The position numbers and the translations under genes are program-made. The notes below the pieces were generated by a model. That model did no database searches, was not told where the DNA came from, and was given only the letters and a program-made list of their open reading frames with translations. Below, piece by piece: positions 1 to 23,654 of a stretch of 23,654 bases of DNA. Source of the stretch: an uncultured bacterium (GTDB lineage: Bacteria; DYJV01). Location of the stretch: the NCBI GenBank assembly GCA_964543655.1, contig CAZIZE010000101.1, positions 1-23,654 on the forward strand, in the 5' to 3' direction. Positions within the stretch are counted from its first letter, which is position 1. Each line of letters starts with the position of its first letter.

Positions 1-59
1 ATAACATCAGGATTGCAGTCATAAAACTCTACAAGCAAGTGTCTGCCAAGTGCTTTCAT
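1..59 (-). CDS. speD: S-adenosylmethionine decarboxylase proenzyme, 5' part (runs off window)
   Basis: Reverse complement reads MKALGRHLLVEFYDCNPDV, the typical class 1B AdoMetDC N-terminus (GRHL..EFY.C). SD AGGAGG at 71-66. Not in ORF track. Confidence 0.88.
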   Translation of the reverse strand, partial: MKALGRHLLVEFYDCNPDV

Positions 60-94
60 AGTCCACCTCCTTTTCTAAAATTTAAAGGTCAAAT

Positions 95-123
95 TCTATA
101 TATGATTCATTGCAATTTGTCAA
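95..123 (-). promoter_or_regulatory. Putative sigma70 promoter for speD
   Basis: TTGACA (123-118), 17 bp spacer, TATAGA (100-95). Confidence 0.55.
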
Positions 124-492
124 ACAAAATTTAAAAAATAAGAAAATATTAATTAATTGAAATAGTGGTATAAAAATCAGCTATTTAGAATGGTTGAGAA
201 GCTCTGTTTAATGAAAAATAGCTACGATTAAAGGAATCTATTTTGGCAAAATTTAGTATGGCAATTATTTTTTACTTTTAATTATTCTAAATAATTCTTC
301 ATGAAAAATAGTTGCTTCTCCATTTTTGATGTTTTTTTCTTTACCAAAATAAATTTGTTATCTACTATTCCTTGCAAAATAAATACTATCTAATTTAAAA
401 CAACAATTTTGTATGATTTAGATAAAAATTATTTTTAAATAATTTAAATAAGGTGGATTTGTCGCTTATAATAAACTTTTATGAAAAATTAC

Positions 493-521
493 TTGACTAT
501 TTTTTGTTTTTAAATTATAAT
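493..521 (+). promoter_or_regulatory. Near-consensus sigma70 promoter of the gntR-hydantoinase-TRAP operon
   Basis: TTGACT (493-498), 17 bp spacer, TATAAT (516-521). Predicted +1 is about 528, the A of the ATG. Confidence 0.75.
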
Positions 522-527
522 AAAATT

Positions 528-1442
528 ATGTTTGAAATTCATAATTATTCAAACCCATTTAGCTTAGGAATATTTCTTGATTATATTTTCAGGCACAAGA
601 TTATAACAGGTGAACTGCCGTTTAATTCTAAGTTGCCTGGGATTAAACAGTTAGCAAATGAGTATTATTTTAGTGAAAGGATTCCTGTAGAAGCATATAG
701 CAGATTAAAAGATGCTGGTTATATAAAAACTATTAAAAAAGGAGGCACAAGGGTTTCCCTTACACTTGATGTTAATGCAAGAGAAATTTATGGGAAGAAT
801 TACATTTATTTTCAAAATATAATTGCAATGCTTTATGCTGCTGGTTTTACAAAAGATGACATTTTTTCATGTTTTTTTAATGCTATTGAATCTTTTGATT
901 CTGTAAATTCAAAATTTTTATATATAGAAGATAATGTTATTGACCTTTTTCAAGGAAAGGAAGAGCTTGAAAATAGATTAAATATCAAGTTAAATTGCTC
1001 TCTATTGGAATTGTTTCAAAGCAGAGAGCTCAAAGAAGAAGATAGGATAATTATAACTTCATTTAAAAATTATTACAAATTGCAATCATTAAATCCAGAA
1101 ATTGAAATTATCCCACTTAGAACCACACCAAATCTATCTGAAATTATAAATTTTAATCATATTCCCACATATTCTCATATTTATTACATTACATCAACAG
1201 ATGATGAGAAAAAACTAATTTTAGAGAAATTTGGATACCTTTATAAAAAATTTAAGAATTTTAAAATTATAAAAATCAATGAATTTAAAAAATTTAAAAG
1301 AGTAAATATGATTATTACAACTAAGAGAGTTTTAAATTTGTTGAATTTAGAAAGTAATATCAAGGTATGGGTTTTAAATAGGTTTTACGATGATGATGGC
1401 ATTAACCTCATCAAAAGCAAAATTGAGGAGAGAGCTAAATGA
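528..1442 (+). CDS. GntR-family transcriptional regulator with long C-terminal effector domain (304 aa)
   Basis: N-terminal wHTH: GELPFNSKLPGIKQLANEY...VEAYSRLKDAGYIKTIKKGGTRV. Start moved from GTG453 to ATG528 because the promoter lies inside the longer ORF. Stop overlaps the next start (ATGA at 1439-1442). Confidence 0.82.
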   Translation: MFEIHNYSNPFSLGIFLDYIFRHKIITGELPFNSKLPGIKQLANEYYFSERIPVEAYSRLKDAGYIKTIKKGGTRVSLTLDVNAREIYGKNYIYFQNIIAMLYAAGFTKDDIFSCFFNAIESFDSVNSKFLYIEDNVIDLFQGKEELENRLNIKLNCSLLELFQSRELKEEDRIIITSFKNYYKLQSLNPEIEIIPLRTTPNLSEIINFNHIPTYSHIYYITSTDDEKKLILEKFGYLYKKFKNFKIIKINEFKKFKRVNMIITTKRVLNLLNLESNIKVWVLNRFYDDDGINLIKSKIEERAK

Positions 1443-3415
1443 TTATTATTGGTGTTGATACAGGTGGTACATTTACAGATTTCGTTTTCATTAAAGAAAA
1501 TGAAGTGAAAATTTATAAAAGGTTATCCACTCCTTTAAATCCTGCTGAAGCAGTTCTTGATGGAGTTAATAAAATTTCTTCAGATAGTAGAAATATTATT
1601 CATGGTTCAACAGTTGCAACCAATGCTATCCTTGAAAGAAAGGGTGTGAAAACAGCGTTAATTATAAATAAGGGATTTGAAGATATAATTGAAATAGGCA
1701 GGCAAAACAGAGAGGAATTATACAACTTGAGCTATGAAAGGCCAAGGCAAATTGTTCCAGAAGAGTTAAGATTTGGTATTAAAGGCAGAATTCTCTACGA
1801 TGGAACTCTTATTGAGGATTGTGATGAACAAGAAATAGAGGATGTTATTCAACGTATTAAAAGTATGGATGTGGAGTCACTTGCAGTTTCATTACTTTTT
1901 TCATATGTTGACAATTCTCATGAAAAAAAGGTTGAAGAGATAGCTCAAAAGCATAATATCCCGGTATCATGTTCATATAAGGTTTTGCCAGAATTTAGAG
2001 AGTATGAAAGAACTTCTACCACTGTTTTAAATTCTTATGTATCCCCTATTATGCACAGATATATTAAATTCTTGCAGAACAACCTGAAAAGTTCAGATAT
2101 TCTCAGAATTATGCAATCCAATGGCGGTAGTATTTCAGCAGAAACAGCAATGGTGGAATCTATCAGAACCATTCTATCAGGCCCTGCTGGAGGAGCTGTT
2201 GGTGCTCTTGAAATAGGCAGGCTTGCAGGATATAATAAGTTAATTACATTTGATATGGGAGGCACTTCCACAGATGTTTCCCTTATTGATGGCAAATTAT
2301 CATATACTTACGAATCAAAAATTTCTGGTATGCCAATTAAAGTGCCAATGATAGATATTCATACAGTAGGTGCAGGTGGTGGCTCAATTGCATACCTTGA
2401 TGAAGGTGGAGCATTAAAAGTGGGACCAGAAAGTGCTGGAGCAGATCCTGGACCAATATGTTATGGAAAGGGTGAGAAGATCACTGTAACTGATGCAAAT
2501 CTCTTTCTGGGAAGATTGATTCCAGATTTTTTTCTTGGCGGGAATATGAAGTTATCATCTGAGAGAATAAACTCATACTTCAGCGAGCTTGCAGAAAAAG
2601 CTAAAATGACTCCTGTTGAACTTGCAATGGGTATTCTTGAAATTGCTAATGTAAACATGGAGAGGGCTATTAGAGTTATTTCTGTTGAAAAAGGATTTAA
2701 TCCAGCAGAATTTACCCTTTTTTCATTTGGTGGGGCAGGTGGTATGCATGCAGCTTTTCTTGCTGAAAATCTCTCTATTGGTACAGTTTTTATTCCTAAA
2801 AACCCAGGTATTTTATCAGCTTTTGGAATGTTAATGGCTGATATTATTAAAGATTATTCTCATACCATTATGGTGAATGAATCAGAAGCTGATTATACCA
2901 ATATAAAAGAAAAGTTTGAGCCATTAATTTCAAATGCTATAAATGATATGAAAAATGAAGGAGTCAGGAAAGATTCAATAAAGTTTGAATATTACATTGA
3001 TATGAGATATAAGGGCCAATCACATGAAATAACTATACCATTTGATAAAGATTTTGTTAATACTTTTCATACGTTTCATGAAAGAAATTTTGGTTATAAA
3101 AATATCAATAAACCAACGGAAATAGTTAATATTAGACTTAGAGCAATTGGTGCATTAAAAAAGCCTCAGATTAAAGAATATCCACTTGGTAGTGAAAAGA
3201 TAGCTAATGATGCAGTTATTATGGAAAAAGATGTTATTTTTTACAATACAAATCCTGTTAAAACAAAGGTGATTAGCAGAGAGAAATTAAAACCAGGTAA
3301 TCTATTTACTGGCCCCTCAATAGTGGTAGAATACACATCAACTATTGTGATACCACCTAAGTGGAGTGCAAAGGTTGACAAATTTGAAAATATTATTTTG
3401 GAAAAGCAGCGATAA
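1439..3415 (+). CDS. Hydantoinase/oxoprolinase family subunit A (HyuA / N-terminal half of OplA type, ATP-binding)
   Basis: GVDTGGTFTD, HGSTVATNA, REYERTSTT, SGPAGG, DMGGTSTDV, GAGGGSIA, GPESAGADPGP motifs. SD GAGGAG upstream. Confidence 0.95.
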   Translation: MIIIGVDTGGTFTDFVFIKENEVKIYKRLSTPLNPAEAVLDGVNKISSDSRNIIHGSTVATNAILERKGVKTALIINKGFEDIIEIGRQNREELYNLSYERPRQIVPEELRFGIKGRILYDGTLIEDCDEQEIEDVIQRIKSMDVESLAVSLLFSYVDNSHEKKVEEIAQKHNIPVSCSYKVLPEFREYERTSTTVLNSYVSPIMHRYIKFLQNNLKSSDILRIMQSNGGSISAETAMVESIRTILSGPAGGAVGALEIGRLAGYNKLITFDMGGTSTDVSLIDGKLSYTYESKISGMPIKVPMIDIHTVGAGGGSIAYLDEGGALKVGPESAGADPGPICYGKGEKITVTDANLFLGRLIPDFFLGGNMKLSSERINSYFSELAEKAKMTPVELAMGILEIANVNMERAIRVISVEKGFNPAEFTLFSFGGAGGMHAAFLAENLSIGTVFIPKNPGILSAFGMLMADIIKDYSHTIMVNESEADYTNIKEKFEPLISNAINDMKNEGVRKDSIKFEYYIDMRYKGQSHEITIPFDKDFVNTFHTFHERNFGYKNINKPTEIVNIRLRAIGALKKPQIKEYPLGSEKIANDAVIMEKDVIFYNTNPVKTKVISREKLKPGNLFTGPSIVVEYTSTIVIPPKWSAKVDKFENIILEKQR

Positions 3416-3478
3416 ATTTTAACATGAATTATTCAAAAGATTTTGCTTTGAGTTATGAATTAAAAAGAGGAGAGTTTT

Positions 3479-5050
3479 ATGGAAGTTAATCCTATTCTAT
3501 TAGAAGTTTTTAAAAATAGATTTATTTCCATTTCAGAAGAAATGGGTGTTACCCTTGTTAGAACTGCATATTCACCTAATATTAAAGAGAGAAGAGATTC
3601 TTCATGTGCAATTTTTAATGCCAATGGAGAAATGATAGAGCAGGCTGCTCATATACCTGTTCATTTAGGCTCAATGCCTCTTTCAGTTAAATCTGCAATT
3701 GAAGATATGGAGTTAAATGAAGGAGATATGGTTATTCTTAATGATCCTTACAAAGGGGGGACTCATTTACCTGATGTTACCATAGTAGCTCCTGTTTACT
3801 TTAATTCAGAAAAGCCTTTATTTTATGTTGCCAATAGAGCTCACCATGCTGATATAGGAGGGATGACACCTGGTTCAATGCCTCTTTCAACATCACTTTT
3901 TCAGGAAGGTGTGATTATCCCACCATTAAAGCTTGTGGAGAATGGAGAAATTGATAAAAAATTTATGAAATTTTTATTAAATAATGTGAGAACCCCTTAT
4001 GAAAGGGAAGGGGATTTTGCAGCACAAATTATGGCTAATATTATTGGAATTAAAAGAATCAAAGAATTAATAGAAAAATACTCTGAAAAAACAGTGCTTT
4101 TTTATGCTGATGAGTTAATAAACTATACTGAAAGAATTACAAGGCATATTATTGGAAATATGAAAGATGGTGTTTTTGAATTTGAAGATTTCCTTGATAA
4201 TGATGGAATTAGTGATGAACCAGTAAAAATCAAGGTTATAGTAGAAATAAAAGGTGATGAAATGCATATTGATTTCTCAGAATCTTCTCCTCAGGTAAAA
4301 GGCTCTGTAAATGCTGTATTTGCGATTACTGCATCTGCTGTTTTATATGTTGTGAGGACATTAATAGAGAGGGAAATTTCAACTAATGCAGGAATATTGA
4401 GAGCTATTAAAATCAAGACTAAAAAGGGTACAATAGTTGATGCTGAGTTTCCCTCTGCTGTTGCTGGTGGTAATGTGGAAACTTCACAGAGAATAGTTGA
4501 TGTACTCCTTGGAGCACTGTATAAAGCACTTCCTGATAAAATTCCTGCTGCAAGCCAGGGCACAATGAACAATATTGCAATTGGCGGGATTGATGAGCGT
4601 AGAGGCACTCCTTTTGCATATTATGAGACTCTTGCTGGTGGCATGGGTGCTTCATCTAAAAATAATGGAGCTAATGCTGTACATTCGCACATGACAAATA
4701 CGTTAAATACTCCTGTTGAAGCACTTGAGTATAGTTATCCATTTCTTGTAACAAATTATTCAATTAGAAAAGGCTCAGGTGGTAAAGGTAAATTTTCAGG
4801 GGGCAATGGATTGATTAGAGAAATCAAACTTTTGTCAGATTCGGAAATTACAGTTCTTTCTGAAAGGAGAAGATTTGCACCTTATGGATTAAATGGAGGA
4901 GAAGCAGGAAAAACAGGATTGAATATTATAATTGATGAAAATGGTGAAAAAAAAGTTATGCCATCAAAATTCAATATTTCAGTAAAGAAAGGCTCTATTT
5001 TGAGGATTGAAACACCAGGTGGTGGTGGATGGGGCAAATATTTACAATAA
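3479..5050 (+). CDS. Hydantoinase B/oxoprolinase family subunit B (metal-binding catalytic subunit)
   Basis: RTAYSPNIKERRD, HIPVHLGSM, NDPYKGGTHLPD, RAHHADIGG, HMTNTLNTPVE, ETPGGGGWG motifs. SD GAGGAG. Confidence 0.95.
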   Translation: MEVNPILLEVFKNRFISISEEMGVTLVRTAYSPNIKERRDSSCAIFNANGEMIEQAAHIPVHLGSMPLSVKSAIEDMELNEGDMVILNDPYKGGTHLPDVTIVAPVYFNSEKPLFYVANRAHHADIGGMTPGSMPLSTSLFQEGVIIPPLKLVENGEIDKKFMKFLLNNVRTPYEREGDFAAQIMANIIGIKRIKELIEKYSEKTVLFYADELINYTERITRHIIGNMKDGVFEFEDFLDNDGISDEPVKIKVIVEIKGDEMHIDFSESSPQVKGSVNAVFAITASAVLYVVRTLIEREISTNAGILRAIKIKTKKGTIVDAEFPSAVAGGNVETSQRIVDVLLGALYKALPDKIPAASQGTMNNIAIGGIDERRGTPFAYYETLAGGMGASSKNNGANAVHSHMTNTLNTPVEALEYSYPFLVTNYSIRKGSGGKGKFSGGNGLIREIKLLSDSEITVLSERRRFAPYGLNGGEAGKTGLNIIIDENGEKKVMPSKFNISVKKGSILRIETPGGGGWGKYLQ

Positions 5051-5067
5051 TTAACCTTTAAGGTTAA
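5051..5067. repeat. Perfect 17-bp palindrome TTAACCTT-T-AAGGTTAA
   Basis: Read directly, between the subunit B stop and the dctP SD. Confidence 0.6.
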
Positions 5068-5087
5068 AACAAAAAAAGGAGGTAAAA

Positions 5088-6071
5088 ATGAAAATGAGAA
5101 AAGTTTTAATTGGTTTTTTAATGGCTCTTGTTACTTGTCTCCCGATGTCATTATCAGCAAAGCTTGTTAAACTTGATTGTAATGCAATTTATGGTCCTAC
5201 AAGTTTTCACACTCAGGGTGCTATGAAATTTGCTGAACTTGTTAAAAAATATTCCAATGGCTCTGTTATTATTACTGTTCATCCTGGTGGCAGTCTTGGA
5301 TTTAAAGGCCAGGAGCTTCTTAAAGCAGTAAAAGATGGTTCTGTTCCTCTATCTGATATTTTAATGGGGGTTGTTGCTGGAAGTGAGCATATATTTGGTG
5401 TAAGTTCTCTGCCAAAGCTTGTTAATAGTTACAAAGCAGCAAAAAAGTTATATGAGCAGATGAAACCATTTTACAAAAAAGCTGCAATGAAATGGAATCA
5501 AAAATTTTTATATGCAGCACCTTGGCCACCAAGTGGTCTTGTTACAAAGAAACCTATAAAAACTGTAGCTGACCTAAAAGGATTAAAAACAAGAACCTAT
5601 GATAAAAATGGAGCTGAGTTTTTAAGAGCATTAGGTGCATCACCTGTGGCTCTTCCTTGGGGTGAAGTTTACTCATCTTTAAGAACAGGTATGATAGACT
5701 CTGTGCTAACCTCAACAGAATCAACTAAAAATGGTAAATTCTGGGAAGTTTTAAAATATTTTACAAATATTTACTATGCATTTCCTCTTAATATGATGAC
5801 AATTAACCTTGATTACTGGAAATCTTTGTCAAAAGAGCAACAGAAAGCTATTTTAAAAGCTGCAAAAGAAGTTGAAGCATTACAATGGGCAAATTCAGAA
5901 AATAGAATGATAAATGCAACAAAAGTAATAGAGCAGCATGGCATGATTGTTAACAATTCTACCCCTGAGCTTGAAAAAGCAATGAAAAAAGCTGCTGCTA
6001 AGTTGTGGAAAAAGTTTCTAAGAAGATGCAACAGTAAAGAGAAAGCTATTTTAAAAGAATATATGAAATAA
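5088..6071 (+). CDS. dctP: TRAP transporter substrate-binding protein (DctP family, DctP6/7-like)
   Basis: Signal peptide MKMRKVLIGFLMALVTCLPMSLSA. HPGGSLG, PWPPSGL, LKGLKTRTY (carboxylate-binding Arg), EVYSSLRTGMID. SD AGGAGGT at 5077-5083. Confidence 0.95.
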   Translation: MKMRKVLIGFLMALVTCLPMSLSAKLVKLDCNAIYGPTSFHTQGAMKFAELVKKYSNGSVIITVHPGGSLGFKGQELLKAVKDGSVPLSDILMGVVAGSEHIFGVSSLPKLVNSYKAAKKLYEQMKPFYKKAAMKWNQKFLYAAPWPPSGLVTKKPIKTVADLKGLKTRTYDKNGAEFLRALGASPVALPWGEVYSSLRTGMIDSVLTSTESTKNGKFWEVLKYFTNIYYAFPLNMMTINLDYWKSLSKEQQKAILKAAKEVEALQWANSENRMINATKVIEQHGMIVNNSTPELEKAMKKAAAKLWKKFLRRCNSKEKAILKEYMK

Positions 6072-6074
6072 TAA

Positions 6075-6100
6075 AAGCAGGGTGTAAACCCTGCTTCTTT
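6075..6100 (+). terminator. Intra-operon hairpin / leaky intrinsic terminator after dctP
   Basis: AAGCAGGGT-GTAA-ACCCTGCTT (9-bp stem, GNRA loop) followed by CTTT. Confidence 0.75.
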
Positions 6101-6134
6101 CAGTAAATAGATAGATTTTTAATGTGGAATGAAA

Positions 6135-6623
6135 ATGAAGAGTATGGATAAATTAATAAAATTCTTTGATAAAATTGCTGATATAGGCGGGTATATATCA
6201 TCTGTTTTTATGATATTCATTGTTACTCTGATTTTGCTTGAAATTTTTTTAAGAACTTTTTTTAATACATCCACTTTAATATCAGATGAATATAGTGCTT
6301 ACTTTTTTGTTGTAGTGGTAATGTTTGGGCTTGCATATACTTTTAAAGAAGATGGTCATATCAGGATTACCATTATTTTAGGCAGACTTAATCCAAAACT
6401 TAATAAAATTCTTGATATTATTTGTCTCATAATAGCACTTTTGCTTACAATTTTTATGTTTTATTACTCTTTAAAAATGGTAATAGATACACATGCTCTT
6501 GATATGAGAGCAGATTCTATTGCAGAAACTCCACTTTTTATACCTCAGATTGCTCTGCCTGTTGGGTATTTTATATTTATTTTATCTATTGTAGGAAAAC
6601 TTTTCAGGAGGATTAGAAAATAA
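6135..6623 (+). CDS. dctQ: TRAP transporter small permease
   Basis: Four TM segments, DEYSAY and EDGHIRITI motifs. Start ambiguous (6129/6135/6144); GGA at 6126-6128 favours 6135. Confidence 0.92.
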   Translation: MKSMDKLIKFFDKIADIGGYISSVFMIFIVTLILLEIFLRTFFNTSTLISDEYSAYFFVVVVMFGLAYTFKEDGHIRITIILGRLNPKLNKILDIICLIIALLLTIFMFYYSLKMVIDTHALDMRADSIAETPLFIPQIALPVGYFIFILSIVGKLFRRIRK

Positions 6624-7954
6624 TATCAGATCCATTAACTTTAGCTATTGTTATGTTTGGGATTATGTTTGCCTTCCTTCTTTCTGGTGTGTGGATAGGG
6701 TTTTCTCTCTTTCTTGCTGGTATAAGTGGAATGTTGCTTTACAATATAACTTTGCCACCTAATATGTCTATCTGGTTTAAAATAGGCACTTTAATTGCCA
6801 ATTCTGTGTGGAATAGCATAGATTCATGGTCATTAACTGCTCTTCCTCTATTTGTTTTAATGGGAGAGATTCTTTTCAGAACTGCAATGTCCACAAGATT
6901 GTTAAATGGTCTTGTGCCCTGGCTTTCCAATGTTCCAGGAAGATTATTACATATTAATGTAGTAGCTTGTTCCCTGTTTGCAGCTGTATCAGGGTCAAGT
7001 GCAGCTACCACAGCAACTGTTGGGAAAATAACACTTACAGAATTATCAAAAAGAGGTTATGATAGAAAACTTGCTATTGGCTCACTTGCAGGTGCAGGCA
7101 CTCTTGGCTTTTTAATACCTCCAAGTCTTATAATGATTATTTATGGTATTCTCTCAGATAGCTCAATAGGAAAACTTTTTATTGGGGGTATTATTCCAGG
7201 TATAATTTTAGCATCAATGTACTCTTCATATATTATTATTGTTTCTCTAATAAAACCCAATATTGTCCCTAAAGAAAAAGAGCATTACACTTTCAAAGAA
7301 AAAATTATTGCTTCAAAAGAATTGATACCTGTTCTTGGTCTGATATTTGTTGTTCTTGGTGGAATCTATCTTGGTTTTACTACCCCTACAGAAGCTGCTG
7401 CAATAGGAGTGCTTGGAGCTTATATACTTGCTATTTATTTTAAAAATTTAACCTGGGAAAATTTTAAACTTTCACTTCTAAATTCAGTGAAAACAACAGT
7501 TATGATATGTTTTATAATTATGGGAGCTGCATTTTTATCCCAAGTAGTTGGTTTTGTTGGTATAGCAAGAGCATTAAGTGAATATATTGCTGGGCTTCAT
7601 CTATCTCCCTATGTGTTGATTTTTGTCCTTGGGTTAATGTATCTTTTTTTAGGAATGATTCTTGATGGGATTTCAATAGTTGTTATGACATTGCCAATTG
7701 TTTTACCAATAGTGTTGCATGCACATTTTTCACCTTTATGGTTTGGAATTTTCCTTGTAATTATGGTGGAGCTTTCACAAATTACTCCACCAGTAGGTTT
7801 TAGTTTATTTGTGATTCAAGGTATTTCAGATGAAAAGATAGATACTATTTTAAAGGCAACTTTTCCATTTTTCATTATTATGATTTTAATGGTTGTGTTG
7901 CTTACAATTTTTCCAGAAATAGCACTTTACCTACCAAACAAAATGATTCATTGA
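6620..7954 (+). CDS. dctM: TRAP transporter large permease (probable ATA start at 6620; first ATG at 6653)
   Basis: ALPLFVLMGE, AAVSGSSAAT, GTLGFLIPPS, TPTEAAA, ITPPVG motifs. SD AGGAGG (6606-6611) lies 8 nt before in-frame ATA6620. Confidence 0.93.
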   Translation: MISDPLTLAIVMFGIMFAFLLSGVWIGFSLFLAGISGMLLYNITLPPNMSIWFKIGTLIANSVWNSIDSWSLTALPLFVLMGEILFRTAMSTRLLNGLVPWLSNVPGRLLHINVVACSLFAAVSGSSAATTATVGKITLTELSKRGYDRKLAIGSLAGAGTLGFLIPPSLIMIIYGILSDSSIGKLFIGGIIPGIILASMYSSYIIIVSLIKPNIVPKEKEHYTFKEKIIASKELIPVLGLIFVVLGGIYLGFTTPTEAAAIGVLGAYILAIYFKNLTWENFKLSLLNSVKTTVMICFIIMGAAFLSQVVGFVGIARALSEYIAGLHLSPYVLIFVLGLMYLFLGMILDGISIVVMTLPIVLPIVLHAHFSPLWFGIFLVIMVELSQITPPVGFSLFVIQGISDEKIDTILKATFPFFIIMILMVVLLTIFPEIALYLPNKMIH

Positions 7955-7971
7955 TTCATAGCCACTTTCTA

Positions 7972-8000
7972 TTGCATAATAGTTATTTTTATGATATTAA
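7972..8000 (+). promoter_or_regulatory. Possible promoter for the orphan secreted protein gene
   Basis: TTGCAT (7972-7977), 17 bp spacer, TG-n-TATTAA (7995-8000); imperfect -10. Confidence 0.3.
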
Positions 8001-8023
8001 TTAGAAAATTTAAAGGAGGTTTT

Positions 8024-9442
8024 ATGAAAATTAGATTTACAGTTTTAGCAACATTTCTTGCGTTTTTTCTCTTTATTAATCCTGTGGCAAAGAGTTTTGC
8101 CAGCACACTTGAGCAGGATATGAACAAAGCTATTTATTCTGCTGTTGGAGAGGCAGTTGCTCAGGTAATTGAGGAAAAATCTGGTGTTCCTGCTTCATCT
8201 ACAGGGAGTATTGTTGGATATTTTTCAGCAGGTGATTTTAAGGATGGTTTTCTTGAAATTTTAAAACTTGCCTCAGATACTGCAATATCTGCAATACCAG
8301 TGGTGGGACCAATTAAATTTGTGGCTTCACTTGAAACAAGCCTGATAAAAGTATGGAAGAGCTGGCTTGATTGGACCCAGATTTCTGTTCTGTGGAATAA
8401 ATTTAAAACCTTATCTGATACAGAGAAGGAGATGTGGCTCAGTGGAAAAGAAGAGATTGCTGTCCTTGACTATTCTTCACAGGCAGCTTATCTTGAAAGA
8501 AATGGTTATAATGTAAAAGAGCTTTTCAGAAAATATTATGAATCAGAAAAAAGCTCTAAAAAAATTCTTGAAGCTGTGCAGAAAATCACTGAAATTCTTA
8601 AAGATGCCAAATATTTAATTGAGCCAACTTTGTATTATCCTTATAAAAGTGGTGAGAAGGTTAAGTTAAATACAGCTATTAAAATATGGAGAAGTTATAA
8701 CAACTATTTTAAAATAGATATTTTTCTCCCTGATGGCAAATCAAGCTCTATTATAAAGAAATTTTCAGATTCAGAAAACACTTTTTCTTTTAAATTAACT
8801 GAATTTCAAGGTATTGATTGGAACAGTTATTTTGAAAAATATCCTGAAGGAGTAAATGTAAATTTTACAATTTATGCTGCTATATGGGATAATACTGGAC
8901 TTATTGAGCAGTTTATGGGTAGTGATTTTGTTACACCAAAAGAAAAAATTTTAAGAAATATTCCAGGTCAAAAAAAACAGTTAGTTACTTTAAAATTTAA
9001 CCTTGTTGTAGTTTCAGATAATCAGAAAAAATCTTTTCAAATTAGTGCAGGTGGTGATTTATATTTTAAATATAAATTAGTTGTTGTTGGTGTTAATGAG
9101 CAATCAGGAAGTGATTCTATTTATTTCACTGATACTTTTAAAATAACATGCAGTCAGGATGGCTCAAGTTTCGCAGTTGATAGTGATGGTATTAAGTGGA
9201 ATACAACTTGCTATTTTGATGATGATTCAAATGTGAGTAAAATAGCTCTCTCAGCCACTTATGGCCCATTAACTGCTTACATTGATTTTAACATTAATGG
9301 TTCATCCTGTAGCAGTTCTCTGTATACAACTGGGGTTTATAAATCTCCACCAGAAAATATAGCTGGTGAAGATGGCACAACATATACATATTATGGAGAA
9401 TTTTACGATTTTAAATCAACACCTTCCTGTTCAATAAATTAA
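8024..9442 (+). CDS. Hypothetical exported protein (472 aa), no recognisable family
   Basis: Long ORF. SD AGGAGG (8014-8019) before ATG8024. Sec signal peptide MKIRFTVLATFLAFFLFINPVAKSFA. Four Cys in the C-terminal region. Confidence 0.85.
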   Translation: MKIRFTVLATFLAFFLFINPVAKSFASTLEQDMNKAIYSAVGEAVAQVIEEKSGVPASSTGSIVGYFSAGDFKDGFLEILKLASDTAISAIPVVGPIKFVASLETSLIKVWKSWLDWTQISVLWNKFKTLSDTEKEMWLSGKEEIAVLDYSSQAAYLERNGYNVKELFRKYYESEKSSKKILEAVQKITEILKDAKYLIEPTLYYPYKSGEKVKLNTAIKIWRSYNNYFKIDIFLPDGKSSSIIKKFSDSENTFSFKLTEFQGIDWNSYFEKYPEGVNVNFTIYAAIWDNTGLIEQFMGSDFVTPKEKILRNIPGQKKQLVTLKFNLVVVSDNQKKSFQISAGGDLYFKYKLVVVGVNEQSGSDSIYFTDTFKITCSQDGSSFAVDSDGIKWNTTCYFDDDSNVSKIALSATYGPLTAYIDFNINGSSCSSSLYTTGVYKSPPENIAGEDGTTYTYYGEFYDFKSTPSCSIN

Positions 9443-9450
9443 TTATAATC

Positions 9451-9478
9451 AGGTGCTTCTTTTGAAGCACCTTTTTTT
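9451..9478 (+). terminator. Intrinsic terminator
   Basis: AGGTGCTTC-TTTT-GAAGCACCT followed by a T-tract. Confidence 0.88.
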
Positions 9479-9489
9479 AAGAGGTATCT

Positions 9490-10542
9490 ATGTTAATAGT
9501 TATTGCTGGTGCTGGAGTTGTTGGTAGCTGGATAGCCTATGAGCTTTCATCTGCAAATCATGAAATCTTTCTAATTGATAAGGAGCCTGCCATCTGGTAC
9601 CATACAAGCACGAGAAACAGTGGTGTTATTCATGCAGGTATCTACTATCCATACCATTCATTAAAAAGGATTTTTTGCATACAAGGAGCAGCTTTATCAT
9701 ATGAGTTTTTTAAAAAGTATAATGTTGAACATAGAATTTCTGGTAAAATTATAGTTGCAACAAGGGATGAAGATTGTGAAGAATTAAAAAAATTAAAGAA
9801 AAATGGTGATACTAATGGAGTTAAGGGTCTTAAATTAATTAACTCTTCTGAGATTAAAAAATTAGAACCTTTTTCAAAAGCAAAATTTGCACTATACTCT
9901 CCAAATACAGGAGTTGTTAATTGCTCAGATTATTTTAGAAAAATGGAAGCTCTTCTTCAGGAAAGAAAGGTCAATATTATAACAAATTGTTGCATTGAAA
10001 ATATTAAAAATAACAAGATAATTACAAATAGGGGAGAACTTGAATTTGATTTTTTTATTAATGCAGCAGGCCTTTATTCAGATAAAATAGCTAATATGTG
10101 TGGTATTGAAGGATTTGAAATAGTTCCTTACAAAGGTGAATATTACTCTCTAAATGATGAAAAAGTTAATAGCATGATTTATCCTGTTCCTGGAGGAGAA
10201 GGGCATCTTGGAATTCACCTTACAAAAGCTGCATACAATGAAATATGGATTGGGCCAACCTCTTCTAAAGAGGAAAATAAGGAATCTTATGATGTTACAG
10301 AAAAAGAGGATATTTTTATAAAAGCATGTGAAGAATTGTTAATAGATTTTAACTATAAAAAAATTTCTCCAGGTTTTGCTGGATTGAGACCAAAATGTTT
10401 CCACAATCATCAGCTTTTACATGATTTTCTCATTTTTAGAAAAGCTAACAAGATTCACCTTCTTGGAATAGATTCACCTGGACTTACTGCTGCACCTGCT
10501 ATAGGAAAATTTGTAAAAAATTTAATTATTACAGAAGAATAG
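9490..10542 (+). CDS. FAD-dependent oxidoreductase, L-2-hydroxyglutarate oxidase (LhgO)-like / DAO family
   Basis: GAGVVG dinucleotide motif, HTSTRNSGVIHAGIYY, INAAGLYSD, PYKGEYY, LGIHLT, AGLRPK, SPGLTAAPAIG. Confidence 0.85.
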   Translation: MLIVIAGAGVVGSWIAYELSSANHEIFLIDKEPAIWYHTSTRNSGVIHAGIYYPYHSLKRIFCIQGAALSYEFFKKYNVEHRISGKIIVATRDEDCEELKKLKKNGDTNGVKGLKLINSSEIKKLEPFSKAKFALYSPNTGVVNCSDYFRKMEALLQERKVNIITNCCIENIKNNKIITNRGELEFDFFINAAGLYSDKIANMCGIEGFEIVPYKGEYYSLNDEKVNSMIYPVPGGEGHLGIHLTKAAYNEIWIGPTSSKEENKESYDVTEKEDIFIKACEELLIDFNYKKISPGFAGLRPKCFHNHQLLHDFLIFRKANKIHLLGIDSPGLTAAPAIGKFVKNLIITEE

Positions 10543-10569
10543 ATAAAAAAATTAAATATTGGATTAGGT

Positions 10570-12024
10570 TTGAATTCTACCTATCTAAAACAATTAGAAA
10601 AATTAAAAAAAACAGAAATTCCCCTTATTTTAAAAAATTTTAAAAAAAATTTTAAAGTTCTTTTAGTCTATCCCAATTCTTACTATATTGGAATGTCTAA
10701 TCTTGGTTTTCAAACTATTTACAAAGTTTTAAATTCCCATTCAGAAATTTCTTGTGAAAGAGCCTTTTTACCTGAGTTTAAAGTAAAGCCTGTTTCTTTT
10801 GAAACCAACACATTTCCTGAATTTTTTGACATTATAATATTTTCAATTAGTTTTGAAATTGATTTTTTCAATGTTTTAACCTTCCTAAAACTTTCAGGTT
10901 TTCCATTGTATAAAGATGAGAGAAAAAACCTCCCTGTAATTGCAGCAGGTGGCATTGCTGTTACTTTGAATTATAAACCGCTAAGCAAATTTTTAGATTA
11001 TTTTCTAATTGGAGAAGGAGAAGAGCTAATTGTTAAATTTGTTGAGCAAATTATTACAGGAGGCAATCCATTAAATATTGATGGAGTAATTGGTGAAGAA
11101 AAAGAGGAAAGTAAAAGAATTTGCTCAGATAAAATTGCTCATTCTATTTTTTCTACAAAATTTACGGAGTTTTCAGACACTTTTTTAATTGAAATTGCAA
11201 GGGGTTGTAAATATAGCTGCAATTTCTGTGCAGCATCTTATAATTATTCACCATATAGAATTCATAGGTTTAATGAGCTTAAAGATGTTATGAATAAATA
11301 TTTAAAATTCTTTAACAAAGCTGGCATTGTTGGTTCCACAGTTACTTCACATCCTGATTTTATTAAAATTTGCTCATATTTAAATAATAGAAATATCCCA
11401 TTCTCTGTTACTTCATTGAGGCTTGATTCAGTTAGTTTTGAAATTTTAGATTCATTAATTGCAGGAAAAAACAGGACTTTTACAGTTGCAGTAGAAGCTG
11501 CAACAGATAGTTTAAGAAGCAAAATTAATAAAAAGCTAACAACAGAGCAGATTTTTGAAGCAATTTCTATGTTTATAGAAAAGAAAATTATAAATTTGAA
11601 ATTTTACTTTATAATAGGGCTTCCTTTTGAATCATTTGATGATGTAAAAGAAATTGTTGCTTTTATGGAAAAGGTAAGAAACTGCTACTTAAATAAAAAA
11701 TATTTTTTAAAACATCTTGGTAGATTCATTATTAGCATTAATCCATTTATTCCTAAGGCAAACACTCCTTTTTATGAATATCCAATGGAATCAGAGTTTA
11801 TATTACTTAAAAAGCTCAAGTTTTTGAAAAATAATTTAAAAAAAATCCCTAATATTCAGGTAAAATTTGAAAATATATACTCTGCATATACACAGGGACT
11901 ATTTTCCAAAGGAGATGAAAATATAGATAGATTAATATATCTCTCTGTAGATAAAAAATTAAAGTTTAAACCTTTTTTTTCAAAAAATATAGAAGTATTT
12001 AAATTTTATAAAGTAATTCAGTAA
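10570..12024 (+). CDS. Radical SAM protein with N-terminal B12-binding-like domain
   Basis: YPNSYYIGMSNLG N-terminal motif, GEGEE, EIARGCKYSCNFC (CxxxCxxC), YFIIGLP.E, FIPKANTPF. TTG start. Confidence 0.88.
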   Translation: MNSTYLKQLEKLKKTEIPLILKNFKKNFKVLLVYPNSYYIGMSNLGFQTIYKVLNSHSEISCERAFLPEFKVKPVSFETNTFPEFFDIIIFSISFEIDFFNVLTFLKLSGFPLYKDERKNLPVIAAGGIAVTLNYKPLSKFLDYFLIGEGEELIVKFVEQIITGGNPLNIDGVIGEEKEESKRICSDKIAHSIFSTKFTEFSDTFLIEIARGCKYSCNFCAASYNYSPYRIHRFNELKDVMNKYLKFFNKAGIVGSTVTSHPDFIKICSYLNNRNIPFSVTSLRLDSVSFEILDSLIAGKNRTFTVAVEAATDSLRSKINKKLTTEQIFEAISMFIEKKIINLKFYFIIGLPFESFDDVKEIVAFMEKVRNCYLNKKYFLKHLGRFIISINPFIPKANTPFYEYPMESEFILLKKLKFLKNNLKKIPNIQVKFENIYSAYTQGLFSKGDENIDRLIYLSVDKKLKFKPFFSKNIEVFKFYKVIQ

Positions 12025-12551
12025 ATAGCATCATCAATGGCTTCATTTGCAAGATTATCAGCTAATTTATTTTTCTCTCGTTTTATATGATTAATATTAT
12101 ACTCTTTATTCTCAAGAAGTTTAATTACTTCATTGTAAAGTGGTTTTAATTTTTCATTTCTAACTTTATACTCCCCATTTAATTGCTTTACCATTAATTC
12201 TGAGTCTGAAAAAATTGAAACAGAAGCATTTTCTGGTATATTTTTTAGAGCAATTATCAAAGCATAATATTCTGCTTCATTGTTGGTTTTTTTCCCAAGA
12301 AATTTTTTTCCCTTTTTAACTATATCACCATTTTCATTATATATAATAAACCCTGCACCTGCATTACCCGGATTCCCTCTTGAAGCACCATCTGTGTAAA
12401 TATAAAATTTTTTCTCTTCTTTTAAAAGGTTTTGCAGAAAAGTTTTAATAATATCTCTGTTAGCTTCTGGATAAATTTTAAAAAATTGGGATTTTTCAAG
12501 ATTATCAATGGTATATTTCAAAAAAAGTTGAATATCTCTACTTTTCATCAT
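12018..12551 (-). CDS. rnhA: Ribonuclease HI family protein with N-terminal extension
   Basis: YTDGASRGNPG, TNNEAEY, SDSELMVKQ, REKNKLADNLAN (D-E-D-D catalytic set). Confidence 0.9.
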   Translation of the reverse strand: MMKSRDIQLFLKYTIDNLEKSQFFKIYPEANRDIIKTFLQNLLKEEKKFYIYTDGASRGNPGNAGAGFIIYNENGDIVKKGKKFLGKKTNNEAEYYALIIALKNIPENASVSIFSDSELMVKQLNGEYKVRNEKLKPLYNEVIKLLENKEYNINHIKREKNKLADNLANEAIDDAIY

Positions 12552-13248
12552 TCCAGATTAATATCCTTTGACATGATGGGCATTGAACAACTTTATTTTT
12601 CTTTCTAACTTCAATTACAAGCTGGGGTGGCAGATTCATAAAGCATGCAGAGCAAGTATTGGAATTAATTTTAACAATAGCAACTCCCTGTCTCCTTGAT
12701 CTTATAAGGTCATATTGGCTTAACAACTGATTGTCTATTTTATCTGTAAGTTTATTTCTCAACTCTGTTTGTTTGGAAATAATATTTTTTATGTCATGCT
12801 CTCTTTTTTCAGAGTTTTTAAGAAAATCCTCATACTCTTTTTTAAAGTTTAAGTAATCTTGCTCAGCATCTTTAAAAAGTTTTTCCTGCTCTTCTATCTG
12901 CTCCATGCATTTTACAATTTCATCCTCTGTTTCCTTTATCTCTTTTTTGGCATTGGCAATCTCTTTCTGAGTTTCATTAAATTCCTGGTAAGTTTTTAAT
13001 GCGTAAAGTTTTTCCTCTTTCCTTACAATCATCTGTTTTTGTTCTTCAACAAATTGCTCTTTCTCTTCCTTCATCTGTTTTAAATTTTCAAGAGATTCTT
13101 TGATATTGTTGTACTTCTCTTCTTTGGTTTTAAAAATATCCTCCTGTTTTTTAATCTCCTCTGGGATTTGCGACAACTCCTGTTCTGAGTCGTAAATAAT
13201 CTTATCAATTTTTTGCAACTCATAAAGATTGGAAAATTCTTTCTCCAT
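12538..13248 (-). CDS. Coiled-coil protein with C4-type zinc ribbon (DUF164 / CT398 / HP0958-like)
   Basis: LQKID N-terminus, long Glu/Lys-rich coiled coil, CSAC...CPSCQRIL. SD AAGGAG. Confidence 0.92.
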   Translation of the reverse strand: MEKEFSNLYELQKIDKIIYDSEQELSQIPEEIKKQEDIFKTKEEKYNNIKESLENLKQMKEEKEQFVEEQKQMIVRKEEKLYALKTYQEFNETQKEIANAKKEIKETEDEIVKCMEQIEEQEKLFKDAEQDYLNFKKEYEDFLKNSEKREHDIKNIISKQTELRNKLTDKIDNQLLSQYDLIRSRRQGVAIVKINSNTCSACFMNLPPQLVIEVRKKNKVVQCPSCQRILIWNDEK

Positions 13249-13261
13249 TCAATGCTCCTTT

Positions 13262-14359
13262 CTAAAAATATTTAAAAACATCTTTTTGATTGTAAATTTC
13301 TACATTTAAATTCAAATTTAACAAATAATCTCTCATTAATTCAGTAAAAATAAATTCAGAGCCAAAATGCCCCATATCTATAACTAAAAGGTTCATTTCA
13401 GCAGAATCAAGTGCTTCATGATATTTAACATCTCCTGTAATGTAAACATCAGCACCTGAGCTAATAACATTTTTTATTAAACTCATGCCACTTCCTGGGC
13501 AAACAGCAACTTTTTTAATTTTCATCCCTTCTCTAAAACCAGAAACTTTTATAGTGGAGATATTGAAAATCTTTTTTAAGAGCTGTATAAAATTTTTAGA
13601 ATCAATCTCTTTATCTAAATAGCCAACTCTGCCAAGAGCACCTGTAAATTTGCCTTTTTGATTCAGAGGATATATGTCAATAACAGGCTCCTCATAGGGA
13701 TGATTAGATTTTATAACATTTATAACTTTGTATAATGCTGAGTTGCTCTCTTGTATTTCTATTCTAAACTCTTTTACATTATTTAACTTGTTCTTCTCAC
13801 CAGAGAAAGGTTTGGCATTGTCCACTGGTAGAAAAGTGCCTGTGCCTGATGTATGGAAACTGCATACTCTATATTTACCAATGACACTAAAATTGTTCTC
13901 TTTTATTAATTGTAAAAATATGTCAAGAAATTCTTCTGGAATAAAAGTAACAACTTTGTATAATTTTTCATAAGAGGTTGTTGCAAGTGGCTCTGTGTTC
14001 ATTAGCCCTATTTTTTTGCAAAAGTAATCAACAAGGCCATTAATAGATTTATCAATGTTTGTATGAAATGAAAAAATATTGATATTATGCTTTACAGCTT
14101 TTATTATAATGTTATCTTTTTTATTTTTGTAATTTAAAGATTTTAACCCTGAAAAAATTAATGGATGGTGTGAAATAATAAGATTAGCATTTTTCTCTTT
14201 TGCAAAATCAATAACATCACCAGTAATATCAAGGGTTAGAATGATTTTCCTGATTTCAGAGTTATCTATTAAAAGCTGAATTCCTGAATTATCCCACGAC
14301 TCCTGAAGAGATAACTTGCTAAAATTATTTAATTTTTCAAATAAATTTTCAATTTTCAT
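13262..14359 (-). CDS. Nif3-like dinuclear metal-centre hexameric protein (YqfO type with PII-like insert)
   Basis: ESWDNSGIQL, ISHHPLIF, HTNID, HPYEEP, AVCPGSG, ITGDVKYH, DMGHFGSE. Confidence 0.93.
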   Translation of the reverse strand: MKIENLFEKLNNFSKLSLQESWDNSGIQLLIDNSEIRKIILTLDITGDVIDFAKEKNANLIISHHPLIFSGLKSLNYKNKKDNIIIKAVKHNINIFSFHTNIDKSINGLVDYFCKKIGLMNTEPLATTSYEKLYKVVTFIPEEFLDIFLQLIKENNFSVIGKYRVCSFHTSGTGTFLPVDNAKPFSGEKNKLNNVKEFRIEIQESNSALYKVINVIKSNHPYEEPVIDIYPLNQKGKFTGALGRVGYLDKEIDSKNFIQLLKKIFNISTIKVSGFREGMKIKKVAVCPGSGMSLIKNVISSGADVYITGDVKYHEALDSAEMNLLVIDMGHFGSEFIFTELMRDYLLNLNLNVEIYNQKDVFKYF

Positions 14360-14377
14360 TATAATTTGTCATAACAT

Positions 14378-14405
14378 AAAAAAAGCACCTCTCTTTGAGA
14401 GGTGC
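14378..14405 (-). terminator. Intrinsic terminator between tRNA and nif3
   Basis: GCACCTCTC-AAA-GAGAGGTGC followed by T7 on the minus strand. Confidence 0.8.
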
Positions 14406-14463
14406 AAAAATTAAAAACTTTTTTGGGGAAATGTTATATATCTTCTTCATAACAAATTTAAAA

Positions 14464-14536
14464 TGGGCCCACCAGGATTTGAACCTGGGACCTACCGGTT
14501 ATGAGCCGGTGGCTCTGCCAACTGAGCTATAGGCCC
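14464..14536 (-). tRNA. tRNA-Ile2 (anticodon CAU, lysidine-modified); CCA not encoded
   Basis: GGGCCTATAGCTCAGTTGGCAGAGCCACCGGCT-CAT-AACCGGTAGGTCCCAGGTTCAAATCCTGGTGGGCCCA folds as a cloverleaf. G1-C72 is paired, so not an initiator. Acceptor stem and CGGCTCATAACCG arm match the Ile2 type rather than elongator Met. Confidence 0.9.
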
Positions 14537-14553
14537 ATATTTTTGAGGCTGTA

Positions 14554-14582
14554 TTAGTAAAGAATAATTTTGATTTTGTCAA
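14554..14582 (-). promoter_or_regulatory. Putative sigma70 promoter of the tRNA
   Basis: TTGACA (14582-14577), 17 bp spacer, TACTAA (14559-14554). Confidence 0.5.
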
Positions 14583-14592
14583 GTAAAATTTT

Positions 14593-15477
14593 CTAAATCT
14601 CACTAAAAATCTCTCTTACTTTTTTCCTATCTTTTGTCCAGTTTTTTATTACTTTTACAAATAGTTCAAGATAAACCTTTTTATTGAGAAACCTCTCTAT
14701 TTCCTCTCTTGCAAAGGTGCCAATTTTCTTAATCATTTGACCTTTTTTCCCAATAATAATTGCTTTTTGAGAATCTCTTTCAACTATAATTGTAGCACCT
14801 ATTTTTGTAATATTCTCCTCTTCATTAAAATAATCAATCTTAACTCCAATAGAGTAGGGTACTTCTTGATGGGTGAGGAGAAAGGTTTTTTCCCTGATAA
14901 TCTCTGCTACTATGAATCGCTCATTCTCAGTTGAAATAATATCATCAGGGTAATATTTGGGACCTTCTGGCAGATATTTCAAAATAATATCTACAATTTT
15001 ATCACAGTTCTCACCTTTTGTAAGTGATAATGGTAAAATCTCTTTAAACAGATTGGTTTCATTGTATTTTTCAATCATTGGAAGCAACTGCTCCCTTTTT
15101 ATTAAATCCACTTTGTTAATTAATAAGATATTGGTGTATCCTTCAAGTAATTTTAAGTACTCAGAATCTTTTTCAAAGTTATTCTTGGATGTGTCTGTAA
15201 TAAAGATTATCAGGTCATTATCAGTAACTGCTGAAAGAGCTTGCTCCATCATAAGAGTGTTAATCTCTTTTTTTCCTTTATGTAATCCCGGAGTATCAAG
15301 AAGTATTATTTGAGCACGGTCAAATGTTAATATTGCGCTAATTTTATGCCTTGTTGTTTGTGGCTTTTCTGTAACAATAGAAATTTTTTGTCCTACAAGA
15401 TAATTAACAAGTGTGGATTTCCCAACATTTGGTCTTCCGAGAATTGCTACAAATCCTGATTTAAATTGCTCTGTCAT
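14593..15477 (-). CDS. era: GTPase Era (294 aa)
   Basis: GRPNVGKST, KPQTTR, DTPG, NKVD, KH domain IIIGKKG, VYLELFVKV. Start at MTEQFKSG, just after the cobM stop. Confidence 0.96.
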   Translation of the reverse strand: MTEQFKSGFVAILGRPNVGKSTLVNYLVGQKISIVTEKPQTTRHKISAILTFDRAQIILLDTPGLHKGKKEINTLMMEQALSAVTDNDLIIFITDTSKNNFEKDSEYLKLLEGYTNILLINKVDLIKREQLLPMIEKYNETNLFKEILPLSLTKGENCDKIVDIILKYLPEGPKYYPDDIISTENERFIVAEIIREKTFLLTHQEVPYSIGVKIDYFNEEENITKIGATIIVERDSQKAIIIGKKGQMIKKIGTFAREEIERFLNKKVYLELFVKVIKNWTKDRKKVREIFSEI

Positions 15478-15478
15478 T

Positions 15479-16270
15479 TTAAATGCAACTATCCTTTCCT
15501 TTTCTAAACTCTGTTGAAAAATATTTATCATAAAGCTTTGATTTTTTTAACGTACTAATATCTCTATATTTTCTGCTAAAAACCTCACCTACTAAAATAA
15601 GTGTAGTTTTTTTTATCCCCTTTTCTTTAACCAATTTATCCATATCTTTTATGCTGGTAAAATGAATCTCCTCATCTTTCCATGAAACTCGCCTGGCTAT
15701 TACAACAGGTGTTTCTTCACTATATGCACCTTTTAATAATTCAGCTTTTACTTCATCTATTAAACTTACACTTAAAAAAATAATTAAAGTAGCACCTATC
15801 TTTGCAATATTCCTTAATTTCTCTCTCTCAGGTACAGGGGTTTTCCCTTCCATTCTTGTGAAAATAACAGTCTGAGAAACTTCTGGTAGAGTAAACTCTG
15901 TTTTGATTGAAGCAGCTGCTGCAAAAGCTGAAGAAACACCAGGAATTATCTCATATTCAACACCTGCTTCTTCAAGTAATACAATCTGCTCTAAAATTGC
16001 ACCATATATTGAAGGATCTCCTGTGTGTATTCTTGCAACTATTTTACGCTTTCTAACATTTTCAAGAATAACTCTATTGGTTTCATCAAGAGTCATAGTA
16101 GCACTGTTATAAATCTTAACAGAGCTATTTTTTGAATAGTCAAGAATTTCTTTATTAACAAGGGAGCCAGCATATATAATAACATCAGCTTTTTCAATTA
16201 TTTTAATGGCTTTTAATGTAATCAGCTCTTTATCACCTGGTCCTGCACCAATAAAAAAAACTTTGCTCAT
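15479..16270 (-). CDS. cobM: Precorrin-4 C11-methyltransferase (CobM/CbiF)
   Basis: FIGAGPGDKELIT, IYAGSLVN, RIHTGDPSIYGAILEQ, PGVSS, EFTLPEVSQTVI, SKLYD..FS..FR. Confidence 0.93.
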   Translation of the reverse strand: MSKVFFIGAGPGDKELITLKAIKIIEKADVIIYAGSLVNKEILDYSKNSSVKIYNSATMTLDETNRVILENVRKRKIVARIHTGDPSIYGAILEQIVLLEEAGVEYEIIPGVSSAFAAAASIKTEFTLPEVSQTVIFTRMEGKTPVPEREKLRNIAKIGATLIIFLSVSLIDEVKAELLKGAYSEETPVVIARRVSWKDEEIHFTSIKDMDKLVKEKGIKKTTLILVGEVFSRKYRDISTLKKSKLYDKYFSTEFRKGKDSCI

Positions 16271-16284
16271 AAATTCTCCTGCAA

Positions 16285-17307
16285 TTATGATATAAAAACA
16301 TCTCTGTATATTGAGTAGTTTTCAAGAGCAATCCCTGTGCCTTTTGCAACATCTGTAAGAGGAGATTCTGTAACTTCCACCTTTAATCCAGTTTCTTTAG
16401 AAATAAGCTTATCAAGACCCTTTAAAAGTGCTCCACCACCAGTGAGAAAAACTCCCTTATCATAAATATCTGCTGAAAGCTCTGGTGGTGTTTTTTCAAG
16501 AGCTCTTCTAACAGATTTAACTATTTCATTAACTGGTTCTTTTAAAGCTTCCCTAATCTCTTCTGATGTAACAGTGATGTTACGTGGAATTCCTGTAACC
16601 ATATCTCTTCCAGCAACATCATATGTAAGCTCCTCTTCAAGTGGATAGGCGCATCCTATTGCTATTTTAACAAGTTCTGCACTATTTTCACCAACAAAGA
16701 GATTGTATTTCTTTTTTAAATAATCCATAATTGCTTCATTAGCCTCATCACCGGCAATTCTTACTGATTCGCTGTATGCAACAGATGATAAACTAATAAC
16801 TGCAACTTCTGTTGTCCCACCACCTATATCAACAATTAGATTACCTGAAGGAGCAGTAATATCAAGACCAGCACCAATAGCAGCAGCCATTGGCTCTTCT
16901 ATTAATAGAATTTCTCTACCACCTGCCTGTAACCCTGAATCTATAACAGCCTTTTTCTCCACCTGAGTAATCCCAGCTGGAACACATACAGCAATCTTGG
17001 GCTTAATCAATCTTTTCCTTTTTAAAACTTTTAAAATGAAATATTTAATCATCTCCTTGGTTGTCTCAAAATCAGAAATAACTCCATCTTTTAATGGCCT
17101 GATAACCTCCATGTGAGGTGGAGTTTTGCCCATCATCTGTTTAGCTGCAAGCCCAACATATAAAACCTTGTTGCTGTTCTTATCAAGAACAACCACAGTA
17201 GGCTCATTTAAAACAATTCCCTCGCCCTTTAAATAAAAAAGTGTATTGGCTGTCCCCAAATCTATAGCTACATCTTTAGACAAGAAACTAAAAATTTTGC
17301 TTAACAT
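16285..17307 (-). CDS. mreB: Rod shape-determining protein MreB (paralogue, no adjacent mreC/mreD)
   Basis: AIDLGTANT, RPLKDGVI, EEPMAAAIGAG, DIGGGTTE, TGGGALL. GGAG SD favours ATG17307. Confidence 0.93.
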   Translation of the reverse strand: MLSKIFSFLSKDVAIDLGTANTLFYLKGEGIVLNEPTVVVLDKNSNKVLYVGLAAKQMMGKTPPHMEVIRPLKDGVISDFETTKEMIKYFILKVLKRKRLIKPKIAVCVPAGITQVEKKAVIDSGLQAGGREILLIEEPMAAAIGAGLDITAPSGNLIVDIGGGTTEVAVISLSSVAYSESVRIAGDEANEAIMDYLKKKYNLFVGENSAELVKIAIGCAYPLEEELTYDVAGRDMVTGIPRNITVTSEEIREALKEPVNEIVKSVRRALEKTPPELSADIYDKGVFLTGGGALLKGLDKLISKETGLKVEVTESPLTDVAKGTGIALENYSIYRDVFIS

Positions 17308-17308
17308 T

Positions 17309-18679
17309 TTAAACTCCATAAGAATTTGTTAATATTTTTATTTTACTTTTTTCTAAATTTTTAAATATTGTTAAGTTAAGGTCAAGGTTAATTTCAAGGT
17401 TGTCAATTTTAATAAATCTGTTTTTAAAACTTTTTTCAACAATTAAAAGCTTCCTGTCAATATTATAATTACTGTTATCAAATATTATACCTACACTATT
17501 TAGGGAAAAAAATCCAGCTAAAGAATTATCTTCTAAAATTTTATCTATACTTTTTTTTAAAAATTTGTAACTTTTTAATACATAATCAATATGGTATCTA
17601 TTTAAAATTTGTGAAAATTTTTGATTTTTAATAAGTATTAAACCTTTATTTTTAAATGTTGTATTTTTAATTATTTCATAAAAGTAACAATCTCTAATAA
17701 AACCTGAAATTGGTTCTATTTTAATAATAAAATCAAGATGCTCCTTTGCTATCTGCTCATAAACAATTGAGTGAAATATATCGTAACAAAAAGTGTAAAA
17801 TTTAGCAAAATCGATTTTTTCCTTAAAATTGAAAAAAATAAGTGCAGAGAAAACATTTCTACCTGATAAAAATGGGAAATATAAATAATTTTTTATACTG
17901 TTCTTTCTTAAATTTTCATTTTTATAAAAGAAAATAGAATTATTTTTTATAGATTCAACATAATTAAAATGTCTAATATTTTTTCGTAACAAAGTGCCAA
18001 CAATATTATCTTCAACTATAAGGTTTCTACCATTTAAAGATTTGAGGTTGCTGTTGTTAGTAGCTATAATTCTGTAGGTTTTATCAAAGTTATTCTTTAC
18101 AAGGCAAGCAAATTCAAAATTTAATAACTCTGATAATCTCTCCATTAAAGAGTTTATATCTATATTTTCTGAAATTAATTTATCAATTTCAAACCTTAAT
18201 TTTTTGGCAAAATCGTAATAGTTAAGAGTAAGTTTTATCTCTTTTGCAGCTTCTTCAATATTTAAAAGGTGTGAAACAATTTTAGCACAGTGTATAAGCA
18301 ACTTCTGATGCTTTTCAGCTAAGGTATAACTTTTTTTTGTATCAACATAAAGAATACCTTTAAAATTATCAACTGGTACAGCAAAGAGAAGTTTTATATT
18401 TTCTTTTTTTTTATATATGTCTATAAAAATCTTGTAAATGCTCTCTGTATTATCTTTTAATGGAAGAGGTTTTTTTAAATCTTTTATCCAGAATTTTAAA
18501 TTCTTGTCTATTTTAAATGTATAATTTGGCTTTACATTGTTACTTAATGAATAGTAATAGGCTAATTTTACTTCACTTTTATCCTCATTGTATATAAAAA
18601 GGGCTGTTGTGTAAGTTTCAAAGATATTTGAAATAAGAGCTATAAAATCTTGAAACTCCTTTTTTACTCTAATTGCCAC
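17309..18679 (-). CDS. GAF-domain protein, probably GAF-GAF-degenerate GGDEF
   Basis: N-terminal GAF-like strands (YTTALF, LFAVPV..KGILYVDTKKSY). C-terminal IEPISGFIRDCYF resembles DxLTGxxNRxxF, and LAGFFSLNSVGIIF replaces RxGGDEF. Confidence 0.6.
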   Translation of the reverse strand: MAIRVKKEFQDFIALISNIFETYTTALFIYNEDKSEVKLAYYYSLSNNVKPNYTFKIDKNLKFWIKDLKKPLPLKDNTESIYKIFIDIYKKKENIKLLFAVPVDNFKGILYVDTKKSYTLAEKHQKLLIHCAKIVSHLLNIEEAAKEIKLTLNYYDFAKKLRFEIDKLISENIDINSLMERLSELLNFEFACLVKNNFDKTYRIIATNNSNLKSLNGRNLIVEDNIVGTLLRKNIRHFNYVESIKNNSIFFYKNENLRKNSIKNYLYFPFLSGRNVFSALIFFNFKEKIDFAKFYTFCYDIFHSIVYEQIAKEHLDFIIKIEPISGFIRDCYFYEIIKNTTFKNKGLILIKNQKFSQILNRYHIDYVLKSYKFLKKSIDKILEDNSLAGFFSLNSVGIIFDNSNYNIDRKLLIVEKSFKNRFIKIDNLEINLDLNLTIFKNLEKSKIKILTNSYGV

Positions 18680-19991
18680 TTATGGTTAATCCTTCAACTA
18701 AAATTGATGGTGTAATTAAAGATCCGCTAACCTTTGAGTCATTATATACCATTTTGCAGTTTTTTAAAATATCTTTAATATTGCCACTAACCACAAACTC
18801 TTTTACTGGTTTTGTAAGCTCGCCATTTTCAATTAGTATCCCTTCAGCACCAAGAGAGAAATCACCTGAAATTGCATCAGCCATATGTAAGCCCATTAAT
18901 GTTGTTAAAAAAATTCCACTGCTTAATGATTTGATACCTTCCTGCAAACTCATTTTCCCTTTTGAAAGAATAAGGTTGCTGTAAGTAATTGATTGGAAAG
19001 ACTTAAAATTTGGCAGAAAACTATTGCCAGCAAAGTTGCTGTTTCTCTTTTTTGCATAATATAAGTTGTAAAGATGGTTGTTTAAAATACCTTTATTAAT
19101 TAAAACTTTTTTAGAGGTAGGTACTCCTTCATCATCAAATTTTGCTGCTCCAATGTAATTTTTATTAGTTGCATCATCAATTAAAGTTAAATTCTTTGAA
19201 GCAATAGTTTCTCCAATTCTATATTTAGAAAAGAGAGATTTATTTTTTTCAATATTTTCAATATAAAATGAAGGTGCTATAATTGTAAATAAATCAGCAA
19301 CTAATTCATTTTCTATAATAATTGGGTAATTGGCGCTTTTTGCTTTTGAAGCATTTAACATTCTAACAGCTTTAAAACCAGCATTCTCAGCTATCTTTTT
19401 ACTATCAACAGAGTCATTTTTAGTAATAAAATGCTCATATCCTGTCATCTGACTGCTATTTTCTTTTGCAACAACCACAACAGCTCCACCAGTATAGTTT
19501 GTAGCATACTCTTTATCTATGCCATTTGAGTTAATATACCTTACATTGACTGAACCTTTGAAGCATTGGGCTTCATTTACTATATTTATCCTTCTGTCAA
19601 ATTTGTAAGCATATTCTTCTATTAACAATGCTTTTTCAAGTTGCTGCTCTATTGAAATATTCTCAATTTTTTTATTTAAAAGATTTTTTATGCTATTTTC
19701 TGGAAACTCATTATTGTAAAAAGAATTTAATGGGTCAGGTGTATTATAGGAAGATAACTCAACTGCTCTGTTAACTATTTTATCTAAATCTGATTCATTT
19801 GAAGTAAAATAAGTAAGTCCAACTTTTTTATCTTTAATTATTTTAAGGGTATATGTAGTTTCTGAAGAGCTTTTAAGATTCTCCATGTTGCCATTTTTCA
19901 CTATAACAACAGTTTTACGATTTTGCTTAACAATTAATTCATAATTATTTATACCATTTTCTTTTAATTTTTTTATAACAGGCTCAATCAT
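18669..19991 (-). CDS. pmbA: TldD/PmbA family protein, PmbA (TldE) type
   Basis: FDDEGVPT, GLHMADAISGDFS, IENGELTKPV, SGNIKDIL, PSILV; no HExxxH zinc motif seen. Confidence 0.85.
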   Translation of the reverse strand: MIEPVIKKLKENGINNYELIVKQNRKTVVIVKNGNMENLKSSSETTYTLKIIKDKKVGLTYFTSNESDLDKIVNRAVELSSYNTPDPLNSFYNNEFPENSIKNLLNKKIENISIEQQLEKALLIEEYAYKFDRRINIVNEAQCFKGSVNVRYINSNGIDKEYATNYTGGAVVVVAKENSSQMTGYEHFITKNDSVDSKKIAENAGFKAVRMLNASKAKSANYPIIIENELVADLFTIIAPSFYIENIEKNKSLFSKYRIGETIASKNLTLIDDATNKNYIGAAKFDDEGVPTSKKVLINKGILNNHLYNLYYAKKRNSNFAGNSFLPNFKSFQSITYSNLILSKGKMSLQEGIKSLSSGIFLTTLMGLHMADAISGDFSLGAEGILIENGELTKPVKEFVVSGNIKDILKNCKMVYNDSKVSGSLITPSILVEGLTISGN

Positions 19992-20003
19992 ATAGCTCCC
20001 TTT

Positions 20004-20807
20004 TTAATTATCTATCAATTTATCAATATACTCATTGAAACTCTTTTCATCTCTAATTGCTTTTGCATATCTATCTATTTCAGCTGCATCACTTGAATAA
20101 TATCCATAACATGATGTTGGATATGCACCTTTTGGCACTTCTACTACTTTGTCCACATAGAAGTATGGAATAGTTGTAAGCTCTGGATTTTCTCTAATTT
20201 CTTCATGTGGGATTATCTTCTCCACAGTAACAATAGCTTTGTTAGCTGCTTTAACCATAAGCTCATCTTCAAATCTTGTGCCCCTAATTCTAACATTTCC
20301 ATATTCATCTGCTTCCTGAGCATGAATTATTGCAACATCAGGATTAATTCCAGGAACAGCAACTAATTTTTCACCTGTAAGAGGACATTTTATTTCTTTA
20401 AAATCATCTCTAACTTTAAATAGATCTGAACCAAAGATACCTTTAATAGGTATAAAGGGAATTCCCATTGCACCAGCTCTGAAACCAGAAATAACAGAGC
20501 CACAGGTATGTTCCAAAAACTCTATTTCACCAGATTCCACTTTTTTTCTAAAATTGAGAGCAAGGCCAAATTCTTCAAGGCCAATATAAGCAGCAGATAC
20601 TTTAGTGGCAATTCCAGCTCCAATTAGTATATCAAAGTCAATACCTTTTTCCCTTCCAATTATGTAGAGATTTTTTTTCTTTTGTCTGATAATTTCAACA
20701 ACTGCTTTAAATGGAACTTTATTTCTCCCGACTCCTCCAAGTGCTACACAATCTCCATTTTTAATAATAGAAATAGCTTCTGATAAGGTTGTAAGTTTTT
20801 TCTGCAT
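20004..20807 (-). CDS. Family I CoA-transferase subunit A (glutaconate CoA-transferase GctA-like)
   Basis: IKNGDCVALGG, RAGAMGIPFIP..GIFGSD, CPLTGE, PDVAIIHAQEADEYGN, VVEVPKGAYPTSC. SD GGAGG before ATG20807. Confidence 0.88.
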   Translation of the reverse strand: MQKKLTTLSEAISIIKNGDCVALGGVGRNKVPFKAVVEIIRQKKKNLYIIGREKGIDFDILIGAGIATKVSAAYIGLEEFGLALNFRKKVESGEIEFLEHTCGSVISGFRAGAMGIPFIPIKGIFGSDLFKVRDDFKEIKCPLTGEKLVAVPGINPDVAIIHAQEADEYGNVRIRGTRFEDELMVKAANKAIVTVEKIIPHEEIRENPELTTIPYFYVDKVVEVPKGAYPTSCYGYYSSDAAEIDRYAKAIRDEKSFNEYIDKLIDN

Positions 20808-20842
20808 GGTAATCTCCTCCATAAAAACTAATAAATTAATTT

Positions 20843-20871
20843 AGAATAAGCTATTATATAAGATAAATCAA
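20843..20871 (-). promoter_or_regulatory. Putative promoter of the CoA-transferase to era operon
   Basis: TTGATT (20871-20866), 17 bp spacer, TATTCT (20848-20843). Confidence 0.45.
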
Positions 20872-20916
20872 GAAAAATCTTTAGATGTGAAATTAAATTT
20901 TTATGCATAAATTTTT

Positions 20917-20944
20917 AAAAGAGCAGGCATTATTATGCCTGCCC
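20917..20944 (-). terminator. Intrinsic terminator after nfnB
   Basis: GGGCAGGCAT-AATA-ATGCCTGCTC then TTTT on the minus strand. Confidence 0.75.
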
Positions 20945-20972
20945 AAAAATATTTTAGAAAAGAAAATCTTGG

Positions 20973-22382
<1,410 letters not shown>

Positions 22383-22408
22383 TTAATAATTCCTCCTTTA
22401 AGAGATAA

Positions 22409-23266
22409 TTACGAATTACATGTGCAGTTTTCACCACATGATTGTAAAAATTTATTGTATGATAGCTGCTCTTGCTGCTTATAAATAGACATTCTTTGCA
22501 TTAATTCGTCAAAATCTACCTGATGTCCATCAAATTCTGGACCATCAACACAAACAAACCTTGTTTCTCCACCAACTGTAACCCTGCATGCACCACACAT
22601 GCCAGTAGCATCAACCATTATAGGATTTAAACTAACAAGGGTTTTTACTCCAAAAGGCTCAGTTGTTTTACACAAAAACTTCATCATAATAGTGGGCCCT
22701 ATTGCAATAACAAGCTCAATATCTTTGTCCTGCTCAAGCAATTCTTTTAATGGCTCAGTAACAAATCCTTTTCTGCCATAACTTCCATCATCAGTGCAAA
22801 CAATTAGTTCATTACTTAAATTCCTCATTTTATCTTCCCAAAAGAGAAGCTCCTTAGTTCTTGCACCAATAATTGAGATTAAGTGGATACCTGCTTCTTT
22901 AATACCCATTGCAATATGGTGTATTGGTGCAACTCCAACACCACCACCTACACATACAATCTTTTTAGGATTGCCAAAATGTGTTGGTTTGCCAAGAGGT
23001 CCAACAAAATCTTTTAAATAATCCCCTTTGTTCATTCTTGCTAATTGTGCAGTTGTTTTTCCAACTTCTTGAAAGACAATTGTAACAGTGCCTTTTTCTG
23101 GATCTTTGTCTGCCACAGTTAATGGAATCCTTTCTCCCCTATCATCAATTCTAATAACAACAAATTGTCCAGATTTGGCTTTCCGAGCTACTTTAGGTGC
23201 ATCAATAATAAATTTTGTAACTCGAGGATTGGTAGAAAATACTTCTTTTTCAAGTATTTTAAACAA
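22409..23266 (-). CDS. nfnA: NfnA/SudB small subunit (FAD/NAD-binding, [2Fe-2S]); 285 aa from TTG
   Basis: GQFV, GERIPLT, GPLGKP, GGGVGVA, TDDGSYG, MVDATGMCGACRV...CVDGPEFDGH. TTG23266 preceded by AAGGAGAGG. Confidence 0.9.
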   Translation of the reverse strand: MFKILEKEVFSTNPRVTKFIIDAPKVARKAKSGQFVVIRIDDRGERIPLTVADKDPEKGTVTIVFQEVGKTTAQLARMNKGDYLKDFVGPLGKPTHFGNPKKIVCVGGGVGVAPIHHIAMGIKEAGIHLISIIGARTKELLFWEDKMRNLSNELIVCTDDGSYGRKGFVTEPLKELLEQDKDIELVIAIGPTIMMKFLCKTTEPFGVKTLVSLNPIMVDATGMCGACRVTVGGETRFVCVDGPEFDGHQVDFDELMQRMSIYKQQEQLSYNKFLQSCGENCTCNS

Positions 23267-23298
23267 TTTTCCTCTCCTTTCTTTTGAATTTGCATAGC

Positions 23299-23326
23299 AG
23301 TATACAAAATTTTTTATTTTTGTCAA
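23299..23326 (-). promoter_or_regulatory. Putative sigma70 promoter of nfnAB
   Basis: TTGACA (23326-23321), 16 bp spacer, TATACT (23304-23299). Confidence 0.65.
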
Positions 23327-23417
23327 GGAATAATATTTTAATTAATTAAATTTTTAACTTGCTTATGTTTTATAATGAGAAGAGGGCAGGAATTTAATTA
23401 GTAATAAAAAATTTTAT

Positions 23418-23463
23418 AAAGAAAATATCAAATGAAACTCTAAAATCAGAGTTTCATTTGATA
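23418..23463 (-). terminator. Long perfect hairpin / terminator after the partial CDS
   Basis: 16-bp perfect inverted repeat TATCAAATGAAACTCT (23426-23441) / AGAGTTTCATTTGATA (23448-23463), followed by TTTTCTTT on the minus strand. Confidence 0.7.
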
Positions 23464-23482
23464 AAAATTAAATTTTTAAGTG

Positions 23483-23653
23483 TTAATCTGCTGGTATATT
23501 TAATATATTTTGCACATAATAATCTGAGTTTACATATTCAAGGTTAATTTTATAAGGTTTAAAAGCTTTATACTGTATTGTCCCTCTCAGGTATGAAGCA
23601 GATACTGATTGACCAAAATTAGAAGTAATTTTACTTACATTTCCTGTTACTGG
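23483..23653 (-). CDS. 3' end of a hypothetical protein entering from outside the window
   Basis: Open frame from the window edge: PVTGNVSKITSNFGQSVSASYLRGTIQYKAFKPYKINLEYVNSDYYVQNILNIPAD*, followed by a terminator-like hairpin. Confidence 0.7.
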   Translation of the reverse strand, partial: PVTGNVSKITSNFGQSVSASYLRGTIQYKAFKPYKINLEYVNSDYYVQNILNIPAD

Positions 23654-23654
23654 A

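Follow-up and report, generated by a model that had tools for sequence, protein, structure and literature searches.

A putative 5-oxoproline scavenging operon combining a GntR regulator, a split OplA-type enzyme and a TRAP importer

Split HyuA/HyuB gene pairs abound, and their annotation goes no further than "hydantoinase/oxoprolinase". One question then is what such a pair does when, as in the stretch of DNA analysed here (23,654 nucleotides; the window), it lies between the gene for a GntR-family regulator and those for a TRAP importer. An earlier note had guessed that the substrate is 5-oxoproline (pyroglutamate), which arises when glutamate breaks down spontaneously, and this guess is backed by the swapping of enzymes beside one transporter, by a genome-wide exclusion, by the kinship of DctP and by motifs that HyuB has in common with eukaryotic proteins. 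From the genes, motifs, neighbourhoods and exclusion pattern observed we infer the likely substrate, chemistry and regulation of the operon, which, judged from sequence comparison, probably serves 5-oxoproline scavenging through TRAP import and a two-subunit ATP-dependent 5-oxoprolinase.

The unit comprises six intact, co-oriented open reading frames on the forward strand, all of them real according to ORF calls and Pfam: gntR (528..1442, 304 aa), hyuA (1439..3415, 658 aa), hyuB (3479..5050, 523 aa), dctP (5088..6071, 327 aa), dctQ (6129..6623, 164 aa) and dctM (6620..7954, 444 aa). Their products pass the Pfam cut-offs for GntR (PF00392, 31.8 bits, cut-off 27), Hydantoinase_A (HyuA carrying PF05378, PF01968 and PF19278), Hydantoinase_B (PF02538, 700 bits), DctP, DctQ (the small permease; PF04290, 101.7 bits) and DctM (the large permease; PF06808, 300 bits; TIGR00786, 354.8 against 268.45). 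The tight coupling ascribed to these genes holds for gntR and hyuA (ATGA overlap) and probably for dctQ and dctM, but not for the others, which are separated by 63 nt (hyuA-hyuB, hyuB having its own ribosome-binding site), 37 nt (hyuB-dctP) and 57 nt (dctP-dctQ). The last gap contains a G+C-rich hairpin (6073..6098, listed by the scan on the minus strand only, with a 9-bp stem at 6075-6096 on the plus strand), which may act in favour of DctP as an attenuator or by stabilising the mRNA. The hairpin/terminator scan found no terminator-like site directly after dctM. Pfam and NCBIfam give no match for the ORF at 8024-9442, which also has no counterpart in 37 related loci and was therefore left outside the unit.

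Transcription would start from a predicted sigma-70-type promoter, TTGACT-17-TATAAT (493..521, forward strand), which is among the two best matches of the region (11/12 positions) and is backed by similar -35 and -10 boxes, read by eye, at the same position in two related loci (L001 and L002), the ATG there lying about 6 nt past the -10 box; as a class, promoter-like sites are barely above chance (72 in the region, 61.1 +/- 7.9 in shuffles). It is the candidate for the single promoter claimed earlier. Since the gntR ATG is 6 nt downstream of the -10 box and a Shine-Dalgarno sequence is absent, the gntR transcript is likely leaderless. No conserved palindromic operator is evident in six upstream regions, which offer A/T-rich repeats only, and no riboswitch emerged from an Rfam scan of the whole window, the one hit being a tRNA.

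By Pfam and motif criteria HyuA and HyuB are members of the ATP-dependent lactamase (hydantoinase/oxoprolinase) family. HyuA, the predicted ATPase subunit (OplA-N), carries DTGGTFTD (residue 7), DMGGT (272) and GADPGP (334), in agreement with the ATP motifs DxGGTxTD, DxGGT and GxxPGP described for CapA along with a D-H-D-H metal tetrad (PMC8453981), and in HyuB, the putative metal-binding hydrolytic subunit (OplA-C), D40, H96, D99 and H122 align with D41, H99, D102 and H124 of CapB. The OplA-type enzymes whose sequence and activity are both confirmed are single fused chains; the window's enzyme is two ORFs, split in close relatives too, and specialists caution that many split HyuA/HyuB pairs are not oxoprolinases (PMC8453981, PMC6061476), every split family member in Table 1 of PMC8453981 having another substrate. 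HyuB has B-domain motif blocks in common with eukaryotic 5-oxoprolinases, blocks which are missing from distant lactamase-like sequences and from caprolactamase. Its identity with four fused proteins of eukaryotes is 39-42%; two of the four bear the name 5-oxoprolinase in their records, and these anchors are annotated insect, aphelid and trypanosome proteins, as distinct from the rat, bovine, human and yeast enzymes, which have been assayed. The tree branch uniting the window's HyuB with fused sequences has a support of 98 with bacterial fused sequences only, decreasing to 84-86 when eukaryotic ones are added under a mixture model. HyuA is 30-33% identical to the eukaryotic enzymes, no closer than to CapA, and an ESM Atlas search with a fused B domain returned generic names. 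On sequence grounds HyuAB is likely a split variant of the OplA-type 5-oxoprolinase and would work like OplA.

What then would the importer bind? Both sequence and predicted structure place DctP in the pyroglutamate-binding subfamily (DctP6/DctP7, 6WGM): its best PDB sequence matches are 6wgm, 2pfz and 2pfy (E 3e-42 to 3e-38; next 5e-31), the predicted model is nearest to the same structures (Z 39.5, 38.5 and 38.1; next 35.2), and pyroglutamate is named in the titles of all three. Identity to these solved binders is only 26-32%; W146-P147, R169, Y171, S209 and P233 are common to all three, while S149 and W191 differ.

A search for conserved gene neighbourhoods, suggested in the earlier note, bears on enzyme and importer together. 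Among 37 GTDB loci with a window-type DctP (56-90% identical), dctPQM adjoins hyuA/B in 18, pxp genes in 17 (sample Pxp proteins being confirmed by NCBIfam and Pfam), both in none and neither in two; likewise, the corresponding whole genomes contain a close HyuB in 21 cases, pxpA in 16, both in one and neither in one. Mapped onto the tree of DctP, the partner gene switches at least five times (5-6), with 3-4 of the switches forced by starred branches, and the sister DctPs of L013 (pxp) and L023 (hyu) unite at a support of 98/92. Four independent tree pairs lie on starred branches, giving 2.8 in the predicted direction and 0 against (p ~0.25), so that the Fisher p values overstate the case, the phylogenetically independent pairs being few. 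In 80 metagenome loci the partner is hyu in 12 (one being the window's own DNA), pxp in 41, both in none, and neither in 27, of which 21 are short. Members of the DctP subfamily also occur near fused OplA (G214 and G316), and two loci (L246 and L248) have an added gene of the D-glutamate-cyclase family. The swap with PxpABC makes this sequence-defined HyuB clade a likely 5-oxoprolinase with usable motifs.

The exclusion is also seen in 301 genomes from G040's phylum, a sample chosen independently of DctP, most of them incomplete MAGs, in which four candidates per genome were scored. HyuB at least 48% identical to that of the window, a band picked after inspection of the list, occurs in 49 genomes, none of which has pxpA (12.5 expected); at 41% or more the figures are 78 genomes and three with pxpA (20 expected), and 149 of the 301 contain neither enzyme. 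The window's own genome (94% complete) has one PF02538 gene. PxpABC as its 5-oxoprolinase was rejected because no PF03746 (pxpA) or PF02626 (pxpC) gene was found in it, PxpA, B and C queries also giving no hits; pxpA is likewise absent in five of five relatives, and a search of the window's genome for pyroglutamyl peptidase (PF01470) gave nothing. The earlier preference for an OplA-type pair over PxpABC gains comparative support from the way hyuAB and pxpABC replace each other next to one orthologous transporter and from the genome-wide exclusion. The clade may account for 5-oxoproline repair in some genomes without pxpABC.

The regulator is unusual. Its predicted model (pLDDT 81.5) has a YtrA-like winged helix and helices followed by a two-lobed alpha/beta domain; the N-terminal part resembles 3neu (Z 12.6) and 3by6 (Z 12.3), and the C-terminal part reaches only Z 7.7-8.0 with PrpR-like N-domains. 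The structure search revealed no clear relative of this C-domain (Z up to 8.5), the ESM Atlas gave leads of 0.89-0.90 only, and the Pfam search detected neither FCD nor any other domain past the HTH. The two-lobed domain may bind an effector.

Could the unit handle a near relative of L-5-oxoproline, such as the D-form, a substituted pyroglutamate or another small lactam acid? The departures of DctP from the solved binders would fit this, as would a locus (L216) pairing a 43% DctP relative with a 33% HyuB of a different lactamase clade lacking the motifs, a distant HyuAB in a nopaline locus (L133), and the D-glutamate-cyclase-family and DUF2848 genes that join two loci; the DctP subfamily may indeed cover other lactams too. 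However, the interchangeable partner PxpABC acts on 5-oxo-L-proline (PMC13274462), the likely DctP pocket motifs are identical in hyu-linked and pxp-linked copies, the genome holds no other 5-oxoprolinase candidate, and across the 37 loci the core is not accompanied by any recurrent downstream catabolic enzyme, which fits glutamate as the product, all of which leaves such a substrate unlikely. We regard it as quite improbable, too, that HyuAB is a constitutive housekeeping enzyme repairing internal 5-oxoproline, with uptake incidental and GntR not sensing 5-oxoproline. Several close members of the HyuB clade do have no adjoining TRAP genes in the fetched region, one locus (L107) is gntR-hyuAB without TRAP, and the regulator, which differs from GntRs that accompany pxp loci (L009, for example) in having no FCD domain, is patchy (1/301 genomes); but its family lies directly upstream of hyuA in 21/21 matches, the same dctP follows hyuB in 12/16 extended loci, and the added two-lobed domain of the model could accommodate a ligand.

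Membership of the same Pfam families, and best PDB matches of HyuA and HyuB to 7hk5 and 6yra, might suggest a caprolactamase, an N-methylhydantoinase or a ketone carboxylase. This we consider highly improbable, since NCBIfam equivalog scores come nowhere near the curated cut-offs (CapA 548/1000, CapB 273/1000, ApcC 289/1500, ApcD 112/1500), HyuB has E37, S133 and no cysteine pair where the CapB pocket has Leu38, Tyr136 and Cys410-Cys411, the HIPVH and RAHHAD blocks of HyuB are missing from 7hk5, DctP retains the carboxylate-binding arginine R169 and those substrates have no carboxylate, and no carbamoylase, aminotransferase or additional carboxylase subunit is a recurrent neighbour of the core.

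The preferred reading, 5-oxoproline scavenging, would then operate as follows. DctP is predicted to bind L-5-oxoproline outside the inner membrane and DctQM to carry it into the cell, where, by analogy with caprolactamase, HyuA would activate the lactam using ATP and HyuB would hydrolyse it at the D-H-D-H metal site, so that the pair would convert 5-oxoproline to glutamate. As the sole candidate in the genome, HyuAB would also clear 5-oxoproline arising inside the cell. GntR would repress the leaderless transcript until released by 5-oxoproline, the weakest step of the proposal and one we hold to be somewhat probable. The hairpin after dctP and the start of dctM would hold down the amount of permease compared with that of DctP.

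That start is most likely ATA 6620-6622 and not ATG 6653, the ORF finder's alternative (6653-7954, 433 aa). A Shine-Dalgarno sequence, AGGAGG (6606-6611), precedes the ATA, which overlaps the dctQ stop; an in-frame TAG lies two codons before it, and the N-terminus xISDPL is conserved. The equivalent codon is ATG in other orthologs, several of these being also 444 aa long, and ATA, ATC or ATT in 36 of 88. A DctQ-DctM frameshift fusion as the general cause of the absent ATG is ruled out by the varying distance of the dctQ stop from the dctM start codon (+1, +8, +16, +22, -4, -5 or -172 nt, in two frames); a shift at the AGG-AGG codons would run into a stop at 6614. For this window taken by itself, a -1 slip confined to the final Lys codon is conceivable. 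Because the genome's six other dctM genes all start with ATG, genome-wide use of non-AUG starts is not suggested. With a non-AUG start, automated calls of this permease are likely cut short or misplaced in many genomes, and such a start may serve to set transporter stoichiometry. A bolder reading, tentative and open to considerable doubt, would make the split HyuAB clade the unrecognised main 5-oxoprolinase of many anaerobic and thermophilic bacteria (49 of the 301 genomes sampled in one phylum), freely swapping with PxpABC, with the YtrA-like GntR and its two-lobed ligand domain as a new kind of 5-oxoproline sensor and a conserved non-AUG dctM start, the subject of four or more gains or losses, throttling the importer.

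How far is such a system new? The earlier note knew of no characterised unit of this kind, a claim now weakened since the PxpR-pxpTABC unit of C. glutamicum is a characterised GntR-transporter-oxoprolinase unit (PMC13274462). The logic of GntR regulator, importer and ATP-dependent 5-oxoprolinase is the same, whereas PxpABC is unrelated to HyuAB, the importer is of the APC/NRAMP type and not TRAP, and PxpR, compared by description, is divergently transcribed and its C-terminal domain (residues 79-205) is the shorter one. In B. pertussis, according to PMC13274462, the TRAP loci of DctP6/DctP7 (PDB 2PFZ, 2PFY) lie near a eukaryote-type 5-oxoprolinase, a likeness in DctP subfamily, importer and OplA-family enzyme; the window differs in its split enzyme and compact operon with its own GntR, its DctP is only 26-28% identical to DctP6/7, and 5-oxoproline use by B. 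pertussis is likewise undemonstrated. A counterpart of the enzyme by description is the archaeal Saci_0368/0369 of S. acidocaldarius, a predicted two-subunit 5-oxoprolinase whose B part is 35-40% identical to eukaryotic enzymes; the accessible part of PMC6507225 records that the organism grows on pyroglutamate and that its crude extract has an activity stimulated by ATP, the assignment there being by homology, without purified enzyme or knockout. Eukaryotic OPLAH/OXP1 (EC 3.5.2.9) has the same domains in unchanged succession, with the ATP motifs, the metal tetrad and the motif blocks of the B domain, in one chain instead of two (39-42% identity for B, 30-33% for A), the window's clade being on a separate branch that itself includes fused members (L034, and P0001-type fusions at 50-59%). 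CapAB (6YRA), the P. putida OplAB lactamase and N-methylhydantoinase (7HK5) have the split or fused architecture and, likely, an ATP-driven mechanism in common with it. Current understanding is not overturned by any of these findings: the theme itself is known from Bordetella DctP6/7, Corynebacterium PxpR-pxpTABC and the predicted Sulfolobus split enzyme, and what appears new is the case for a split bacterial clade, its dedicated unusual GntR and the apparent ATA-started dctM.

The most likely role of the operon is uptake of 5-oxoproline and its opening to glutamate by an OplA-type enzyme in two parts, a reading of the sequence that agrees with the pyroglutamate uptake and split oxoprolinase claimed in the earlier note and is favoured by comparative evidence. 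The six co-oriented forward-strand open reading frames, extending from 528 to 7954, all score above Pfam cut-offs (GntR, Hydantoinase_A, Hydantoinase_B, DctP, DctQ and DctM), and the operon itself, as originally proposed, is real. GC content at third codon positions is 0.19-0.22 in the operon as against 0.17-0.20 in three downstream genes, and there is therefore no compositional sign of recent transfer. The promoter proposed for the operon fares less evenly: the site at 493-521 (+) scores 11/12, and similar boxes with an ATG about 6 nt past the -10 box are found again in the related loci L001 and L002, but promoter-like sites as a class are only slightly above chance in DNA this rich in A+T. 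The gntR ATG (window 516-530) lies 6 nt past the -10 box and lacks a Shine-Dalgarno sequence, as it does in L001 and L002, a recurrence of boxes and spacing which suggests that the gntR message is likely leaderless. A hairpin lies between dctP and dctQ.

The best PDB sequence matches of DctP are 6wgm, 2pfz and 2pfy, with E-values of 3e-42 to 3e-38 as against 5e-31 for the next entry. The titles of these three name pyroglutamate, and the AlphaFold model of DctP (pLDDT 94.8) aligns best with the same three structures (Z 39.5, 38.5 and 38.1; next entry 35.2), with an rmsd of 2.0-2.4 across about 300 residues. Sequence identity to them is only 26-32%; W146-P147, R169, Y171, S209 and P233 are common to all three, and S149 and W191 are different in the solved binders.

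The search for conserved neighbourhoods that the earlier note had proposed bore on the enzyme. A GTDB scan for DctP gave 37 loci at 56-90% identity. In 18 of them hyuA/B adjoins DctP, both genes being visible in 16 and hyuB lying at a contig edge in the other 2; in 17 the neighbours are pxp genes, with the full set of three in 15 and pxpBC at the edge of a contig in the other 2; no locus has both partners and two have neither. The Pxp proteins sampled from these loci clear NCBIfam or Pfam cut-offs, those of loci L015 and L016 falling under the NCBIfam ones. Across the 37 whole genomes, close HyuB (62% or more, some copies being broken or split over contigs) occurs in 21, pxpA in 16, both in one (G026) and neither in one; genome G042 holds pxpA together with a fused enzyme of lower identity (44%). 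The partner switches 5-6 times on the DctP tree, with 3-4 switches forced by supported branches, and an independent-pairs test, comprising only four pairs, gave 2.8 in the predicted direction and 0 against (p ~0.25). The best 80 of 524 metagenome matches comprised 12 loci with hyu (one of them the window's own DNA), 41 with pxp, none with both and 27 with no partner, 21 of these 27 being short. In three loci (L017:14146-16983, L021:11380-14203 and L022:14092-16973) dctPQM-pxpBCA is followed by genes judged by eye to be carboxyltransferase- and biotin carboxylase-like.

The same exclusion is seen at the level of whole genomes. That of the window (94% complete) carries a single HyuB gene and gave no match to the PxpA or PxpC families, in keeping with the claim of an OplA-type enzyme rather than PxpABC. 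In a sample of 301 genomes from the phylum to which G040, the Desulfoluna genome of locus L035, belongs, taken without regard to the transporter, HyuB matches at E up to 1e-90 occur in 83, pxpA in 77 and neither in 149. There pxpA is present in 0 of 49 genomes with HyuB of at least 48% identity (12.5 expected), in 3 of 78 with at least 41% (20 expected) and in 2 of 5 with 33-37%, the identity bands having been chosen after viewing the list and kin genomes in the sample not being independent. DctP matches at E < 1e-50 occur in 24 genomes, 21 of which hold one of the enzymes, and in two (G214 and G316) DctP lies within about 5 kb of a fused enzyme on one contig.

The ATP motifs and metal tetrad of caprolactamase, taken for reference from the accessible text of PMC8453981, are intact in the window enzyme; the hydrophobic pocket residues of CapB are replaced in HyuB, and the window proteins score far below the CapA, CapB, ApcC and ApcD cut-offs. 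The eukaryotic comparison comprised four fused proteins, two recorded as 5-oxoprolinase, one as hypothetical and another having a cluster mate named hydantoinase/oxoprolinase and the UniRef name 5-oxoprolinase. HyuB is 39-42% identical to these and has in common with them such blocks as NIKER, HIPVHLG, HHADIGG, GGNVxTSQR, SQGxMNN and HxHMTNT, which are absent from outgroup rows at 27-34%; tree support for placing HyuB in one clade with fused enzymes is 98 where the fused rows are bacterial and 84-86 where eukaryotic rows are included under a mixture model. Comparison of HyuA gave no discrimination. A natural HyuA-HyuB fusion (L034:3893-7705, minus strand), divergent from the same dctPQM, falls inside the otherwise split clade of the window, and split and fused forms therefore interconvert. 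One counter-example is locus L216, in which the partner of a 43% DctP is a 33% HyuB that lacks the motifs. Genome G000 carries a 545-aa HyuA-like paralog (29%; C33:18683-20317, minus strand), for which the assembly shows no HyuB partner, either close by or at a distance. In three genomes related to that of the window (L044, L045 and L046) there is a second, distant HyuB (27-29%) without oxoprolinase motifs, that of L045 with an in-frame TGA.

A profile search with the regulator gave 19 proteins among the matches listed, two of them named from Hippea species. Its genome matches lie directly upstream of hyuA in 21 of 21 cases (1 of 301 in one search, 20 of 37 in another), and on extension of 16 of the 20 loci the same dctP follows hyuB in 12, two end early and two have a different TRAP. 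In these last two, L246:232-4701 and L248:333-4824, gntR-hyuAB is followed by that other TRAP and by D-glutamate-cyclase-family (PF07286) and DUF2848 genes. In the model of the regulator a YtrA-like N-terminal part is followed by a two-lobed alpha/beta domain, the latter with weak structural matches only.

The conserved DctM N-terminus opens 11 codons ahead of the first ATG, at ATA 6620, which is 8 nt past AGGAGG and two codons past an in-frame stop (window 6606-6622), and dctM appears to start there. In 88 non-identical orthologs whose start could be read, the codon is ATG (40), ATC (25), TTG (9, two having an ATG three codons earlier), ATT (7), ATA (4) or GTG (3). The 36 ATA, ATC or ATT starts are used whichever enzyme adjoins and have an upstream Shine-Dalgarno word in 36 of 36 cases, against 41 of 52 others; the type of start switches four times on the tree. 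The six other dctM genes of the window's genome start with ATG. Near-cognate starts give low, IF3-sensitive translation. A frameshift fusion of dctQ with dctM is disfavoured, because the frame of dctM relative to dctQ varies among orthologs. A limited literature search found nothing on non-AUG dctM starts among the matches listed.

Beyond the operon lies a 472-aa frame (8024-9442) that opens like a signal peptide; it matches nothing in Pfam or NCBIfam, has no counterpart in the related loci and is followed by a terminator-like hairpin (9451-9472). Two products of the interval 9490-12024 score below cut-off, an FAD oxidoreductase nearest L-2-hydroxyglutarate oxidase (236.6/299 bits) and a radical SAM protein of the B12-binding type. 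Further on are a tRNA (14464-14536, minus strand), a 456-aa frame without an NCBIfam match (17309-18679) and, at 20004-23326 (minus strand), a CoA-transferase A-like gene without an adjoining B subunit and a gene pair resembling NfnAB/SudAB, with GltA-like and PRK06222 matches.

No assay of the window operon, or of a split bacterial enzyme of its clade, was found in the literature within reach, which excluded most subscription journals. The outcome is a well-supported assignment of a substrate to an enzyme clade that is common and unannotated, together with two lesser oddities, the theme itself being already known. As far as the accessible parts of these sources go, a Sulfolobus two-gene enzyme was predicted from homology and crude extracts (PMC6507225), and the P. 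putida two-component oxoprolinase has no reported sequence (PMC6061476, PMC11033972) and, as suggested in PMC8453981, may relate to PxpABC. The accessible text of PMC13274462 places B. pertussis DctP6/7 near a eukaryote-type enzyme and characterises PxpR-pxpTABC, terming the regulation of 5-oxoproline use previously unstudied.
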